Below, one piece after another: positions 1-64,000 of a stretch of DNA of 64,000 nucleotides; positions within the stretch are counted from its first letter, which is position 1; each line of letters opens with the position of its first letter. The notes beneath the pieces were generated by a model. The model saw only the letters and a program-made list of their open reading frames with translations, had not been told where the DNA came from and ran no database searches. A program made the translations under genes and the position numbers. Source of the DNA: Planctomycetota bacterium (GTDB lineage Bacteria > Planctomycetota > UBA1135 > UBA2386); the NCBI GenBank assembly GCA_046290465.1, contig JBKAGP010000001.1, positions 3,232,001 to 3,296,000 on the forward strand. Reading direction: 5' to 3'.

Positions 1-554
1 AGCCCCCACTGCGTCTCCTTGAATACGAACGTGAACGCGGTCATCTCCTTGGTCGTCCCGAACCACGCGAACTTGCACTTGCGCCAGTCGAGGTCCGGCT
101 GGAAGGAGCTGGCGAAATGCGTGCGCACCTTGGAATTGACGCCGTCGGCAGCGACCACGAGGTCGTGGCTCGCGACCAGCGCGTCGATGTCGTCGACGAC
201 GTGCTCGAAGTGCATGCGCACGCCGAACTCGCGGCAGCGGTCCTGCAGCAGCAGCAGCAGCTTCTTGCGCGCGAGGCCACAGAAACCGTGGCCGGTGCTG
301 GTCACCTTGGTGCCGGCGTAGAACGTGTCGATGTCGGTCCAGTAGGCGAAGTTCTCGCGGATCCGGCGGTAGCTCTCCGGGTCCGCCTCCTCGAAGTTGC
401 CGAGCGTCTCGTCGGAGAACACGACGCCCCAGCCGAACGTGTCGTCGGCCTTGTTCTGCTCGTAGATGTCGATCTCCGCCGACGGCAGACGCTTCTTGAG
501 CAGGATGGCGAAGTAGAGCGACGCCGGGCCACCACCGATGCAGGCGATCTTCAT
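1..554 (-). CDS. FAD-dependent monooxygenase, anthraniloyl-CoA monooxygenase / salicylyl-CoA 5-hydroxylase family (5' part, runs off the window)
   Basis: Manual translation from ATG at 554 gives MKIACIGGGPASLYFAILLKK...DDTFGWGVVFSDETL...FAYWTDID...GHGFCG...DLVVAADGVNS. It has a GxGxxG-like FAD motif, the TFGWGVVFSD family signature and a DG motif. Not in the ORF track because there is no stop in the window. Confidence 0.85.
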   Translation of the reverse strand, partial: MKIACIGGGPASLYFAILLKKRLPSAEIDIYEQNKADDTFGWGVVFSDETLGNFEEADPESYRRIRENFAYWTDIDTFYAGTKVTSTGHGFCGLARKKLLLLLQDRCREFGVRMHFEHVVDDIDALVASHDLVVAADGVNSKVRTHFASSFQPDLDWRKCKFAWFGTTKEMTAFTFVFKETQWG

Positions 555-621
555 GGACCGCCAACTCTAGTGGGCGAGCACCGCCTCGGACAACCGGACG
601 AAGGCCCGGTCCGCCCGGCGA

Positions 622-1866
622 TCAGGCGGACTGCTGCACCGGCTCGCCCGGCTGCGACAGCTCGCGGCCGGTCAGACGTTCGAGCAGACGCACGTAGCCG
701 CCGAACTCGTTCTCCCAGGCTCGCTCGCGCGTGAAGCGCCGCGCCCGTTCGGCCATCGCACGGCCGAAGGACGGGTCGTCGTGCAATCGGACCAGCAGGT
801 CGGCGAACGTCTGGTGGTCCCCGTCCTCGAACAGGCAGACCTCGTCGTCGTGGAGCAACGACTGCATGATCGACGTGCGCACGGCGACGACCGGCACGTC
901 CATCGCGACGAACTCGGGCACCTTCAGCGACAGCGCCATGTCGATGTGCACGTCCATGTGCGGCGTGAACACGCCGACCGACGCGCGACTCATCGCAGCG
1001 GGCACTTCCTGCAGCGGCAGCGGCGGACCGATCTCGACGCGATCCGCGACGCCGAGCTCCTCGGCGATCTGCTTCAGCTCCTCGAGCGGCGTGCCCTCCC
1101 CCTCCGACAGCTTGCAGTGGATGCGCAGCTTGATGCCGGGGATCCGTTCGGCCGCGAGCGGCAGCACGCGCACGCACTGGTCGACTCCGTGGCGGTGCGA
1201 CACGGTGCCGAGGTAGAGCATCACGAACTCGCCCGGATCATCCGGGCCGGTCCACGGGTGCTTGACGCGATCGAACAGGGTCGTGTCCGCCGCGTTCATG
1301 CACGCGATCGAGCGGTCGTCGCGCACGGTGCCGCGCGCGATCGCCCCCTGTCGGAACCGTTCGGTCGCGAACACGCAGGCGCTGGCGAAGCGGTGCGAGA
1401 CCCACTCCTGGATGCGGATCGGCCAGATGCCCGGGTGCTTGATGCTGGTCTTGAACTTGCTGCAGTAGACCTCCGGCATCAGGTCGTGCACGTCGAGCAC
1501 GACCGCGCGGCCGAACAGCCTCGGCACCAGCGCGGCGAACACCAGGAAGTCGGGCATGTTGTGCACGTGCACGACGTCGTAGCGACGCGCGCGGAAGGTC
1601 AGCACCCAGCCGCACAGCAGCGTGAACCACAGGTATTCGAACAGGTAGCGCAGCGTGCCGCCGCGACGGCGCGACAGCGGCAGGCGCTCGAGCTGCACGC
1701 CGCGCAACTCCTCGCGCTTGGGCTTGTCGCGGGCGCGCAGCGCCAGCACGTCGACCCGGTGGCCGCCGGCCGCGAGGCTCTCGGCGTAGCGACGCACGCG
1801 CGCATCGCCTTCGTAGTAGGCGTGCACGACCATGCAGACGCGCAACGGTCGCTCGGATGCGCTCAT
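622..1866 (-). CDS. Glycosyltransferase family 4 (GT-B)
   Basis: DARVRR, DVVHVHNMPD, VLDVHDLMPE and SLKVPEFVAMDVPVV motifs. The start overlaps the upstream stop. Confidence 0.9.
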   Translation of the reverse strand: MSASERPLRVCMVVHAYYEGDARVRRYAESLAAGGHRVDVLALRARDKPKREELRGVQLERLPLSRRRGGTLRYLFEYLWFTLLCGWVLTFRARRYDVVHVHNMPDFLVFAALVPRLFGRAVVLDVHDLMPEVYCSKFKTSIKHPGIWPIRIQEWVSHRFASACVFATERFRQGAIARGTVRDDRSIACMNAADTTLFDRVKHPWTGPDDPGEFVMLYLGTVSHRHGVDQCVRVLPLAAERIPGIKLRIHCKLSEGEGTPLEELKQIAEELGVADRVEIGPPLPLQEVPAAMSRASVGVFTPHMDVHIDMALSLKVPEFVAMDVPVVAVRTSIMQSLLHDDEVCLFEDGDHQTFADLLVRLHDDPSFGRAMAERARRFTRERAWENEFGGYVRLLERLTGRELSQPGEPVQQSA

Positions 1867-2594
1867 CACTCGATGGTGCCGACCGCCGGGCCGCCGAGCT
1901 GGAACGGCAGCAGACGACGGATGTAGAGTTCGACCCAGTTGCCGACCTCGGCGATCGACGACGTCTGCGCGTAGACGACGTCACCGGGCAGCAGCAGGAA
2001 GTCGGGCTGCTCGTCGTAGAGCACGTCCAGCATGTTGACGCGGAACGTGCGCTGGGTGCCGTCCGGGTTGATGCGGAGGATGCGGATGTCGTTGTGCTTG
2101 ACGGTGATGTCGAAGCTGCCGGCCATCGTGATGGCCTGCGTCATCGTCATGCCCGGCTGGTAGGCGATGGCGCCGGGCGCGTTGACCTCGCCGGCGACGT
2201 AGACCGACTGGGCGGCGGCCTCGGTCAGCTGCACGCCGATGCGGACCTCGGTGAACTCGCGCTTGTAGGCCTCGAGCACGAGCGTGCGCACTTCGCTGAC
2301 CGACTTGCCGGCGACCTGCAGCGGGCCGGGCAGGCGGCGCAGGTCGATGGTGCCGGTCGGCGACACGATCACGGCCTGCACGTTGTCGGTCCGGTCGCCC
2401 TGCTCGGCGCCCGACGTGGGCAGGTCGACGCGGACCGACAGGCTGTCCCCGGCGCGCACGATGTAGTCGCGCTGCATGTAGGCGGCCCACTCCATCGCGA
2501 CGGCCTTGGCGTCGAACGGGGGTGCGGACGCGCAGGAGGTCAGCAACAGCGCCAGCGACGCGGCGATCAGAATGCGCAGGGACTTCGTGCTCAC
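1866..2594 (-). CDS. Polysaccharide export lipoprotein (Wza/OPX-like, Poly_export + SLBB)
   Basis: Lipobox LLTSC; YIVRAGDSLSV, GTIDL, VYVAGEVNAPG and LLPGDVVY motifs. GTG start at 2594 is inferred. Confidence 0.85.
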   Translation of the reverse strand: MSTKSLRILIAASLALLLTSCASAPPFDAKAVAMEWAAYMQRDYIVRAGDSLSVRVDLPTSGAEQGDRTDNVQAVIVSPTGTIDLRRLPGPLQVAGKSVSEVRTLVLEAYKREFTEVRIGVQLTEAAAQSVYVAGEVNAPGAIAYQPGMTMTQAITMAGSFDITVKHNDIRILRINPDGTQRTFRVNMLDVLYDEQPDFLLLPGDVVYAQTSSIAEVGNWVELYIRRLLPFQLGGPAVGTIE

Positions 2595-2810
2595 GAGTGG
2601 GATCTGGAATGGGGTTTCGCCGACGAAGGAGCACGACACTGGAATCGCGCGCTCCCTCAGACGATCTTCGACTGCAGCGGCACGTCGGCTGAAGCGCCCA
2701 CGACATCGAACATGTGGTCAAGCCAGCAGGGTCGACGTGCCGAGCAAAGCATGGCGGGTCCGACGGGGCCCATCCATGGTGAACCAGCCATCGCGAACCG
2801 GTAGTCGAAG

Positions 2811-4151
2811 GTGCTGACGCTCTTGTTCCAGGACCCGGTCCCCGCCCAGGCGGGGGCCGACTTCGGGGGATCCACCGAGATCCACCCCGTCGGCGTCATG
2901 GCGCTCGGGCTGCTGTCCGCCCTCGCCGTATTGGCGCCGCGGCGGTTCTCCGCGCTGCCGATCATCCTGCTGCTGTGCTTCATCCCCGCCGGCCAGCGCC
3001 TGGTCATCGCGACGGTCGACTTCACGTTCATCCGGCTGCTGATGCTGGTCGTGTGGTTCCGGCTGTTCATCCGGCGGGAGATGCGGCCGATCGTCTGGAA
3101 CCACCTGGATCGCGCGATGCTGCTGTGGGCGTTCGTGTCGGTGGTCACCGGGGGCCTGCTGGGCTGGACGCTGTCGATCCTGATCAACCGCCTCGGCATC
3201 GCGATCGACGCGATGATGGTCTACTTCTTCTTCCGGATGCTGATCCGGAGCCACGAGGACCTGGCTGCGATCGCCAAGCAGTTCCTGCTCAGCAGCTTCG
3301 CGGTGGCGATGTTCTTCCTGGTCGAGAACCGCACCCAGAAGAACCTGTTCTCGATGTTCGGCGGCGTGCCTGCCTTCACCGACATCCGCGACGGCCGCCT
3401 GCGCTGCCAGGGCGCGTTCGCGCACGCGATCCTGGCCGGCTGCTTCTGGGCGTGCCTGATCCCGTTCTACGCCGTGCGGGGCTTCTTGGGGAAGGGCTGG
3501 CTGCTGGTCGGCGCCGGCACCGTGGCGGCCGTCGCGATCATCGGCATGTGCGCTTCCAGCACCCCGGTGATGGCGTTCGCGTTCGGCATGGTCGGAGCCA
3601 GCGCGTTCCTGATCCGGAGCTCGCTGCGCTGGCTGCGCTGGCTGACGCTGGCCTGGCTGTGCGTGCTGCACTTCCTGATCATGAAGCAGCCGGTCTGGCA
3701 CCTGCTGGCGCGCGTCGACGTCGTCGGCGGCTCGACCGGCTGGCACCGCTTCCACCTCGTCGACAAGTTCTTCGTCTACTTCCACGAGTGGTGGCAGGTC
3801 GGCACGCTCGGCACCGGCCACTGGGGCCCGGGGCTGCACGACGTCACCAACCAATACGTCGCCGAAGGCGTCAACGGCGGCGTCTGGCGGCTGGCGATGT
3901 TCACGATCATCGTGCTGCTGGCGTTCGCCGGGATCTCGCGCAGCATGCGACTGCAGGCCGGCGGCAAGACCTACTGGCTGTGCACCTGGGCTCTGGGCAC
4001 GGCCCTGTTCATGCACTGCATGAACTTCATCGCCGTGAGCTACTTCGAGCAGATCGTCGTCCAGTGGAACATGCTGCTCGCCGCAATCGGCTCGCTGACG
4101 CTGGTTCCGGGTGCTTCGACCACCCGCCAACTGGCCCAGCTGCAGACCTGA
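2811..4151 (+). CDS. O-antigen ligase/polymerase-like (Wzy_C) multi-TM membrane protein
   Basis: Many hydrophobic segments, RLRCQGAFAHAILAG, STGWHR and DVTNQY motifs; sits in an EPS cluster. Confidence 0.75.
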   Translation: MLTLLFQDPVPAQAGADFGGSTEIHPVGVMALGLLSALAVLAPRRFSALPIILLLCFIPAGQRLVIATVDFTFIRLLMLVVWFRLFIRREMRPIVWNHLDRAMLLWAFVSVVTGGLLGWTLSILINRLGIAIDAMMVYFFFRMLIRSHEDLAAIAKQFLLSSFAVAMFFLVENRTQKNLFSMFGGVPAFTDIRDGRLRCQGAFAHAILAGCFWACLIPFYAVRGFLGKGWLLVGAGTVAAVAIIGMCASSTPVMAFAFGMVGASAFLIRSSLRWLRWLTLAWLCVLHFLIMKQPVWHLLARVDVVGGSTGWHRFHLVDKFFVYFHEWWQVGTLGTGHWGPGLHDVTNQYVAEGVNGGVWRLAMFTIIVLLAFAGISRSMRLQAGGKTYWLCTWALGTALFMHCMNFIAVSYFEQIVVQWNMLLAAIGSLTLVPGASTTRQLAQLQT

Positions 4152-4394
4152 CCGGACCAACCCGGAAACCGTGGCGGGCGTCGGTCGAGACGGACGCCGG
4201 ACGGGTGTCGGAGCCCGGTGCCATCGCGACCTCGACGAACCCAGGTCGAATCGGTGGAAAACCCGAGTGCGCCTGCAACGAAAAAACGCTTCAACCGTTG
4301 TCCCGCGGTTCGATCAGCGACCGATAAATCGAGCGGGTACCTCGTACCCGCCTGCACCACAACCACTAGTAGCCGCCGCCACCAACTCGCCGCG

Positions 4395-5772
4395 ATGTCG
4401 CGCTCCCCCCGTCGACTCAACACCACCATCGCAGAACTGCTCTGCATCCTCGCCGCACTGAGCGCCGCGGGGCTGTGGGCAACGTCTGCACAAGTCTCCA
4501 CGGAAGCCCAGGTCGGCGCCGCGCTGGGGCTGTGGGGGTTGTTCGGCGCGGGCTGGCTGCTGATCGCCCGGCGACTCGGCGCGCAGTCGATTCCGCCTAG
4601 CCGCAACCTGACGCTGTCGCTGCGGCGCACGCTCGAGTCCTGGGCCGCAACCTGGGGCATCACCGGTCCTGCTGGCGGTCACGACGATCGCACCCGCCCA
4701 CCTGCAGATCTGGATCGTACTGGTCGTCGGCGCCGCGCTGCTGGCCTTCCTCCGGCTGGCGACGTCGTTCTCCAGCGCCGGCGCGGGCAGCGACCGCCTG
4801 CGCGCGATCGTGGTCGGCTCGTGCCCGAGCGCGCGCGCCCTGACCTCGACCCGCGACGCCGGCGAGGCGTTCGAGTTCTTCGGCTTCGTGCCGTTCACCA
4901 ACGAAGACCCCCACAACATGCCGCACCTCGCCAAGCTCGGCCGGGTGCACGACCTCGCCGACATGCTGCGCGAGCACGAGATCGACGTCGCGTTCGTCAG
5001 CCCTTCGGACGACGCCATCACCGGCGAGGTCCACCAAGCCATGGACACCTGCGAGGCCCTCGGGCTGCAGACGCAGTACTTCCCTTCGTTCCTGGACGTC
5101 GACGACATGCGCGTCGGCATGACCTGGAGCGCCAACCGCCCTGGCCTCAACGTGCAGGCCGTCGGCGAGACCTCGCTGTCGGCGATCGCCAAGCGCGCCA
5201 TCGACATCGTCGGCGCCACCATCGGCCTGCTGATCCTGCTGCCGGTGTTCGTGGCCTGCGCCCTCGCCGTCAAGCTGACCAGCGCCGGCCCGATCTTCTA
5301 TCGCCAGACGCGCGTCGGGAAAGCCGGCCGCAGCTTCGGGTGCCTGAAGTTCCGCACCATGAAGGTCGGAGCCCACGCCCAGCAAGAACTGCTGCGCGCC
5401 GCGAGCCAGCAGGACGGCCCGGCGTTCAAGATCAAGGGCGACCCGCGCATCACCGCCGTCGGCCGCGTGCTGCGCAAGTTCAGCCTGGACGAACTGCCGC
5501 AGCTGTTCAACGTGCTGCTCGGCGACATGAGCCTGGTCGGGCCGCGCCCGCCGATCCCGAGCGAGGTCGACAAATACACCTGGTGGCAGCGCCGCCGGAT
5601 CTCGATCAAGCCGGGCCTGACGTGCGTCTGGCAGGTCTACGGCCGCAACCGCGTGTCGTTCAAGCGGTGGGTCGAGATGGACCTCTACTACATCGACAAC
5701 TGGTCGCTGTGGTTGGACCTGAAGCTGATCCTGCACACGGTGCGGGTGGTCGCGCGCGGCACCGGCATGTAG
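4395..5772 (+). CDS. Priming polyprenyl-phosphate sugar transferase (WcaJ/CpsE-like) with an apparent +1 frameshift at ~4667-4668
   Basis: C-terminal Bac_transf domain (KRAIDI, KFRTM, DPRIT, SLDELPQLFNVLLGDMSLVGPRP, KPGLT, DLYYIDNWSLWLD). The N-terminal TM region from ATG 4395 is in a different frame and joins at ACC GGT C CTG CTG. Confidence 0.8.
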
Positions 5773-5773
5773 C

Positions 5774-5791
5774 GGGCAGCCCCCGCTGCCC
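5774..5791. terminator. GC-rich hairpin between convergent genes
   Basis: GGGCAGC-cccc-GCTGCCC lies just after the stop at 5772. There is no U-tract. Confidence 0.35.
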
Positions 5792-5799
5792 CGCCCCCA

Positions 5800-7131
5800 T
5801 CACGCCTCCATCAGGCGTTCGATTTCGCGGATCGACTTCGGCACGTCCGCGGTCAGGACCTCCGGGCCGGACCTGGTGACCAGCACGTCGTCCTCGATCC
5901 GGATGCCGATGCCGCGCAGCTCCTTCGGCACGCTGCGATCGCTCGATGCGAAGTAGAGGCCGGGCTCGACGGTCAGCACGGCGCCCACCGGCAGCTTCGC
6001 CGGCTTGCCCCGCTCGTCCTCGTAGCCACCGACGTCGTGCACGTCGCGACCGAGCCAGTGGCTGGTGCCGTGCATGTACCACGGCCGGAACTTCTGCGCC
6101 TTGACCAGCGCCGGCACCTCACCGCGCAGCACGCCGAGCTCGACCAGCCCGCGCGTCAGCGCACGCACGCACGCACGGTGCGCGCTGTCCCACGCAGCGC
6201 CCGGCTTGCACGCCCGGATGCCGGCCTGCTGGGCGCGCAGCACCACCCGGTAGACGGCCGCCTGCGCCTCGGAGAACCGCCCGTTGACCGGGAACGTGCG
6301 CGTCACGTCCGCGGTCACGCCAGCGACCTCGGCGCCGGCGTCGATCAGCAGCAGGTCGCCGTCGCGCATGCGCCGGTCGTTCTCGTGGTAGTGCAGCACA
6401 CACGCGTTGGGGCCGCTGGCGACGATCGACGGATAGCCGTTGCGCGGGCTGCCGGCAGCGCGGAACGCCTGCTCGAGCGCCGCCTGCGCCTCGTACTCGA
6501 ACATCCGGGGCCGCGTCGCCGCCATCGCCGCGGCGTGGCCGGCGCAAGTGATGCGGGCCGCGCGCCGCATCGCGTCGAGTTCGCTGCGGTCCTTGACCAG
6601 GCGCTGGGCGGCGAGCTCGGGCGACGGATCGCGCAGGACCGGGTGCGAGGGCAGCCGCGCTCGACGACGGCGCCGCGAGACCTCCCGGAACACGCCGAAC
6701 AGGCGCGCATCGAACTCGGCATCGCGACCGAACGTGTGGAACACCGTGCCGTCGAGCTGCACCAGCTCCGCCAGGTCCGACCACAGGTCGCCGATCGGCC
6801 GCCCTTCGTCGACCCCGAACTTCTGCCGCGCGCCTCGGGTACCGAAGCGCACCCCGTCCCAGACCTCGCGCTCGCGGTTCCGTTCGCGCACGAACAGGAT
6901 CGCGCGATGGCGGCGGCCGTCCAGCCGCCACGCGACCAGCACCGCATCCGGCTCGGGGAAGCCGGTCAGGTGCAGCAGATCCGACCCCGGCCGGAACTCG
7001 TGCAGCACGTCGCCGTTGCGCGGCGCCTCGGCGGGGGTCGGCAGGACGAGGAGGCCGTCGCCGAGCGCGTTCAGCAGCCGCTGGCGGCGCGAACGATGCA
7101 GGGACGGATCGAGGAGGGCGTCGCGGCTCAC
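5800..7131 (-). CDS. pepP: Xaa-Pro aminopeptidase (M24B)
   Basis: AMP_N domain (RNGDV..FRPGSD..LTGFPEPDA) and metal ligands in LIDAG, ADVTRT, HGTSHWLGRDVHD, TVEPG and GIRIEDD. Confidence 0.92.
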   Translation of the reverse strand: MSRDALLDPSLHRSRRQRLLNALGDGLLVLPTPAEAPRNGDVLHEFRPGSDLLHLTGFPEPDAVLVAWRLDGRRHRAILFVRERNREREVWDGVRFGTRGARQKFGVDEGRPIGDLWSDLAELVQLDGTVFHTFGRDAEFDARLFGVFREVSRRRRRARLPSHPVLRDPSPELAAQRLVKDRSELDAMRRAARITCAGHAAAMAATRPRMFEYEAQAALEQAFRAAGSPRNGYPSIVASGPNACVLHYHENDRRMRDGDLLLIDAGAEVAGVTADVTRTFPVNGRFSEAQAAVYRVVLRAQQAGIRACKPGAAWDSAHRACVRALTRGLVELGVLRGEVPALVKAQKFRPWYMHGTSHWLGRDVHDVGGYEDERGKPAKLPVGAVLTVEPGLYFASSDRSVPKELRGIGIRIEDDVLVTRSGPEVLTADVPKSIREIERLMEA

Positions 7132-7171
7132 GCCGCGCGAGTTTGCCGTGCGACCCGCCGCCGGAAAAGGC

Positions 7172-8119
7172 TCAGGAGCTCATCGAGTCGACGACCGACA
7201 TCTGCACGCCGGTGCCACCTGCCTTCTTGGTGACCATCAGGAACTCGACCGAGAACTCCATGCCTTCGATCGAGAACGGCGCGTGGAAGCACAGATCGTC
7301 GGTCACCGCCCGGCGCTGCAGGTCGTCGCCCATGTAGACGCTCGGCACCGAGATGTCGAACAGCGGCGCCTTCTGGAACAGCTCGGTCTTGATGTTGCCG
7401 CCGACCATGTTGGTCAGTTCCCCGATCGCGTCGACGACGTCGCCGTCCTGCAGCTCCTCGGGCTCCATCATCAGCAGCGAGCCGCAGGCCTTCTTGGCCA
7501 GTTCGCGCGGCAGAAACAGCGAGATCGAACCGGTCAGGAAACCGGCGACGCCGATGCTGCCGATGACCTCGGCCTTGCGCATCTCGGCCTTCTCGACCCG
7601 CACGTCGCCGGCGCTGACGCGCAACCCCATCATGGTGCGGAACACCTCGACGGTCGCCTTGGTGATGCAGCGGCCCATGTCCTGGTCGAGCGAGAAGCCC
7701 GGCAGGCTCGACTTGTAGTCGTCGATCAGGCTCTCGATCTGGCCGAGCAGCTGGTCGGTACCGTTGCTCTTGGCGAGCACGAGGTTGGCGCCCGCCTCGC
7801 GACAACGCGCCGCCGTCTGTTCGTCCTCGAGCGCGGTGAACACGACGATCGGCAGCACCGCCGAGGCCTTCTTGGCGCGCACGGTCTCGACGATGTCGAC
7901 ACCTTCACGATCGCCGACGATGTAGTCCGTCAGGATCAGGTCGACGTCGTGACGGATGAAGGCCTCGTAGGCGCCGACGATGTCGGACACGGCGATGACG
8001 CTGAGGCCGGCCTCGGCGAAGTGCGAGGTCAACACCTTGGTGAGCGTAGCCGAGTCGTTTACGAGCAGAATCGTGTGCAAAGTCTGGTCCCCTCCGTCTA
8101 ACTGCTTTGATGCCAACAT
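7172..8119 (-). CDS. Response regulator receiver domain fused to a CheX-like phosphatase domain
   Basis: N-terminal REC domain (ILLVND, DLILTD, PIVVFTA, AKS). C-terminal CheX domain with DAIGELTNMVGGN (ExxN) and ISVPSV. Confidence 0.85.
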   Translation of the reverse strand: MLASKQLDGGDQTLHTILLVNDSATLTKVLTSHFAEAGLSVIAVSDIVGAYEAFIRHDVDLILTDYIVGDREGVDIVETVRAKKASAVLPIVVFTALEDEQTAARCREAGANLVLAKSNGTDQLLGQIESLIDDYKSSLPGFSLDQDMGRCITKATVEVFRTMMGLRVSAGDVRVEKAEMRKAEVIGSIGVAGFLTGSISLFLPRELAKKACGSLLMMEPEELQDGDVVDAIGELTNMVGGNIKTELFQKAPLFDISVPSVYMGDDLQRRAVTDDLCFHAPFSIEGMEFSVEFLMVTKKAGGTGVQMSVVDSMSS

Positions 8120-8216
8120 CGACTCGTTGGCATCGAGCCTTTACAGGAGCAGTCCCTTCAGGGAGATCCCGGTAGACACAGTTCGAGCGCGGGAAAACCC
8201 GCGCTCGCGCACACGA

Positions 8217-8675
8217 CTAGAAGAACGGGACCTCGACGAAGACGTCCGGTTGGTCCCACGACAACGGCACTTCGACGAACACCGGCGCGAACCCGACCGC
8301 GTCGATCTCGAGCACGACCAACGCCTCGTCTTCGTCGAAAGCGGGGCTCAGGATCGCAGCACCGGTGCTGTCCTCGAGGAAGCCAACCTCGGCGTCGGCC
8401 AGGATGTACTCGTCGATCAGCACCCGGCCATTGCCGTCGGTCAGGAACCAGTCGAGGTACGGGCTGACACAGGTGCACCCCGACCATTCCTGGTCCGCCT
8501 CGACCACGCGGACCGACACGTTCTCCCAGGCGAGGTTGGTGTTGGGGTCGTAGACCTCGACCAGGATCGAAGTGAGCCGCGCCTGTTCGACGACGATCGT
8601 GCCGCGGCGGCCGCTCCCGCCACAGGCGGCCAGCAGGAGAGCAGCGGAAAGAAGGATCGGCAGTTGGAAGCGCAT
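8217..8675 (-). CDS. Hypothetical acidic lipoprotein
   Basis: Signal peptide with lipobox LAAC; GC3-biased codons. Confidence 0.75.
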   Translation of the reverse strand: MRFQLPILLSAALLLAACGGSGRRGTIVVEQARLTSILVEVYDPNTNLAWENVSVRVVEADQEWSGCTCVSPYLDWFLTDGNGRVLIDEYILADAEVGFLEDSTGAAILSPAFDEDEALVVLEIDAVGFAPVFVEVPLSWDQPDVFVEVPFF

Positions 8676-8861
8676 GGTTTCGGTCTCTGGAAAGGTCCGG
8701 GACGAAGCATCCCGGCGCAGGCTTGAAGCAACCGCCGTGCCGCCCGAACGGGCCCACGGCGCGCGTGCCACCGACGGTTCGGGCCGCGCCGGGCGAAGCG
8801 TGTCGCGCCAGCAGGACACCGGGAGGAGCCCCCCGGCGACACGGCGGCTACCAGCGCACGC

Positions 8862-9672
8862 TCACGGCGAGCGTGGCGACCGTGCCCCAGAACGGTAGTA
8901 GGCCAACAGCTCGTCGATGACGTCCATGGCCTTGCCGTGGAAGTGGTTGTTGGCGACCACCAGCGTGCGCGTGGCGTCCTGATCGATGCGTTGCACGCGC
9001 CCCCCACAGCTGCCGCACCTCCTGCTCGGAGTACTGCCAGTCGTAGACTTCGTTGCGGCTCGCACCGCGACGGAACCAGGCCCGGTTGCGACCGTGCAGG
9101 CGGAAGTAGCTGACGCCGCCGGCGCGCACGCCGGTCACGTCCCGCGAGAAGCCGCCGACCATGCCAGGATAGTCGAGCTCGAGCACCCCGACGCCGCACG
9201 CCTTCATCGCGTCGAGCCCGGCCGCGGCGTTCCAGCTGCGGTGGCGAAGTTCGACGAACAGCGGCGCGACCGGCGTGAACGCGTCGGCGAGGCGCCGCAC
9301 CAGATCGACGGCGCGCGGATCGAACGGCAGTTCGTGGTTGAACTGGGCCAGCAGCCCGACGAGACGACCCGACTCCTCGAGCGGTGCGAACCCCTCGCGC
9401 ACCTTGGCGACCAGCGCGTCGTCGAAGCGGCGCAGGTGCGTGAACTCCTGCGGCAGCTTGGCCGTGAACCGCGTGCCGAGGTCTTCGGTGCGGCTCGCCC
9501 ACGACGCGCAGCTCTTCGCCGAGGGCAGGCCGTAGAACGTGCTGTTGACCTCGATCAGATCGAGGCGCTCGGCAACCGCGCGCAGCGTGTCCTTGCAGTT
9601 GCGCGGATAGACGACGTCCTTCCAGTCGTCGTAGGACCACCCTGCGACGCCGAACAGCACGTCGTCAGCCAT
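8862..9672 (-). CDS. DUF72 family protein with an apparent frameshift in a G6 run at 9000-9005
   Basis: GVAGWSYDDW, EVNSTFY, ELRHRSW, YFRLHGRN and YDWQYS motifs. The conserved C-terminus (VVANNHFHGKA) is in another frame. Confidence 0.85.
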
Positions 9673-11002
9673 CGCGCCCCCGCCGCAGGTCGTCGTGCTC
9701 GCGCATGCGCTCGGCGATGCGCTGCTCGAAGCCGCGCGACCCCGGCCGATAGAAGCGCGCGTCCTTCAACGCATCCGGCAGGCACTGCATCGCGGCGACA
9801 CCTTGCTCGGTGTCGTGCGCGTAGACGTAGCCCTTGCCGTGCCCCAGGTCGCGCGCGAGCCCGCTGACCGCGTTGCGCAGATGCGTCGGCACCGGGTGCT
9901 GGTCGCCGCCGCGAACCTGTTCCTGCGCCGCCGCGATCGCCCGGTAGACGGCATTGCTCTTCGGCGCCGCTGCCAGGTAGACCACCGCCTCGGTCAGCGG
10001 CAGCCGCCCTTCGGGCAGACCGAGGAACTGCACCGCGTGCACCGCGGCCATCGCCACCTGCAGCGCCATCGGGTCGGCCAACCCGACGTCCTCGGCAGCC
10101 ACCGCGACGACCCGTCGCGCGGCATGGATCGGATCTGCGCCCGCTTCGAGCGCGCGCGCCAGCCAGTAGACCGCCGCCTGCACATCGGAGTTGCGCAGGC
10201 TCTTGTGCAGCGCCGACAGCAGGTCGTAGTGCAGGTCTCCCGACTTGTCGTGCTGCAGCGCGCGGTGCTGGAAGGCCTCGACGATCATCTGCTCATCGAT
10301 CTCGTCGCCGTCGAGGCAGGTCGCCGCGCACGCCTCGAGGCAGACCAGCGAACGACGGGCGTCCCCGCCGGCCAGCGCGGCCAGCCGTTCGACCGCCGGG
10401 TCCGAGATCGTCAACCGCCGCACGCCGAGGCCGCGCTCCTCGTCGGCCAACGCCTTGCGCACCAGCCCGCCGATCCGCTCCGGATCGAGCGGCTGCAGCG
10501 GCACCACGCGACACCGCGACAGCAGCGCGCCGTTGATCGAGAACGACGGGTTCTCGGTCGTCGCACCGACCAGCACGATGTCGCCGCGTTCGACGTGCGG
10601 CAGGAACGCATCCTGCTGGGCCTTGTTGAAGCGGTGGATCTCGTCGACGAACAGCAGCGTTCCGCGGCCGTCACGCCGCCGCCGCTGCTGCGCCTCGGCG
10701 ACCGCCTCGCGAACCTGCGCGACGCCCGACAGCACCGCCGAGAACGGCTGGAAGTGCAGGTCCGCGTGCTTGGCGATCAGCAGCCCCAGCGTCGTCTTGC
10801 CGACCCCGGGGGGACCGAACAGCAGCAGCGAGCCGGCGACGCCCTGCTCGATCGCGGCGCGCAGCGCGCGGCCCTCACCGAGCAGTTCGTCCTGGCCGAG
10901 ATACTCGTCGAGGCTGACCGGCCGCATGCGCTCGGCCAACGGCGCGAGCGGCGACTTCTTCTGCTGCCCGCCGTCCTCGCTGAGGTCTCCGAACAGGCTC
11001 AT
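9665..11002 (-). CDS. rarA: Replication-associated recombination protein A (AAA+ ATPase)
   Basis: PLAERMRP, Walker A GPPGVGKTT, FVDEIHRFNKAQQD, ATTENPSF, SALHKSLR and EDVGLADP. Confidence 0.95.
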   Translation of the reverse strand: MSLFGDLSEDGGQQKKSPLAPLAERMRPVSLDEYLGQDELLGEGRALRAAIEQGVAGSLLLFGPPGVGKTTLGLLIAKHADLHFQPFSAVLSGVAQVREAVAEAQQRRRRDGRGTLLFVDEIHRFNKAQQDAFLPHVERGDIVLVGATTENPSFSINGALLSRCRVVPLQPLDPERIGGLVRKALADEERGLGVRRLTISDPAVERLAALAGGDARRSLVCLEACAATCLDGDEIDEQMIVEAFQHRALQHDKSGDLHYDLLSALHKSLRNSDVQAAVYWLARALEAGADPIHAARRVVAVAAEDVGLADPMALQVAMAAVHAVQFLGLPEGRLPLTEAVVYLAAAPKSNAVYRAIAAAQEQVRGGDQHPVPTHLRNAVSGLARDLGHGKGYVYAHDTEQGVAAMQCLPDALKDARFYRPGSRGFEQRIAERMREHDDLRRGRDG

Positions 11003-11796
11003 CCGTCGGTCCGCTGCCGCTGCGCCTCGAACAACAACACCCCCGCCGCGACCGCGACGTTGAGGCTCTCGACCGGCTCGCGCAGCGGGATGCGCACGTG
11101 CTCGTCGGCTGCCTCCAACCACTCCGAGGCGACGCCGTCGGCCTCGGCCCCGACCACCAGCATCACCGGACGTCGCAGGTCGACCCGGGTGTGCGGGAGA
11201 CGCCCGCCGCCGTCGGCGACGACGATCTGCAGGCGCTGCTTGCGGGCGAACGCGATCGCCTCGGCCGCGGTCATGCCGTGCCGCACCGGCAGCCGGAACA
11301 CCGAACCCATCGAGCCGCGCACGGCCTTGTCACGGAACGGATCGGCGCCACCGCGCAGCGTCAGGCAACCGGTCGCCCCCGCCGCCTCGGCCGCGCGCAG
11401 CACCGCGCCGACGTTGCCGGGATCGCGCAGCCCCGCGGCCACCACGACCAGCGGTGCCAGTTCGTCACCGAGCAGCGCCGCGTCGTCGTACTCCGGCCGC
11501 CGCAACAGGGCCGCCACGCCCTGCGGCGTGTCGAGAGCGCTGAGCCGCGCCAGCAGCGTTTCGGTGCAGTCGAGGAACGACCCGGCCCGTTCGGCCACGG
11601 CGTCGCGCAGGTCGATGTCGGAGAGCTTCGGAGACACCGCGACCTCGACGATCTCGACCCCTGCGCGAACGGCCTCCCAGACCAGCCGCACGCCCTCTGC
11701 CAGCATGATGCCGTCGGCCTTGCCGTTGGCCGCGTCGCGGAAACGCTGCACGGCCGGGTTCTTCGCCGAAGTCACGGTGCGGGGCTTGTGCGCCAT
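10999..11796 (-). CDS. TrmH/SpoU family RNA 2'-O-methyltransferase
   Basis: DPGNVGAVLRAA, VVGAEADG and ESLNVAVAAG SPOUT motifs. Confidence 0.92.
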   Translation of the reverse strand: MAHKPRTVTSAKNPAVQRFRDAANGKADGIMLAEGVRLVWEAVRAGVEIVEVAVSPKLSDIDLRDAVAERAGSFLDCTETLLARLSALDTPQGVAALLRRPEYDDAALLGDELAPLVVVAAGLRDPGNVGAVLRAAEAAGATGCLTLRGGADPFRDKAVRGSMGSVFRLPVRHGMTAAEAIAFARKQRLQIVVADGGGRLPHTRVDLRRPVMLVVGAEADGVASEWLEAADEHVRIPLREPVESLNVAVAAGVLLFEAQRQRTDG

Positions 11797-11953
11797 CTCC
11801 CCATGATGGCTGCGTCGAAGTCCCCGTGCCATCCACGAATCCGGCGTTCGGCAGCCGGAGGCATCGACGCAGACCAGCGGACCGGAGCACACCGCGGGGC
11901 AAGGCCAGCCGTTCTGCGTCGACGTCACCGCGAGGCACGGTATCGTCGTCTTC

Positions 11954-14155
11954 GTGGACATGTCCGGAAGGCTGCTGATCGTCGCCAATCGTCTCCCGCT
12001 CGCCGTCGCAGCAGGGCCGGAGGGCCCGCGCATCGAGCACAACGCCGGCGGCCTCGCGACCGGCCTGCGCGGCCCGCACGAGTCGGGTGACGGCCTGTGG
12101 TTCGGCTGGGCCGGGACCATGACCGGCATGAAGGCGGCGCAGAAGAAGCAGGCGCTGCAGATGCTGCGCGACGAGCGCTTCGTGCCGATCGAGCTGAGCC
12201 GTCAGGAGGTCGAGGGCTACTACAACCAGTTCAGCAACGGCGTGCTGTGGCCGACCTTCCACTACCTCGTCGACCGCTTTCCCAATGAGGCGCCCGACTG
12301 GGAGACCTACCGGGCCATCAACGAGCGCTTCGCCGACGAGGTCGCCAGGGAATGGCGTCCCGGCGACCGCATCTGGGTGCACGACTTCCACCTGATGCTG
12401 CTACCGCAGCTGCTGCGCGAACGGCTGCCCGACGCGCGCATCGGGTTCTTCCTGCACATCCCGTTTCCGTCGTCGGAGGTCTTCCGGGTGCTGCCGTGGC
12501 GCGAACAGCTGCTGCGCGGCCTGCTCGGCGCCGACCTGATCGGCTTCCACACCCTCGGCTACCTGCGCCACTTCGCATCGTCGCTGCTGCGCGTGCTCGG
12601 CCTCGAGGTGGGCATCGACCGCGTCGACCTCGGCGATCGATCGGCGCGCCTGGTCGCGATGCCGATGGGCATCGACGTCGAGATGTTCGACGGCCTCGCC
12701 GACGAACCGGCCATCCGCGAGGCCGCCGAGTCGATGCGCACGCAGGCCAACGGCGCCAAGATCGTGCTCGGGGTCGACCGACTCGACTACACCAAGGGTC
12801 TGCCACGCCGCCTGCTGGCGTTCGAGCGACTGCTCGACATGCGCGGCCCGGATGCCCCGCGCGTGCAGCTGGTGCAGGTCGCGGTGACGTCGCGCAACAA
12901 CGTCAACGAATACAAGAAGCACAAGCGCGCCGTCGACGAACTCGTCGGCCGCATCAACGGCCGCTTCGCCACGCCCGACTTCACGCCGATCCGCTACATC
13001 AACAGTGGCCAGGACGCGCGCGAGGTCACGGCGCTCTACCAGGCGGCCGACGTCATGCTGGTGACCCCCCTGCGCGACGGCCTCAACCTGGTCGCCAAGG
13101 AGTTCGTGGCGTCGCGCAAGGACGACGACGGCGTGCTGGTGCTCAGCGAGTTCGCCGGCGTCGCCGCCGAGCTGCCCGAGGCGCTGAAGATGAACCCGTT
13201 CGACCTGCAGGGCACGGCCGAGGTCATCGCGGCGGCGCTGGCGCTGCCGCGCGAGGAGCGGCAGCGCCGCATGCAGGGCATGCGCGAGGCGGTCCAGCAC
13301 GGCGACGTGCACGCCTGGGTGCGCACGTTCCTGGACGAACTCGGGGACGCGAACGCCGACCAGCACGCACAGCCGGCCGACAAGGAGGAGCTGACGCAGG
13401 CGTTCGCCGAAGCCTCGGAGCGCGGGCCGATGCGGCTGTTCCTCGACTACGACGGCACGCTGGTGGACTTCCAGCCGCGCCCGGAGATGGCCGTGCCCGA
13501 TGCCCAGCTGCTGGAGACGATCCGGCAGCTGGCGAGCAGCGACGACTTCGACGTGCACGTCGTCAGCGGCCGACCGCGCGACTTCCTCGAACAACACTTC
13601 GGCCTGCTGCCGGTCGGCCTGCACGGCGAACACGGACTGGTCTCACGCATGGCCGGCAGGACCAACTGGGTGACCGCGCCGACGGGTCCCGGGCTGTGGC
13701 AGCCGCGCGTGCTCAACGTGCTGCGGCGGTTCGCTGCGCGCGTCCCCGGTTCGATCGTCGAGACCAAGGCGCAGTCGATCGCGTTCCACTATCGCCAGGT
13801 CGATCCGGAGTACGCGGCTTCGGTCGTCAAGGAGATCCGCGTGCACCTGACCGAGATGCTGAGCCAGTTCGGCGCGACGGTCATCTCAGGCAACAAGGTG
13901 CTCGAGGTGCGGCCGATGGGCATCAACAAGGGCAACGTGATCTCTCGCATCCAGGCCGAGGACGACGAGGCGACCACCGCGATGATCTTCGGCGACGACC
14001 GCACCGACGAGGACATGTTCGACGCCGCACCGAGAGGCGCGCTGACGGTCAAGATCGGCGGCGGCCGCACCGGTGCGCGCTTCCGGCTGGCTGACTGCCG
14101 CGAGACCCGCGCGTTCTTGCAGACGATGCTGACCCGCAGCAAGGCGCACGGCTGA
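11954..14155 (+). CDS. Bifunctional trehalose-6-phosphate synthase/phosphatase (OtsA-OtsB fusion)
   Basis: GT20 motifs (ANRLP, GGLATGL, WVHDFHL, FFLHIPFP, GVDRLDYTKG, DGLNLVAKE) plus HAD motifs (FLDYDGTL, GDDRTDEDMF). Start is GTG 11954 or ATG 11960. Confidence 0.95.
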   Translation: MDMSGRLLIVANRLPLAVAAGPEGPRIEHNAGGLATGLRGPHESGDGLWFGWAGTMTGMKAAQKKQALQMLRDERFVPIELSRQEVEGYYNQFSNGVLWPTFHYLVDRFPNEAPDWETYRAINERFADEVAREWRPGDRIWVHDFHLMLLPQLLRERLPDARIGFFLHIPFPSSEVFRVLPWREQLLRGLLGADLIGFHTLGYLRHFASSLLRVLGLEVGIDRVDLGDRSARLVAMPMGIDVEMFDGLADEPAIREAAESMRTQANGAKIVLGVDRLDYTKGLPRRLLAFERLLDMRGPDAPRVQLVQVAVTSRNNVNEYKKHKRAVDELVGRINGRFATPDFTPIRYINSGQDAREVTALYQAADVMLVTPLRDGLNLVAKEFVASRKDDDGVLVLSEFAGVAAELPEALKMNPFDLQGTAEVIAAALALPREERQRRMQGMREAVQHGDVHAWVRTFLDELGDANADQHAQPADKEELTQAFAEASERGPMRLFLDYDGTLVDFQPRPEMAVPDAQLLETIRQLASSDDFDVHVVSGRPRDFLEQHFGLLPVGLHGEHGLVSRMAGRTNWVTAPTGPGLWQPRVLNVLRRFAARVPGSIVETKAQSIAFHYRQVDPEYAASVVKEIRVHLTEMLSQFGATVISGNKVLEVRPMGINKGNVISRIQAEDDEATTAMIFGDDRTDEDMFDAAPRGALTVKIGGGRTGARFRLADCRETRAFLQTMLTRSKAHG

Positions 14156-14180
14156 CCCGCGTCGGGGCTAGCATGCGGAC

Positions 14181-14780
14181 ATGAAGTTCTGCAGCGACTG
14201 CGGCGGCGCCCTGGTCGACCGGGTGCCGCCCGGCGACGACCGCACGCGCCGATGGTGCGACGCCTGCGAGAAGGCGCACTACCAGAACCCGCTGGTCGTC
14301 GTCGGCTGCCTGGTCGCACGCGGCGACGAGATCCTGCTGTGCCGCCGCGCGATCGAGCCGGCGCACGGCAAGTGGACGGTGCCGGCCGGCTTCCTCGAAC
14401 TCGGCGAGACGCTGGCCGCGGGCGCGGCGCGCGAGACCTTCGAAGAGGCCGGCGCACGCGTCGAGATCGTCGCGCCGCACAGCCTGCTCGACCTGACCCA
14501 CATCGGCCAGCACTACGCGATGTTCCGTGCGCGGCTGACGTCGCCCGAGATCGAGGCCGGCGTCGAGAGCCTCGAGTGCGCCTTCTTCCCGCTCGACGAC
14601 CTGCCGTGGCGCGAACTGGCGTTCCCCGCGGTGCACTTCGCGCTGCGCCTGCTCCTCGACGACCGCGCGGCTGCGACCACGCATGTGCACCACGGCCAGC
14701 TGCACTGGACCGGCGAAGGCTCGCGCTTCGACGCGGCCAACTACGTAATCGAGGAACACCTACGCACACCTTTGGCGTAG
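14181..14780 (+). CDS. NUDIX hydrolase with N-terminal zinc ribbon
   Basis: MKFCSDCG...CDAC and Nudix box GFLELGETLAAGAARETFEEAG. Confidence 0.92.
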   Translation: MKFCSDCGGALVDRVPPGDDRTRRWCDACEKAHYQNPLVVVGCLVARGDEILLCRRAIEPAHGKWTVPAGFLELGETLAAGAARETFEEAGARVEIVAPHSLLDLTHIGQHYAMFRARLTSPEIEAGVESLECAFFPLDDLPWRELAFPAVHFALRLLLDDRAAATTHVHHGQLHWTGEGSRFDAANYVIEEHLRTPLA

Positions 14781-15002
14781 ACGCCGCGCCACCTACGCCC
14801 CACGCCCCAGCGCCGGCACACGGCGTACCGAAGATGCGCGCCCTGCTTCCGTAAAGCGGCCGGCAGGTTGCACTTTTGAAGCATGCGAACGGATTGCCGG
14901 GAGGCACCGCTCACCTAGGATCCGGTCGCGACGAACGTCGCGACCAAGCCCCTACGCGCGAGGAGAGATTCGCGCGTCCCCTTCTCCCAGAGGAACCGTT
15001 CC

Positions 15003-18000
15003 ATGCGTCTGTACGCGTCCCTGCTCTGCGCCGCGCTTGCCCTCACGGGCATCGCCCGCGCCCAGTCCACCCCTCCGTCCACGCTGCCGTTCCAGGCCCG
15101 GCTCACGCTGCAGTCGGGCGGCGTCGACGTGAACGCCTTCCTGCCGATCTCGTTCCGCGTCTACACGCAAGCGGTCGGCGGCTCGCCGCTCTGGGTCGAG
15201 ACGCACCCGCTGGTCGAGGTGAAGAACGGTCTGTTCAAGGTCGAGCTCGGCAGCCTCGTCGGCTTCCCCGCACAGCTGTTCGAGAACGGAGACCTCTACC
15301 TCGGCATCCAGGTCGCGACCGACAACGAGATGGCGCCGCGCACGCGGATCTCGTCGCAGGCCTTTGCCCAGGTCGCGAAGAACGCCATCGACGTCAAGAA
15401 CCAGGACATCAACCCCAACAGCGTGACGGTCAACGGCGTGCCGGTCATCGACGCCGGCGGCAACTGGGTCGGCCCGAACAGCGGCCTCGTCGGCCCCCAG
15501 GGCCCGGTCGGCCCGCAGGGCCCCACCGGTCCGCAGGGTCCGCAGGGCGCGCAGGGTGACGCCGGCCTGCAGGGCGCGACCGGCCCGCAGGGACCGCAAG
15601 GGGATCAGGGCATCCAGGGCCCAATCGGCCCCATCGGTCCGCAGGGTCCGCAGGGCGACCCGGGCATCCAGGGCGCCGTCGGCCCGCAGGGCGATCCCGG
15701 CATTCAGGGCCCCATCGGCCCGATCGGTCCCATCGGTCCGCAGGGCCCGCAGGGCGATCCCGGCGCCGCCGCGGCGCGCTACCTCGTCGCTCCGACGCTG
15801 ACCGACGGCGCGACCCACACCAGCATCCAGGCCGCCATCGACCAGGCCGTGCTCGACGGCTTCGGCACCGGTAACCAGACCAGCATCCAGGTCCGTCCCG
15901 GCTCCTACACCGAGGACGTCACGCTCGTCTCCGGCATCCACGTCTCCGCCGTCGTCGGCGCCAAGTCGTTCGCGACGCGCATCGCCGGCCAGGTCACGCA
16001 CACCAGCGGCGTCGTCTCGATGCAGGGCATCGACATCGACGCGCCCAGCGGCGACGCGCTGACGCTGTCCGGCGCCACCGCCCCGACGCAGCTCTACCTC
16101 AGCAACTGCGTCGTCTACGCGCGCGGCAACGACAACGCCCTCGAGCTGTCGCTCCCCGTCGCCAGCTCGTCCGGCCTGATCTTCGACAACGTCAACTTCC
16201 GCATCGTCGGCGGCGGCGCCGGCATCGCCGTCAACCTGCTCAGCGGCACGCTGCAGGGACGCAGCGGCACCTTCTGGCCCACCGCCCCGACCACCCCGTC
16301 GATCGCCATCAGCGGCACCGGCGCCAACCGCGGCCGCGCCTGGCTCAACAGCTGCGACATCTTCGGCAAGATCACGGTCATCGACGAAGGCGAGTGCTCC
16401 GTCTCCGGCGGCCAGATCCGATCCGGCCTCGGCTTCTGCGTCGAGGATTCGTCGGCCGGCACGATCGGCCTCTACGACGCCTTCCTGCAGCCCGACCTCG
16501 CCTACGCCGGCGAACTCGTCGTCACCGACGGCGACCTCGCCTACGGCCGCCTGACCTACAGCAGCCCGCTGCAGACCATGCCCGCCGCCGCGTTCCTGCT
16601 GCCCGGCTCGGGCCCCACGGGGCCGCAGGGTCCGCAAGGCGTCGCCGGTCCGCAGGGCCCGCAGGGCGATCCCGGCGTCGCCGGAGCGCAAGGCCCGCAG
16701 GGTGACGTCGGCCCGCAAGGTCCCGTCGGCGCGACCGGCCCGCAGGGCCCGCAGGGGGACGCCGGCCCGATCGGCCCGGTGGGCGCGACCGGCCCGCAGG
16801 GCGACCCCGGCCCGCAAGGCCCGGCCGGTCCGCAGGGCCCCGCCGGCGCCGACGGCGCCGCCAGCGCGCGCTACGTCGTCGGCATGGCGTCCGGCTTCGG
16901 CGTCACGCACACCAGCATCCAGGCCGCCATCGACCAGGCCGTTCTCGACGGCTTCGGCGGCAGCAGCCGCACCGCGATCCTGGTTCGTCCCGGTAGCTAC
17001 ACCGGCAACGTCAACCTCGTCGGCGGCATCAACCTGACCGCGCTCGTGCCGGGCAAGTCGTTCGCGACGCAGATCCTCGGCAACGTGACGCACACCGCCG
17101 GCGTGACCTCGATGATCGGCATCGACATCAACGCGACAGCCGGCGGCGACGCCCTGACCGTCAGCGGCGAGAACGCGTCGACGCAGCTCTACCTGAGCGA
17201 CTGCGTCGTCTACGGCTACGGCGTCGACAACGCGGTCGAACTCGACGTCACGACGGCGGGCAGCTCGGGCGTGTTGTTCGACAACGTCAACTTCCGCATC
17301 GTCGGCGGCGGCGCCGGCGTCGCGGCCAACATCGTGCGCGGCACGATCCAGGGCCGCAGCGGCACGTTCTGGCCGACGGCGCAGACCACCGCGGCGATCG
17401 CGATCACCGGCGACGGCTCGGCCAACGGCAAGGGCCGCGCCTGGCTGCGCGACCCGGACGTGTTCGGCAAGGTCACGCTCACCGGCAACGGCGAGCTGCA
17501 GGTCGGCAACGGCCAGATCCGCAGCGGCGCCGGCGTCGCGATCGAAGACGCGTCAACCGGCCCGATCTCGATCGGTAACTGCTCGATCCAGTCGACGCTG
17601 CCGAGCGGCGACGTGTTCACGACCGACGGCGACCTGTTCTACACGGGCCTGACGTTCTTGAGCCCGTTCCAGACGGTGCCGGCTGCTGCGATGCAGGCGC
17701 CGGGGACGAGCGTGATGAGTGTCGAGGTGTTCAGCGGGCAGCTGAGCAATGACATCGAGTTCACCAGCAGTTCGAGCAACACATACATCAACGCCAAGTA
17801 CGACACCGTGCTGCAGAACACTGCGCCGACGGCGGTCTTCGACAAGCAGGCGGATGGAAGCTTCATTATCCGACGCGCTGGCGTGCTCACGATTTCACCC
17901 ACGGTGTTTGCTCAGGGTAGCTCGTTCCTTTCGGTCTTCATCAAGGTCAACGGGGTGACGGTCAGCCAACTTCTCGACTATGGAAACTCAGCGCCAAGCA

Positions 18001-18134
18001 CGCCTGCTGGAACACACCACGTGAAGGTAGACGCGAACGACGTCGTGGAAATCCAGATGTCTCCGAGCCTGATCACCAACATCATCGTTGGCGGCTACAA
18101 CCAGCTCTCCATGAAGTGGACGGGAATCAAGTAA
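15003..18134 (+). CDS. Secreted collagen-like fibre/adhesin protein with two Gly-X-Y tracts and duplicated globular domains
   Basis: Signal peptide; 32 and 28 consecutive GXY triplets; duplicated domains starting [18 protein letters not shown]; beta-rich C-terminal domain. Confidence 0.85.
15483..15770 (+). repeat. Collagen-like 9-bp repeat tract 1 (32 GXY triplets)
   Basis: GPQ/GPI/GDP/GIQ triplets counted from the translation. Confidence 0.9.
16611..16862 (+). repeat. Collagen-like 9-bp repeat tract 2 (28 GXY triplets)
   Basis: [12 protein letters not shown] triplets counted from the translation. Confidence 0.9.
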
Positions 18135-18979
18135 TGCACCCTCTCCCCACCATCGCGACGCTGGCGGCGCTGCTCCTCGCAGCCCCCACCCTCACCGCCC
18201 AACACAAGGAACCCGGCCAGTCCAGCAGCCAGACCTACTACATGGTCAGCACCGAGTTCGGCAGCGCAGAGGCCGCGACGTCCCTGCTCTACCAGCTCCA
18301 GGGCAGCCAGGGCAGCGGCGTGGTCAACGAGCCGCACGCGGTCTCGCAGACCTACCAGATGCGCGGCGCGTTCTACGGCGCGAGCACCGCGCCGGTGCTC
18401 GGCCAGCCGCGGCTGACCGCCGCGCGGCCGTTCTTCGTGCGGCGCATCAACAACGGGCAGCTGTCGCTGACCGGCACTGAGCTGTGGCTCGGCCCGACGC
18501 CGACGATCACCGTCGGCGGCCAGAACGCGACGGTCATCACCCGCACGGTCGACGAGATCGTCGTGTCGCTACCCGATCAGCCGGAGCCCGGCTTCCAGCC
18601 GGTGACGTTCAGCAACCCGGTCGGCACGACGACGCTCGAAGAAGGCGTCGGGGTGCTGCCCATGCTGCAGCGCCGCGAGCCGCTCAACGGCGTCGACCCG
18701 AACTACCTCCGGATCGACACGCTGCCGAACAACGTCGTGCTGCTGGCGCTCGCGACCGACCTCGGCCCGGGCATCCAGACGCTGAACTTCGGCTTCCAAC
18801 TGCTGCTGGACCCGAGCTCGGTGTTCTTCACCAACGCCTACTTCGTCGCCGACCCGGACGGCCGCACGATCATCCCGCTGCCGCCGTTCCCGCCGGGGAT
18901 GCTGCACGCGCAGGTGCTCGACGTCACCGCCGACCCGGACGACTTCCCGGGCTCGTGGACCAACGTGGTCTCGCTGTGA
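18134..18979 (+). CDS. Secreted protein with an IPT/TIG-like domain, coupled to the collagen-like gene
   Basis: TAATG stop/start overlap, signal peptide and the Ig-like pattern LSLTGTEL..PTITVGGQNATV..EIVVSLP..VTFSNPVG. Confidence 0.7.
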   Translation: MHPLPTIATLAALLLAAPTLTAQHKEPGQSSSQTYYMVSTEFGSAEAATSLLYQLQGSQGSGVVNEPHAVSQTYQMRGAFYGASTAPVLGQPRLTAARPFFVRRINNGQLSLTGTELWLGPTPTITVGGQNATVITRTVDEIVVSLPDQPEPGFQPVTFSNPVGTTTLEEGVGVLPMLQRREPLNGVDPNYLRIDTLPNNVVLLALATDLGPGIQTLNFGFQLLLDPSSVFFTNAYFVADPDGRTIIPLPPFPPGMLHAQVLDVTADPDDFPGSWTNVVSL

Positions 18980-18982
18980 TCC

Positions 18983-19008
18983 CTGGCGCCGGCTGCCGCC
19001 GGCGCCAG
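18983..19008 (+). terminator. Perfect 11-bp hairpin after the collagen/IPT operon
   Basis: CTGGCGCCGGC-tgcc-GCCGGCGCCAG lies 4 nt after the stop. There is no U-tract. Confidence 0.5.
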
Positions 19009-19028
19009 ATCCGGCTAGCATGCTCAGC

Positions 19029-19331
19029 ATGAAGCCACCGTCGATGCTGGGGTCCGCCGCCCTCACGATGCTGTTCGCCTCCTGCGGCTCCTCTCCGGCG
19101 GACGATGTCAACGCTACCGCCAGCGTGCAGCTGGTGCTCAACAAGGTCCCCGATTGAGCCAGCTGTTGCGCCACCGTGCGTGGCGTCATCAAGAAGCTCC
19201 CCGGAACGGGCAAAGTCGACGTGCAGCCGGACAATGCCGAGATCACCGTCGCCTACGACCCGGACAAGATCACGGTCGACCAGCTGCTCGAAGGCATGCT
19301 GATGGGCGGCCAGCCGGCGAAGCGCCGCTAG
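19029..19331 (+). CDS. Candidate selenoprotein: HMA (CopZ/MerP-like) lipoprotein with a UxxC motif (in-frame TGA at 19155-19157)
   Basis: Manual translation: MKPPSMLGSAALTMLFASCGSSPADDVNATASVQLVLNKVPD-U-ASCCATVRGVIKKLPGTGKVDVQPDNAEITVAYDPDKITVDQLLEGMLMGGQPAKRR. It has a lipobox (FASC). The HMA pattern continues in frame past the TGA, which occupies the first Cys position of CxxC. Confidence 0.8.
19158..19198 (+). promoter_or_regulatory. Putative bacterial SECIS element
   Basis: Stem GCGCCAC (19168-74)/GTGGCGT (19180-86) closes loop CGUGC with G at loop position 2; 17 nt separate UGA from the loop. Possible lower pairing AGCT (19161-64)/AGCT (19195-98). Confidence 0.6.
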
Positions 19332-19801
19332 CCGCGCGCTTCGTGCTGCCGGCGGTGCAGGTAGCTCTGCAGGTCGCGCAGGTGTCGGCCCCAGTGGTAG
19401 TGGAACAGTTCCCCGGCGCAGCGCTCACCGTCGCCGGCGGCGCCGTGTTCGCGGTACCAGCGCGCGTCGAGCAGGTCCGACGTGATGTCGAGCAGGTCGT
19501 CGACAGCGTCGCCGAGCGTCACGGCACCGTCGTCGCCACCGTCGTCGGGCTCGGCCGGCACCACCACCCGGTAGAAGCCGAAGTCGGGGAAGCGCGCGCA
19601 CAAGGCCTCGCGGCGCGCGCCGGCATCGCGACCGGGCGGATCGTCGTCGCTGGCCGGCAGCTCGCCGCCCCACGGCGGCAGCGTCACAGCCAGCTCGTCC
19701 AGCAGCCGGACGAGCTGCGGCAGTTCTTCGGGGATCAGCGGCGTCGACGCCTCGACGAACGCGAGCCACGCGTCGACGACCTGCCAGAAGCCGCGCGCCA
19801 T
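19328..19801 (-). CDS. Hypothetical protein, DUF5063-like
   Basis: Family-like pattern RFPDFGFY...TLGDAVDDLLDITSDL...HWGRHL, recalled from memory. Confidence 0.55.
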   Translation of the reverse strand: MARGFWQVVDAWLAFVEASTPLIPEELPQLVRLLDELAVTLPPWGGELPASDDDPPGRDAGARREALCARFPDFGFYRVVVPAEPDDGGDDGAVTLGDAVDDLLDITSDLLDARWYREHGAAGDGERCAGELFHYHWGRHLRDLQSYLHRRQHEARG

Positions 19802-19805
19802 CGCG

Positions 19806-20792
19806 CTACTGCTGGCAGGCCTTGATCGCGCGCGCGACGTAGACCGGCGCGACCTTGCGGCGCCAGTAGACGTCGAGGTCGGTGTTGTCCATCGTGCGCG
19901 TCGGCTTCATGGCCGCGTTGCCGGCCTCGGCGATCAGCTCGTCGGTCAGCTGGTTGCCGACCAGCATCTCCTCGGACTTGGTGGCCGGGATCGCGTAGGA
20001 ACCGGCACCCCCGAGGCGGATGTTGGCCTTCTCGACCGTGCCGTCCTCGGCGAACCAGATCGCCGCGCCGACGCCGAGCACCGGGAAGTCGTAGGTGTCG
20101 CGGCGCCGCAGCTTGAGGTAGCTGGACTTCCAGTTGCCGGGGGCGGGCAGCGTGATTCTGGTCAGCAGCTCCTCCGGCTTCTTGGTCAGATACTGGATGC
20201 CGTCGTCCTGGTAGAGCTCGTCGGCCTTGATGGTGCGCGTGCCGTTCTCGTCGGCGAGCTCGACCTCGGCCTCCATCGCGCAGACGACCGGCACCGAGTC
20301 ACTGGACTGCACCGCCCAGCAGCGCGGGCTGCCCGGGGCGACCCAGCAGATCGCGCCTTCCTTCGACTTCATGCAGAAGTCGATCGACTCGCGCCACTCG
20401 TGCGACTGGTCGTAGTAGGTGCAGCGCGTGTCGAGCAGCAGGTTGCCGCCGATCGTGCCCATGTTGCGCAGCAGCGGCGTGGAGATCTCGCGCACCGCGT
20501 GGGCCAGCGACGGGTAGTGCGCCTTGAGGTGCGGGTAGTGCTCGAGCGCGGTCAGCGTGACCATCGCGCCGATCTGCAGGCGGCCGTCCTCGAGCACCTC
20601 GAGCGTGTGCAGCTCGGCAACGTCGCGCAGCGAGATCACCTGCTCGGGCGTCTGGTGACGCCGCTTCATGTTGGGGTAGAGGTCGGTGCCGCCGGCGACG
20701 TACATCGCCGCCTTGCCGTGTTGCTTGCTGAGCGCGACCGCTTCGCTGGCCGACTTCGGCGTGTGGTAGGAGAACGTGGGGAGACGCAGCAT
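19806..20792 (-). CDS. Xanthine-dehydrogenase-family FAD subunit, 4-hydroxybenzoyl-CoA reductase beta (HcrB)-like
   Basis: AGGTDLYPNMK, LRNMGTIGGN and the Cys insert RCTYYDQS..FCMK..ICWVAPGSPRC (extra [4Fe-4S]-type). Confidence 0.85.
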   Translation of the reverse strand: MLRLPTFSYHTPKSASEAVALSKQHGKAAMYVAGGTDLYPNMKRRHQTPEQVISLRDVAELHTLEVLEDGRLQIGAMVTLTALEHYPHLKAHYPSLAHAVREISTPLLRNMGTIGGNLLLDTRCTYYDQSHEWRESIDFCMKSKEGAICWVAPGSPRCWAVQSSDSVPVVCAMEAEVELADENGTRTIKADELYQDDGIQYLTKKPEELLTRITLPAPGNWKSSYLKLRRRDTYDFPVLGVGAAIWFAEDGTVEKANIRLGGAGSYAIPATKSEEMLVGNQLTDELIAEAGNAAMKPTRTMDNTDLDVYWRRKVAPVYVARAIKACQQ

Positions 20793-20805
20793 TTCGGGTT
20801 GCTCC

Positions 20806-23373
20806 TTACTTCGCGGCCTTCTTGGTGCGGTGCGGGTCGTTGTGGGCCTTGCCGTCGCCGCCCTGCCACGGAGTCTTGACCTGCAGCGACTCCCCGAAGT
20901 CGACGTTCGGCACGCCGGTCTCGTCGTTGGCCGGGCCGTAGCGCCCCTCCTTGCCTTCCTTCTTCGCCTGCATCGCGGCGAACACCTTCTCGAACGAGAT
21001 CGGGTTCTCGTCGACGCGCACGCCGACGGCGTCGAACACCGCGTTGGCGACCGCCGGCATGATCGGGAGCAGCGGCCCCTGGCCGACCTCCTTGGCGCCG
21101 AACGGGCCGTTCTTGTCCGGGTCCTCGATGACGTAGGTCGTGCACTCCGGCATCTCGAACACGCTCGGGCTCTTGTACTCGAGCATCGACGGGATCTTGT
21201 GCAGGAACACCCGCTTGCCCTTGTGCGAGCGATCGCGGTAGGCCATCTCCTCCATCATCGCTTCGCCGAGGCCCATGTAGATCGAGCCCTCGATCTGGCC
21301 CATCGCGATCGCGGCGTTGAGCGCGCGGCCGATGTCGTGCGCCATCCAGACCTTCGGCACGCTGTAGATGCCGGTATCCGGATCGACCTCGACCTCGACG
21401 ACGGTCGCCGAGTAGCTGTAGCTCGGGCTCGGACCGACGCCGCCGCCGCGGAACTTGGCGGCGGTCTTCGGCGGCGTGTAGCTGCCGACCGTGCCGATCG
21501 TGCCGAGCGCGGCCTCGGCGAAGCCGACGGCCTCCTTGAACGTCACGCCCTTCTCGGGGTCCTGCGAGTCGAACACGCGGCCGCCGTGGAACACCAGCCG
21601 GCCGGCCGGCACCTCGAGCTTCTTCGAGGCGCCCTGCGCGACCAGGTCGCGGGCCCGTTCGGCGGCCTGCATCGCGGCGTTGCCGGTCATCACCGTCACG
21701 CGCGAGCTGTAGCTGCCGAGGTCGACCGGCGTCAGGTCGGTGTCGCTGGTGACGACCTTGATGTCGAGCGGATCGATGCCGAGCACCTCGCCGACGATCC
21801 AGCCGAGCACGCTGTCGCTGCCCTGGCCGATGTCGGTGCTGCCGCAGAACACCGTGCACAGGCCCGAACGGTCCAGCTGCAGCTGCACGCCGGAGTGCGG
21901 CATGCCGTTCCAGTAGATCGGCAGGCCAGCACCCGACAGGTAGCTGGAGCACGCCAGGCCGAGGCCGCGGATGCGGCCGTTCGGCAGCACCTCCTGCTTG
22001 CCGCGGCGCTCCTTCCAGCCCGAGCCCTCGACGACCTTCTCGATGCACTGGCCGAGGCCCATCGAGCCGATGCGCAGGAAGTTCGCGGTCAGCGAGTCGC
22101 GCTCGGCGAGGTTGTCGAGGCGCATCTGCGCCGGATCGAGGCCGAGGTCACAGGCGACCTTGTCCAGCTGCACCTCGAGCGCGAAGCGCGGCTGCACGGT
22201 GCCGTGGCCGCGCTTGGGGCCGCACGGCGCCTTGTTGGTGAAGAACCGCGCGCCGCGGAAGTGGTAGTTCTCGACCGCGTAGGTCACCGTCTGCAGCGCA
22301 CCCGTATAGAACGTGCTGGCCGTGCCGTAGCTGCCGTAGGCGCCGCCGTCGAGGAAGCTGTGGAAGTCGAGCGCGGTGATGCGGCCGGTCTTGGTGACGC
22401 CGATCTTGCTGCGCATCAGCACCGGGTGCCGACCGCGGTGGCACCAGAACACCTCTTCGCGGGTCAGCGCGACCTTGACCGGGCGGCCGGTCAGCATCGA
22501 CATCTTGGCCGCGCAGATCTCGTGGTTGAACGGGTCGCTCTTGCCGCCGAAGCCGCCGCCGTTCGGGCACGCGATGACGCGGATCCGGTTGGCGGGCAGC
22601 GGCGCCAGCACCCGGGCGAGCGCGCGGTGCAGGTAGTGCGGCGTCTGCGTCGACGACCAGACGGTCAGCTTGCCGTCCTTGTCGAAGTGCGCGAGGGTCG
22701 CGTGCTGCTCCATCGGCAGGTGCGTGTTGCCCTCGAACCAGACGGTGTCCTCGCGGATGTGGTCGGCGCGGTCGAAGCCGTCCTTCATGTCGCCGAACTC
22801 GAGGTTCTCGAGACGGTGGATGTTGCCGCGCACACCGTAGTCGTGCAGGCGCGGCTCGTCGTTGTCGGCGGCTTCGTGCACGCCGCCGATGGTGCGCAGC
22901 TCGCGGTACTCGACGTCGACGAGGCGGCACGCGTCCCACGCGATCTCCTCCTCGGTCGCCGCGATCGCGACCACCGGGTCGCCGACGAAGCGCACCTGGT
23001 CGGGGCACAGCGCGTGCTCGTCCTGGCTGACCGGCAGGATGCCGAACGGCGTCGGCATGTCCTTGCCGGTCAGGATGCCCTTGACGCCCGGCAGCTGCTC
23101 GGCCTTGGACGTGTCGATGCTGACGATCTCGGCGTGCGCCATGGTGCTGCGCAGCAGCTTCATGTGCAGCATGCGCGGCAGCGTCATGTCATCGGCGAAC
23201 TGCGTCAGGCCCGAGACCTTGCTGCGCGCGTCGACCTTGCGGATCGGCTTGCCGATGTGCTCGAGCTCGTCCTTCTTCTTGTCGTGCTGCCACGGCGCGT
23301 CGTCGCGCGCCTGCGGAGCCGCCGGCTCGTTCGACTGCCCGTCGAGGCGGGCCTGCGGGTCATCAAGAACCAT
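20806..23373 (-). CDS. Xanthine-dehydrogenase-family molybdopterin-binding subunit, HcrA-like
   Basis: GGGFGGK, PKRGHG, DIGQGS, DLGSYSSR, GQIEG and PFGAKEVGQG motifs. Confidence 0.9.
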   Translation of the reverse strand: MVLDDPQARLDGQSNEPAAPQARDDAPWQHDKKKDELEHIGKPIRKVDARSKVSGLTQFADDMTLPRMLHMKLLRSTMAHAEIVSIDTSKAEQLPGVKGILTGKDMPTPFGILPVSQDEHALCPDQVRFVGDPVVAIAATEEEIAWDACRLVDVEYRELRTIGGVHEAADNDEPRLHDYGVRGNIHRLENLEFGDMKDGFDRADHIREDTVWFEGNTHLPMEQHATLAHFDKDGKLTVWSSTQTPHYLHRALARVLAPLPANRIRVIACPNGGGFGGKSDPFNHEICAAKMSMLTGRPVKVALTREEVFWCHRGRHPVLMRSKIGVTKTGRITALDFHSFLDGGAYGSYGTASTFYTGALQTVTYAVENYHFRGARFFTNKAPCGPKRGHGTVQPRFALEVQLDKVACDLGLDPAQMRLDNLAERDSLTANFLRIGSMGLGQCIEKVVEGSGWKERRGKQEVLPNGRIRGLGLACSSYLSGAGLPIYWNGMPHSGVQLQLDRSGLCTVFCGSTDIGQGSDSVLGWIVGEVLGIDPLDIKVVTSDTDLTPVDLGSYSSRVTVMTGNAAMQAAERARDLVAQGASKKLEVPAGRLVFHGGRVFDSQDPEKGVTFKEAVGFAEAALGTIGTVGSYTPPKTAAKFRGGGVGPSPSYSYSATVVEVEVDPDTGIYSVPKVWMAHDIGRALNAAIAMGQIEGSIYMGLGEAMMEEMAYRDRSHKGKRVFLHKIPSMLEYKSPSVFEMPECTTYVIEDPDKNGPFGAKEVGQGPLLPIMPAVANAVFDAVGVRVDENPISFEKVFAAMQAKKEGKEGRYGPANDETGVPNVDFGESLQVKTPWQGGDGKAHNDPHRTKKAAK

Positions 23374-23884
23374 AGATCGACTCCTTGCTCGGCTCGGCGT
23401 CCTCACCGCGCATGCGCGCGGCGGCGAGTTCGATCGCCTCGAAGATCTTCAGGTAGCCCGTGCAGCGACACAGGTTGCCGGCGAGGGCCTCCTTGATCTC
23501 GTCGCGCGTCGGGTTGGGGTTGTCCTTCAGCAGCGAGTCGGCCGCCATCAGCACGCCCGGCGTGCAGTAGCCGCACTGGGCGCCACCGAGGTTCGCCATG
23601 CAGTCCTGCAGCGGCGCGAGGTCGCTGCCGCACGCGAGCCCCTCGACCGTGCGAACCTCCTTGCCGACCGCGTCGACGGCGAGCACCAGGCAGCTGAGCA
23701 CCGGCGTGCCGTCGACCTGCACCGTGCACGTGCCGCACTCGCCGAGTTCGCAGCCGTGTTTGGTGCCCGTCAGGGTCATCTCCTCGCGGAGGACCTCCAA
23801 CAGGGTCTTGTGCGGCAGGAACGCCACCTCGTGCGGCTCGCCGTTCACCTGGAACGTCGCGAGTACCTTGTTCGTCTCGGTCAT
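23363..23884 (-). CDS. (2Fe-2S)-binding small subunit, HcrC/CoxS-like
   Basis: GTKHGCELGECGTCTV...SC and QCGYCTPG...NLCRCTGY motifs. Confidence 0.93.
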   Translation of the reverse strand: MTETNKVLATFQVNGEPHEVAFLPHKTLLEVLREEMTLTGTKHGCELGECGTCTVQVDGTPVLSCLVLAVDAVGKEVRTVEGLACGSDLAPLQDCMANLGGAQCGYCTPGVLMAADSLLKDNPNPTRDEIKEALAGNLCRCTGYLKIFEAIELAAARMRGEDAEPSKESIYGS

Positions 23885-24035
23885 GGGGGCGAGCAGGATA
23901 GCGGCGGCTCTGCGGCGGAGCGAGGGCGACGTCGCCCGATTGGCGCCCCCCGCCACAAGCGGCAGCACGGCCCTCGGATACGCCAATCGTCGGCCGGTGC
24001 CCGCAAACCGGCCGCGGCGCACGTAGGGTGACGCC

Positions 24036-24989
24036 ATGCCCACCGTGCGCCCAATCCTCGTTGCCATCGCGCTGCTCGCCGCCGCACCGACCGTCGCCAG
24101 CCAGGCGGGACCGCCGCCGCCGGTCGTCTGGCGGATCGGCTCCCAGCTCGACGAGTTGCTGTCCGGGTCGACCCCATGGGTGCCGATGCTCGGCCGCAGC
24201 ACGCTCAGCGTCGGTCGCTACCGCCTGCCGGCCGGCAGCCGCGACGGCCAGTCGCCGCACGACCGCGACGAGGTCTATTTCGTGGTCGCCGGCAAGGCGA
24301 AGTTCACCGCCGCCGGCGAGACCCGCGACCTGCGCGCCGGCGACACGGTGTTCGTGGCCGGCAAGGCGAAGCACCACTTCCACGACATCACCGAGGACCT
24401 CGACGTGCTGGTGTTCTTCAGCGACGCGGTCCCGACCACCGGCGGCATGATCGCCGGCCCGAAGCCGACCGAGCAGACGCCCTATCCGGAGACCAGCGCC
24501 CGCGGCTCGACGCGCATCTTCTACTGGTACGGCCCCGACTCGGCCGGCCAGGTCGCGATCGACCATGGCCGCCCCCGCTGGAACGGCCGCTACCAGCGGT
24601 TCCTCGATCAGCCGTCGAAGCGCCGCTGGCGGCTCGGCGAGAACTTCTGGACGACGCTCGACACCAACATGGCGCTGACCATCGGCGACACCGAAGTGCC
24701 GATCGGCGCGTACTACTGCGTGCTGCAGAACGACGCCAACGCAGGCCTCGAGCTGGTGCTGCTCGACCCCGACGAGGTGCGCCGCCGCCGCCTCGACGCC
24801 TACGAGGTGAGCAAGACCACGGGCGGCATCCGGATCGGTCTCGAGAAGGGCAAGGCCGCGGTGCCGGCGGGCCGGCTGGAGATCACGCTGGACGTGGACC
24901 GCGCCCATCGCGACACGGGCACGTTTCGGATCCGCTTCGGCGCGCACGAGATGTCGGCGGGACTGAAGATGCACCCCCATCGCAAGTAG
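24036..24989 (+). CDS. Secreted cupin + DUF2911-like fusion protein
   Basis: Signal peptide; cupin motifs QSPHDRDEVYFV and HHFHDI; C-terminal TSARG..IDHGRP..WRLGENFWTTL resembles DUF2911. Confidence 0.7.
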   Translation: MPTVRPILVAIALLAAAPTVASQAGPPPPVVWRIGSQLDELLSGSTPWVPMLGRSTLSVGRYRLPAGSRDGQSPHDRDEVYFVVAGKAKFTAAGETRDLRAGDTVFVAGKAKHHFHDITEDLDVLVFFSDAVPTTGGMIAGPKPTEQTPYPETSARGSTRIFYWYGPDSAGQVAIDHGRPRWNGRYQRFLDQPSKRRWRLGENFWTTLDTNMALTIGDTEVPIGAYYCVLQNDANAGLELVLLDPDEVRRRRLDAYEVSKTTGGIRIGLEKGKAAVPAGRLEITLDVDRAHRDTGTFRIRFGAHEMSAGLKMHPHRK

Positions 24990-25029
24990 GCGGGTTGCGG
25001 AGCCCGCGCGCGACCGCCAGCATGAAGGC

Positions 25030-27042
25030 GTGAGCCACCGCCGGATCGTCGCCCCGTTCGCCCCGCTGCTGCTGGCCTGCGCCGCAGCAGCGCAGTTCAC
25101 GCCCGAGGACCTGCTCGCCAAGGACTGGCAGCAGCGCAACGAAGCTGCGCGGGCGCTGGCGCAGCAGGCGCCCGACGTCAAGGCGCTGTGCCAGGTGCTC
25201 GAGACCGAGTGGGACGAGTGGCTGCCGACCTTCGGCCTCTACGGCGGCGGTGCCGGCGGTCGCTTCCCGCCGAAGGAGCCGCGCATGGTCACGCTGAAGA
25301 ACGTTCGCGACGGGCTGGTCCGTCGACAGCAGTCGCCGCTGACGTGGTACCACGGCGTCGAGAGCCTCGACGACCTGGTCTACCCCTGCCACCCGCACGA
25401 ACTCGTGCGGCTGATCCTGCAGCAGCATCCCGACACCCGCAACGACCGCGCGCCGATCCCGACCACGATCGAACGGGCCCGCGTCTGGCTGCAGCTGAAG
25501 CAGCCCGAGGACGAACTGGTCGAGAAGTGCTGCCTCGAGCAACGCACGTCCGAGTCCCTCGTCTGCGCGCTGTGGCTCGGCGGCGAGCAGACCCGCGACC
25601 AGCTGCGCCGGCTGCTCGTCGGCGACAACCAGGACCTTCGGCGTGCGGCGCTCGCTCTCGGCCAGACCGAACTGTTCGACGCACCGGCGCGCATCGACGT
25701 CGTGGTCCACCAGCTGTGCCACGGCGAGCGCACCGACGACTACAGCCACGCCGGCTACCTGCTGCGCCAGCTCGGCCGCGCGGCCGCCGCGCCGCTGGCG
25801 CGCGCGATCGGGGACGAGCGCATTCCGCGCAGCCGAGCCGTCGGCATCCTGGCGCTGCTGGGCGCGGACGCGGCGCCCGCTGCCGAAGCGCTGGCACGCG
25901 TCGCCAACGCCGACCGCATCACGCGGCGGCGCGCGCTGATCGCGCTGTCCGACCTCGAGATCCCCGCACCGCTGCGGAGCAAGGTCGCCCGGACCGCGTG
26001 GCAGGTGTTCGAAGAACGCGACTACGCCAGCAAGCTGCTGGCGCTCGACGCGCTCGGCAACTGCGGCGACGGCGTCGACGCAGAGCTGCGAACCAAGCTG
26101 CGTGCGGCGATCGCGAAGCCGCCGACCGGCGGCATCAAGGCGCGCCTGCTCGGCTGCGTGCGCGACCTCGGCATCGCCACCGACCTGACCACCGCGGAGA
26201 AGGCCTACATCGCGACGACGATCCACGCCAACACGTCGACCTACCTCGCGGTCGCCGACGACGGTGCGGACGCCGCGCCAGAACTCGCGCGCCTGCTGCT
26301 GGACCCGGCCGCGGGCATCGACTCCGAGGCGGTCGCCAGGCGGTTTGCGCAAACCGCGCCACACGCGCTGCGCAGCTGGCTCGACAAGCCCGAACCGAGG
26401 CTGCGCGTGCTGGCCCTGAAGGGTCTGCGCACGCTGGGGGACGCCGCCGGCGTTTCGAGCGAACGGCTGGTCGAGCTGATGGACACCCGCGCGTGGCTCG
26501 CCAACACCTGCGTCGCGTGGCTGCGCGAACGCCCGGACGCCACCGCGTTCGTACCGCAGGTGGTGGCCTTCTGCGAGCAGCTCGAGTCCGACCACCTCGC
26601 CGACGACTTCACGGCGTTCCTCACCGACGTCGGCCTGCCGTTCGCGCAGAAGCTGTCGCTGTACGAGCCGCTGCTGCGCCGCGGCATCGCCTGGCAGACG
26701 CTGCGACGCGACGAGCTGGACGCGAGTGACCGCGCGCTGCTGCGCAAGGAGGCCGAACGCCTGCTCGACGCCGCCGAAGGGACCGAGGTGCGCAACCGCC
26801 TGCTCTCGGTGCTGGTCCGGATCGGCGTGCAGCGCGAGCAGGACATCGAACTTGCAAGGCAGGTGCTGCGCAGCGACCGCAACTACCCGGTGATGTGGCA
26901 CCTCGACGACGCGCCCGAGCTACCAGGGGTGCTGCGGGCCGAGCTGCATCGCATCCTGTCGACGCCCGAGGACCAGGACGGCATGCCGTCCGCCGACGCG
27001 TGGTACGCGCGGGAGATCCTGCGCAAGCACGCTCAGCGCTGA
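25030..27042 (+). CDS. Secreted HEAT-repeat-like helical hypothetical protein
   Basis: Signal peptide and recurrent helical motifs (LRRAALALG, RRRALIALSD, LALDALGN, LRVLALKGL). Confidence 0.6.
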   Translation: MSHRRIVAPFAPLLLACAAAAQFTPEDLLAKDWQQRNEAARALAQQAPDVKALCQVLETEWDEWLPTFGLYGGGAGGRFPPKEPRMVTLKNVRDGLVRRQQSPLTWYHGVESLDDLVYPCHPHELVRLILQQHPDTRNDRAPIPTTIERARVWLQLKQPEDELVEKCCLEQRTSESLVCALWLGGEQTRDQLRRLLVGDNQDLRRAALALGQTELFDAPARIDVVVHQLCHGERTDDYSHAGYLLRQLGRAAAAPLARAIGDERIPRSRAVGILALLGADAAPAAEALARVANADRITRRRALIALSDLEIPAPLRSKVARTAWQVFEERDYASKLLALDALGNCGDGVDAELRTKLRAAIAKPPTGGIKARLLGCVRDLGIATDLTTAEKAYIATTIHANTSTYLAVADDGADAAPELARLLLDPAAGIDSEAVARRFAQTAPHALRSWLDKPEPRLRVLALKGLRTLGDAAGVSSERLVELMDTRAWLANTCVAWLRERPDATAFVPQVVAFCEQLESDHLADDFTAFLTDVGLPFAQKLSLYEPLLRRGIAWQTLRRDELDASDRALLRKEAERLLDAAEGTEVRNRLLSVLVRIGVQREQDIELARQVLRSDRNYPVMWHLDDAPELPGVLRAELHRILSTPEDQDGMPSADAWYAREILRKHAQR

Positions 27043-28838
27043 CCGCGGCGCGGCCCGGTCAGCACCGGCAGCTGCGCCTGCTTCAAGAACAGCAGGGCGA
27101 AGCAGACGTCGGTGTGGTTGGCCCCGCCGAACCCACCGCGCGAGTCTTGCAGCGCCATCAGCACCTCGGCGCCTTCGTAGTACCAGTCCCAATCGCCGAT
27201 CCACGCGACGCGCGACAGCTCACAGGCGCGCTCGAGGCTGTAGATCCAGTAGAACCATCGCTGGTTGCGCTGCGCGGGGTTGCGGCCGGCGTTGTAGCGG
27301 ATGCCGCGATGCTGCCAGAGGTAGGCGAAGCCGTCGCTGCGCGCCTGGTCGAGCTCCTTCGCCTCGGCGGCGGGCCGCTTGCCTGGTGGCGCCAGGTGCG
27401 ACAGGCAGATGGTCATGCTCGACACGCCACCGGCCGTCATGCTGCCGTACGGTTCGTCGGCAGGCGAGTTGTAGGTGAAGCCGCGAGCGCGCGACCTGGC
27501 AGCCGTGCGCATGAGCATGCGTGGATGCGGCTGCTTGCGCGCTTCGGCGTGCGACACGAGCGGCAGCCGGATCGACTTGTTGTCGTGGCCGGCATGCTGC
27601 GCGTCGAGGAAGTGCCGCGCCGCGGTGTGCCAGACACCGCGCGAGACCTCGACGCCGCACATCTCGGCCGCGTGCACGGCGAGCAACGCGAACTGCGTGT
27701 TGCTGTTGTCGTAGCCGACGCCTTCGTAGCCCCAGCGCGAGACGTAGGCGCTGTCGACGCGGCTGTCGCGATTGGCCAGCAGCCGCTCGGTCCACTGCTT
27801 CAGGATCGCGAGGTCCTCCGCGCTCGGCTGCCGTGCAATCGGCTGCTGGCGCGCGCCGGACAGCAGCGCCTCGCGTTCGCCCGCCGGCGCGTAGAGCTTC
27901 TCGAGCACGAGGATCGCCAGCGACAACGGATAGGTGCGGGTCAGTTCGGCGCGTCGCAGCTGGTTGAGACGCGCCCGCAGCACGGTGTCGGTCGGTCGAT
28001 ACTCGGCGTGCAGGAGCGCCAGCAGGCCGAGCGCGCGCTCCCCGTGCAGGCGGTTCTCGCGCAGCTCACGTCGATCGCTGTCTGCCAGTTGCTCGTGGAT
28101 GTTGGCAGCCGTCCGCTCGACCGCCTTGGCGACGCGCGCCTCGAACCCGGCGCCGCGGTTCTCGCGCAGCTCCTCGAGCTGCCAGTCGAGCTCGAACGTG
28201 AACACCCGATGCACGCCGTTGCCCTTGCCGCTCTCCTCGTCGCGACCTTCGCACTGCAGGTTGCCGGTGACCCGGACCGCCTCGATCGCGCCGCGCTCGC
28301 GGTCGACGCGGCGATCGACCACCACGGTGCCGTTCATCTGCCATCGGCACATCACCCGCTGGAAGTAGTCGAACAGACGATCCTCCCAATCCTGCTGGCG
28401 CACCGGCACGGTCGCGAGCTCGAGCTCGATGCGCTGCCAACCGTCCTCCCGAGGCGGCTCCGCGCGCCCGGTGACGCGCACGTCGCCAAACCCGGACACC
28501 CACGGGATGCGCCGCTTGATCGGCCCGCCGCGCAGCCGCGACCAGTCGAACGCAACGCTCAGGCCGATCCAGCGCACGTCGTTGGGCTCGACCCGCATGC
28601 GCATCTGCTTGTCGTCGAGGTCGCTGTGAAACAACAGCGGCACGTGCGGCGCGCGCGCCACCGGCAGTGCCTTGCGTTCGCGCGGCTTGCCGACGGTGTG
28701 GAAGTGCGCGCGCTCCTTCGCCCGGAAGACGGCACATCCACCCGGGGGGATCTGCCACTGGGCACGCACGGCGGCGGCAGACAGCAGCAGGACGCTGCAC
28801 AACGCAGTGGTGCGCGATCGGGACAGCAGAGCGGGCAT
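27033..28838 (-). CDS. Secreted protein with a C-terminal prenyltransferase/squalene-cyclase-like (alpha/alpha toroid) domain
   Basis: YDNSNTQFALLA, GSMTAGG, YWIYSLERA, DWYYEGA..LMALQ..GGF and CFALLFL motifs. Start is inferred. Confidence 0.7.
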   Translation of the reverse strand: MPALLSRSRTTALCSVLLLSAAAVRAQWQIPPGGCAVFRAKERAHFHTVGKPRERKALPVARAPHVPLLFHSDLDDKQMRMRVEPNDVRWIGLSVAFDWSRLRGGPIKRRIPWVSGFGDVRVTGRAEPPREDGWQRIELELATVPVRQQDWEDRLFDYFQRVMCRWQMNGTVVVDRRVDRERGAIEAVRVTGNLQCEGRDEESGKGNGVHRVFTFELDWQLEELRENRGAGFEARVAKAVERTAANIHEQLADSDRRELRENRLHGERALGLLALLHAEYRPTDTVLRARLNQLRRAELTRTYPLSLAILVLEKLYAPAGEREALLSGARQQPIARQPSAEDLAILKQWTERLLANRDSRVDSAYVSRWGYEGVGYDNSNTQFALLAVHAAEMCGVEVSRGVWHTAARHFLDAQHAGHDNKSIRLPLVSHAEARKQPHPRMLMRTAARSRARGFTYNSPADEPYGSMTAGGVSSMTICLSHLAPPGKRPAAEAKELDQARSDGFAYLWQHRGIRYNAGRNPAQRNQRWFYWIYSLERACELSRVAWIGDWDWYYEGAEVLMALQDSRGGFGGANHTDVCFALLFLKQAQLPVLTGPRRGQR

Positions 28839-28950
28839 CGCGCCCCTCTTCGCAAGCGCAGTGCCAGACGACGTGCAACCCCGGTTCGACCGGCGCCGCG
28901 ATCTGGCGGATGGTCGCGATGCGGCCATCGCCCGAGGGTAGGCTCAGGCG

Positions 28951-29472
28951 ATGCACGCCCACCATCGCCTACGCGCGCCCGAGCCGACGATCGCTGCCTG
29001 GGCGGAGCACGTGCCCACCAGCGCGCGAGCGCTCGATGTGGCAGCCGGCGGCGGCCGCCACGCGCGGCTGTTCGCCGAGCGCGGCTGCGCGGTGACCGCC
29101 GTCGACCGCGACACCGAAGCGCTGCGTAAGCTCGACGCCGCGGGCATCGAGGTCGTCGAGGCGGACCTCGAGAACGACGCCTGGCCGTTCGGCGAACGCA
29201 CCTGGGACGCGGTGATCGTCGTCGACTACCTGTGGCGCCCCCTGCTGCCGCAGCTGGTGGCCGCTCTCGACGACGGCGGCCAGCTGCTCTACGAGACGTT
29301 CATGGTCGGCAACGAACGCCACGACCGGCCGCGCAACCCGGACTTCCTGCTGCGCGACGGCGAGCTGCGCGAACTCGCCGAGCGGCACGGGCTCGAGGTC
29401 CTGTCGTTCTCACAGGGTGAGGTCGGTGCGCCGGCCACCGCAGTGCGCCAGCGGATGCACGCGCGTCGGTGA
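28951..29472 (+). CDS. Class I SAM-dependent methyltransferase (TehB-like)
   Basis: ALDVAAGGGRH, VTAVDRD, EADLE, YETF and NPDFLL motifs. Confidence 0.88.
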   Translation: MHAHHRLRAPEPTIAAWAEHVPTSARALDVAAGGGRHARLFAERGCAVTAVDRDTEALRKLDAAGIEVVEADLENDAWPFGERTWDAVIVVDYLWRPLLPQLVAALDDGGQLLYETFMVGNERHDRPRNPDFLLRDGELRELAERHGLEVLSFSQGEVGAPATAVRQRMHARR

Positions 29473-29500
29473 GGGACGGCGACCGACCGTTCCACCAGCC

Positions 29501-30043
29501 CTACCGCGGCGCGTCTGGCGGCGGCGCGTCTGGCGGCAACCCGTCGCGCAGCGAACGCTCGTACCACGACACGTCGCGCCACGCCCCGAACTTGAAGCCG
29601 ATGCGGTGGTAGACGCCGATGGGCGCGAAGCCCATGCGTCGGTGGAACGCCACGCTCTTGTCGTTGGGCATCGTGATGCCGGCGACGGCGTTGCAGTAGC
29701 CGAGTTCGGCGAGTTGCTCGAACAACCGCTGGTAGAGGCGGGCACCGACGCCGCGACGTTGCGCCGTGTCGAGCACGTAGGCCGAGACCTCGACCGTGTA
29801 GCGGTAGGCCTCACGGGTGCGGTGCGTGACCCCGTAGGCGTAGCCGATCACCGCACCGTCGGCCTCGGCGACCAACCACTCGTGCCGCTGTTGCGCGTTC
29901 GCCACCCGCTGCGCGAACTCGTCGACCGACGGCGTCACCAGCTCGAACGACACGCAGGAGCGTTCGACGTGCGGGCGGTAGATCTCGACCATGGCGGCCG
30001 CGTCGTCGGCGCGCGCGGGGCGGATCAGCAGGTCCTCGGGCAT
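29501..30043 (-). CDS. GNAT N-acetyltransferase, phosphinothricin acetyltransferase-like
   Basis: CVSFE, GYAY, REAYRYTVEVSAYV, QRRGVG and GFKFGAWRDV motifs. Confidence 0.9.
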   Translation of the reverse strand: MPEDLLIRPARADDAAAMVEIYRPHVERSCVSFELVTPSVDEFAQRVANAQQRHEWLVAEADGAVIGYAYGVTHRTREAYRYTVEVSAYVLDTAQRRGVGARLYQRLFEQLAELGYCNAVAGITMPNDKSVAFHRRMGFAPIGVYHRIGFKFGAWRDVSWYERSLRDGLPPDAPPPDAPR

Positions 30044-30212
30044 TGCGCCACAGGCTAGCTGCGCCGCCGGATGGGCGCACCGGTCGTTGGGATGGGCTCT
30101 TGAGCTCCCCGCGCCTGGGATCTACGGGGCAAATGCGAGATGCTAACCGCCGGGAGGTGGGGCATCGGCCGGCACCTGCCAGCACACCCACCGGAGCACC
30201 AACGAGAGCGTC

Positions 30213-32873
30213 ATGAGCCCTGGCCGCATCATCTCGAACCTCGGCAACCCGTTTGCAGCCATGCTCGCCCTGCTCGGCATGGCCGCGGGTCAGTCGGCCC
30301 TGGATGCGGACCAGACCCGCTTCCCGCCGGGCCCACCGCTGGCGTCCAACGGCACCCACGTTCCGGTCATCACGACCCAGACCCGCAACGCTCGCTTCAT
30401 CACGTCAGACACGACCTGGGCCGCAGGCCGTGTCCACCGCGTCGAGAACCCCGGCGGCAATCGCTGCGACCTGGTCATCGACGCCGGCGCCGACCTTCGC
30501 CTCAAGGGGGCCCGCGTCGAGGTGCGCGGCGACGTCTACATCCGCGAGGGCGGGTCGCTGCACCTCGAGGACTGCGAGTTCCTGGTCTACAACAGCTTCA
30601 ACCGCGAGTTCAGCATCTACTTCGAAGGGGGTCGACTGGACAGCGAACGGAGCATCATCGGCGGCCGCCTCGATGCGCAGGGCAGAGGTCAGCTGTGCAA
30701 CATCTACCTCAACAACGGGGTCTGGACGGCGCGTGACACCACCTACGTGAACACCGGCGGGATCCTGGTGGGCCTGCTGGCCGACGACGGCAACGGCGGC
30801 ATCACCGGATTCCGCGGCGAGCCCAACCTCACGGGTGGCGAGCTGATCGCCGACGGCCTGTTCGGCGGGGCCAACAGCGATGCCGTGCACGTGTCCGGCT
30901 GGGGGGACGTGACGATGCGAAACTCGACGAGTTCGATCTCGCTCTACCTCTACGACAACGGCGTCAGCACGGTCGACCTGGACCTCGACAACCAGCAGCG
31001 CATCGTGCACGACGTCTACGGCGATCCGGCGCTGCACGACGCGACCTTCCGAGCCCCCATCAACCACCCGGTCCCGGGCGCGCCGTGGCGACTCGAACTC
31101 GAGAACCACCTCGCGCCCGACTGGCGGCTGCGGATTCTCGAGGTGCGCGACTCGAACGGCGGCAATCTCCGGCGGTTCCGCCTCGCCAATGCCGGGCAGG
31201 TCGTGATCGGAATCGGCGGACTGGGTCTGACACAGGCGCCGGTGCTCGTGGGTCCCTGGCGCAACTACTTCCCGCTGCCCCGCCCGCTGCCGGCACTCCC
31301 CACCGTGCGCCCCCCGGGCGAGAACGCGATCCCACCGGGCTGTGGTGTCCGGATCGGCAACGTGTTGATCGAAGCACCGACCAGCAGTCCGGCGACGTTG
31401 CGCGATTGGATCCACGTGATCAGCTGGGCGTTCAACCTGGACGAGAACTCCGACCTGACGATCCAGGGCAACATGCGGATCGCCGAGGTCATTCTGCAGG
31501 ACTCGCAGCTGTCGCTCAGCAGCGGGAACGGCTTCGACGCGGAGATGGTCGCCTCGTCGTTCAACGTGCTGACCGGACTGCAGTATCCGGGCTTTCCGAC
31601 AACGGCGGACCTGCGGATCTCGGACGCGATCATCGGGGAAACCGGCCTGCAGCCTCAGATCAACTCGTTCGGGCTGGGGACGGTCCTGCTCGAGCGCGTG
31701 CTCGCGCGAAGCCTCAACCTGAGGACCGGCCCGCAGAAGTTCGGCCCGCAACCGCCGCCGAACAACGCGCAGATCCTGGCACGGGAGCTGTGGGACGACG
31801 GGGCGACGACCAGCAACACGACGGCAGGCGGGTCGATCACCATCATGCGCCCGACCACGGCGCAGAACTACGACTTCCAGAACGCCGACTTCGAGGCCCC
31901 CGTGTCGGCTGGCGTACCGCACTATTGGGCGGGCGCCAACGTCGCGGGGTCGAGTTCGACTTCGGTACGCGGCCAGAGTGACGGCGTCACCAGCTACCGC
32001 CTGCGTGGCACGGCAGCCAACGGCCACATCGAGAAGCAGATCGCGTTGCCGCAGGGAACCCTCGTCGGGTTCCGCGGCTGGATCCGCGGCGTCAACATCC
32101 CCGCAGGAGCTGCGATCCAGTGCCAGGTGCGCGGGTCGGCCGGGGGCTCGACGAGCGTCGGCCCGACGATCGTCGCAGGCCAGTGGCGCATGTTCATGAC
32201 GCCGCCGTACGAGGTCACCGCAGCAGACCAACACGTCGTGCTCCGCATCGGCTACGTCGGCGCGCCGGGCAACGGTGGCGGGCTCGAGGTGCTGGTCGAC
32301 GACCTCGACATGGAGGTCCTCAACTGGTGGGATGCGGACAACTTCGTCAACCTCGACTTCGACGCGACCGACCACCATCCGTTCGGCACGTTCGCCAACC
32401 AGGTCAGCGAGGAGTGGGGTCCGGCATACTGGTTCAACTTCGGTGCCTCGGCCTATCTCGAACGCAATCCGCAGGTGCTTCGGTCCGGAGCTGCGCCAGG
32501 CAGCGCGGCCGCCCGGATCGACATGCCGGCGAGCGGCGTGACCCAGCTGAACAAGCAGTGGACCTTCCTCGAACCGGGCCAGACGTTGACGCTCAGCGGG
32601 TGGGTGCGCGGCATTCCCGCGACCGCCGGCAACGACTTCTTCATCAACATGTTCGTCGGACAGGGAGGCCAGGCACTCAACCCGAACAACCCGGCGACCC
32701 TGTTCTGGCAGCACAACACAGCGGCCGGCACCGGCTGGGTTCCGTTCAGCGAGACCTACACCGTGCCAGGGGCGCCGGACTTCGCCGACTTCACCAAGCT
32801 GGCGTTCACGATCACCAGCGGCGCGCCCGGCGACAGCCTGCTGGTCGACGACATCACCATCACGATCCAATAG
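30213..32873 (+). CDS. Large secreted protein with a beta-helix-like N-region and two carbohydrate-binding-module-like domains
   Basis: Hydrophobic N-terminus; two C-terminal modules starting NADFE/NLDFD and ending LVDDLDM/LVDDITI (CBM_4_9-like pattern). Confidence 0.6.
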   Translation: MSPGRIISNLGNPFAAMLALLGMAAGQSALDADQTRFPPGPPLASNGTHVPVITTQTRNARFITSDTTWAAGRVHRVENPGGNRCDLVIDAGADLRLKGARVEVRGDVYIREGGSLHLEDCEFLVYNSFNREFSIYFEGGRLDSERSIIGGRLDAQGRGQLCNIYLNNGVWTARDTTYVNTGGILVGLLADDGNGGITGFRGEPNLTGGELIADGLFGGANSDAVHVSGWGDVTMRNSTSSISLYLYDNGVSTVDLDLDNQQRIVHDVYGDPALHDATFRAPINHPVPGAPWRLELENHLAPDWRLRILEVRDSNGGNLRRFRLANAGQVVIGIGGLGLTQAPVLVGPWRNYFPLPRPLPALPTVRPPGENAIPPGCGVRIGNVLIEAPTSSPATLRDWIHVISWAFNLDENSDLTIQGNMRIAEVILQDSQLSLSSGNGFDAEMVASSFNVLTGLQYPGFPTTADLRISDAIIGETGLQPQINSFGLGTVLLERVLARSLNLRTGPQKFGPQPPPNNAQILARELWDDGATTSNTTAGGSITIMRPTTAQNYDFQNADFEAPVSAGVPHYWAGANVAGSSSTSVRGQSDGVTSYRLRGTAANGHIEKQIALPQGTLVGFRGWIRGVNIPAGAAIQCQVRGSAGGSTSVGPTIVAGQWRMFMTPPYEVTAADQHVVLRIGYVGAPGNGGGLEVLVDDLDMEVLNWWDADNFVNLDFDATDHHPFGTFANQVSEEWGPAYWFNFGASAYLERNPQVLRSGAAPGSAAARIDMPASGVTQLNKQWTFLEPGQTLTLSGWVRGIPATAGNDFFINMFVGQGGQALNPNNPATLFWQHNTAAGTGWVPFSETYTVPGAPDFADFTKLAFTITSGAPGDSLLVDDITITIQ

Positions 32874-32883
32874 GGAGACGCAG

Positions 32884-34002
32884 ATGCGAGCAGCACGACT
32901 CAGCGGCGTAGGCATGGTGCTCATGGCAGCGTGCGCGGCAGCTCCTCATGTGACCGCCCAGTACCACTACTGGCCGGCCGGTTTCGCGAACCAGCCCGGT
33001 GGCTCCGCCCAGGCGACTCCGTTTTCGATCTCGCCCAATACGGCGACGTCCAACACCCGAGCCCTGTGCACGCTCAAGGCCGCGTCGCTACCGTTCGGGC
33101 CCGGCACGGTGCTCAACGAACTCGCGTTTCGCCGCGACTCCCAGCACGCCACCGGCTACCCCGCCGTCAACGGCAACCTGCGCGTCAAGATCGGCGTGGT
33201 CCCCGATGCCATGCGCCCCTCGGGGAGGTTCCAGTCGGCATGGCTGGGTGAGCCGCAGCAGGTCTTCAACGGCACCCCGTTCTCGCTGCCGAACGCGCCG
33301 TTCCCCGGCTCGGGAACGGCAGCGCCGTTCGACCTGGTGATCCCGTTCACGAAGCCGTTCACCTACCTGGGCGGCGACCTCGGCATCGACATCGAGTGGA
33401 CCGGCCCGCCCAACACCGACTGGAAGCGCGACGCGATCCAGCTTCCGTTCGACCAATCCGGCGACTTCCGGGCACTCGGCGCAGGCTGCCCCGGGTCGAC
33501 GACCTACGGACCCAACCTCTGGGTCGATGTGCAGAACCTGCGGCCAGGGGGGTCGATCAACCTGCGCCTGGACGGCTGCGCACCACCTGCACTGGCGTCC
33601 TTCTACCTGGGACTACCGACCACCAGCCCGGTGCCGCTGTCGCCATTCGGGTTGGGCGCCACATGCGCGGCGCACATCGGCCCGGCCCTGACGTGGAACA
33701 GCCTCGTCGGCGACGTTTCGACCCGGTATGCCCGCGCGCGCCTCGACCTGCCGCTGCCCAACGACCCCCTGCTGATCGGAGCACCGCTGTCGTTCCAGGC
33801 GCTGGCACTGGACTTCTTCGTCGCGTCCAGCGCGCCGTTCGTCTCCTCCAACGCGATCGACGTGATCTGCGGCGCACCGTCGGGCATCGCGCCCGTCGAG
33901 TATGGCCGCACGATCTGGGTGTGGGGTTCACGCGGCAACAACCGGGTCGACGGGTCGTTCGTGTCCCCGCCCAACTACGTGCCGGTCATTCGATTTGGCT
34001 GA
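32884..34002 (+). CDS. Secreted hypothetical protein
   Basis: GGGAG RBS, signal peptide, and LGAGCPG..LRPGG..LPLPNDPLLIG..FQAL..SNA module. Confidence 0.7.
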   Translation: MRAARLSGVGMVLMAACAAAPHVTAQYHYWPAGFANQPGGSAQATPFSISPNTATSNTRALCTLKAASLPFGPGTVLNELAFRRDSQHATGYPAVNGNLRVKIGVVPDAMRPSGRFQSAWLGEPQQVFNGTPFSLPNAPFPGSGTAAPFDLVIPFTKPFTYLGGDLGIDIEWTGPPNTDWKRDAIQLPFDQSGDFRALGAGCPGSTTYGPNLWVDVQNLRPGGSINLRLDGCAPPALASFYLGLPTTSPVPLSPFGLGATCAAHIGPALTWNSLVGDVSTRYARARLDLPLPNDPLLIGAPLSFQALALDFFVASSAPFVSSNAIDVICGAPSGIAPVEYGRTIWVWGSRGNNRVDGSFVSPPNYVPVIRFG

Positions 34003-34037
34003 GCGTGCTGCGGGTGCGTGGCGCGACCCGCGCCCTC

Positions 34038-34652
34038 TTATTGGAAGCCGTAGCTGAACTCCGCGCCGACGTAGCCGCCGAAGTTCGGGTCGACCGAGGC
34101 GCTGCCGGGGCAGGCGTTCCAGAGGTTGTTGAGGGCGAAGCCGCGCGTGCGCAGCTGCCAGTTCTCGAAGGTCCAGCCCGACAGGCCCTGGCAGACGCTC
34201 GCCGGAGCGGTCGGGAATGCCGTCAGGCCGGGGAACAGCTGGGCACCGAGCGACGCGAACGTCTCGTCGTACATCCCCCAGTCGTAGCTGGTGGTCAACA
34301 GCGAGTACGGCGACGACGCGCCGGCGGCCGGCTGGTGCGCGCATGCGTCGCCGGACAGGTAGCCCCAGTTGGTCGCGCGCATCGTGCAGCGCAGCCAGTT
34401 GCCGGCGCCGAACGACAGGTCCATCGACGCGTCCGGCTCGAAGCGCATGAACGGGGCGAGGTCGCCGATCGGCAGCACCGCGACGAACGAGTCCGGCTGC
34501 ACGCCCGGCACCACCGCCGCCAGCCCCCAGTCCACCAGCAGGTTGCTCGGGGTGCCGTTGAGGTAGACGCGGGTCGCCTGCGCCTCGGCGGCGGCGGACA
34601 GGGCGACCACGGACAGGGCGGTGCACACGATCGAACGACTCATCTTCTTCAT
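34038..34652 (-). CDS. Secreted hypothetical protein
   Basis: Signal peptide ending AEA-Q, GC3-biased codons, and a TAGTCT box 7 nt before ATG 34652. Confidence 0.65.
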   Translation of the reverse strand: MKKMSRSIVCTALSVVALSAAAEAQATRVYLNGTPSNLLVDWGLAAVVPGVQPDSFVAVLPIGDLAPFMRFEPDASMDLSFGAGNWLRCTMRATNWGYLSGDACAHQPAAGASSPYSLLTTSYDWGMYDETFASLGAQLFPGLTAFPTAPASVCQGLSGWTFENWQLRTRGFALNNLWNACPGSASVDPNFGGYVGAEFSYGFQ

Positions 34653-34723
34653 GATGCGAAGACTAGCCACGAATCGACCGCTGAAAAGCCCCTCCGGCAG
34701 CTCCCCCGACGGGGGCTCGCGGC

Positions 34724-36151
34724 TCAGCGTACGAGGCGCGCGTAGCGATAGTACGACTGCAGCGTGAGCACCATCAGCGCGGTCGAGTAGATGCGGCCAC
34801 CGGACTCACCCCAGACGCCGACCGGATCCCACGAACCGCCGGCGTGACCCTTGTGGCGCTGGTTGCCGAGCACCGCCGGCAGCATGCGCTTGGACCAGCT
34901 CCGCCAGTGCTTGCCGCCCATCTGGTACATCGCGTAGGTGCCGTAGTACCAGTAGTAGTGGTCGATGCTGCCGCCCTTCTCGCTCCACTTCGGCGGCTTC
35001 TTCAGCATCAGGTCGGCAGCGGCCTTCATCACCGGCTTGTCCTTCGGGCTCTGGCCGAGGAAGAAGCGGCAGAACAGGGCCGCGGCCGTCAGCGTCTCGG
35101 TCTTTTCGATCGGGAACGCGGTGGCGTGCTGGCCAGGCATGCGCGAACTGCCCTCGCCCTGCTTGGTGTAGCCGTGGCGGCCGTCGGGGCTGCTGACCTG
35201 GTCGAGGAACGTCAGGCCGAGCTCGAGCGCGTTCGGGTTGACCTCGAGGTTGAAGAACTCGCCCGACTTGAGCGCCATCAGGCACCACGAGGTCACCGAC
35301 GTGTCGTTGTCGTTGTCACGCGGCTGGTAGCGCCAGACGGAGTACGGGTTGCGGTGCGACTCGAGGTAGTTGAGGGCCTGTTGGGCGCAGTTCTTGAGCA
35401 GCGTGTAGTTGGAGAGCCCGTAGGCCTCGCACATCGCGTAGGTCGCGATCGCGTGGTCGTAGATGAAGTCGTGCGACGCGTTGGTGCCGAACAGGCCGTT
35501 CTCCTGTTGCTGGTTCCTGAGCCAGCGCGCCGCCCGCTTGAGGTTCTCGCGGTGCGGCCCCGAACGCAGCGTGCTGCCGTCGCCGAGCATCGCCAGCATC
35601 GCAAGGCCGGTGACCCCGACGTCGTGGATCGCGTTGCCGGGGCCGTCGCAGGGCTCGCCCTCGGTGTCGTGCTTCATGAAGCCGTCGGCGTCCCAGCGGC
35701 CGGTCTCGTCCTGGTGCCGCGCCAGCCAGTTCAGGCCGGCTTCGATCGCGCCGCCGGCCTTGCCCGGGCTCTTGGCGCCGCCGCGGGCACCGTAGCGCCC
35801 GCCGGCACCGCCGAGCTGGGCTTCGTCGACCTCGACCTCGTCGACCTCAACCTCGTCGACCTGCACGTCTTCGGCGACGGCGACAGCTGCCGGCCCGTCC
35901 TTCGGCTCAGCCTCGACGACCTCGACGCCGACCTTCGGCGTGTTCCACATGACCGCCGGGGCCTTCGGGAAGCGCGCCTTGCGTCGCAGCGCCAGCGTGT
36001 CGACGTCGAACTGGTAGACCCAGCCCCCCCGCACCACGAACAGGTATTTGTCCGTCGCCAGCATGCCGGGCGGCTCCTGGGCCGTGGCCGGGGCGACGAA
36101 GAGGGCGGAGAAGGCGGTGATCGCCAACGCGAGGACTGCGTTTCGGGCCAT
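34724..36151 (-). CDS. Secreted prenyltransferase/squalene-oxidase repeat protein
   Basis: GLNWLARHQDETGRW, DVGVTGLAMLAMLG, WLRNQQQENG, WRYQP..DTSVT, YYWYYGTYAMYQ, GSWDP and GGRIYSTA motifs. Confidence 0.85.
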   Translation of the reverse strand: MARNAVLALAITAFSALFVAPATAQEPPGMLATDKYLFVVRGGWVYQFDVDTLALRRKARFPKAPAVMWNTPKVGVEVVEAEPKDGPAAVAVAEDVQVDEVEVDEVEVDEAQLGGAGGRYGARGGAKSPGKAGGAIEAGLNWLARHQDETGRWDADGFMKHDTEGEPCDGPGNAIHDVGVTGLAMLAMLGDGSTLRSGPHRENLKRAARWLRNQQQENGLFGTNASHDFIYDHAIATYAMCEAYGLSNYTLLKNCAQQALNYLESHRNPYSVWRYQPRDNDNDTSVTSWCLMALKSGEFFNLEVNPNALELGLTFLDQVSSPDGRHGYTKQGEGSSRMPGQHATAFPIEKTETLTAAALFCRFFLGQSPKDKPVMKAAADLMLKKPPKWSEKGGSIDHYYWYYGTYAMYQMGGKHWRSWSKRMLPAVLGNQRHKGHAGGSWDPVGVWGESGGRIYSTALMVLTLQSYYRYARLVR

Positions 36152-36274
36152 AGCGAGAGGGTGCTCTGGGTTTGGAGCCAAGCGCAACGAGCGGAACGGG
36201 CCGCGGTTCAGAGGAATCCGGGGCGGACGCGCGATCGCGACGGCCGCGCTGGCATCGGCCGGTCCACGGCCGGA

Positions 36275-36339
36275 GTTGAACATGTTCAACAAATCCGAAA
36301 CTCGGCCGGGGCCGGGCTGTTCTTGAACACGTTCAAGAA
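36275..36339. promoter_or_regulatory. Two palindromic operators (TTGAACAYGTTCAA), probably for the downstream TetR
   Basis: GTTGAACATGTTCAAC (36275-90, perfect) and TTCTTGAACACGTTCAAGAA (36320-39), both AT-rich, in a divergent intergenic region. Confidence 0.75.
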
Positions 36340-36396
36340 AAGTGGCACCGACGCCACCGCACCCAAGGCCGGCGACGGCCTGCCCCGGAGGCACGC

Positions 36397-36534
36397 ATGA
36401 AGAACGACGACCCGAGACGGTGCTTCGCCCGCGACCTCGCCCTGATGCTGCTCGGCGCGACCCTGGCCATCGTGGCGCTGGGCGCCGTGCTGGCCGGAGG
36501 CTGCTGCATGCTGCCGGGGATCGGACCGATCTGA
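36397..36534 (+). CDS. Small single-TM protein (45 aa)
   Basis: GGAGG RBS; MKNDDPRRCFARDLALMLLGATLAIVALGAVLAGGCCMLPGIGPI. Below the ORF-track cut-off. Confidence 0.55.
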   Translation: MKNDDPRRCFARDLALMLLGATLAIVALGAVLAGGCCMLPGIGPI

Positions 36535-36561
36535 TCGCCGCACCAACGAAGGAGACCTGCC

Positions 36562-37008
36562 ATGAACGTCACCATCTACGCCTACGTGGCCTACGTGTTG
36601 CTCAGCGTCGCCCTGACCGTCTGGGTCGGGCGCACGCTGCACAAGAACGGCCGCGCGTTCCTGATCGATGTGTTCGCCGATCGCGAAGACCTCGCCGACT
36701 CGGTCAACCACCTGCTGGTGGTCGGCTTCTACCTGATCAACTTCGGCTACATCGCGCTGGCGTTGAAGCTGACCGAGCGCGCCGAGAACGCCACCGACGC
36801 GTTCGAGGCGGTCAGCTACAAGGTCGGCCTGGTGCTGGTCGTGCTCGGGTTGATGCACTTCTTCAACCTGTTCTTGTTCAGCCGCATCCGCGCCAACAAG
36901 CGAATTGCCCAGGCGCCGCGACCGGTGCCGCCGGACGCGATCGTGCAGCCCGACGGCACGCTCGCCGCGGTCGACAAGCTGCAGCAACGCGGCGATCCGG
37001 AGGCCTGA
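36562..37008 (+). CDS. Conserved integral membrane protein
   Basis: AAGGAG RBS; LHKNGRAFL..LADSVNHLLVVGFYLINFG..KVG..LGLMHFFN. Confidence 0.85.
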   Translation: MNVTIYAYVAYVLLSVALTVWVGRTLHKNGRAFLIDVFADREDLADSVNHLLVVGFYLINFGYIALALKLTERAENATDAFEAVSYKVGLVLVVLGLMHFFNLFLFSRIRANKRIAQAPRPVPPDAIVQPDGTLAAVDKLQQRGDPEA

Positions 37009-37011
37009 GCC

Positions 37012-37365
37012 ATGACGCCGCACGACCTGCAGCTGACGGTGTGGTTCGACGGCGACTGCGCCCTGTGCAAGCGGGTCGCGAAGTGGCTGGAGCACCAGCC
37101 GAAGTTCGTGCCGGTGCACTGCGCGCCGGCGCAGACGGCCGCCGCGGCCGGGTGCCCGCTGGACACCAGGGCGCTGCTCGACAAGGTCACCGTGACCGCC
37201 AGTGACGGCGCCGTCTACCGCGGCACCAACGCGTGGATCACGGTCTTGTGGGCGCTGCGCAACTACCGCGGCTGGTCGCTGCGGTTCGCGCGCGACCAGT
37301 GGCGCCCGGTCGCCGAGAACCTGTTCGCGGTGGTCGCCGGGCTGGCCAAGTTGACGAAGAAGTGA
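37012..37365 (+). CDS. DCC1-like thiol-disulfide oxidoreductase (DUF393)
   Basis: N-terminal FDGDCALC (DxxCxxC) motif. Confidence 0.85.
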   Translation: MTPHDLQLTVWFDGDCALCKRVAKWLEHQPKFVPVHCAPAQTAAAAGCPLDTRALLDKVTVTASDGAVYRGTNAWITVLWALRNYRGWSLRFARDQWRPVAENLFAVVAGLAKLTKK

Positions 37366-37404
37366 ATCCGCCGCCGCCCGGTGCGCGTAGCCTTGGCCAT
37401 CGTC

Positions 37405-38076
37405 ATGACGGCCGGCAAGGGAGCGCGCACCAAGCAGAAGATCGTCGACGCGGCGCTGCAGCTGTTCCGCGAGCACGGTTACGAGGCGACCACGATGCGC
37501 ATGGTCGCCGAGCATGCCGGCGTCTCGCTCGGCAACGCCTACTACTACTTCAAGAGCAAGGACCTGCTGCTGCAGGCGTTCTACCGCGAGGTGCACGAGA
37601 CGTTCGTCGCGAAGGCGCGGCCGCACCTGGACCGGGAGCGCAAATTCGACGCCAGGCTGCGCGCGACGATGCTCGCCTGGCTCGAGGCGATCGAGCCCTA
37701 CCACCGCTTCAGCGCGCTGATGTTCCGCAGCGCCGCCGATCCGGAGAGCCCGCTCAACCCGTTCCATCCGGCCGGTGAGCACACCCGGCAGGTCGGGGAG
37801 GAGCTGTTCGCGGAGGTCGTCGCCGGCAGCACCGCGCGACCGCCGAAGGCCCTCGCTGCCGAACTGCCCGGCCTGCTGTGGACCTACATGATGGGCACGG
37901 TGCTCTACTGGATCCACGACCGCAGCGACGGCCGCGCCCGCACCCACGCACTGATCGACCGCACCGTCGACCTGATCGCCAGCGCCGTCAGACTGTCCGG
38001 CAACCCACTGCTGCGCCCGTTCCAACGCAAGGTGCTCGCCCTGATCCACGACCTCCAGTTCCCCAAAGCCAACTGA
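37405..38076 (+). CDS. TetR/AcrR family transcriptional regulator
   Basis: HTH GYEATTMRMVAEHAGVSLGNAYYYFKSK, plus SPLNPF and YWIHDRS. Confidence 0.92.
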   Translation: MTAGKGARTKQKIVDAALQLFREHGYEATTMRMVAEHAGVSLGNAYYYFKSKDLLLQAFYREVHETFVAKARPHLDRERKFDARLRATMLAWLEAIEPYHRFSALMFRSAADPESPLNPFHPAGEHTRQVGEELFAEVVAGSTARPPKALAAELPGLLWTYMMGTVLYWIHDRSDGRARTHALIDRTVDLIASAVRLSGNPLLRPFQRKVLALIHDLQFPKAN

Positions 38077-38167
38077 CCCAACATGAACCCGGTTCCGTAT
38101 GCGGCCCCAGTGCCGGATACGGGGCTTGGGGCCGCATACGGAACCGGGTTCATGTTGGGTCAGTTGG
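38069..38167. repeat. Perfect 41-bp inverted repeat with a 17-nt spacer between convergent genes
   Basis: CCAACTGACCCAACATGAACCCGGTTCCGTATGCGGCCCCA (38069-38109) and its exact reverse complement (38127-38167). Confidence 0.92.
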
Positions 38168-39088
38168 TTGGGGGCGGGTGTCGGTGAGGGCGGTGACGAT
38201 CGGGGTGGCGGCGCGGTCGACCTGGTTGGTGACGGGGACCAGTTCGACGAACGGTACGAACTCGCGCAGCAGCAGGTCGCGGCGCAGTTCGAAGCAGAGC
38301 GTGCGGCCGGGGAAGCGCCGCGCGAAGTCGAACGCCAGCGTCGACGGGTGCAGCTTGTAGGTGTCGTTGCGAACCGCCTGGAAGCCGGCCTCGACGAAGC
38401 GCTGCTCGGTCGCGCGCGCGAGCAAGGCGTGGGCCAGTTCGCGGTCGTCGTCGTCGTGCGTGATCAGGTCGACCTCGGGGCGCAACGGCCAGGTCTCCAC
38501 CTTGCCGGGCGCATACGCATCGCGCAGCGTGCGGCCGATGTCGCCGTCGACCGTGACCGCGAGGCTGCGCGGGGCGTAGGTGTGCACACACAGCGCGTCA
38601 CCGCCGGCACCGCAGACCCGTTCGAACGCGGCCTCGACGACCTCCCGGTAGGCGAAGTAGCGATCGAGCAGCAGTTCACGATCGGCCGGGTGCTCGATCC
38701 ACGGCGGCAGCCCCGGCGTCATCTCGCCCGGTTTCGAACCGGCGGCGACCGTGTCGCGATCGATCCTGCGGTTGGTGTCGACGAAGGTGCGCGGCAGCTC
38801 GCAGCGGACCACGACCGCACAGGCCGTCGGCGTCGCGGCGACGTGCTGGTGCGCGATCGCCGCCGCCAGCTCCGGCGCGCCGACGTCGGTGTTGACGAAG
38901 AAGAAGTCGCGCAGGCCGTCGTCGTAGTCGCCCCGCAGCTCGGCGCGCAGCTCGTCGAAGTGCCGCGCCCGCGTCGCACCGTGCGGGACCTCGAGCAGCA
39001 GGTCCGGCGGCGCCGCCGGATCGGCGTGCGCACCGCGCACCAACTCCACCTCACAGACCTTGTCGATCGAACGCACGCTGTCGGGCAT
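38150..39088 (-). CDS. N-formylglutamate amidohydrolase-like protein
   Basis: LLLEVPHG, NTDVGA, PRTFVDTNR, CVHTY and CFELRRDL (Zn-hydrolase pattern). Confidence 0.65.
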   Translation of the reverse strand: MPDSVRSIDKVCEVELVRGAHADPAAPPDLLLEVPHGATRARHFDELRAELRGDYDDGLRDFFFVNTDVGAPELAAAIAHQHVAATPTACAVVVRCELPRTFVDTNRRIDRDTVAAGSKPGEMTPGLPPWIEHPADRELLLDRYFAYREVVEAAFERVCGAGGDALCVHTYAPRSLAVTVDGDIGRTLRDAYAPGKVETWPLRPEVDLITHDDDDRELAHALLARATEQRFVEAGFQAVRNDTYKLHPSTLAFDFARRFPGRTLCFELRRDLLLREFVPFVELVPVTNQVDRAATPIVTALTDTRPQPTDPT

Positions 39089-39097
39089 GCCCGAGTT

Positions 39098-40939
39098 CTA
39101 CCGCTTCCGCGGCTCGGTCTCGCGCACCGTCACGCGTTCGTCGACAGCCAACGCGAACTCCTCCGAACGGCCGCCGTCCCAGGTCAGCTCGACCCGCTGC
39201 CGCACGCCCTCGACCGGCACGAACGGAATCACGACCCGCCCCTCGGCGTCGGTCCGCAGTCCCTGCCAATGCATGCGCGTGGTCGCGCGCAGACCCTGCA
39301 TGATCGAGCCGACCGCATCCTTGGTGCCGCGCGTGGTCGTGCCGCGCGAGCGCACGCGCGCGCCGGGGACCGGCCTGCCATCGGCGCCGCGCAGCGTCAC
39401 GGTCGTGCGCGCCAGCGGCCGCAGGTTCATCTCGAGACGGCCACCGGTCCGGCCGACCTCGAGCCGATCGCCGCCGAAGCCCTCGTCGGTCACGACCACG
39501 ACGACCCAGTTGCCCGGCTGCATGCGCAGCGACGCCTGGCCGCGTTCGTCGAGCGGCACCCGCAGCAGCGAGTCGCGCAGCAGCACGCCACTGCGGTCGG
39601 CCGACGACACGAACGCCACGCCGCCGCGCGCCGGCCCACCGAGCGCGTCGAGCACCTGCAGCTCGACCCCACCGAAGCCGATCGGATCGGCGGTGCCGAC
39701 CCGCGCCACGACGTCGTCGGGCAGCGCGCGGCTCGCCTCGGGCGGATAGACCGGCGGCTGCCAGCCACTGCCCGCGGGCGGCAGGAACGACAGCCGGCAC
39801 GAGTGCAGCTCGGTCGGCACGTCGGCGAACGCGAACGAACCGTCCGCCTGCACCTCGGCGGTGAACACGCGCGCGTCGTGCAGGTAGCTGTTGCGCTGCA
39901 GGTGCAGCTTGCAGATCGCGGCGAGGTGCGCGACCGTCCCCGGCGGTGCCGCCGGCACCGACCCGCGCAGCGGTTCGACCGGGAAGCACTCGAAGCGCAG
40001 CTCGTCGCCGTCGATGCGCGGCACCTTGTGGTCGCTGACGTAGAACGCGTGGTTCCAGACGCCGCCCGCGACCGCCGGCCGATCGCCGCTCTCGACGAAC
40101 AGCAGCAGGTTCTCGCGCGCATCGCGCAACGGGTCGCCGTCGTACGGCACCACGACTTCGCAACGACCGTCGTCGCCGGTCGCGCCGAGCAGCCGCATGC
40201 GGTCCTGCCCGACCGAGCGCAGGCCGTCGACGCGCCAGCTGGTCCGTCGGCCGACGCGATGCCAGACCCTGGCGCCGGCGAGCGGGTCGCCGTTCTCGTC
40301 GACGGCGAGCACCGGCACCCGGCGCGGCGGCGGCAGCTCGAGGCGGGCCGCGACGCGCTGCTGCCACAGCGGCTGGCCGTCCGGCAGCCGCACCTCGAAG
40401 CGATCGAACGGCGCTCCCGGCGCTTCGAACGTGCCGTCCTCGCGGCGCAGAAGCTCGCGCTCGGTGCCGGGGATCGACGTCACCGCGAAGCAGCTCAGCG
40501 CACCGTGCTGCGACCACGCGTCGTCGCCGACCAGCTCGATCGAACCGGCCGGCGCCAGCGCGGCACAGCGCAGCTCGACCATCGCGCCGGCCGCGAAGTA
40601 GCCCTCGACCATCGAGCGCGCCCGCGCGCCGTCCTCCGCGCCGGTGACGGCCCACGCGACGTAGCAGAGGCCGGGCTGCAGGCGGGCGATGCAGCGACCG
40701 CGATCGTCGCTGTCGACCTCGGTCACGTGCACGTCCTGCAGGGCGGGCGACAGGTGCGGGTGGCCGCCGACGAACGTCACGGTCGCGCGCAGCGGCGCGC
40801 CGTCCGCATCGAGCACCCGCGCGAAGGTCGGCCGCGACCGCTGCTGGGCCAGCGACGCGACCGCGATCGCGGCGATCGCAGTGGCGAAGCGCGCAAGGCG
40901 CGACGACAGCGGCAGGCGAACGGTCGGGGGCGGCGGCAT
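39098..40939 (-). CDS. Secreted hypothetical protein with carboxypeptidase-regulatory-like beta repeats
   Basis: Repeated VLDADGAPL / VDENGDPLAGARV / GADGRPVPGARV..TDAEGR modules. Confidence 0.65.
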   Translation of the reverse strand: MPPPPTVRLPLSSRLARFATAIAAIAVASLAQQRSRPTFARVLDADGAPLRATVTFVGGHPHLSPALQDVHVTEVDSDDRGRCIARLQPGLCYVAWAVTGAEDGARARSMVEGYFAAGAMVELRCAALAPAGSIELVGDDAWSQHGALSCFAVTSIPGTERELLRREDGTFEAPGAPFDRFEVRLPDGQPLWQQRVAARLELPPPRRVPVLAVDENGDPLAGARVWHRVGRRTSWRVDGLRSVGQDRMRLLGATGDDGRCEVVVPYDGDPLRDARENLLLFVESGDRPAVAGGVWNHAFYVSDHKVPRIDGDELRFECFPVEPLRGSVPAAPPGTVAHLAAICKLHLQRNSYLHDARVFTAEVQADGSFAFADVPTELHSCRLSFLPPAGSGWQPPVYPPEASRALPDDVVARVGTADPIGFGGVELQVLDALGGPARGGVAFVSSADRSGVLLRDSLLRVPLDERGQASLRMQPGNWVVVVVTDEGFGGDRLEVGRTGGRLEMNLRPLARTTVTLRGADGRPVPGARVRSRGTTTRGTKDAVGSIMQGLRATTRMHWQGLRTDAEGRVVIPFVPVEGVRQRVELTWDGGRSEEFALAVDERVTVRETEPRKR

Positions 40940-41023
40940 GGCGGTCACGGCGGACGACGGATACGTCACCCTACCGCGCCCGTTGGCCACCGCGGCGCAT
41001 TCCCGCGAATTGCGCGGCGCGCC

Positions 41024-42454
41024 TCAGCGCGCCGCCGCCTCCGGCAGGCCGCCGCCGAGCGCCTTGAACAGCGCGATCAGGTGGCCGGCGACCGCCGCGT
41101 CACTGCTCGCGAGGTCGTCCTCGACGGTCGCGACCACGCGCTCCGAGTCGAGCACGGCCTGGAAGTCCGACAGCCCTTCGCGGTACTGCGTGCGCGCCAG
41201 CTCGGACGCCCGGCGGGCCTCGGCGGCGGCCGCCGCCAGCGCGGCGCGACGTTCGCGCTCGTGCACCAACGACGCCATCGCGTTCTCCGCCTCCTCGACG
41301 GCCAGCCGCACCGTCTGCTCGAAGTCGACGCGCGCCGCCTCGGCGGTCGCCTGTTGCGCCAGCACCCGCTGCTTCAGGCGATCGCCGTCCAGCAGGTTCC
41401 AGCTGACCGACGGGCCGAACCCGGACACGTCGCTGCTGCTGTCGAACAGGTCCTTGGCGGTGTTGGCGGCCAGACCGATCTGGCCGCTCAACGTGAACCG
41501 CGGGTAGCGCTCGGCATCGACGGCGCCGACGCGCGCGACCTCGGCGGCGAACGCGCGCTCGGCGCGGCGCACGTCGGGTCGGCGACGCAGCAGGTCGGCC
41601 GGCGCCCCCACCGCGATCTTCGCCGGGATCCCCGGCATGCGCGCCGCCTCCGCGGAGCCGAGCAGGTCGGCCGGCAGCGCGTCGGGCGCGCCGCCGAGCA
41701 GCGTCGCCAACCGGTTGCCCGCGGTCACGGCCGCGGCCTCCAGCTGCGGCAGGCGCGAGCGGGTCGTCTCGACGTTGGTGCGCGCCTGCGCGACGTCGCG
41801 TTCGCCGACCAGCCCCGCCGACAGGCGGGCCTGCACCAGTCCGAGCGTCTGCTCCTGCAGTTCGAGGTTGGCGCGACCGATCGTCAGCCGCCGCTGCGCC
41901 GCGCGCAGGTCGACATCGGTGCGCGCGACCTCGGCCGCGACGCTGAGCGCCGCCCCCTGCAGGTCGAACGTGCTGGCCTGCAGGTCGGCGTCGGCCGCCT
42001 CGACCGAGCGACGCACCCGCCCCCACAGATCCAGTTCCCAGGCCGCGTCGAGGGTGATCTGGTGGATGTCGGTCCGCGGGATGAACGCGCCGAACGGCGT
42101 GTTGCGGCTCTCGCGGCGATACGTGTAGGAGCCGTTGGCGTCGACCTGCGGCCAGCGATCGGCCTTGGCGATGCCGAGCTGCGCCCGGGTCGCATCGAGC
42201 CGCGCGAAGCTCGCCCGCAGGTCGAGGTTCTGGCGCAGCGCCTGCTCGACCAGTTCGCCGAGCAGCGGATCGTCGAACGTGCGCCACCAGGCGTCGTCAC
42301 GGACCGGCCCCGGATCGAGCACCGCGTCGTCCGCGCCGCGCCAGGCGGTCGGCATCTCCAGCTCGGGATGCTGGTATTCGGGACCGACCGCGCAGGCGGC
42401 CAACAGCGCCGCCGTCAGCAGCGCGGCGCGCGTAGGAAGCAGGGGATGGCTCAT
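41024..42454 (-). CDS. RND efflux outer-membrane lipoprotein (NodT/OprM family)
   Basis: Lipobox LAAC, VGPEY, WWRTFDDP, WELDLWGR, LLRRRPDVR and LFKALGGG motifs. Confidence 0.93.
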   Translation of the reverse strand: MSHPLLPTRAALLTAALLAACAVGPEYQHPELEMPTAWRGADDAVLDPGPVRDDAWWRTFDDPLLGELVEQALRQNLDLRASFARLDATRAQLGIAKADRWPQVDANGSYTYRRESRNTPFGAFIPRTDIHQITLDAAWELDLWGRVRRSVEAADADLQASTFDLQGAALSVAAEVARTDVDLRAAQRRLTIGRANLELQEQTLGLVQARLSAGLVGERDVAQARTNVETTRSRLPQLEAAAVTAGNRLATLLGGAPDALPADLLGSAEAARMPGIPAKIAVGAPADLLRRRPDVRRAERAFAAEVARVGAVDAERYPRFTLSGQIGLAANTAKDLFDSSSDVSGFGPSVSWNLLDGDRLKQRVLAQQATAEAARVDFEQTVRLAVEEAENAMASLVHERERRAALAAAAAEARRASELARTQYREGLSDFQAVLDSERVVATVEDDLASSDAAVAGHLIALFKALGGGLPEAAAR

Positions 42455-45400
42455 GCGAACTCCTCCACCAGCTCGCCGCTGGCGAGCCCATCGGTTTCGT
42501 CGGCGCGGGCCGCCACCTTCTGGTGGTCGGTCGCGAGCAGCAGGTAGAAGATCGGCACGATGAACAGCGTGAACACGGTGCCGATCGCCATGCCGGCGAC
42601 CAGCACGATGCCGATGCTGTTGCGCGCCGCCGCGCCGGGCCCCGCCACGAACACCAGCAGCACGTGGCCGAAGATCGTCGCCGCGGTGGTCATCAACACC
42701 GGCCGCAGACGCGTCGCGGCGGCCTCGCGGAGCGCCGCCAGCTTGTCCTTGCCGCGCTCCTGCAGCGTGTTGGCGAACTCGACGATCAGGATGCCGTTCT
42801 TGGCGATCAGTCCGACCAGCGTGATCAACCCGACCTGCGAGTAGACGTTGATGGTCGCGGTCGCCGCGGTCAACTGCACCTCGAGATACGGGAACAGCAG
42901 CGCCGCCGAGATCGTCAGCGGCACCGAACCGAGCAGCACGATCAGCGGATCGCGGAAGCTGCGGAACTGCGCGGCCAGCACCAGGTAGACCAGCAGGATC
43001 GCGAACGCGAACGTGGTGACCAGCGACGAGCTCTCGGCGCGGATCTGCCGCGACTCGCCGGCGTAGTCGAGCGTCACGCCCGGCCCGGCGACCGCCGCCG
43101 CCGCCTCTTCGAGCACGCGCAGACCTTCTTCCTTGGTGACGCCGGGAGCGAGCCCGCCGAACACCTTGACGGCGTTGCGCTGCTGGAAGCGGTTGAGCGT
43201 GCGCGGCGCGGCGACCGCCTCGATCGTCACGAACGACGACACCGGCACCAGGTCGCCCTGCGGCGTCTTGATCTTGAGGTCGAGCAGCGGGCCGACGGTG
43301 GCGCGGTCCTCGCGACCGATCTGCGGGATCACCTTGTAGCTGCGGTCGTGGTAGTTGAACCGGTTGACGTAGCCGCCACCGAGCAACGCGCCGAGCTCGC
43401 TGCCGACCGTTCGCAGGTCCATGCCGAGGTCGGCGACGCGTTCGCGGTCGACGCGCACGCGCGCCTCCGGACGGTCGATCTTCAGGTTGGTGTCGACGTA
43501 GAAGAACTTGCCGCTCTGCCAGCCGGCGCCGACCACGGCCATGGTCGTCTCCAGCAGCTGTTCGAGCGGCTGCGCGCTCTGCAGCACCAGCTCGACGTCG
43601 TGCTGGCCGGAGGTCGGCAGCGGCGGGTCGAGACGCGGGAAGACCCGCGCACCCGGCACCTGCGAGACCTTGCCGAACAGCTCGGGATACAGATCCCGCG
43701 TCGAGCGATCGCGCTCCTTCCAGTCCTTGGCCACCATGCCGCCGAAGCCGCCCCAGTCGGCGACCAGCGACCACATGAAGCGGGTCTCCGGCAACGTGTG
43801 CACCTGCTCGACGACCTGCCGCGACGCGTCGTCGACGGCCTCGAGGGTCGCGTCGGGCGCGACGTCGAAGAACAGGCTGACGTGGCTCTGGTCCTCGACC
43901 GGCGCCAGCTCGCGCTGCGAACCCTCGTAGAGCGGCCAGGCGGCCAGCGCGACCAGCGCGGCGGCGGCGACGACCGCCCAGCGGATCGCCAGCGCCGCGT
44001 CGAGCGCGCGCGTGTAGGCGCCGCGAAGCCGCACGAACACCGCGTCGACCAGCTTGCTGAGGCGCGGCTGGCGGCCGTGCGGCCGGACCATCCACGCGCT
44101 CATCACCGGCGACAGCGTGATCGCGACGAAGCCCGACACCAGCACGGCGGCGGCCAGCGTGATCGCGAACTCGAGGAACAGCGCGCCGGTCAGTCCGCCC
44201 TGGAAGCCGATCGGCGTGTAGACGGCGGCCAGCGTGATCGTCATCGCGATGATCGGACCGACCAGTTCGCGCGCGGCTTCGGCCGCGGCCTGCAGGCGCG
44301 ACTTGCCCATGCGCACGTGGCGTTCGACGTTCTCGACGACGACGATCGCGTCGTCGACGACCAGCCCGACCGACAGCACGATCGCGAGGATCGTCAGCAG
44401 GTTGAGCGAGAACCCGAACGCCGCCATCACGACCGCGGCGCCGATCAGCGACACCGGCATCGCGACCAGCGGCACCAGCGCGGTGCGCACCGAGCCGAGG
44501 AACAGGAACACGATCAGTCCGACGATCAGGATCGTCTCGATCAGCGTCCACGAGATCTCGGTCAGCGCGTCGCGCATGAACACCGTGCCGTCGTAGGCGA
44601 GGCGCATGTCGAAGTCCGGCGGCAGCGTCTCCTGCAGCTGCGCCATCTCGGCGACCAGCCGTTCCTGGACCTGGATCTCGTTGGCGCCGACCAGCGGCCA
44701 GACGCCGAGGTAGACCGACGGCGTCTGGTCGTACTTCGCCATGAACTGCGCCTCTTCGGCGTCGAGTTCGACCCTGGCGATGTCGCGCATGCGCACGATC
44801 GCGCCGCCGCGGTCGGCGACGATCAGTTCTTCGAACTGCTCGACGGTGCGCAGGTCGGTGTCCGCCAGCAGGTTGACCTGCACCAGGTTGCCCTTGGTCT
44901 GGCCGACCGCCGCGAGGTAGTTGTTGCGCTGGATCGCCGCGTAGACGTCGCCAGGCGCCAGGTTGACCGCCGCCAGCGCGTCCGGATCGATCCAGATGCG
45001 CATCGCCAGCGGCCGACCGCCCTCCTGGTTGGTGACCTTCTGCACCCCGTCGATCGTGGCCAGCTGCGGCTGCACCTCGCGGGTCAGGTAGTCGGTGATC
45101 TCGGCGAGGCTGCGCTGGTCGGACGTGAAGCTCAGGTAGAACGACGCATACGGCCGGTCGGCCCGCTGCACCGCCACCGACGGCGGCTCGGCCTCGGTCG
45201 GCAGTTCGCTGCGGACCTGCTGCAGCTGCGCCGTGACCTCGGCCAACGCGCGGGTCGTGTCGTAGCCGAGCTGCAGGCGGATCGTCACCGCGCTGAGCCC
45301 CTGGCGACTCTCGGACTCGACGTGGTCGACGCCGCCGATCGACGACACCGCCCGTTCGATCGGCGTGGTCAGGAAGCCGCGCACGGTCTCGGCGCTGGCG

Positions 45401-45561
45401 CCGGTGTAGACGGTGTTGACGAGGATCGACGCGCTGTCGAGCGACGGGTACTGCTGGACCGGCAGCGACGTCGCCACGCGCACGCCGACCAGGATCAGCG
45501 CGAGGTTGACGACCAGCGCCAGCACCGGGTGCCGGACGAAGATATCGGTTATGGATCGCAT
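42451..45561 (-). CDS. RND efflux permease (AcrB/MexI-like)
   Basis: 1036 aa; GLVVDDAIVVVEN, GLIAKNGILIVEFAN and RLRPVLMT motifs. Confidence 0.95.
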   Translation of the reverse strand: MRSITDIFVRHPVLALVVNLALILVGVRVATSLPVQQYPSLDSASILVNTVYTGASAETVRGFLTTPIERAVSSIGGVDHVESESRQGLSAVTIRLQLGYDTTRALAEVTAQLQQVRSELPTEAEPPSVAVQRADRPYASFYLSFTSDQRSLAEITDYLTREVQPQLATIDGVQKVTNQEGGRPLAMRIWIDPDALAAVNLAPGDVYAAIQRNNYLAAVGQTKGNLVQVNLLADTDLRTVEQFEELIVADRGGAIVRMRDIARVELDAEEAQFMAKYDQTPSVYLGVWPLVGANEIQVQERLVAEMAQLQETLPPDFDMRLAYDGTVFMRDALTEISWTLIETILIVGLIVFLFLGSVRTALVPLVAMPVSLIGAAVVMAAFGFSLNLLTILAIVLSVGLVVDDAIVVVENVERHVRMGKSRLQAAAEAARELVGPIIAMTITLAAVYTPIGFQGGLTGALFLEFAITLAAAVLVSGFVAITLSPVMSAWMVRPHGRQPRLSKLVDAVFVRLRGAYTRALDAALAIRWAVVAAAALVALAAWPLYEGSQRELAPVEDQSHVSLFFDVAPDATLEAVDDASRQVVEQVHTLPETRFMWSLVADWGGFGGMVAKDWKERDRSTRDLYPELFGKVSQVPGARVFPRLDPPLPTSGQHDVELVLQSAQPLEQLLETTMAVVGAGWQSGKFFYVDTNLKIDRPEARVRVDRERVADLGMDLRTVGSELGALLGGGYVNRFNYHDRSYKVIPQIGREDRATVGPLLDLKIKTPQGDLVPVSSFVTIEAVAAPRTLNRFQQRNAVKVFGGLAPGVTKEEGLRVLEEAAAAVAGPGVTLDYAGESRQIRAESSSLVTTFAFAILLVYLVLAAQFRSFRDPLIVLLGSVPLTISAALLFPYLEVQLTAATATINVYSQVGLITLVGLIAKNGILIVEFANTLQERGKDKLAALREAAATRLRPVLMTTAATIFGHVLLVFVAGPGAAARNSIGIVLVAGMAIGTVFTLFIVPIFYLLLATDHQKVAARADETDGLASGELVEEFA

Positions 45562-45572
45562 CGCTGGGGACC

Positions 45573-46736
45573 TCAGTTGGGCTTCTGGGCCATCTCGGGC
45601 GCAGTCGATTCGGGGCCAGTCGATGCAGAGCCAGTCGATTCAGGTGCGGCGAGCACGACCAACGCCCCCTGACGGAGCTTGAAGGAGCCGGTCGTCGCGA
45701 TCAGCTCACCCTCGTCGACGCCGCGTTCGATGACCACCAGGTCGCCGAGCACGGCACCGCTGGTGACGCGACGCATCGCCGCGCGCAGCTGGCCGCCATC
45801 GGCCTCCGCCACGACGAACACGCTGTTGCCCGCCGGGCCGCGCCGCAGCGCGCTGACCGGCACGACGACCACCTTTCGCGGTGCGGCGACCGGCACGCGC
45901 ACGCGCACCGACGCGCCGGGGCGCGGCATCGGGTCGACGCCCGCGAGCACGGCGCGGACCTGGCGGTTGCGGGTCGCGGCGTCGATGCGCGCGTCGAGCG
46001 CCTCGATGCGCGCACGCACCGGCTGCTCCCTCCCGCCGACGAACACCTCGATCTCGCCGTCGACGTGCAGCGCGCGGGCCACCTCCTGGGTCACGGGGAA
46101 GTCGCAGTGCACCGAGTCGGCGACGCCCTGCAGCGTCGTGATCTCGGTGCCGGGCTGCAGGTACTGGCCGACGTGCAGGTCGACCAGACCGACGACCGCG
46201 TCGAACGGCGCGCGCAGCCGCTTCTGCTCGATCAACGCCTCGAGCCGCTGCACGTTGGCCACGGCCATGTCCCGTTCGGCGCGGGCGCGGTCGACGTCGG
46301 CCTCGGGGGCGCCCTGCCGTTCGAGCGCGCGCTCCATGCGGCCGAGCATCGACTCGGCGAGTCGCGCCTCGGCCTGCAGCGCGGCCAGCTGCGCCTGCTC
46401 GACCGCGACGTCCATCTCGACCAGCAGGTCGCCGGCATCGACGCGCTGTCCGGTGCTCAGCTTGACCTGGCGCACGGTGCCGGCGAGTTCGTTGCGCAGC
46501 GTGATCGAACGCAGCGCGCGAACGGTGCCGATCGCGGAGCTGGTCTGCGTCCACTGCGTGGTCGTCGCAGGCTCGGCGCGGATCGCCTCGGCGGGTTCGG
46601 GTTGGGACGAAGCGGCGGCGGCGGCCGCTTCGCGCGCGCGCTGCTTGTAGAGCCAGGCGGCGTAGGCGGAACCGCCGACGGCGCCGAGCAGCAGCACGGC
46701 ACCGAGGACGGTGAGGAGGGTCTTCTTGGCAGACAT
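45573..46736 (-). CDS. RND efflux periplasmic adaptor (MFP)
   Basis: N-terminal TM, GQRVDAGDLL, LRAPFDAVVG, G.FKLRQG; first gene of the pump operon. Confidence 0.92.
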   Translation of the reverse strand: MSAKKTLLTVLGAVLLLGAVGGSAYAAWLYKQRAREAAAAAASSQPEPAEAIRAEPATTTQWTQTSSAIGTVRALRSITLRNELAGTVRQVKLSTGQRVDAGDLLVEMDVAVEQAQLAALQAEARLAESMLGRMERALERQGAPEADVDRARAERDMAVANVQRLEALIEQKRLRAPFDAVVGLVDLHVGQYLQPGTEITTLQGVADSVHCDFPVTQEVARALHVDGEIEVFVGGREQPVRARIEALDARIDAATRNRQVRAVLAGVDPMPRPGASVRVRVPVAAPRKVVVVPVSALRRGPAGNSVFVVAEADGGQLRAAMRRVTSGAVLGDLVVIERGVDEGELIATTGSFKLRQGALVVLAAPESTGSASTGPESTAPEMAQKPN

Positions 46737-46834
46737 GTTCGGGGCGTTCGGTCGGCAGCGGCGCTGCGCGTTCGGGTCGGATCGCGAAGGTGACGATCGA
46801 GGACGAAGGAAAGTGACAGGCGTTCGCGAAGGCC

Positions 46835-47437
46835 TCAGGTCTTGGGCCGCAACAGCGAGTCGAAGGCGAGGTCGAGGAAGTCGTCGAGCGGGGCCATGCT
46901 GTGCTCGACCTGCATGCGCATGGTCGCCCCCTCCCACAGCATCACGAGCAGCGAGGCGAGCCGTTCGGGCGTCTGGTCGGACCGGATGACGCCCAGGGCC
47001 TGGCCCTCGCGCACCGCGACGGCGAGCTGCGACGTCCACTCGCGGTAGGCGCGCTGCACGGCCTCCAGGACCGGTGCGCTGAGGTGCGCGGTCTCGAGCG
47101 CGAGCTTGGGGATCAGGCAGGTGCTGGTCGGCCCGAGCTCCGCGCATTCGGCGCGGATCGTCTCGAACACGCGCCGCAGGCGATCGACCGGCGGGGTGGC
47201 GGGGTCCGACACCAGCCCTTCGAGCTCCTCCAGGTGCTCCGCCGTGGCGCGCTCGACGAGCGCCACCCCGAACTCCTCCTTCGAACCGAAGTGGTGATAG
47301 AAGGAGCCTTTGGGGACACCGGCGTGCTGCAGGACCTCGTTCAGGCCGCACGCGTGGAAGCCCTTCTTGGTGAACAGCTCCGCGCCGGCCTCGAGCAGCC
47401 GGGTGCGGGTATCGGGTTCTCGGGATGCGGGGGTCAT
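46835..47437 (-). CDS. TetR family regulator, NemR-like
   Basis: GLNEVLQHAGVPKGSFYHHFGSKEEFG and CLIPKLALE, which carries the Cys equivalent to the NemR redox-sensing Cys. Confidence 0.88.
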   Translation of the reverse strand: MTPASREPDTRTRLLEAGAELFTKKGFHACGLNEVLQHAGVPKGSFYHHFGSKEEFGVALVERATAEHLEELEGLVSDPATPPVDRLRRVFETIRAECAELGPTSTCLIPKLALETAHLSAPVLEAVQRAYREWTSQLAVAVREGQALGVIRSDQTPERLASLLVMLWEGATMRMQVEHSMAPLDDFLDLAFDSLLRPKT

Positions 47438-47452
47438 GGGAGCAATGGGGCG

Positions 47453-47491
47453 AGACCGACCGGTCGGTCTAATATTGGACCGACTGGTCTA
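47453..47491. promoter_or_regulatory. Tandem NemR-box-like operators
   Basis: AGACCGACCGGTCGGTCT (perfect palindrome, 47453-70) and TGGACCGACTGGTCTA (47476-91), immediately upstream of the TetR start. Confidence 0.8.
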
Positions 47492-47600
47492 ATCCAACGC
47501 GCCGACAGACCAAGGCCCGAGCCGAAGAAATCTGCGCAGCCGGGAGAGATCCCACGTGCGCGCCCTCCAGTCCGCCCCCCGTCGTGCCGATGCCACCGGC

Positions 47601-48092
47601 ATGACGACGCGTGTGTCGATACTGCTGCTGCTCGCCATCCCCGCCGCCTGCACCGGCGCCGACGCCGACGCCGACCGCGCCGCGCGGGCGTTCGCGAGCT
47701 TCCAGTCGGCGCTGCAGACCCGCGACGAGCCGGGCTGCCGGTCGCTGCTGACCAGCGAGTCCCGGCAGGCGCTCGCCGACCTGCCGTGGGACCGACTGGC
47801 CGGGCGGCAACCGCTGCAGGTGCGCGGCGCCCGCCGCGTCGCCAACGGCTGCGAGTACCTGGTCGACGTGACCGACCCCAACGAGGCCGACCAGGCGGGC
47901 CAGTTCGTCGTCGTGCGCGAACACGGTCGCTTCGTCGTCGACCTCGTCGCCAGCGCCGGGCTGACCGCGCAGACGATCGAAGCCAGCGGCAGCCGCGAGG
48001 AGTTCACACCGACGCCGCTGCAGCCCGCCGACTTCGATCGCATCCGCGAGTACGAGCTGAGCCAGCCGCCGGCGAATCCTCGCGGGAACTGA
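47601..48092 (+). CDS. Hypothetical lipoprotein
   Basis: Signal MTTRVSILLLLAIPAAC; GC3-biased codons. Confidence 0.65.
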   Translation: MTTRVSILLLLAIPAACTGADADADRAARAFASFQSALQTRDEPGCRSLLTSESRQALADLPWDRLAGRQPLQVRGARRVANGCEYLVDVTDPNEADQAGQFVVVREHGRFVVDLVASAGLTAQTIEASGSREEFTPTPLQPADFDRIREYELSQPPANPRGN

Positions 48093-48133
48093 TGCAGGCC
48101 GAGCCGTAGCACGGCTACGCTTCAGCCTCAGCC

Positions 48134-49072
48134 ATGACGGAAACTCGTAAGACCCTGATCCTCGGTTCCGGCCCCGCCGGCTACACCGCCGCCATCTACG
48201 CTGCCCGTGCCAACCTCGAGCCGATCCTGCTCGCCGGCAACCAGCCGGGTGGCCAGCTGACGATCACGAACGACGTCGAGAACTACCCGGGCTACCCCAA
48301 CGGCATCATGGGCCCGGAGATGATGCAGCACTTCCGCGATCAGGCGGCCCGCTTCGGCACCGAGATCCACGACGTGATGGCCAACAAGGTCGACCTGAGC
48401 AAGCGGCCGTTCACCGTCGAGACCGAGAACGGCGAGACCTACCAGTCCGAGACGCTGATCATCTCGACCGGCGCCAGCGCGCTCTACCTCGGCCTCGAGA
48501 ACGAGACCAAGCTGCAGGGCCGCGGCGTCTCGGCGTGCGCGACCTGCGACGGCTTCTTCTTCAAGAACAAGCACGTCTACGTGGTCGGTGGCGGTGACAC
48601 CGCGTGCGAGGAGGCGACGTTCTTGACCAAGTACGCGAGCAAGGTGTCGATGGTCGTTCGCCGCGACCAGATGCGCGCTTCGAAGATCATGCAGGACCGC
48701 GCGCTGAAGCACGACAAGATCGAGGTGCTGTGGGAGACGCAGGTCACCGACGTGCTCGACGTCGAGAAGGGCCGCGTCACCGGCCTCGAGTTGACCAGCA
48801 GCAAGACCGGCGACAAGCGCGAGGTCGAGGCGGACGGCCTGTTCCTCGCGATCGGCCACAAGCCCAACACCGAGCTGTTCCAGGGCGTGCTCGACATGGA
48901 CGACGTCGGCTACCTGAAGACCGAGCCCGGCAAGACCGCGATGAACATCCCCGGCGTGTTCGCCGCCGGCGACTGCCAGGACAGCTACTACCGCCAGGCG
49001 GTCACCGCCGCGGGCACCGGCTGCATGGCCGCGATCGAGGCCGAGCGCTGGCTCGAAGAGCAGCACGGCTAG
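48134..49072 (+). CDS. trxB: Thioredoxin reductase
   Basis: GSGPAGYTAAIY, GGQL, VENYPG, CATCDG, GGGDTA, GVFAAGD and RQAVTAAG motifs. Confidence 0.97.
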   Translation: MTETRKTLILGSGPAGYTAAIYAARANLEPILLAGNQPGGQLTITNDVENYPGYPNGIMGPEMMQHFRDQAARFGTEIHDVMANKVDLSKRPFTVETENGETYQSETLIISTGASALYLGLENETKLQGRGVSACATCDGFFFKNKHVYVVGGGDTACEEATFLTKYASKVSMVVRRDQMRASKIMQDRALKHDKIEVLWETQVTDVLDVEKGRVTGLELTSSKTGDKREVEADGLFLAIGHKPNTELFQGVLDMDDVGYLKTEPGKTAMNIPGVFAAGDCQDSYYRQAVTAAGTGCMAAIEAERWLEEQHG

Positions 49073-49122
49073 GACCTGCTGCGGGAAGGCGGCGTGTACG
49101 CGTGCGGACGGGGCTTTGCCGG

Positions 49123-50532
49123 CTAGCGCCTTCGCGGGCGGGCCAGCAAGGCCAGCGCCAACGGCACCCAGACGCCGCAGGTCGCGATCCACCACTGTGC
49201 CGGTTCGTCGAAGCGGCGCAAGCCGGCCCAGGCGAGGTAGCAGAGCGGTGCCGTGAACGTCGCGGCGATCGCGAAGCGGCGCAGGAACCCGCGCTCGAGC
49301 AACAACCCGAACGGCAGCCACCAGACATGGTACCAGCTGCCGAACAGCGCGCTGCCGAACAGCGCGAGCGCGAACAGCGACGACGCGGTCGCGAACACCA
49401 GTTCGCGCGGTTCGGGTCGGCGCCACATCCGAACACTGCACCAGCCGACCCACGCGATCACGCCGAGGCGGCCGATCCGCACCAGTTGGTCCTTTGGCAG
49501 CCCCGTCCAGCGCTGCACGCTCCACAGCAGGCTGGCACCCTCGAGGTCGTCCTGGCGCGCCATGACCTCGCTGATCCCCTGCTCCCCGGCGAAGAACTGC
49601 AGCGCGAACGCCGCGACCGCCAGCAGCGACAGCACCACCCCGACGGCCAGCGACCCGAGCCGCCGAGTGCGCAGCGCCCCCGCGAACCAGACCGGCCCGA
49701 GCAGCGCCGGCACGACCTTGGCGAGCGCGCCGGCGGTCAGCGCGACGGTCGCGATCGCGTAGCGCGAACCGATCGCCGCGACGACTGCCAGCGCCAGGCA
49801 CACCAGCACCAGACCGTCGTTGTGCGCGTTGGCGACGCAGCTGTCGAGCAACAGCGGATTCCAGGTGACCGCGACGAACGCCGCCGGCTCGCTGCCAGGG
49901 CGTAGCGTCGCCGCGATCCGCCACACCAGCGCGCCGATCCACAGCATCGCGCCCGCGAACACCAGCTTGAACAGGCCGAGGCCGACGATCAGCTCGATCC
50001 GCGGGGAGACCGGCAGCAGGTGCGCGAGCCAGGCGATCGCGCCCTGCAGGTTGGCGACCAGCGGGCCGTACGGCAGCGGCATGTCCTTCCAGCCGCGATC
50101 GCCGAACGCCAGGAACGGGTCATCGGGATAGTCGAGCGCGACGTCGTGGTAGGGATTGCCGCCGTGCACCGCCATCACCCGGCCGCGCACGACGTAGTCG
50201 ATCGGGTCGGTCGTCAGGAACAGCGGCACGCAGACGGCGAGCAGCAGGATCGGCAGCGAGATGCGGACCAGCTGCCCGAGCGAGGCGGCGCCGCCCTGCG
50301 CGCAGCGCCGCCAAGCGCGCCACCATGCGAGCCCACCGATCGCCGCGAACGCGATCAGACAGCAGGCCTCCAGCGCGTTGAGCAGCGGCAGCAGCCACGG
50401 TTGCTCGGGGTGCCTGCCCCAGACCAGGTTGTGCCGCAGGCCGGCAGCAACCATCAGCAGCAGTGCAAGGCACAGCCACCGCCGATGGCGGGCCAGGTCG
50501 GCGAGCAGCGGAGATTCGGCGGGCGAGGGCAT
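49123..50532 (-). CDS. Polyprenol-phosphomannose-dependent glycosyltransferase (GT-C, MptB/GT87-like)
   Basis: TTDPIDYVVRGR..GGNPY, PYGPL, WNPL, NAHND and WYHVW motifs; many TM segments. Confidence 0.8.
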   Translation of the reverse strand: MPSPAESPLLADLARHRRWLCLALLLMVAAGLRHNLVWGRHPEQPWLLPLLNALEACCLIAFAAIGGLAWWRAWRRCAQGGAASLGQLVRISLPILLLAVCVPLFLTTDPIDYVVRGRVMAVHGGNPYHDVALDYPDDPFLAFGDRGWKDMPLPYGPLVANLQGAIAWLAHLLPVSPRIELIVGLGLFKLVFAGAMLWIGALVWRIAATLRPGSEPAAFVAVTWNPLLLDSCVANAHNDGLVLVCLALAVVAAIGSRYAIATVALTAGALAKVVPALLGPVWFAGALRTRRLGSLAVGVVLSLLAVAAFALQFFAGEQGISEVMARQDDLEGASLLWSVQRWTGLPKDQLVRIGRLGVIAWVGWCSVRMWRRPEPRELVFATASSLFALALFGSALFGSWYHVWWLPFGLLLERGFLRRFAIAATFTAPLCYLAWAGLRRFDEPAQWWIATCGVWVPLALALLARPRRR

Positions 50533-50592
50533 GCGAGGGCGCAGGTTTTCCGCGCTGGCCACGCCCGCCGCAACGTCGCGGTCCGGTTTCCG

Positions 50593-52341
50593 TCACTGCC
50601 CCCCGGTGATCGGTCCCTGCGCCGAGGCCTTCGACAGGAACAGCACGGCGAAGCAGGTGCTGTCGAGGGTCAGCGTGCTCGCGTGGCCACTGCGGAACGA
50701 GCCGTCGGGCCGCTGTGCCAGCAGCAGCTGCATGCCGCCCTCGTAGTACCAGTCACGCCCCTGCAGCTGCGCCACGCCGGCCAGTTCGCAGCAGCGTTCG
50801 AGGCAGTAGAGCCAGTAGGCGCGGTGGTTGTCGGCGCGCTCGGGGTCGCCGGGGTTGCTGCGCACCGAGAAGTGCCGCGCGATCCAGGCAAAGCCATCGC
50901 GAACGCCGTCGTCGATGCGACGCTCGAGCCCGCGGTCCCGCACGCCCTGCGCCGTCAGGCCGGCGCGGGCCAGCAGCAGGCCGCTGACGCCGGCGCTCGT
51001 CATCGCGCCGTAGGTCGGCTCGTCGGGCTCGCGGTAGGCGAAGCCGCGCACCTTGGCGCGGGCCCGCTGGGCGACGGCCGGCTCGTCGCCACCGGCAGCC
51101 CGCAGCAGCGCGCCGTGGTCGACCAACTCGAGGTGCAGCGAGCCCTGCTGGCCGGCCTGCACCGCCAGCAGGTGCCGCGCCGCCGCCGCGAACGCCGACG
51201 CCGGCACGTCCAGGTCGAGCTGCTGCGCCGCGCGCAGCCCCAGCAGGCCATACTGCTGCAGCGACGTGTCGTAGCGCGGGCCCCGCGTGTAGTTGAAGCG
51301 CAGCAGTTCGTCGCTCCGGACGCGCGGATCGGTGCACTTCAGCAGCCGCACCAGCCACCCGGCAGCCGCCCGGCGGTCGGTGGCCGACAGCTCGGTGCGC
51401 CGGCCGAGCGCGGCCATCGCCATCAGCGCGGTCGCGAGCGAGTAGGCATCGTCGATGCGCCGTCGCCGCAGCGTCGAGAAGCCCTCCTGCACGACCTCGT
51501 CCTGCGGCGGAACGTGCCCGTGCAGCATCGCCAGCAGCGCCAGCGCCAGCCGGCCGCTACCGTAGTTGCGTTCGCCGCGTCGATCCTCGAGGAAGCCGCG
51601 GTCGGCAGCGACCGCCGATCGCACCCAGGTGGCGCCGTCGCGGATCGCCGTGGCGACGCGCTTGCGGAAGTCGAAGTCCTGGTTGGCGCGAACGGCCACC
51701 AGCCGCCACTCGTCGACGATCTGCAGCCGTCGCCAGCGGCGCTCGCCCTCGTCGACGACCAGCAGGCACTCCGCGTGGTAGCCGGCCACCAGCCCGCGCG
51801 CCGCGTCGACGCTGCGCGTGATCGTCACTTCGCCTGCGCCGCCGCCGACGCACCGCGCCGCGAGCCGGTCGCGGCGCGACGGCGGCTTGAGCCGGATCCG
51901 CGCTCGCAGGTGCTGCACCCCGCCCTCGTCGGGCGACGACCAGCTGCCGGTGACGCGGACCTCGCCGTAGGGCAGCAGCATCGGAACGGTCATCCTCGCC
52001 GAGCGCGGCCCGAGCTCGAACGCGACCGCCCGCAGCACGTCGCGGAGGTCGCAGACCTGGCCGGCGACGCCGCGTCGATCGTCGCGCAACTCCCCTGCGC
52101 ACAGCACCGGGGCCGGCGGCATGCGCGGCAGGTAGCGCGCCGGCAGCTTCGCGTCGAGCGGCGCCTTGTCGGCCAACGCCTTGCTGCGGCAGGCGACCGA
52201 CGCGGCCGCGCGTGCCGTTCGTCGGTATTCGACCGCCCCGTGCTCCGGCACCGTCCACGCGGCTGCCTGCGCCGGAACGGCGCCGCACGCCGTCATCATC
52301 CACACCCAGAACCCTCCCCCACCACGTCGCTTGCTCCCCAT
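50593..52341 (-). CDS. Protein with a C-terminal prenyltransferase-like domain, paralog of 27033-28838
   Basis: YDTSLQQYGLLG, YGAMTSAG, YWLYCLERC, DWYYEGG and CFAVLFL motifs. Start is uncertain. Confidence 0.7.
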   Translation of the reverse strand: MGSKRRGGGGFWVWMMTACGAVPAQAAAWTVPEHGAVEYRRTARAAASVACRSKALADKAPLDAKLPARYLPRMPPAPVLCAGELRDDRRGVAGQVCDLRDVLRAVAFELGPRSARMTVPMLLPYGEVRVTGSWSSPDEGGVQHLRARIRLKPPSRRDRLAARCVGGGAGEVTITRSVDAARGLVAGYHAECLLVVDEGERRWRRLQIVDEWRLVAVRANQDFDFRKRVATAIRDGATWVRSAVAADRGFLEDRRGERNYGSGRLALALLAMLHGHVPPQDEVVQEGFSTLRRRRIDDAYSLATALMAMAALGRRTELSATDRRAAAGWLVRLLKCTDPRVRSDELLRFNYTRGPRYDTSLQQYGLLGLRAAQQLDLDVPASAFAAAARHLLAVQAGQQGSLHLELVDHGALLRAAGGDEPAVAQRARAKVRGFAYREPDEPTYGAMTSAGVSGLLLARAGLTAQGVRDRGLERRIDDGVRDGFAWIARHFSVRSNPGDPERADNHRAYWLYCLERCCELAGVAQLQGRDWYYEGGMQLLLAQRPDGSFRSGHASTLTLDSTCFAVLFLSKASAQGPITGGQ

Positions 52342-52357
52342 GCCCGTCAGTGCACCA

Positions 52358-52428
52358 ACAGGGGGATTCGAAAACAGGGGGACTCGAAAACAGGGGGACT
52401 CGAAAACAGGGGGACTGGAAAGTCCTGT
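52358..52428 (+). repeat. Tandem repeat, 4 x 16 bp (ACAGGGGGACTCGAAA), ending in a hairpin
   Basis: Units start at 52358, 52374, 52390 and 52406. The last unit folds as GGACT-GGAA-AGTCC. Confidence 0.9.
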
Positions 52429-52516
52429 GGGAGGATGTTGCGGCACGCTGCAACGCGCCGTGAAGCGATTGGCGAACGCGCTTGCCTGGCACCCATGCGC
52501 CCGCTCCGATGCTTAC

Positions 52517-52648
52517 ATGTTCGCGCACATCACCCCGCTCGAAGCCCCTCTCCTCTGGGTCGCGTTCGCCGCCGGCATCGCGGTCGGCGTCGCCGCCATG
52601 CTCGTCCGCAACCGGATCGGCAACCGCCAACGCATCACCCGGAGCTGA
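52517..52648 (+). CDS. Small single-TM protein (43 aa)
   Basis: MFAHITPLEAPLLWVAFAAGIAVGVAAMLVRNRIGNRQRITRS: TM plus basic tail; the stop is 5 nt before thyX. Confidence 0.55.
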   Translation: MFAHITPLEAPLLWVAFAAGIAVGVAAMLVRNRIGNRQRITRS

Positions 52649-52653
52649 GCCAG

Positions 52654-54279
52654 GTGGGCGGATACAGCGACTTCGAACGGCAGCTGCTCGAGACCTACTT
52701 CTCGGTCGTCGACGGCCCGGACCACGCCGACATCTACCTGGTCCGCAACCTGCCGGCCGAGGTCGCGGCGACGCTCAACGGCGTCTACTCGCGCAGCAGC
52801 AAGTCGATGCGCGACCAGTTCCTCGACCGCCTCCGGCAGGGACTCGACTCCCAGGGCAAGAAGCTCGAAGACCTGCCGCTGCCGTCGGGCGCGCGCGACG
52901 AACTGTCGGCGGTGATGGCCGACAAGTCCGGCAAGTTCCTCAAGACCTACGCGATCGACCACGGCCACAACTCGCTGCGCGAAGGCTCGGTCGTGCACCT
53001 CGCCGTCGAGCGGGTGTCGCAGCTGGTCACGCGCTTCATCCAGCGCGAGCGCCGCTGCAGCTTCGAGGAGTCGTCGACGCGCTACATCCCGTTCACGGCC
53101 GAGACCCACTACCGCGACCCCGACGTGGTCGCCGCCGGTGGCGATGTGCTCGCCGACTACGACGCCGTGCTGCAGGAGTCGTTCGACCTCTACACCAAGG
53201 CCACCGGCGTGCTGCTCGAGCACCTGCAGAAGGTGCGGCCGCTGGCCGACGGCGAGAAGCAAGGTCCCTACCTGCGCACGCTGAAGGCGGAGGCGTTCGA
53301 CGCGGCGCGCTACCTGCTGACGCCGGCGATCTACACCAAGTGGGGCATGGTCGCTGACGCGCGCACGCTCAGCGACATCATCACCGAACTGCTCAGCCAC
53401 CCGCTGGCCGAGTTCCGCGCGGTCGGCGAACGCATCAAGGAGCAGGCGCAGCAGGTGCTGCCGACGCTGTTGACGCATGCGAAGCCGAACGCGTTCTTGC
53501 AGGCGCAGCACAGCGAACTGCCGAAGCTCGCCGCCGAGCTCGGCGTTGCCAGGGCAGAGCCGGTGGTCGGTCCGGCGCAGGGCCACACGGTGATGCTGCG
53601 CTACGACCGCGACCTCGACGACCGCCTGCTGGCGTCGCTGCTCTACGAGTCGAGCCAGCAGCCGTTCCTGGCGCTGCTCGACCGCGTGCAGGCGATGTCG
53701 GCGCAAGAACGCGAGCTGCTGCTCGATCGCCTGATGGCGCAGCGCGGTTCGCACGACGCGTGGCCGATCGGCCTCGAGGGCGGCGACATGTTCGAGTTCG
53801 AGACCGAGCTCGACTTCGGCGCCTACCGCGACATCGGCCGCCACCGGAAGGGCTTCCAGCAGCAGCAGACGCTGACCACCGCACACGGCTTCGCGGTGCC
53901 GCCGCTGATGCAGGAGGCCGGCCTCGGTGACGAGTACGAAGCGGTGATGAAGCGCGTCGCCGAACGGCAGCAGCGCGTCGCCGAGCGCTTCCCGCAGGCC
54001 GCCGCCTACGTGACGCCGTTCGGATTCCTGCAGCGCGTGCGGCTGATCTTCGACCCGCGCCAGGTCGCCTACTTCGTCGAACTGCGCAGCGGCCCCGAGG
54101 GCCACTTCTCGTATCGCCAGGTCGCACTCGACATGTTCGCGCACGTGCGCGAGGTCAGCCCGCTGTTCGCGAAGTTCATCCGCGCGAAGGAAGGCGCGGC
54201 GTTCCTCGGCCGGCTCGACAGCGAGATGACGGCGGACGAGCGACGCAAGCGGCGCATGGAAGCGGCGGGCGACGCGTAA
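52654..54279 (+). CDS. thyX: FAD-dependent thymidylate synthase, long double-domain type
   Basis: YSRS, GHNSLRE, SFEESSTRY, FDAARYLL and HPLAEF motifs; second domain DFGAYRDIGRHR, ELRS..GHFSYR. GTG start at 52654 is inferred. Confidence 0.85.
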   Translation: MGGYSDFERQLLETYFSVVDGPDHADIYLVRNLPAEVAATLNGVYSRSSKSMRDQFLDRLRQGLDSQGKKLEDLPLPSGARDELSAVMADKSGKFLKTYAIDHGHNSLREGSVVHLAVERVSQLVTRFIQRERRCSFEESSTRYIPFTAETHYRDPDVVAAGGDVLADYDAVLQESFDLYTKATGVLLEHLQKVRPLADGEKQGPYLRTLKAEAFDAARYLLTPAIYTKWGMVADARTLSDIITELLSHPLAEFRAVGERIKEQAQQVLPTLLTHAKPNAFLQAQHSELPKLAAELGVARAEPVVGPAQGHTVMLRYDRDLDDRLLASLLYESSQQPFLALLDRVQAMSAQERELLLDRLMAQRGSHDAWPIGLEGGDMFEFETELDFGAYRDIGRHRKGFQQQQTLTTAHGFAVPPLMQEAGLGDEYEAVMKRVAERQQRVAERFPQAAAYVTPFGFLQRVRLIFDPRQVAYFVELRSGPEGHFSYRQVALDMFAHVREVSPLFAKFIRAKEGAAFLGRLDSEMTADERRKRRMEAAGDA

Positions 54280-54286
54280 CTCGCGG

Positions 54287-56401
54287 CTACTTCAGCAGGA
54301 TCTCACACGCGTTGGTCGGCTGGCCGCTCGACGCCCACTCGAAGTCCCACACGAACGCCGCCATCGAGATCTGCGTGGCGTTGAGGAACTGCGGCAGCGG
54401 CGCGGCCGGCGAGAAGTCGAAGCCCACCTGCGCGTTGCCGTCCGTGTCGAGGAAGCCGAGGAAGCCGGTGTAGTAGGCGCCGGTGTTGCCTGCCGACGCG
54501 ACCAGCAGCCAGTCGTCCTCGAGCGGGAACACCTCGCCCAGGTACGGGGTGCCGGGCACCATGCCGCCGAGGCTGAGCGCGACGAAGTAGGGATCCTCGG
54601 AGTGGTCGAGGCCACCGCGCAGCGACGCCTGCACCGGCTGGGCCAGAGCCAGGTCGATCGACTGACGGTCGACGACGAGGTGCGGTGCCGACGGCTGCAG
54701 CGGCAGGTCGAGCCAGCAGCCGTTGCCGTTCTCGAGGGTCAGGTCGACGCCGAAGTCCCCGAAGATCGGCGCCACCGCGAGCCGTGGCGTCATCGGGAAC
54801 TCGCGCAGCCACAGGTTGCGCAGACGCAGCCGCAAGGTCGCGTTGGCCGGAATCTCGACGCCGACCGGCGGCAGACGCAGGTCATGGACCTCGACGACGC
54901 CGGCGACGCTGCCGCGCGACGCGACGGCATTGCTCGACAACAGCACCTCGTCGCCGCCGACCGGCTGCACGGTCAACAGCGCCGCCAGCATCCACTCCGG
55001 TTGGTCGGGCGTCAGCTCGAGGTGCAGCGTCGGGCTGCGCAGCAGCCGCACGTCGGCCGGCATCGTCATCGACCAGACCTGCTCGTCGAGCGGGCAGGCG
55101 CTCAGCACGTTGGGCAGCGCGCGCACCGAAGCCTGGTCGAAGTAGTCGGTCGGCGTGAAGCTGGTCGCGGCCGGGTCGAGCACCTGCTCGACACGCACGT
55201 CGCCCTGCGGCGTCGACGGCGGCGCGCTGCGCAGCAGCAGGTCGTCGTACAGGTGGAAGCGCTCGGCGCCGGACGGCGTGATCAGTTCGTCGACGTGCTC
55301 GCGGCTCCAGGCCGACAGCGGATCGTCGCGGTCGCCGGCATCGAGCGGCATCAGCGCCAGCAGGTGCGCCGGTTCGAGTTCGACCTCGTTGGCCTCGTCC
55401 CACAGGAAGCGGTTGAGCCAGCGCAGGGTCAGGTGGTCGTTGGCGGCCTCCTCGAGCTGGTTGCGCACGACGCCGTGACCGAGCGTGCTCAGCATCGTGC
55501 GGGTCGGCGCCTGCATGGTCGAGAGCCGTTGCAGCGCCGACAGCGGCGAGTTGATCAGGTCGTGGTAGGCGTGCGTGTAGAACGTCGGCACGTCGGCACC
55601 GACCAGCTGCGGGCCGATCTCGCGGCCCTCGGCCTGCCAGGCCGCGAGCAGCGAAGCCGGGTCCTGCGCGACGAAACCGGCGCGCGCCTGCTGCACGAAC
55701 GCCGGGTCGAACGTCACGCTCGGATCGCCGACGGCCATCGCCTCGATCCACCAGGTGCTGAACAGCAGGCCGCCGCGCAGCCAGTCGTCGCACGAGCAGG
55801 CGACCAGGTCGCGGGGCACGATGCAGTCGACCAGCGGGAACGTGATCGGCGTGCGCCCGGGCGTGGTCAGCGCGGTTCCGGTCGAAGCGGCCGCCGTCCA
55901 GGCGTGCGCGCCGCCCTGGCTGGTGCCGACGATGCCGAGGCGGTCGGTGTCGACGACGCCCTGCCACATCGGCTCGGCCGCGACGAACGCGATCTGCTCG
56001 GCGAGGTCGTGACGTTCGATCGGGCCCCACAGCGTGGTGCCCTCCTGGATGTGTCCGACGTTGGCGGTCATCGCCTCGCCCTGGCCGCGCACGTCGTAGC
56101 TCCAGACCGCGAAGCCCTGCTCGGCGAGGAACGTCTGCAGCGACAGTTCTTCGAAGCGGTTGTGGCCGAGGCGATGGACGTAGACGACCAGCGGCCAGCC
56201 GCACGACGGCGCCGGCGCGTTGGGCAGCATCAGCGCCGCGAACGTCTGGTAGCCGTCGGAATAGGTCACCGGCACCGACAGCGTCGACTGCAGCGGAAAG
56301 CCGTCCGGCGGCGGCGTCGGCCGCGCGCACTGCGCGGACAGACCGGCGGACAGAACGACCAGCATGGCTGCGAGGACGAGGTGCATGCGACGCGAGAGCA
56401 T
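54287..56401 (-). CDS. Secreted CocE/NonD-like (S15) alpha/beta hydrolase
   Basis: Signal peptide, YDVRGQG and nucleophile elbow GTSQGG. Confidence 0.75.
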   Translation of the reverse strand: MLSRRMHLVLAAMLVVLSAGLSAQCARPTPPPDGFPLQSTLSVPVTYSDGYQTFAALMLPNAPAPSCGWPLVVYVHRLGHNRFEELSLQTFLAEQGFAVWSYDVRGQGEAMTANVGHIQEGTTLWGPIERHDLAEQIAFVAAEPMWQGVVDTDRLGIVGTSQGGAHAWTAAASTGTALTTPGRTPITFPLVDCIVPRDLVACSCDDWLRGGLLFSTWWIEAMAVGDPSVTFDPAFVQQARAGFVAQDPASLLAAWQAEGREIGPQLVGADVPTFYTHAYHDLINSPLSALQRLSTMQAPTRTMLSTLGHGVVRNQLEEAANDHLTLRWLNRFLWDEANEVELEPAHLLALMPLDAGDRDDPLSAWSREHVDELITPSGAERFHLYDDLLLRSAPPSTPQGDVRVEQVLDPAATSFTPTDYFDQASVRALPNVLSACPLDEQVWSMTMPADVRLLRSPTLHLELTPDQPEWMLAALLTVQPVGGDEVLLSSNAVASRGSVAGVVEVHDLRLPPVGVEIPANATLRLRLRNLWLREFPMTPRLAVAPIFGDFGVDLTLENGNGCWLDLPLQPSAPHLVVDRQSIDLALAQPVQASLRGGLDHSEDPYFVALSLGGMVPGTPYLGEVFPLEDDWLLVASAGNTGAYYTGFLGFLDTDGNAQVGFDFSPAAPLPQFLNATQISMAAFVWDFEWASSGQPTNACEILLK

Positions 56402-56486
56402 AGCAAGCTCCCGCGCGTTCGTCGCTGCCGGCAAAGACCTGACACGGCGGGCCAAATCCGCTGCGCAGATCGGATATGAGCGGACC

Positions 56487-58028
56487 ATGGTCCACCAGCC
56501 ACTTCGCCCGCGGCGCGCCCTCACGAAGCTCGCAACGGTTCTTTGCGTGTTGTTCTCATTCGGTGCGGCGACCGCGCAGCAACCGTTGACGGCCGAGCGC
56601 GTGCAGGCGCTGGTCGATGCCGCGGCGGCCGCGTTCCCGGTGCAGGGGATGGCGCTCGCGGTGATCCGGGACGGCGAGGTGCTGGTCGAGACGGCGATCG
56701 GCGAGGCCGAGCAGGGTCGCCCGATGACGCCGACGACGCTCTGCAACATCGCGTCGTGCAGCAAGGCGTTCACGGCGGCGGCGGTCGCTCTGCTGGTCGA
56801 GGACGGCGTGGTCGCCTGGAACGACAAGGTCGTCGAGCACCTGCCCGAGTTTCGCCTCAGCGACCCGTGGATCACGGCGAACATGACGATCCGCGACCTG
56901 CTGTGCCACCGCTGCGGGCTCAAGACGTTCGCCGGCGACCTGCTGTGGTACGGCACCGAATACGAGGACGACGAGGTCATCCGGCGGATGGCCAAGCTGC
57001 CGATCACGCAGAACTTCCGCGAGCAGTTCGGCTACCAGAACCTGATGTACCTGTGCGCCGGCAAGGTCGTCGAGCGCAAGACGGGCAAGAGCTGGAGCGC
57101 GTTCGTGCAGGAACGGCTGCTCGGCCCGCTCGGCATGGCCGCGTCGCGGCCGGCCGTGCAGGACCTGCCCGACGGTGCCGAGGTCGCGCTGCCGCACATC
57201 GATGGCCAGCCGATCGCGGGCCATCCGTTCGTGGCGTGCAAGCCGGCGGCGTCGATGTACTCGTCGGTGCACGATCTGACCCGGTGGCTGCGCATGCTGC
57301 TGGCCGGCGGGCGGTGGCAGGGCGAGCAGCTGTTGCAGCAGAAGTCGCTCGCCGAGATGTGGCGGCCGCAGACGCACCTGGCGCGCGCCGGGACGGGGCC
57401 CGGCGTCGAGGACTTCGAGAGCTACGGGCTCGGCTGGTTCCTGACGGTCGACCGCGGCAACAAGGTCGTCGAGCACGACGGCGGCATGCCGGGCTTCCTC
57501 AGCAAGGTCTCGCTGGTGCCGGTGAAGAAGTTCGGGTTCGCGGTGCTCAACAACGGCAACGACGGCGTGCTCAACGAGGCGATCAAACGCGCGATCTACG
57601 CCGAGCTGGCCGGTGGCGACGGCGTCGCGGTGATCGAACGCATCGGCGAGATCAAGAAGCGCATCGATGCGCGCCAGGCAGCCGAGGTCGCGGCGCGCGA
57701 GGCCAGGCGGCGCAAGGGCACGGTTCCGTCACACGAGCTGGCGGCCTGTGTCGGTTCGTATCGCGACGAGATCTACGGGAACGCGACGATCACGCGCACC
57801 GAGGCGGGCGCGCTGCACGTCGTGCTCGAGCCGGCCAGCAAGCGCCTGCACGGGACGATGTCCCACTGGCACGACGACACGTTCCGCGTCGACTTCCCGG
57901 ACCGCTTCCTGCCGTTCGCGCTGGTGCAGTTCGAACTCGACAGCAACAGCGCGGTGGTCGCGTTCCACATCGACTGCCCCATCGCCGACTTCGACTTCGC
58001 CCAACTCGACTTCCGCCGCCCCCAATAA
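56487..58028 (+). CDS. Serine hydrolase (beta-lactamase class C-like) with C-terminal DUF3471-like domain
   Basis: SxxK (ASCSK), YxN (YQN), HDGG and GSYRDEIYG motifs. Confidence 0.9.
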   Translation: MVHQPLRPRRALTKLATVLCVLFSFGAATAQQPLTAERVQALVDAAAAAFPVQGMALAVIRDGEVLVETAIGEAEQGRPMTPTTLCNIASCSKAFTAAAVALLVEDGVVAWNDKVVEHLPEFRLSDPWITANMTIRDLLCHRCGLKTFAGDLLWYGTEYEDDEVIRRMAKLPITQNFREQFGYQNLMYLCAGKVVERKTGKSWSAFVQERLLGPLGMAASRPAVQDLPDGAEVALPHIDGQPIAGHPFVACKPAASMYSSVHDLTRWLRMLLAGGRWQGEQLLQQKSLAEMWRPQTHLARAGTGPGVEDFESYGLGWFLTVDRGNKVVEHDGGMPGFLSKVSLVPVKKFGFAVLNNGNDGVLNEAIKRAIYAELAGGDGVAVIERIGEIKKRIDARQAAEVAAREARRRKGTVPSHELAACVGSYRDEIYGNATITRTEAGALHVVLEPASKRLHGTMSHWHDDTFRVDFPDRFLPFALVQFELDSNSAVVAFHIDCPIADFDFAQLDFRRPQ

Positions 58029-58031
58029 CCA

Positions 58032-58054
58032 CCGCATACCGAACCCGGTTCAAG
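58032..58054. repeat. Degenerate copy of part of the 38-kb inverted-repeat arm
   Basis: CCGCATACCGAACCCGGTTCAAG matches CCGCATACGGAACCGGGTTCATG (38132-38154) at 20/23 positions and also lies between convergent genes. Confidence 0.6.
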
Positions 58055-58095
58055 CTGCGCCACTTCGCCGGCCGACCGTGCGGGGTGAAAGGTGA

Positions 58096-58761
58096 CTATC
58101 GAAACAGGTGGGCCAGGAGGGTGGGGATGCCGATGGTGAGGCGGGCGGGGGCGATGCCGAGGTCGGTGACGAACGGGATGTCGTCTTCGGAGGGGACCGT
58201 GATCGTCTCGCAGGTGTGCAGGCCGGCGACGAACAGGTCGACGCGGTTGCGCAGGTCGTTGGCGCGCGGCTTCGACCACCACGAGGTCGCGCAGCACCAT
58301 CGACAGCGCTCGGCGTCGTTCCAGTCGCGGCACGGCTCCCGGTCGCGGTCGATCAGGTCGCCGCGGTGGCAGACCAGCTCGGCACCTCGCGCACATGCGA
58401 ACGTCCGGCTGCCGAGACGGTCCGCCAGCCACAGCACGTTCGGGCTGCCCTGGCCACCCAGGCCGACGTGCACGACGACACGGTTCGGCTCGGCGCGCAG
58501 CAGCCCGGTCAGCGCCAGCTCGAGCGGCGCGTCCACCTGACTCTTCGCGACCTTGCTCAGCGGCAGGGCCCTGCGCTCGCAGAAGGTCGACACCTGCACG
58601 CCGTCGCCCGCGGTCGGCGTCGACTCGCCTTCGTGAACGGCCGCCAGCCAGCGCACGGCCGCCCCGCGCTGCGCCGCGTCTGCCGCCAGCTCGGCCGCGA
58701 CCGCCTGGCTCCAATGCGGCTCGCGCCCCGCTCCGGGCGAACTGACGACGACGATCTGCAC
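58096..58761 (-). CDS. Hypothetical protein resembling the N-terminal half of a GT4 glycosyltransferase, with a Cys cluster
   Basis: IVVVSS, LAADAAQRGAAV, PNRVVVH, LVCHRGDL..PC..RCRWCC and ITVPS. Start is inferred. Confidence 0.5.
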   Translation of the reverse strand: MQIVVVSSPGAGREPHWSQAVAAELAADAAQRGAAVRWLAAVHEGESTPTAGDGVQVSTFCERRALPLSKVAKSQVDAPLELALTGLLRAEPNRVVVHVGLGGQGSPNVLWLADRLGSRTFACARGAELVCHRGDLIDRDREPCRDWNDAERCRWCCATSWWSKPRANDLRNRVDLFVAGLHTCETITVPSEDDIPFVTDLGIAPARLTIGIPTLLAHLFR

Positions 58762-58870
58762 GGCAGAACGATCGCACGAGCGTGCGGGCACGGCAATCGA
58801 ATCCGCCAACGCAGCTGCGTTGCACCGACGGCCGACGCGCCTATCCTTCCCCGGTCGCGCCGACGCCGCC

Positions 58871-60031
58871 ATGGAGTTCCACAGTTCGCTAGCCGAGTCC
58901 CACGACCTCGCCGAAGCCTGCGACACGGTGGCCAGCGAACTGCGCCGTCACCTCGGCACGGCACCGCTCGATCTCGCCGTCGTGTTCGCATCGGCCGACT
59001 ACGGCGCAGCCCTCGACGGCCTGCCGGTGATGCTGCACGAACGGATCGCAGCCCGCACGCTGATCGGCTGCACCGGCGCGGCCCAGCTGCACGCGACCAG
59101 CATGTGCGAGGGCACCCCCGCGCTGTCGGTGATCGCCGGCCGGATGCCGGCCGCCGAGGTCGCCGCCTGCGCCGTCGGCAACGCCGACCTGCCGCACGCC
59201 GACGCGCCGCCGGCCGACTGGCGGCGCCTGCTGCCCGAGCTGTCGTCGCCGATCCGCGGCGTGCTGGTGCTCGGTGAGCCGTTCCACTTCGACATGCGCC
59301 CGCTGCTGTCCGGCCTCGACTTCGTGCTGCCCGAGGCGCCGAAGGTCGGCGGCCTTGCGAGCGGCAGCCACCACCCACACGGCAACGCGCTGTTCTGCGG
59401 CCGTGAGCGCATCGGCCAGGGCGCCGTGATGCTGGCGATCGCCGGCGACGTGCAGGTCGCGCCCGTGGTCGCGCAGGGCTGCCGGCCGATCGGCCGCCCG
59501 GGCCGCATCACCAAGGCCGATCGCAACCGGCTCGCCTCGGTCGACGACCTGCCCGTCAAGACCTTCGTCGAACAGCAGCTGCAGGGCCTCGCCTCGCACG
59601 AACTCGAACTCGCCGAGGGCAACCCGCTGTTCCTCGGCATCGCCAGCGACCCGTTCGCGGTCGAGGAGCCGACCGCTGGGGACTTCCTGGTGCGCAACGT
59701 GCTGGGCATCGACAGCGACGGCCACCTCGTCGTCGGCGAACACCTGTCGGTCGGCCGCTCGGTGCAGCTCCACCTGCGCGACGGCGACGGCGGCCTCGAC
59801 GACCTCGAAGCGCAGCTGCGGCGCGTTGGCGCCGACCGCGCCGGCGCCGCGCTGATGTTCCGCTGCATCGGACGCGAAGGGCTCGACCACCAACGGTTCC
59901 GCAGCCTCGCGCCGGAGGTGCCGCTCGCCGGCTGCACCTGCAACGGCGAGATCGGCCCGGTCGGTCGGGTCACGCACATGCACGGCTACACGGCCTCGTG
60001 CCTGCTGCTGCGCGAGGGCGCGCCCGCATGA
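58871..60031 (+). CDS. FIST (FIST_N/FIST_C) sensory domain protein
   Basis: LIGCTG, VGGLAS, VAQGCRPIG, FLVRNVLG, CIGR, GEIGPV and HGYT motifs. Confidence 0.92.
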   Translation: MEFHSSLAESHDLAEACDTVASELRRHLGTAPLDLAVVFASADYGAALDGLPVMLHERIAARTLIGCTGAAQLHATSMCEGTPALSVIAGRMPAAEVAACAVGNADLPHADAPPADWRRLLPELSSPIRGVLVLGEPFHFDMRPLLSGLDFVLPEAPKVGGLASGSHHPHGNALFCGRERIGQGAVMLAIAGDVQVAPVVAQGCRPIGRPGRITKADRNRLASVDDLPVKTFVEQQLQGLASHELELAEGNPLFLGIASDPFAVEEPTAGDFLVRNVLGIDSDGHLVVGEHLSVGRSVQLHLRDGDGGLDDLEAQLRRVGADRAGAALMFRCIGREGLDHQRFRSLAPEVPLAGCTCNGEIGPVGRVTHMHGYTASCLLLREGAPA

Positions 60032-61713
60032 GCTCACCTCGCCCACGCGTGCAGATCGCGGCGCTGGTGCGCACCTGGCTGCTGCTCGACTTCTTCGGCG
60101 ACGCCCGTCGCTCGGGCGGCGGCCACGGCAGCAGCCTGACGACGACGATCATGTGGCAGTCGCTGCTCGCGTTCGGGTTTGCGATGCTGCTCTACCCGGA
60201 CGTGCCGGTGATCCCGTTCGTCGCCGCCAACCTGTGCCTGTCGACCCTGTTGATCGGCATCGGCTCGCTCGGCGACGAAGAACGTCCGCTGCGGCTCGCC
60301 GCCGACGAGACCCTGCTCGCCGGTGCGCCGGTCTCCAACACGACCGTGGTGCTGGCGCGCAGCGGCCACGCGGCGTTCCACCTGGTGCTGGTGACGACCG
60401 GCATGGCGATCTCGCCCGCGATCCTGCTCGGCCACCTGACCGGCGATCCGCTGCAGTCGCTCGGCTACGTGCTCGCCGCGTGCGCCTGCACCGGCCTGAC
60501 CAATGCGGGCCTGGCGACGATGCGCGCGCTGCTGACGCGGATGTTCGGTGCCGCGCGCGCGACGCTGGCGATGGGAACGACCAAGGCGGCGCTGCTCGGC
60601 GGCGGCTTCGTGCTGTTTGCGCTCGCGCTGCGCACACTCGAGGGCACCGCCGACGACCTGCCGATCGGCCGCATCGGCGCCGAACTGCTGCCGCCCTACC
60701 ACGCGGCGCGGCTGCTCGCGGCCCCCGGCGGCGAGTCCTGGCGGTTGGCGCCGTGGCTGCTGCTGGTCGCTGCGATGCTGCTGCTCAACGTGCTGCTGCG
60801 CGCCGACAACGCCTCGGGCCGCACGCGGATCCGCGGCCGCCAGCCGCTGCTGCGGCTGCTCGCCGCGATCTCCGGACGCGGCCCGCGACTCGGCATCGCC
60901 GAGTTCGTCGCGCTGTCGATGTGGCGCAGCGCCGGCTTCCGCGCGCGCGTGCTGCCGCTGCTCGGGCTGCCGGCCGGCATGGTCTTCCTGACGCTCGGCG
61001 GCGACGACGGCGACGACTTCGTGCTGCTGTGCCTGCTGCTGATGCTGCCGGCGATCTACCTGCCGTTCCTGATCGCGTTCCTGCCGCGTGCCGATCAGGC
61101 CAAGACCGGCTGGGTGTTCGCGCACGCGCCGCAGCTGTCGCGCGACCTGGTCTCGGACGCGACCTGGCGCGCGCTGACGACCCACGTGCTGGTGCCGACC
61201 TACGGCATGGCGCTGACCCTGGTGGTCGCGTTCGGACCGGACCGACTCGACCGCGGTGCGGGCGCGGTGTTCGCGTTCGCGATGGCGGTGCTCGCCGCCG
61301 AACGCATGGCGAACCTCGACCGGGTGCCGTTCAGCGACGACCGCGAGGAGGACCGGGGCCTCGAACTCGGCAACCTGATGGCAGGCGCGCTGGCGCTCGG
61401 CGTGCTCGGCACGGCGTTCGGTGCGGGCGTGCCGGCGGCGCTGCGCTGGCCGGTCGCGGCACTGGCGCTGATCGGCGCGACGCTGCGGCTGCGCCGCCTG
61501 CCAGAACCCGACCCGCGCCTGCTGCTGGCCGACGCGAGCGACGAGAACCTGCCGGCAGCGCCCGCGGCGCCTGCGCCGGCCGAGACCGACGGCGACGACC
61601 CCCTGCCGACGCCAGCCGAGCCGACCCTGGGACGCGAATTGCGTGCCGTAGCGGTGCTCTATGTCGTGCTTTGCGTGCTCCCGTGGCTCGCGGGCGCCGT
61701 CTTTGCGGCATGA
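60028..61713 (+). CDS. Multi-TM membrane protein (possible ABC-type permease)
   Basis: About 12 or more hydrophobic segments; ATGA overlap with the FIST gene. Confidence 0.65.
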   Translation: MSSPRPRVQIAALVRTWLLLDFFGDARRSGGGHGSSLTTTIMWQSLLAFGFAMLLYPDVPVIPFVAANLCLSTLLIGIGSLGDEERPLRLAADETLLAGAPVSNTTVVLARSGHAAFHLVLVTTGMAISPAILLGHLTGDPLQSLGYVLAACACTGLTNAGLATMRALLTRMFGAARATLAMGTTKAALLGGGFVLFALALRTLEGTADDLPIGRIGAELLPPYHAARLLAAPGGESWRLAPWLLLVAAMLLLNVLLRADNASGRTRIRGRQPLLRLLAAISGRGPRLGIAEFVALSMWRSAGFRARVLPLLGLPAGMVFLTLGGDDGDDFVLLCLLLMLPAIYLPFLIAFLPRADQAKTGWVFAHAPQLSRDLVSDATWRALTTHVLVPTYGMALTLVVAFGPDRLDRGAGAVFAFAMAVLAAERMANLDRVPFSDDREEDRGLELGNLMAGALALGVLGTAFGAGVPAALRWPVAALALIGATLRLRRLPEPDPRLLLADASDENLPAAPAAPAPAETDGDDPLPTPAEPTLGRELRAVAVLYVVLCVLPWLAGAVFAA

Positions 61714-61794
61714 AGCTGGCGAACCGGGCTTCCCCCCGTTGTCACCGACTTCGCCGATCCCTACCCTGGGGGTTCTTCAGCCAAAGGAGCACCC

Positions 61795-62025
61795 ATGAAC
61801 GCCAAGACCGAGGTGATTCGTCAGGCCGCTGCGATGAGCACTGCTGACGATGGACTTGCGGCTGAGGGGGGACCGGACGACCAGACGACGCGCGCGCCCC
61901 GCGCCGCCGACGACCATGCCGACGCCGCACCGCAGCGGGTCAGCGTGGACCCGATGCGATCGACGGATCGCTACCGCCTGAGCCTGCCCGGCTCGGACGT
62001 TGCGCCCAACGGGCGATCCAACTGA
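61795..62025 (+). CDS. Small hypothetical protein
   Basis: AAGGAG RBS before the ATG; low-complexity product. Confidence 0.5.
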   Translation: MNAKTEVIRQAAAMSTADDGLAAEGGPDDQTTRAPRAADDHADAAPQRVSVDPMRSTDRYRLSLPGSDVAPNGRSN

Positions 62026-62070
62026 CGGCCGCCGTTCAGCCGCCGTCGAGCGAATGCCGATGGCGCGCAC

Positions 62071-62415
62071 ATGCAGCACCGTGAACGCAGAAGGTCGACC
62101 CGCGTGCGCGTCGTCGCGGTGGCGACCCTCGAGACCCAGGGGGCGCTGAGCTCCAACGACCAGGCCGTCTGCACCGTGCAGGACCTGTCGCGCACCGGGA
62201 TCGGACTCGAGACCGGCCAGCCCCCCATCAAGGGACAGGCGGTGGTGCTGCGCATCTCGCTCGACGACGAGACCCACGAACTGCGAACGCGCGCCGCCCG
62301 CGTGCAGGTGCAGCCCGACTCGCACTTCTACCGGATCGGTCTCGACTGGAGCGCCTGCTCCCGTTCCGAACTGGCGTTCTTGGATCGCGTGCTCGGCGTG
62401 CTGCAGGAAGGCTGA
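62071..62415 (+). CDS. PilZ domain protein
   Basis: RxxxR (ERRRSTR) and DxSxxG (DLSRTG) c-di-GMP motifs; YRIGL. Confidence 0.85.
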   Translation: MQHRERRRSTRVRVVAVATLETQGALSSNDQAVCTVQDLSRTGIGLETGQPPIKGQAVVLRISLDDETHELRTRAARVQVQPDSHFYRIGLDWSACSRSELAFLDRVLGVLQEG

Positions 62416-62420
62416 GCCGC

Positions 62421-63440
62421 TCAGCCGACGTCGGGCACCAGGTCCTCGAACTCCTTCGGCAGCGGCGCCTCGATCGTCATGTCGCGCCCCTGCTTGGGAT
62501 GGAAGAACGTCAGCGACGACGAGTGCAACGCGTGGCGATCGAGCACCAGGGCCTCGCGGCCGGCGTCGTCGAGCTGGCCGGCGATGCCCTGCAGGAACAG
62601 CTGCTCGTCCGCGCCGTACAGCTTGTCGCCGACCAGCGGGCAGCCGATCGCCGCCATGTGCACGCGGATCTGGTGGGTCCTGCCGGTCTCGGGGCGTAGC
62701 TCGACCAGCGAGAACCGTTCGTTGCTGCGCACGACGCGGTAGTTGGTGACCGCCGACTGGCCGCTGCTGGACTCGCAGGTCGTCAGCTTGAGGCGCACCG
62801 CCGAGCTCTTGTCCGGCACGATGCCCCGATCGACGACGCCCTCCGGTCGGGCCGGGCGACCGTGCACGACGGCCAGGTAGCCCTTCTGCACGAGGCGGTC
62901 CTCGAACTGCTTGCGCACCTGATGGTGGAAGTGCTCGTCGAGGCCGACCGCGACCACGCCGGAGGTCTCGAGGTCGATGCGGTGCAGCAGGCGCGGCACG
63001 ACGTCGTACTCGGGCTGGTCCGGACGCCGGTAGCGACGGTGCAGTTCGTGGATCAGCGTGCCGTGCAGGTGACGCCCCGAAGGGTGCACGGCCATGCCGG
63101 GCGGTTTGTCGACCGCGATCATGCACTCGTCCTCGTAGAGGATCGGCAGATCGAAGCGCGCGTCCGGGTTGGGCTGCGCGACCGGGTCCTGCGGGATGTC
63201 GACCTCGATCGTGTCGCCGGCGCGAACCTTGCGCGACGGCGGCACGACGCGCCCCTGCAGGCGCACCTGCCCCTGCTCGATCATGCGTGCGATGCTCGAT
63301 CGCGATCGCCAGGTCAGCACCGCTGCCAGCGCGAGGTCCAGGCGCTGTCCCGCGGTGCGTGCGTCCACGAGGACGCGGACCTGTTCGAGCGGCTTGCTCA
63401 GGTCACGTGGACCTTCGCCGGGATAGCGTGGCAGGGACAC
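62421..63440 (-). CDS. RluA/RluD family 23S rRNA pseudouridine synthase
   Basis: S4 domain (GQRLD), DKPPGMAVHP, HRIDLETSG, TGRTHQIRVH and GDKLYG motifs. Confidence 0.93.
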   Translation of the reverse strand: MSLPRYPGEGPRDLSKPLEQVRVLVDARTAGQRLDLALAAVLTWRSRSSIARMIEQGQVRLQGRVVPPSRKVRAGDTIEVDIPQDPVAQPNPDARFDLPILYEDECMIAVDKPPGMAVHPSGRHLHGTLIHELHRRYRRPDQPEYDVVPRLLHRIDLETSGVVAVGLDEHFHHQVRKQFEDRLVQKGYLAVVHGRPARPEGVVDRGIVPDKSSAVRLKLTTCESSSGQSAVTNYRVVRSNERFSLVELRPETGRTHQIRVHMAAIGCPLVGDKLYGADEQLFLQGIAGQLDDAGREALVLDRHALHSSSLTFFHPKQGRDMTIEAPLPKEFEDLVPDVG

Positions 63441-63468
63441 GGGCCGCTCGAGCCGTCGGCTCGACGGA

Positions 63469-63876
63469 CTACGACTCCGAAGGAGTCGCGGCCGCGGCGG
63501 GCGCCGCGCTGGGAGCCTTCGCGGCGTCCGAACCAGGCGTGGTGTTCGCGGCAGCTTCGCTCGCGGCCTTCGTGTCGAGCGTCGTGTCGGCGGTCAACGG
63601 ATCGAAGTCCGGCTGGTTGTCGCGGCGCTCCTTGCCCTTGCCGCCGCGCGTGCGACGCTTCTTGCTGCGGCCGCCCGAGACGCCCTGGCGCTTCCGTTCG
63701 GCCATCATGATGTTGCGCTCACGCTCCCGACCCTCGCGGCGACGCTTGTCACTCGACTTCTCGTGGTAGGCGTGCTTCTTGGCGAGACGGAAGATGCCGG
63801 CGTAGTTGCACTGGCGCTTGAAGCGGCGGAGCGCAGCCTCGAGCGGCTCGTTCGGGCGGACCTGGACGCGAATCAT
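63469..63876 (-). CDS. rpsU: 30S ribosomal protein bS21 with a long C-terminal extension (135 aa)
   Basis: MIRVQVRPNEPLEAALRRFKRQCNYAGIFRLAKKHAYHEKSSDKRRR. Confidence 0.88.
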   Translation of the reverse strand: MIRVQVRPNEPLEAALRRFKRQCNYAGIFRLAKKHAYHEKSSDKRRREGRERERNIMMAERKRQGVSGGRSKKRRTRGGKGKERRDNQPDFDPLTADTTLDTKAASEAAANTTPGSDAAKAPSAAPAAAATPSES

Positions 63877-64000
63877 GCGGAGGGAAGGGAGGTGGAAGGA
63901 AGTAGGCTGACAGTTGCCCGCGCGGCTCCATGGCGCCGCTGGAGAGGCTGACGTATCGTTGCCAGACCTTCCCGATGGACGGACGAAAGGGCGCAACACC

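Follow-up and report, generated by a model that had tools for sequence, protein, structure and literature searches.

Metal loops of the HMA type that contain selenocysteine (Sec, U) have already been catalogued: the UxxU metal-binding family NF041115, a 'cation-transporting ATPase E1-E2, UxxC' and a mercuric transport protein are all listed in Table 1 of one compilation (PMC13188914), which also states that the roles of such predicted Sec-bearing metal-handling proteins need further study. NF041115 (UxxU_metal_bind), which appears as 'putative mercuric reductase' in selenoprotein catalogues, consists of an HMA-type domain on its own, whose metal loop contains Sec, and two stand-alone examples under the latter name with hydrophobic, signal-peptide-like N-termini are found in the accessible part of the deep-Sep supplement (PMC12013277). 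NF045683 ('putative mercuric transport protein', PF02411) is a MerT/CopZ fusion-like selenoprotein with an HMA part, and these entries taken together bear out the remark, made in a first-pass annotation of the locus described here, that MerP-like Sec proteins had been predicted earlier. Among the proteins of the same fold, MerP (TIGR02052; PDB 1osd, 1afi) is an exported single HMA domain, CopZ is cytoplasmic and carries the motif G-M-x-C-x-x-C, and the metal-binding domains of P1B-ATPases, like CopZ/Atx1, hold their ligands at the same U/C-x-x-C position as the protein reported here. The folds and ligands of CusF and of the Staphylococcus aureus protein CopL differ from those of an HMA protein. 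According to the accessible text of PMC11672702, CusF, a periplasmic Cu(I) chaperone, and CopL, a Cu-binding lipoprotein, serve in extracytoplasmic Cu(I) capture, and although neither matched our protein in sequence they can be viewed as its functional analogues, as the role proposed below would likewise consist in the capture of Cu(I) outside the cytoplasm, next to efflux systems. For a lipid-anchored family of UxxC HMA proteins there is no entry in PMC13188914 (Table 1), PMC9312934, 10.1101/2022.07.06.499078, PMC1976440 or PMC13326102, as far as the accessible portions of these sources extend, and the online BSepDB and bioRxiv supplements may hold members.

The gene analyzed here lies in a window of 64,000 nucleotides from a Planctomycetota bacterium (GCA_046290465.1, contig JBKAGP010000001.1, positions 3,232,001 to 3,296,000), and all positions below refer to this window unless another genome or contig is named. 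A read-through coding sequence on the forward strand (19029..19331) extends from the ATG at 19029 to the TAG at 19329-19331 with a sole in-frame TGA at codon 43 (19155-19157), and translation of this TGA as Sec yields a protein of 100 aa with U43-x-x-C46. The coding assignment draws on the translation, the PF00403 match, the structural model and dN/dS. As the first-pass annotation had pointed out, a plain ORF list shows no gene at 19029-19331, and the coordinates, the TGA at codon 43, the length of 100 aa, the lipobox FAS-C19 and the motif U-A-S-C-C were all found where it had placed them. By sequence pattern, a lipoprotein signal peptide is predicted at 19029..19085 (+) with the lipobox F-A-S-C19 (Cys codon 19083-19085), and C19 is invariant in all 26 aligned members, which suggests lipidation at this residue. 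The HMA domain (residues ~31-99, 19119..19325, +) has the order beta-alpha-beta-beta-alpha-beta and is supported by PF00403, for which the read-through protein scored 35.1 bits against a cut-off of 24.8, as well as by AlphaFold2 and Foldseek. An AlphaFold2 model built with 26 family sequences and Cys in place of Sec had a mean pLDDT of 81.6, with 69 residues above 90, a confident domain and a disordered N-terminal stretch of 25-30 residues. The best match to this model among solved structures was MerP 1osd (rmsd 1.6 A over 70 columns), followed among the top matches by domains of the Menkes and Wilson ATPases and CopZ. In the alignment with solved HMA domains U43 (19155..19157, +) falls on the first Cys of CxxC and C46 on the second, which agrees with the earlier claim of a MerP/CopZ-type fold with the TGA at the first Cys. 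Its lipobox and linker indicate that the window copy would be a membrane-tethered, extracytoplasmic HMA domain.

The metal loop nevertheless departs from that of typical CopZ, MerP and ATPase domains. While U-x-x-C is present, the Met at -2 of G-M-x-C-x-x-C occurs in none of the 75 family rows, and the family has G-E or G-Q where known HMA domains carry G-F, so that the site may behave differently. Residues invariant in the 26-row alignment are the lipobox Cys, U43, C46, V50, R51 and V74. Directly after the invariant second ligand C46 the window copy has an additional Cys47 (both codons 19164..19169, +), and the first-pass annotation had singled out this UxxCC arrangement as a feature of interest. 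Across the 75 family rows the column holds V (57), A (16), L (1) and Cys (1), the last being the window copy itself; UxxCC was accordingly rejected as a family trait, and Cys47 probably represents the mere replacement of a small hydrophobic residue.

Scores against the described families place the protein outside all of them. All 26 aligned family members match the NF041115 model weakly, and the window protein reaches 36.3 bits against a cut-off of 95; it has one Sec (UxxC) where NF041115 lists two (UxxU), and in contrast to the catalogued examples it carries a lipobox and a flexible linker and lacks the G-M/I-T-U motif. For MerP (TIGR02052) the score was 38 bits against 92.55, and the protein differs from MerP by Sec in place of the first Cys, by its lipid anchor and by a genome that has no merT or merA over cut-off. 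Likewise, the CopZ models gave 32.3 bits against 91 (NF033795), 23.9 against 95 (NF033794) and 19 against 62 (TIGR00003), the lipoprotein signal and the absence of Met at -2 being further differences from CopZ, while NF045683 gave 17.9 bits against 375 for a protein of only 100 aa that has no MerT membrane domain. Three other members scanned singly were also far below the NCBIfam cut-offs. By its fold the window protein would work like MerP and CopZ, but by score, motif and context it is not a member of those families. JGI/IMG lists full-length Cys homologues as 'copper chaperone CopZ' and 'mercuric ion binding protein'. The lipid-anchored UxxC family as a whole falls far below the cut-offs of the catalogued Sec-containing HMA proteins.

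Several lines of evidence bear on the reading of the TGA as Sec. The source genome (G000) encodes selA, selB and selD over cut-offs, the last with an in-frame TGA of its own, as well as a tRNA-Sec of 72.8 bits, so that the machinery named by the first-pass annotation as a check is complete. With simple gene calls TGA closes 2905 of 4734 well-scoring genes in this genome and is its main stop; it is therefore not reassigned, and a global reassignment was rejected. Two paralogs in the same genome, 46% and 37% identical to the window protein, have TGA at the same column and repeat the 14-nt core of the hairpin with unchanged spacing. When 40 relatives were analyzed together with the source genome, 17 of the 41 genomes (16 of the 40 relatives) gave matches, and 32 of the 33 matches carried one TGA, the lone exception being a distant Cys protein. 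Similarly, among the distinct members of at least 50 bits (n = 36, a count that left out one further TGA member dropped by a motif filter), 34 had TGA and two had TGC at the Sec column, hence the proposed comparison of homologues came out in favor of TGA rather than Cys. In addition, three full-length Cys proteins were found among the representatives of a large protein collection, and the TGA aligns to their Cys. The Cys versions seen in genomes occur where the Sec machinery is retained (G016, G306). Both selA and selB are present in all 19 other TGA-member genomes checked; since selA (50 of 53) and selB (49 of 53) are nearly universal in the genomes tested, this co-occurrence discriminates little.

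A sequencing variant, another concern raised at the outset, is contradicted by contigs of three other runs (X2, X4 and X20), which show no change at 19155-19157. The X20 contig, from an RNA run and lying inside the gene, is a variant with eight differences, five of the six listed being silent in the read-through frame and one silent difference among those listed lying downstream of the TGA; such a contig cannot show transcription, strand or level. A further run, X1, may be the source of the window, and the evidence excludes 16 other listed runs with small or incomplete word shares and four with none. Values of dN/dS downstream of the hairpin were between 0.04 and 0.41 in 10 of 11 pairs, the eleventh (G031/G038, downstream 4.3) being invalid because a one-codon indel shifts the gap-free comparison. 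Selection is purifying on both sides of the TGA. The window copy, with 0.28-0.41 downstream of the TGA against two orthologues, is at the upper end of this range and has a longer branch.

The SECIS-like hairpin (19169..19185, +) consists of a stem formed by 19169-19174 and 19180-19185 around the loop CGUGC (19175-19179), starts 17 nt after the UGA and has a G at the second position of the loop. The accessible text of PMC1088965 describes bacterial SECIS elements as stem-loops immediately 3' of the UGA whose small apical loop contains a G, and the window hairpin has this feature. Of the 7-bp stem described in the first-pass annotation, the position, the loop and the 17-nt spacing are correct, but there are six Watson-Crick pairs and a seventh forms only as G-U or after a bulge. 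Folded as a single sequence, the hairpin exceeds chance by a modest margin only (z -1.3 to -2.0, and +0.6 for a longer piece), and the case for it rests on its conservation. Throughout the family, positions 15-20 (counted from the U of UGA) pair with positions 26-31 around the loop; in 34 TGA genes 95.1% of the cells were paired and 31 cells were changed on both sides, counts which are inflated by the relatedness of these genes, whereas none of 500 shuffles was as high and slid controls reached at most 53% paired and at most 9 both-side-changed cells. The A-U/G-C swap at 19-27 went in the same direction in about five of seven independent pairs and never in the opposite one (sign test p ~0.06), and the C-G/U-A swap at 18-28 went the same way in two of two, both counted on the 70-row tree, in which approximately half of the rows were selected by a pattern with part of the hairpin fixed. 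At 19-27, the replacement of Thr by Ala or the reverse on one arm is coupled to a silent change of the Arg codon on the other, and CGT, which makes up only 7% of the Arg codons in the source genome, is used in 25 of the 34 family TGA genes. By contrast, the two Cys genes seen in genomes keep one and two of the six stem pairs. An RNAalifold consensus chose another register (columns 11-17 with 26-32), which was without covariation. Conserved at fixed spacing, with compensatory changes and mostly lost in the two Cys versions, the hairpin sustains the earlier SECIS proposal and can be viewed as an RNA signal that shapes the protein sequence, as Thr/Ala and Gly/Ser swaps keep its base pairs.

The family extends well beyond the source genome. 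A DNA pattern combining the TGA with the hairpin gave 100 matches in 92 loci among 185,579 species genomes, comprising 64 family genes (56 loci), 27 members of other Sec-HMA groups and nine chance matches; because the pattern was built from the TGA and the hairpin, these data are usable for distribution and gene context and not for the conservation of either element. The 64 family genes come from records titled Planctomycetota or unassigned 'bacterium', and in all 70 distinct TGA genes were obtained, whose named records are likewise Planctomycetota or unassigned bacteria. An unrooted tree of 73 columns with these 70 genes, the pattern-selected ones included, and five Cys rows has the Cys rows in five separate places, and it groups the window copy with its orthologues in G007 and G014 as sister to the source-genome paralog at C1:2.971 Mb (99/89). 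Current annotation splits these genes. Public protein collections carry the window gene as its two fragments, and the gene of the cultured Engelhardtia mirabilis Pla133, which has selA and tRNA-Sec, is split into Pla133_03960 (a hypothetical protein of 45 aa, WP_419192034.1) and Pla133_03970 (52 aa, 'HMA domain-containing' in UniRef). A word-indexed search with the read-through protein returned nothing among proteins of 55-175 aa, while in a profile search against 1.84 billion representatives proteins with several HMA domains dominated the result, and only three of the top 150 were single-domain and family-like. None of the 89 pattern matches from a back-translated scan that required Cys at the Sec column was a confirmed relative, and two stop-free matches of ~51 bits were noted in G014:C21 and G011:C241. 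We are thus dealing with an uncatalogued selenoprotein subfamily of at least 70 genes that gene callers and NCBI split even in a cultured strain, and its recognition makes the annotation correctable and the protein testable.

Upstream of the gene, the hexamer TAGCAT (19016..19021, +) sits 7 nt before the ATG at 19029, as had been noticed before, and is a putative -10 box of a leaderless or near-leaderless transcript. TANNNT motifs are enriched 6-10 nt before the ATG of 3485 genes in the source genome (139, 95, 65, 64 and 66 hits as compared with ~10 per position further upstream), suggesting that many transcripts of this organism are leaderless, and TAGCAT, the commonest hexamer of this type in that interval, also precedes the source-genome paralog L050 and L033. 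The hairpin that had been reported between the gene and the upstream operon is present as an 11-bp GC-rich inverted repeat (18983..19008, +; z -2.6) after the upstream gene (18116-18979); no U-tract follows its stem and a terminator scan found nothing there, hence it is not a classical intrinsic terminator. The combined sigma-70 promoter and terminator scan likewise found nothing.

A stand-alone gene, the window copy is flanked by a TIG-like gene and by a convergent gene of unknown function, and no metal genes occur within ~10 kb of it or of its orthologues in G007 and G014. On the upstream side, 15003-18979 (+) encodes a 1043-aa collagen-repeat BclA-like protein and a TIG-like protein. These genes are absent from the syntenic locus of G007, in which the orthologue lies between NUDIX and methyltransferase genes that also flank the window region, and they probably represent a later insertion. 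On the other side, a xanthine dehydrogenase/4-hydroxybenzoyl-CoA reductase-like molybdo-flavoenzyme operon occupies 19806-24202 (-), with TIGR03194 as its best match (773 bits, below the cut-off of 994.55).

Other members of the family are found beside copper genes. The paralog at C1:2.971 Mb of the source genome follows an ECF sigma factor with CxC and a Cys-rich tail, features of CorE/ECF44 according to the accessible text of PMC4937300, a copper P-type ATPase (TIGR01511, 590.7 bits against a cut-off of 397; CPC, YN and MxxSS) and a TRASH/YHS-like protein. The surrounding region (G000:C1:2940000-3015000) is an island of lower GC content (61-66% as compared with 70%) that contains the CorE/ECF44-like sigma factor, the copper ATPase, TRASH/YHS-like proteins, a multicopper oxidase and, with CusC/B/A-like genes, two RND heavy-metal efflux systems. 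Adjoining CusA-like genes, G000:C1:2991650-2992260 (-; L101 ~13640-14260) encodes a secreted protein with two tandem HMA domains, each with G-M-T-U-G-G-C and its own hairpin with the loop CGUGA. In G002, G009 and G011 the order is CusA-like gene, multicopper oxidase, small lipoprotein and Sec-HMA gene, and G001 has the same arrangement without CusA on a short contig. Among the 49 family loci of at least 3 kb, 12 have copper genes within 3 kb, 13 have a conserved 860-aa protein or its neighbor upstream, five adjoin TPR or glycosyl-hydrolase genes and in 19 the neighbors are different, leaving 37 of 49 with no copper gene within 3 kb; moreover, the copper-linked copies are related and partly located on islands and are therefore not independent. 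The 860-aa protein (L022:7074-9659; G000:C1 ~3217070-3219660, -), for which no Pfam or NCBIfam match was obtained, lies directly upstream of one or two Sec-HMA genes, often tandem pairs, in many relatives and also precedes the Cys version in G016. CusF (PF11604) was not found in the source genome or in 20 carrier genomes, which are 69-96% complete, with a model that may miss distant CusF proteins. No merT or merA was over cut-off in the source genome and merA was so in only one of 20 carriers; the window gene has no mer operon context, and a mer-operon role received no support. In the source genome five HMA domains exceed the Pfam cut-off; each of them coincides with a Sec codon and lies in a protein with export signals. 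Of the three metals that the first-pass annotation had considered (Cu, Hg and Ag), gene context favors copper as the likely one.

Three other explanations have to be considered. If the TGA were a true stop, through a nonsense mutation, a sequencing error or the existence of a 42-aa lipopeptide and a separate 51-aa fragment started at GTG, this would agree with the two fragments that public collections contain for the window gene and for Engelhardtia mirabilis, and an in-frame GTG does occur seven codons after the TGA. However, 70 distinct genes have their TGA at a single column and code for proteins that diverge down to 21% identity with the window protein, this codon aligns to Cys in full-length homologues, selection is purifying on both of its sides and is accompanied by a covarying hairpin at fixed spacing, and a split would run through the metal site and divide the domain there. 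This explanation is very improbable and already largely refuted, whereas Sec recoding of the TGA at 19155-19157 is, on the sequence evidence, scarcely open to doubt, and the gene is almost certainly a real selenoprotein gene, in confirmation of the original prediction.

With a selenoprotein accepted, the question of its function is less settled. The interpretation towards which we lean, though only somewhat more than evenly, is a Sec-recoded, lipid-anchored HMA protein acting as a periplasmic Cu(I) buffer or shuttle. In this model SelB, acting on the in-frame hairpin, would deliver Sec-tRNA to the UGA at codon 43, and the exported product would be lipidated at Cys19 and hung by a flexible linker from the membrane on its extracytoplasmic side. 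As judged from the fold, the Sec43 selenolate and the Cys46 thiolate of the HMA domain would together ligate a soft metal, Cu(I) being the most likely one; as judged from the paralog context, the protein might take Cu(I) exported by CopA-type ATPases and hold it or pass it to a multicopper oxidase or Cus pump, where no CusF was found. The window copy itself, which belongs to the clade with the majority of the copper-operon copies, would stand alone and probably have a promoter of its own. Selenolates remain ionised at low pH, have a high affinity for soft metals and are quickly reduced back, and this chemistry would suit an oxidising compartment. The protein could instead serve at the envelope as a sacrificial sink for soft metals in general, among them Hg(II) and Ag(I), which would protect the exported selenoenzymes and have no dedicated copper partner; we regard this as unlikely. 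Such a role would agree with the high affinity of selenium for mercury, with MerP as the best structural and best NCBIfam match, with the occurrence in Anaerolineae of related GMT-U-x-x-C domains as fusions to MerT-like proteins, encoded immediately downstream of merA-like C-termini, with the lack of copper neighbors at most family loci, that of the window included, and with the many other Sec candidates of the source genome, several of which have signal peptides; yet the scarcity of mer genes described above speaks against it, and the metal-related neighbors, among those annotated or queried, are copper systems. Less likely still is a redox couple, in which U-x-x-C would form a selenenyl-sulfide on an HMA scaffold, for example in an envelope thiol-redox relay, with metal binding being secondary. 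A redox function is assumed for the majority of UxxC selenoproteins (PMC13188914), the family has lost the canonical Met and the loop aromatic of HMA domains, and Sec-bearing TlpA-like and DsbD-like candidates of the genome could recycle such a protein; the fold, however, is that of HMA and not of thioredoxin, and the metal-linked contexts point to copper. The copper contexts, the lack of a detected CusF, the lack of mer genes and the occurrence of all detected HMA domains at Sec codons are the reasons for which the Cu(I) buffer or shuttle is favored over both. More tentatively, and with the balance tilted against it, one may propose that extracytoplasmic copper trafficking in this lineage runs on selenium, Sec-x-x-Cys HMA lipoproteins replacing CusF between CopA and the multicopper oxidase or Cus pump; if this were true, tolerance of copper would hinge on the supply of selenium. 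In the literature searched we met no account of a natural copper chaperone based on a selenolate. As the protein has only 100 aa, natural Sec and Cys versions occur at the same site and copies lie in copper operons, the family offers a clean system for studying the contribution that selenium makes to a metal-binding loop in an oxidising environment.

Further Sec candidates were observed in the course of this analysis. A heuristic scan of the source genome gave 210 read-through candidates, many of which are ordinary gene junctions; at least ~30 show typical selenoprotein motifs as judged by eye and not from family models, namely of thioredoxin/TlpA, peroxiredoxin, MsrA, AhpD, rhodanese and deiodinase-like types, and several have hairpins with CGUGA or GGUC loops. 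Candidate sites include C1:1207500, 1208315, 1298630, 4520491, 4807444, 4807804, 5433827 and 6461678. A DsbD-like membrane protein with a C-terminal UxxC is among the candidates, and the adjacent TGAs at 4807804 and 4807444 lie in one frame that combines a VPGUxxC thioredoxin-like part with an MsrA-like part. At G000:C1:1515880-1516470 (+) a secreted protein has two in-frame TGA codons in HMA-like repeats without the second Cys (U-S-A-A and U-G-G-T). Outside the source genome, Anaerolineae and related Chloroflexota records (L148:2455-3195, L142, L181, L207) encode MerT-like membrane proteins with a C-terminal G-M-T-U-S-G-C HMA domain, which in L142, L181 and L207 directly follow a merA-like C-terminus; since the fusions of L148 and L207 score far below the cut-offs of NF045683 and NF033556, they possibly constitute another uncatalogued Sec group. 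Records titled Planctomyces, Planctomycetaceae and similar contained a second group of lipoproteins (L145:2839-3192, L172, L188, L201 and others), which carry L-P-E-M-T-U-G-G-C and a hairpin of the same type. Finally, L071 and L078 (G100, G205) encode HMA-like lipoproteins with M-D-U-G-Q-U and thus two Sec residues, and several further matches from the phylum also have two TGA codons.
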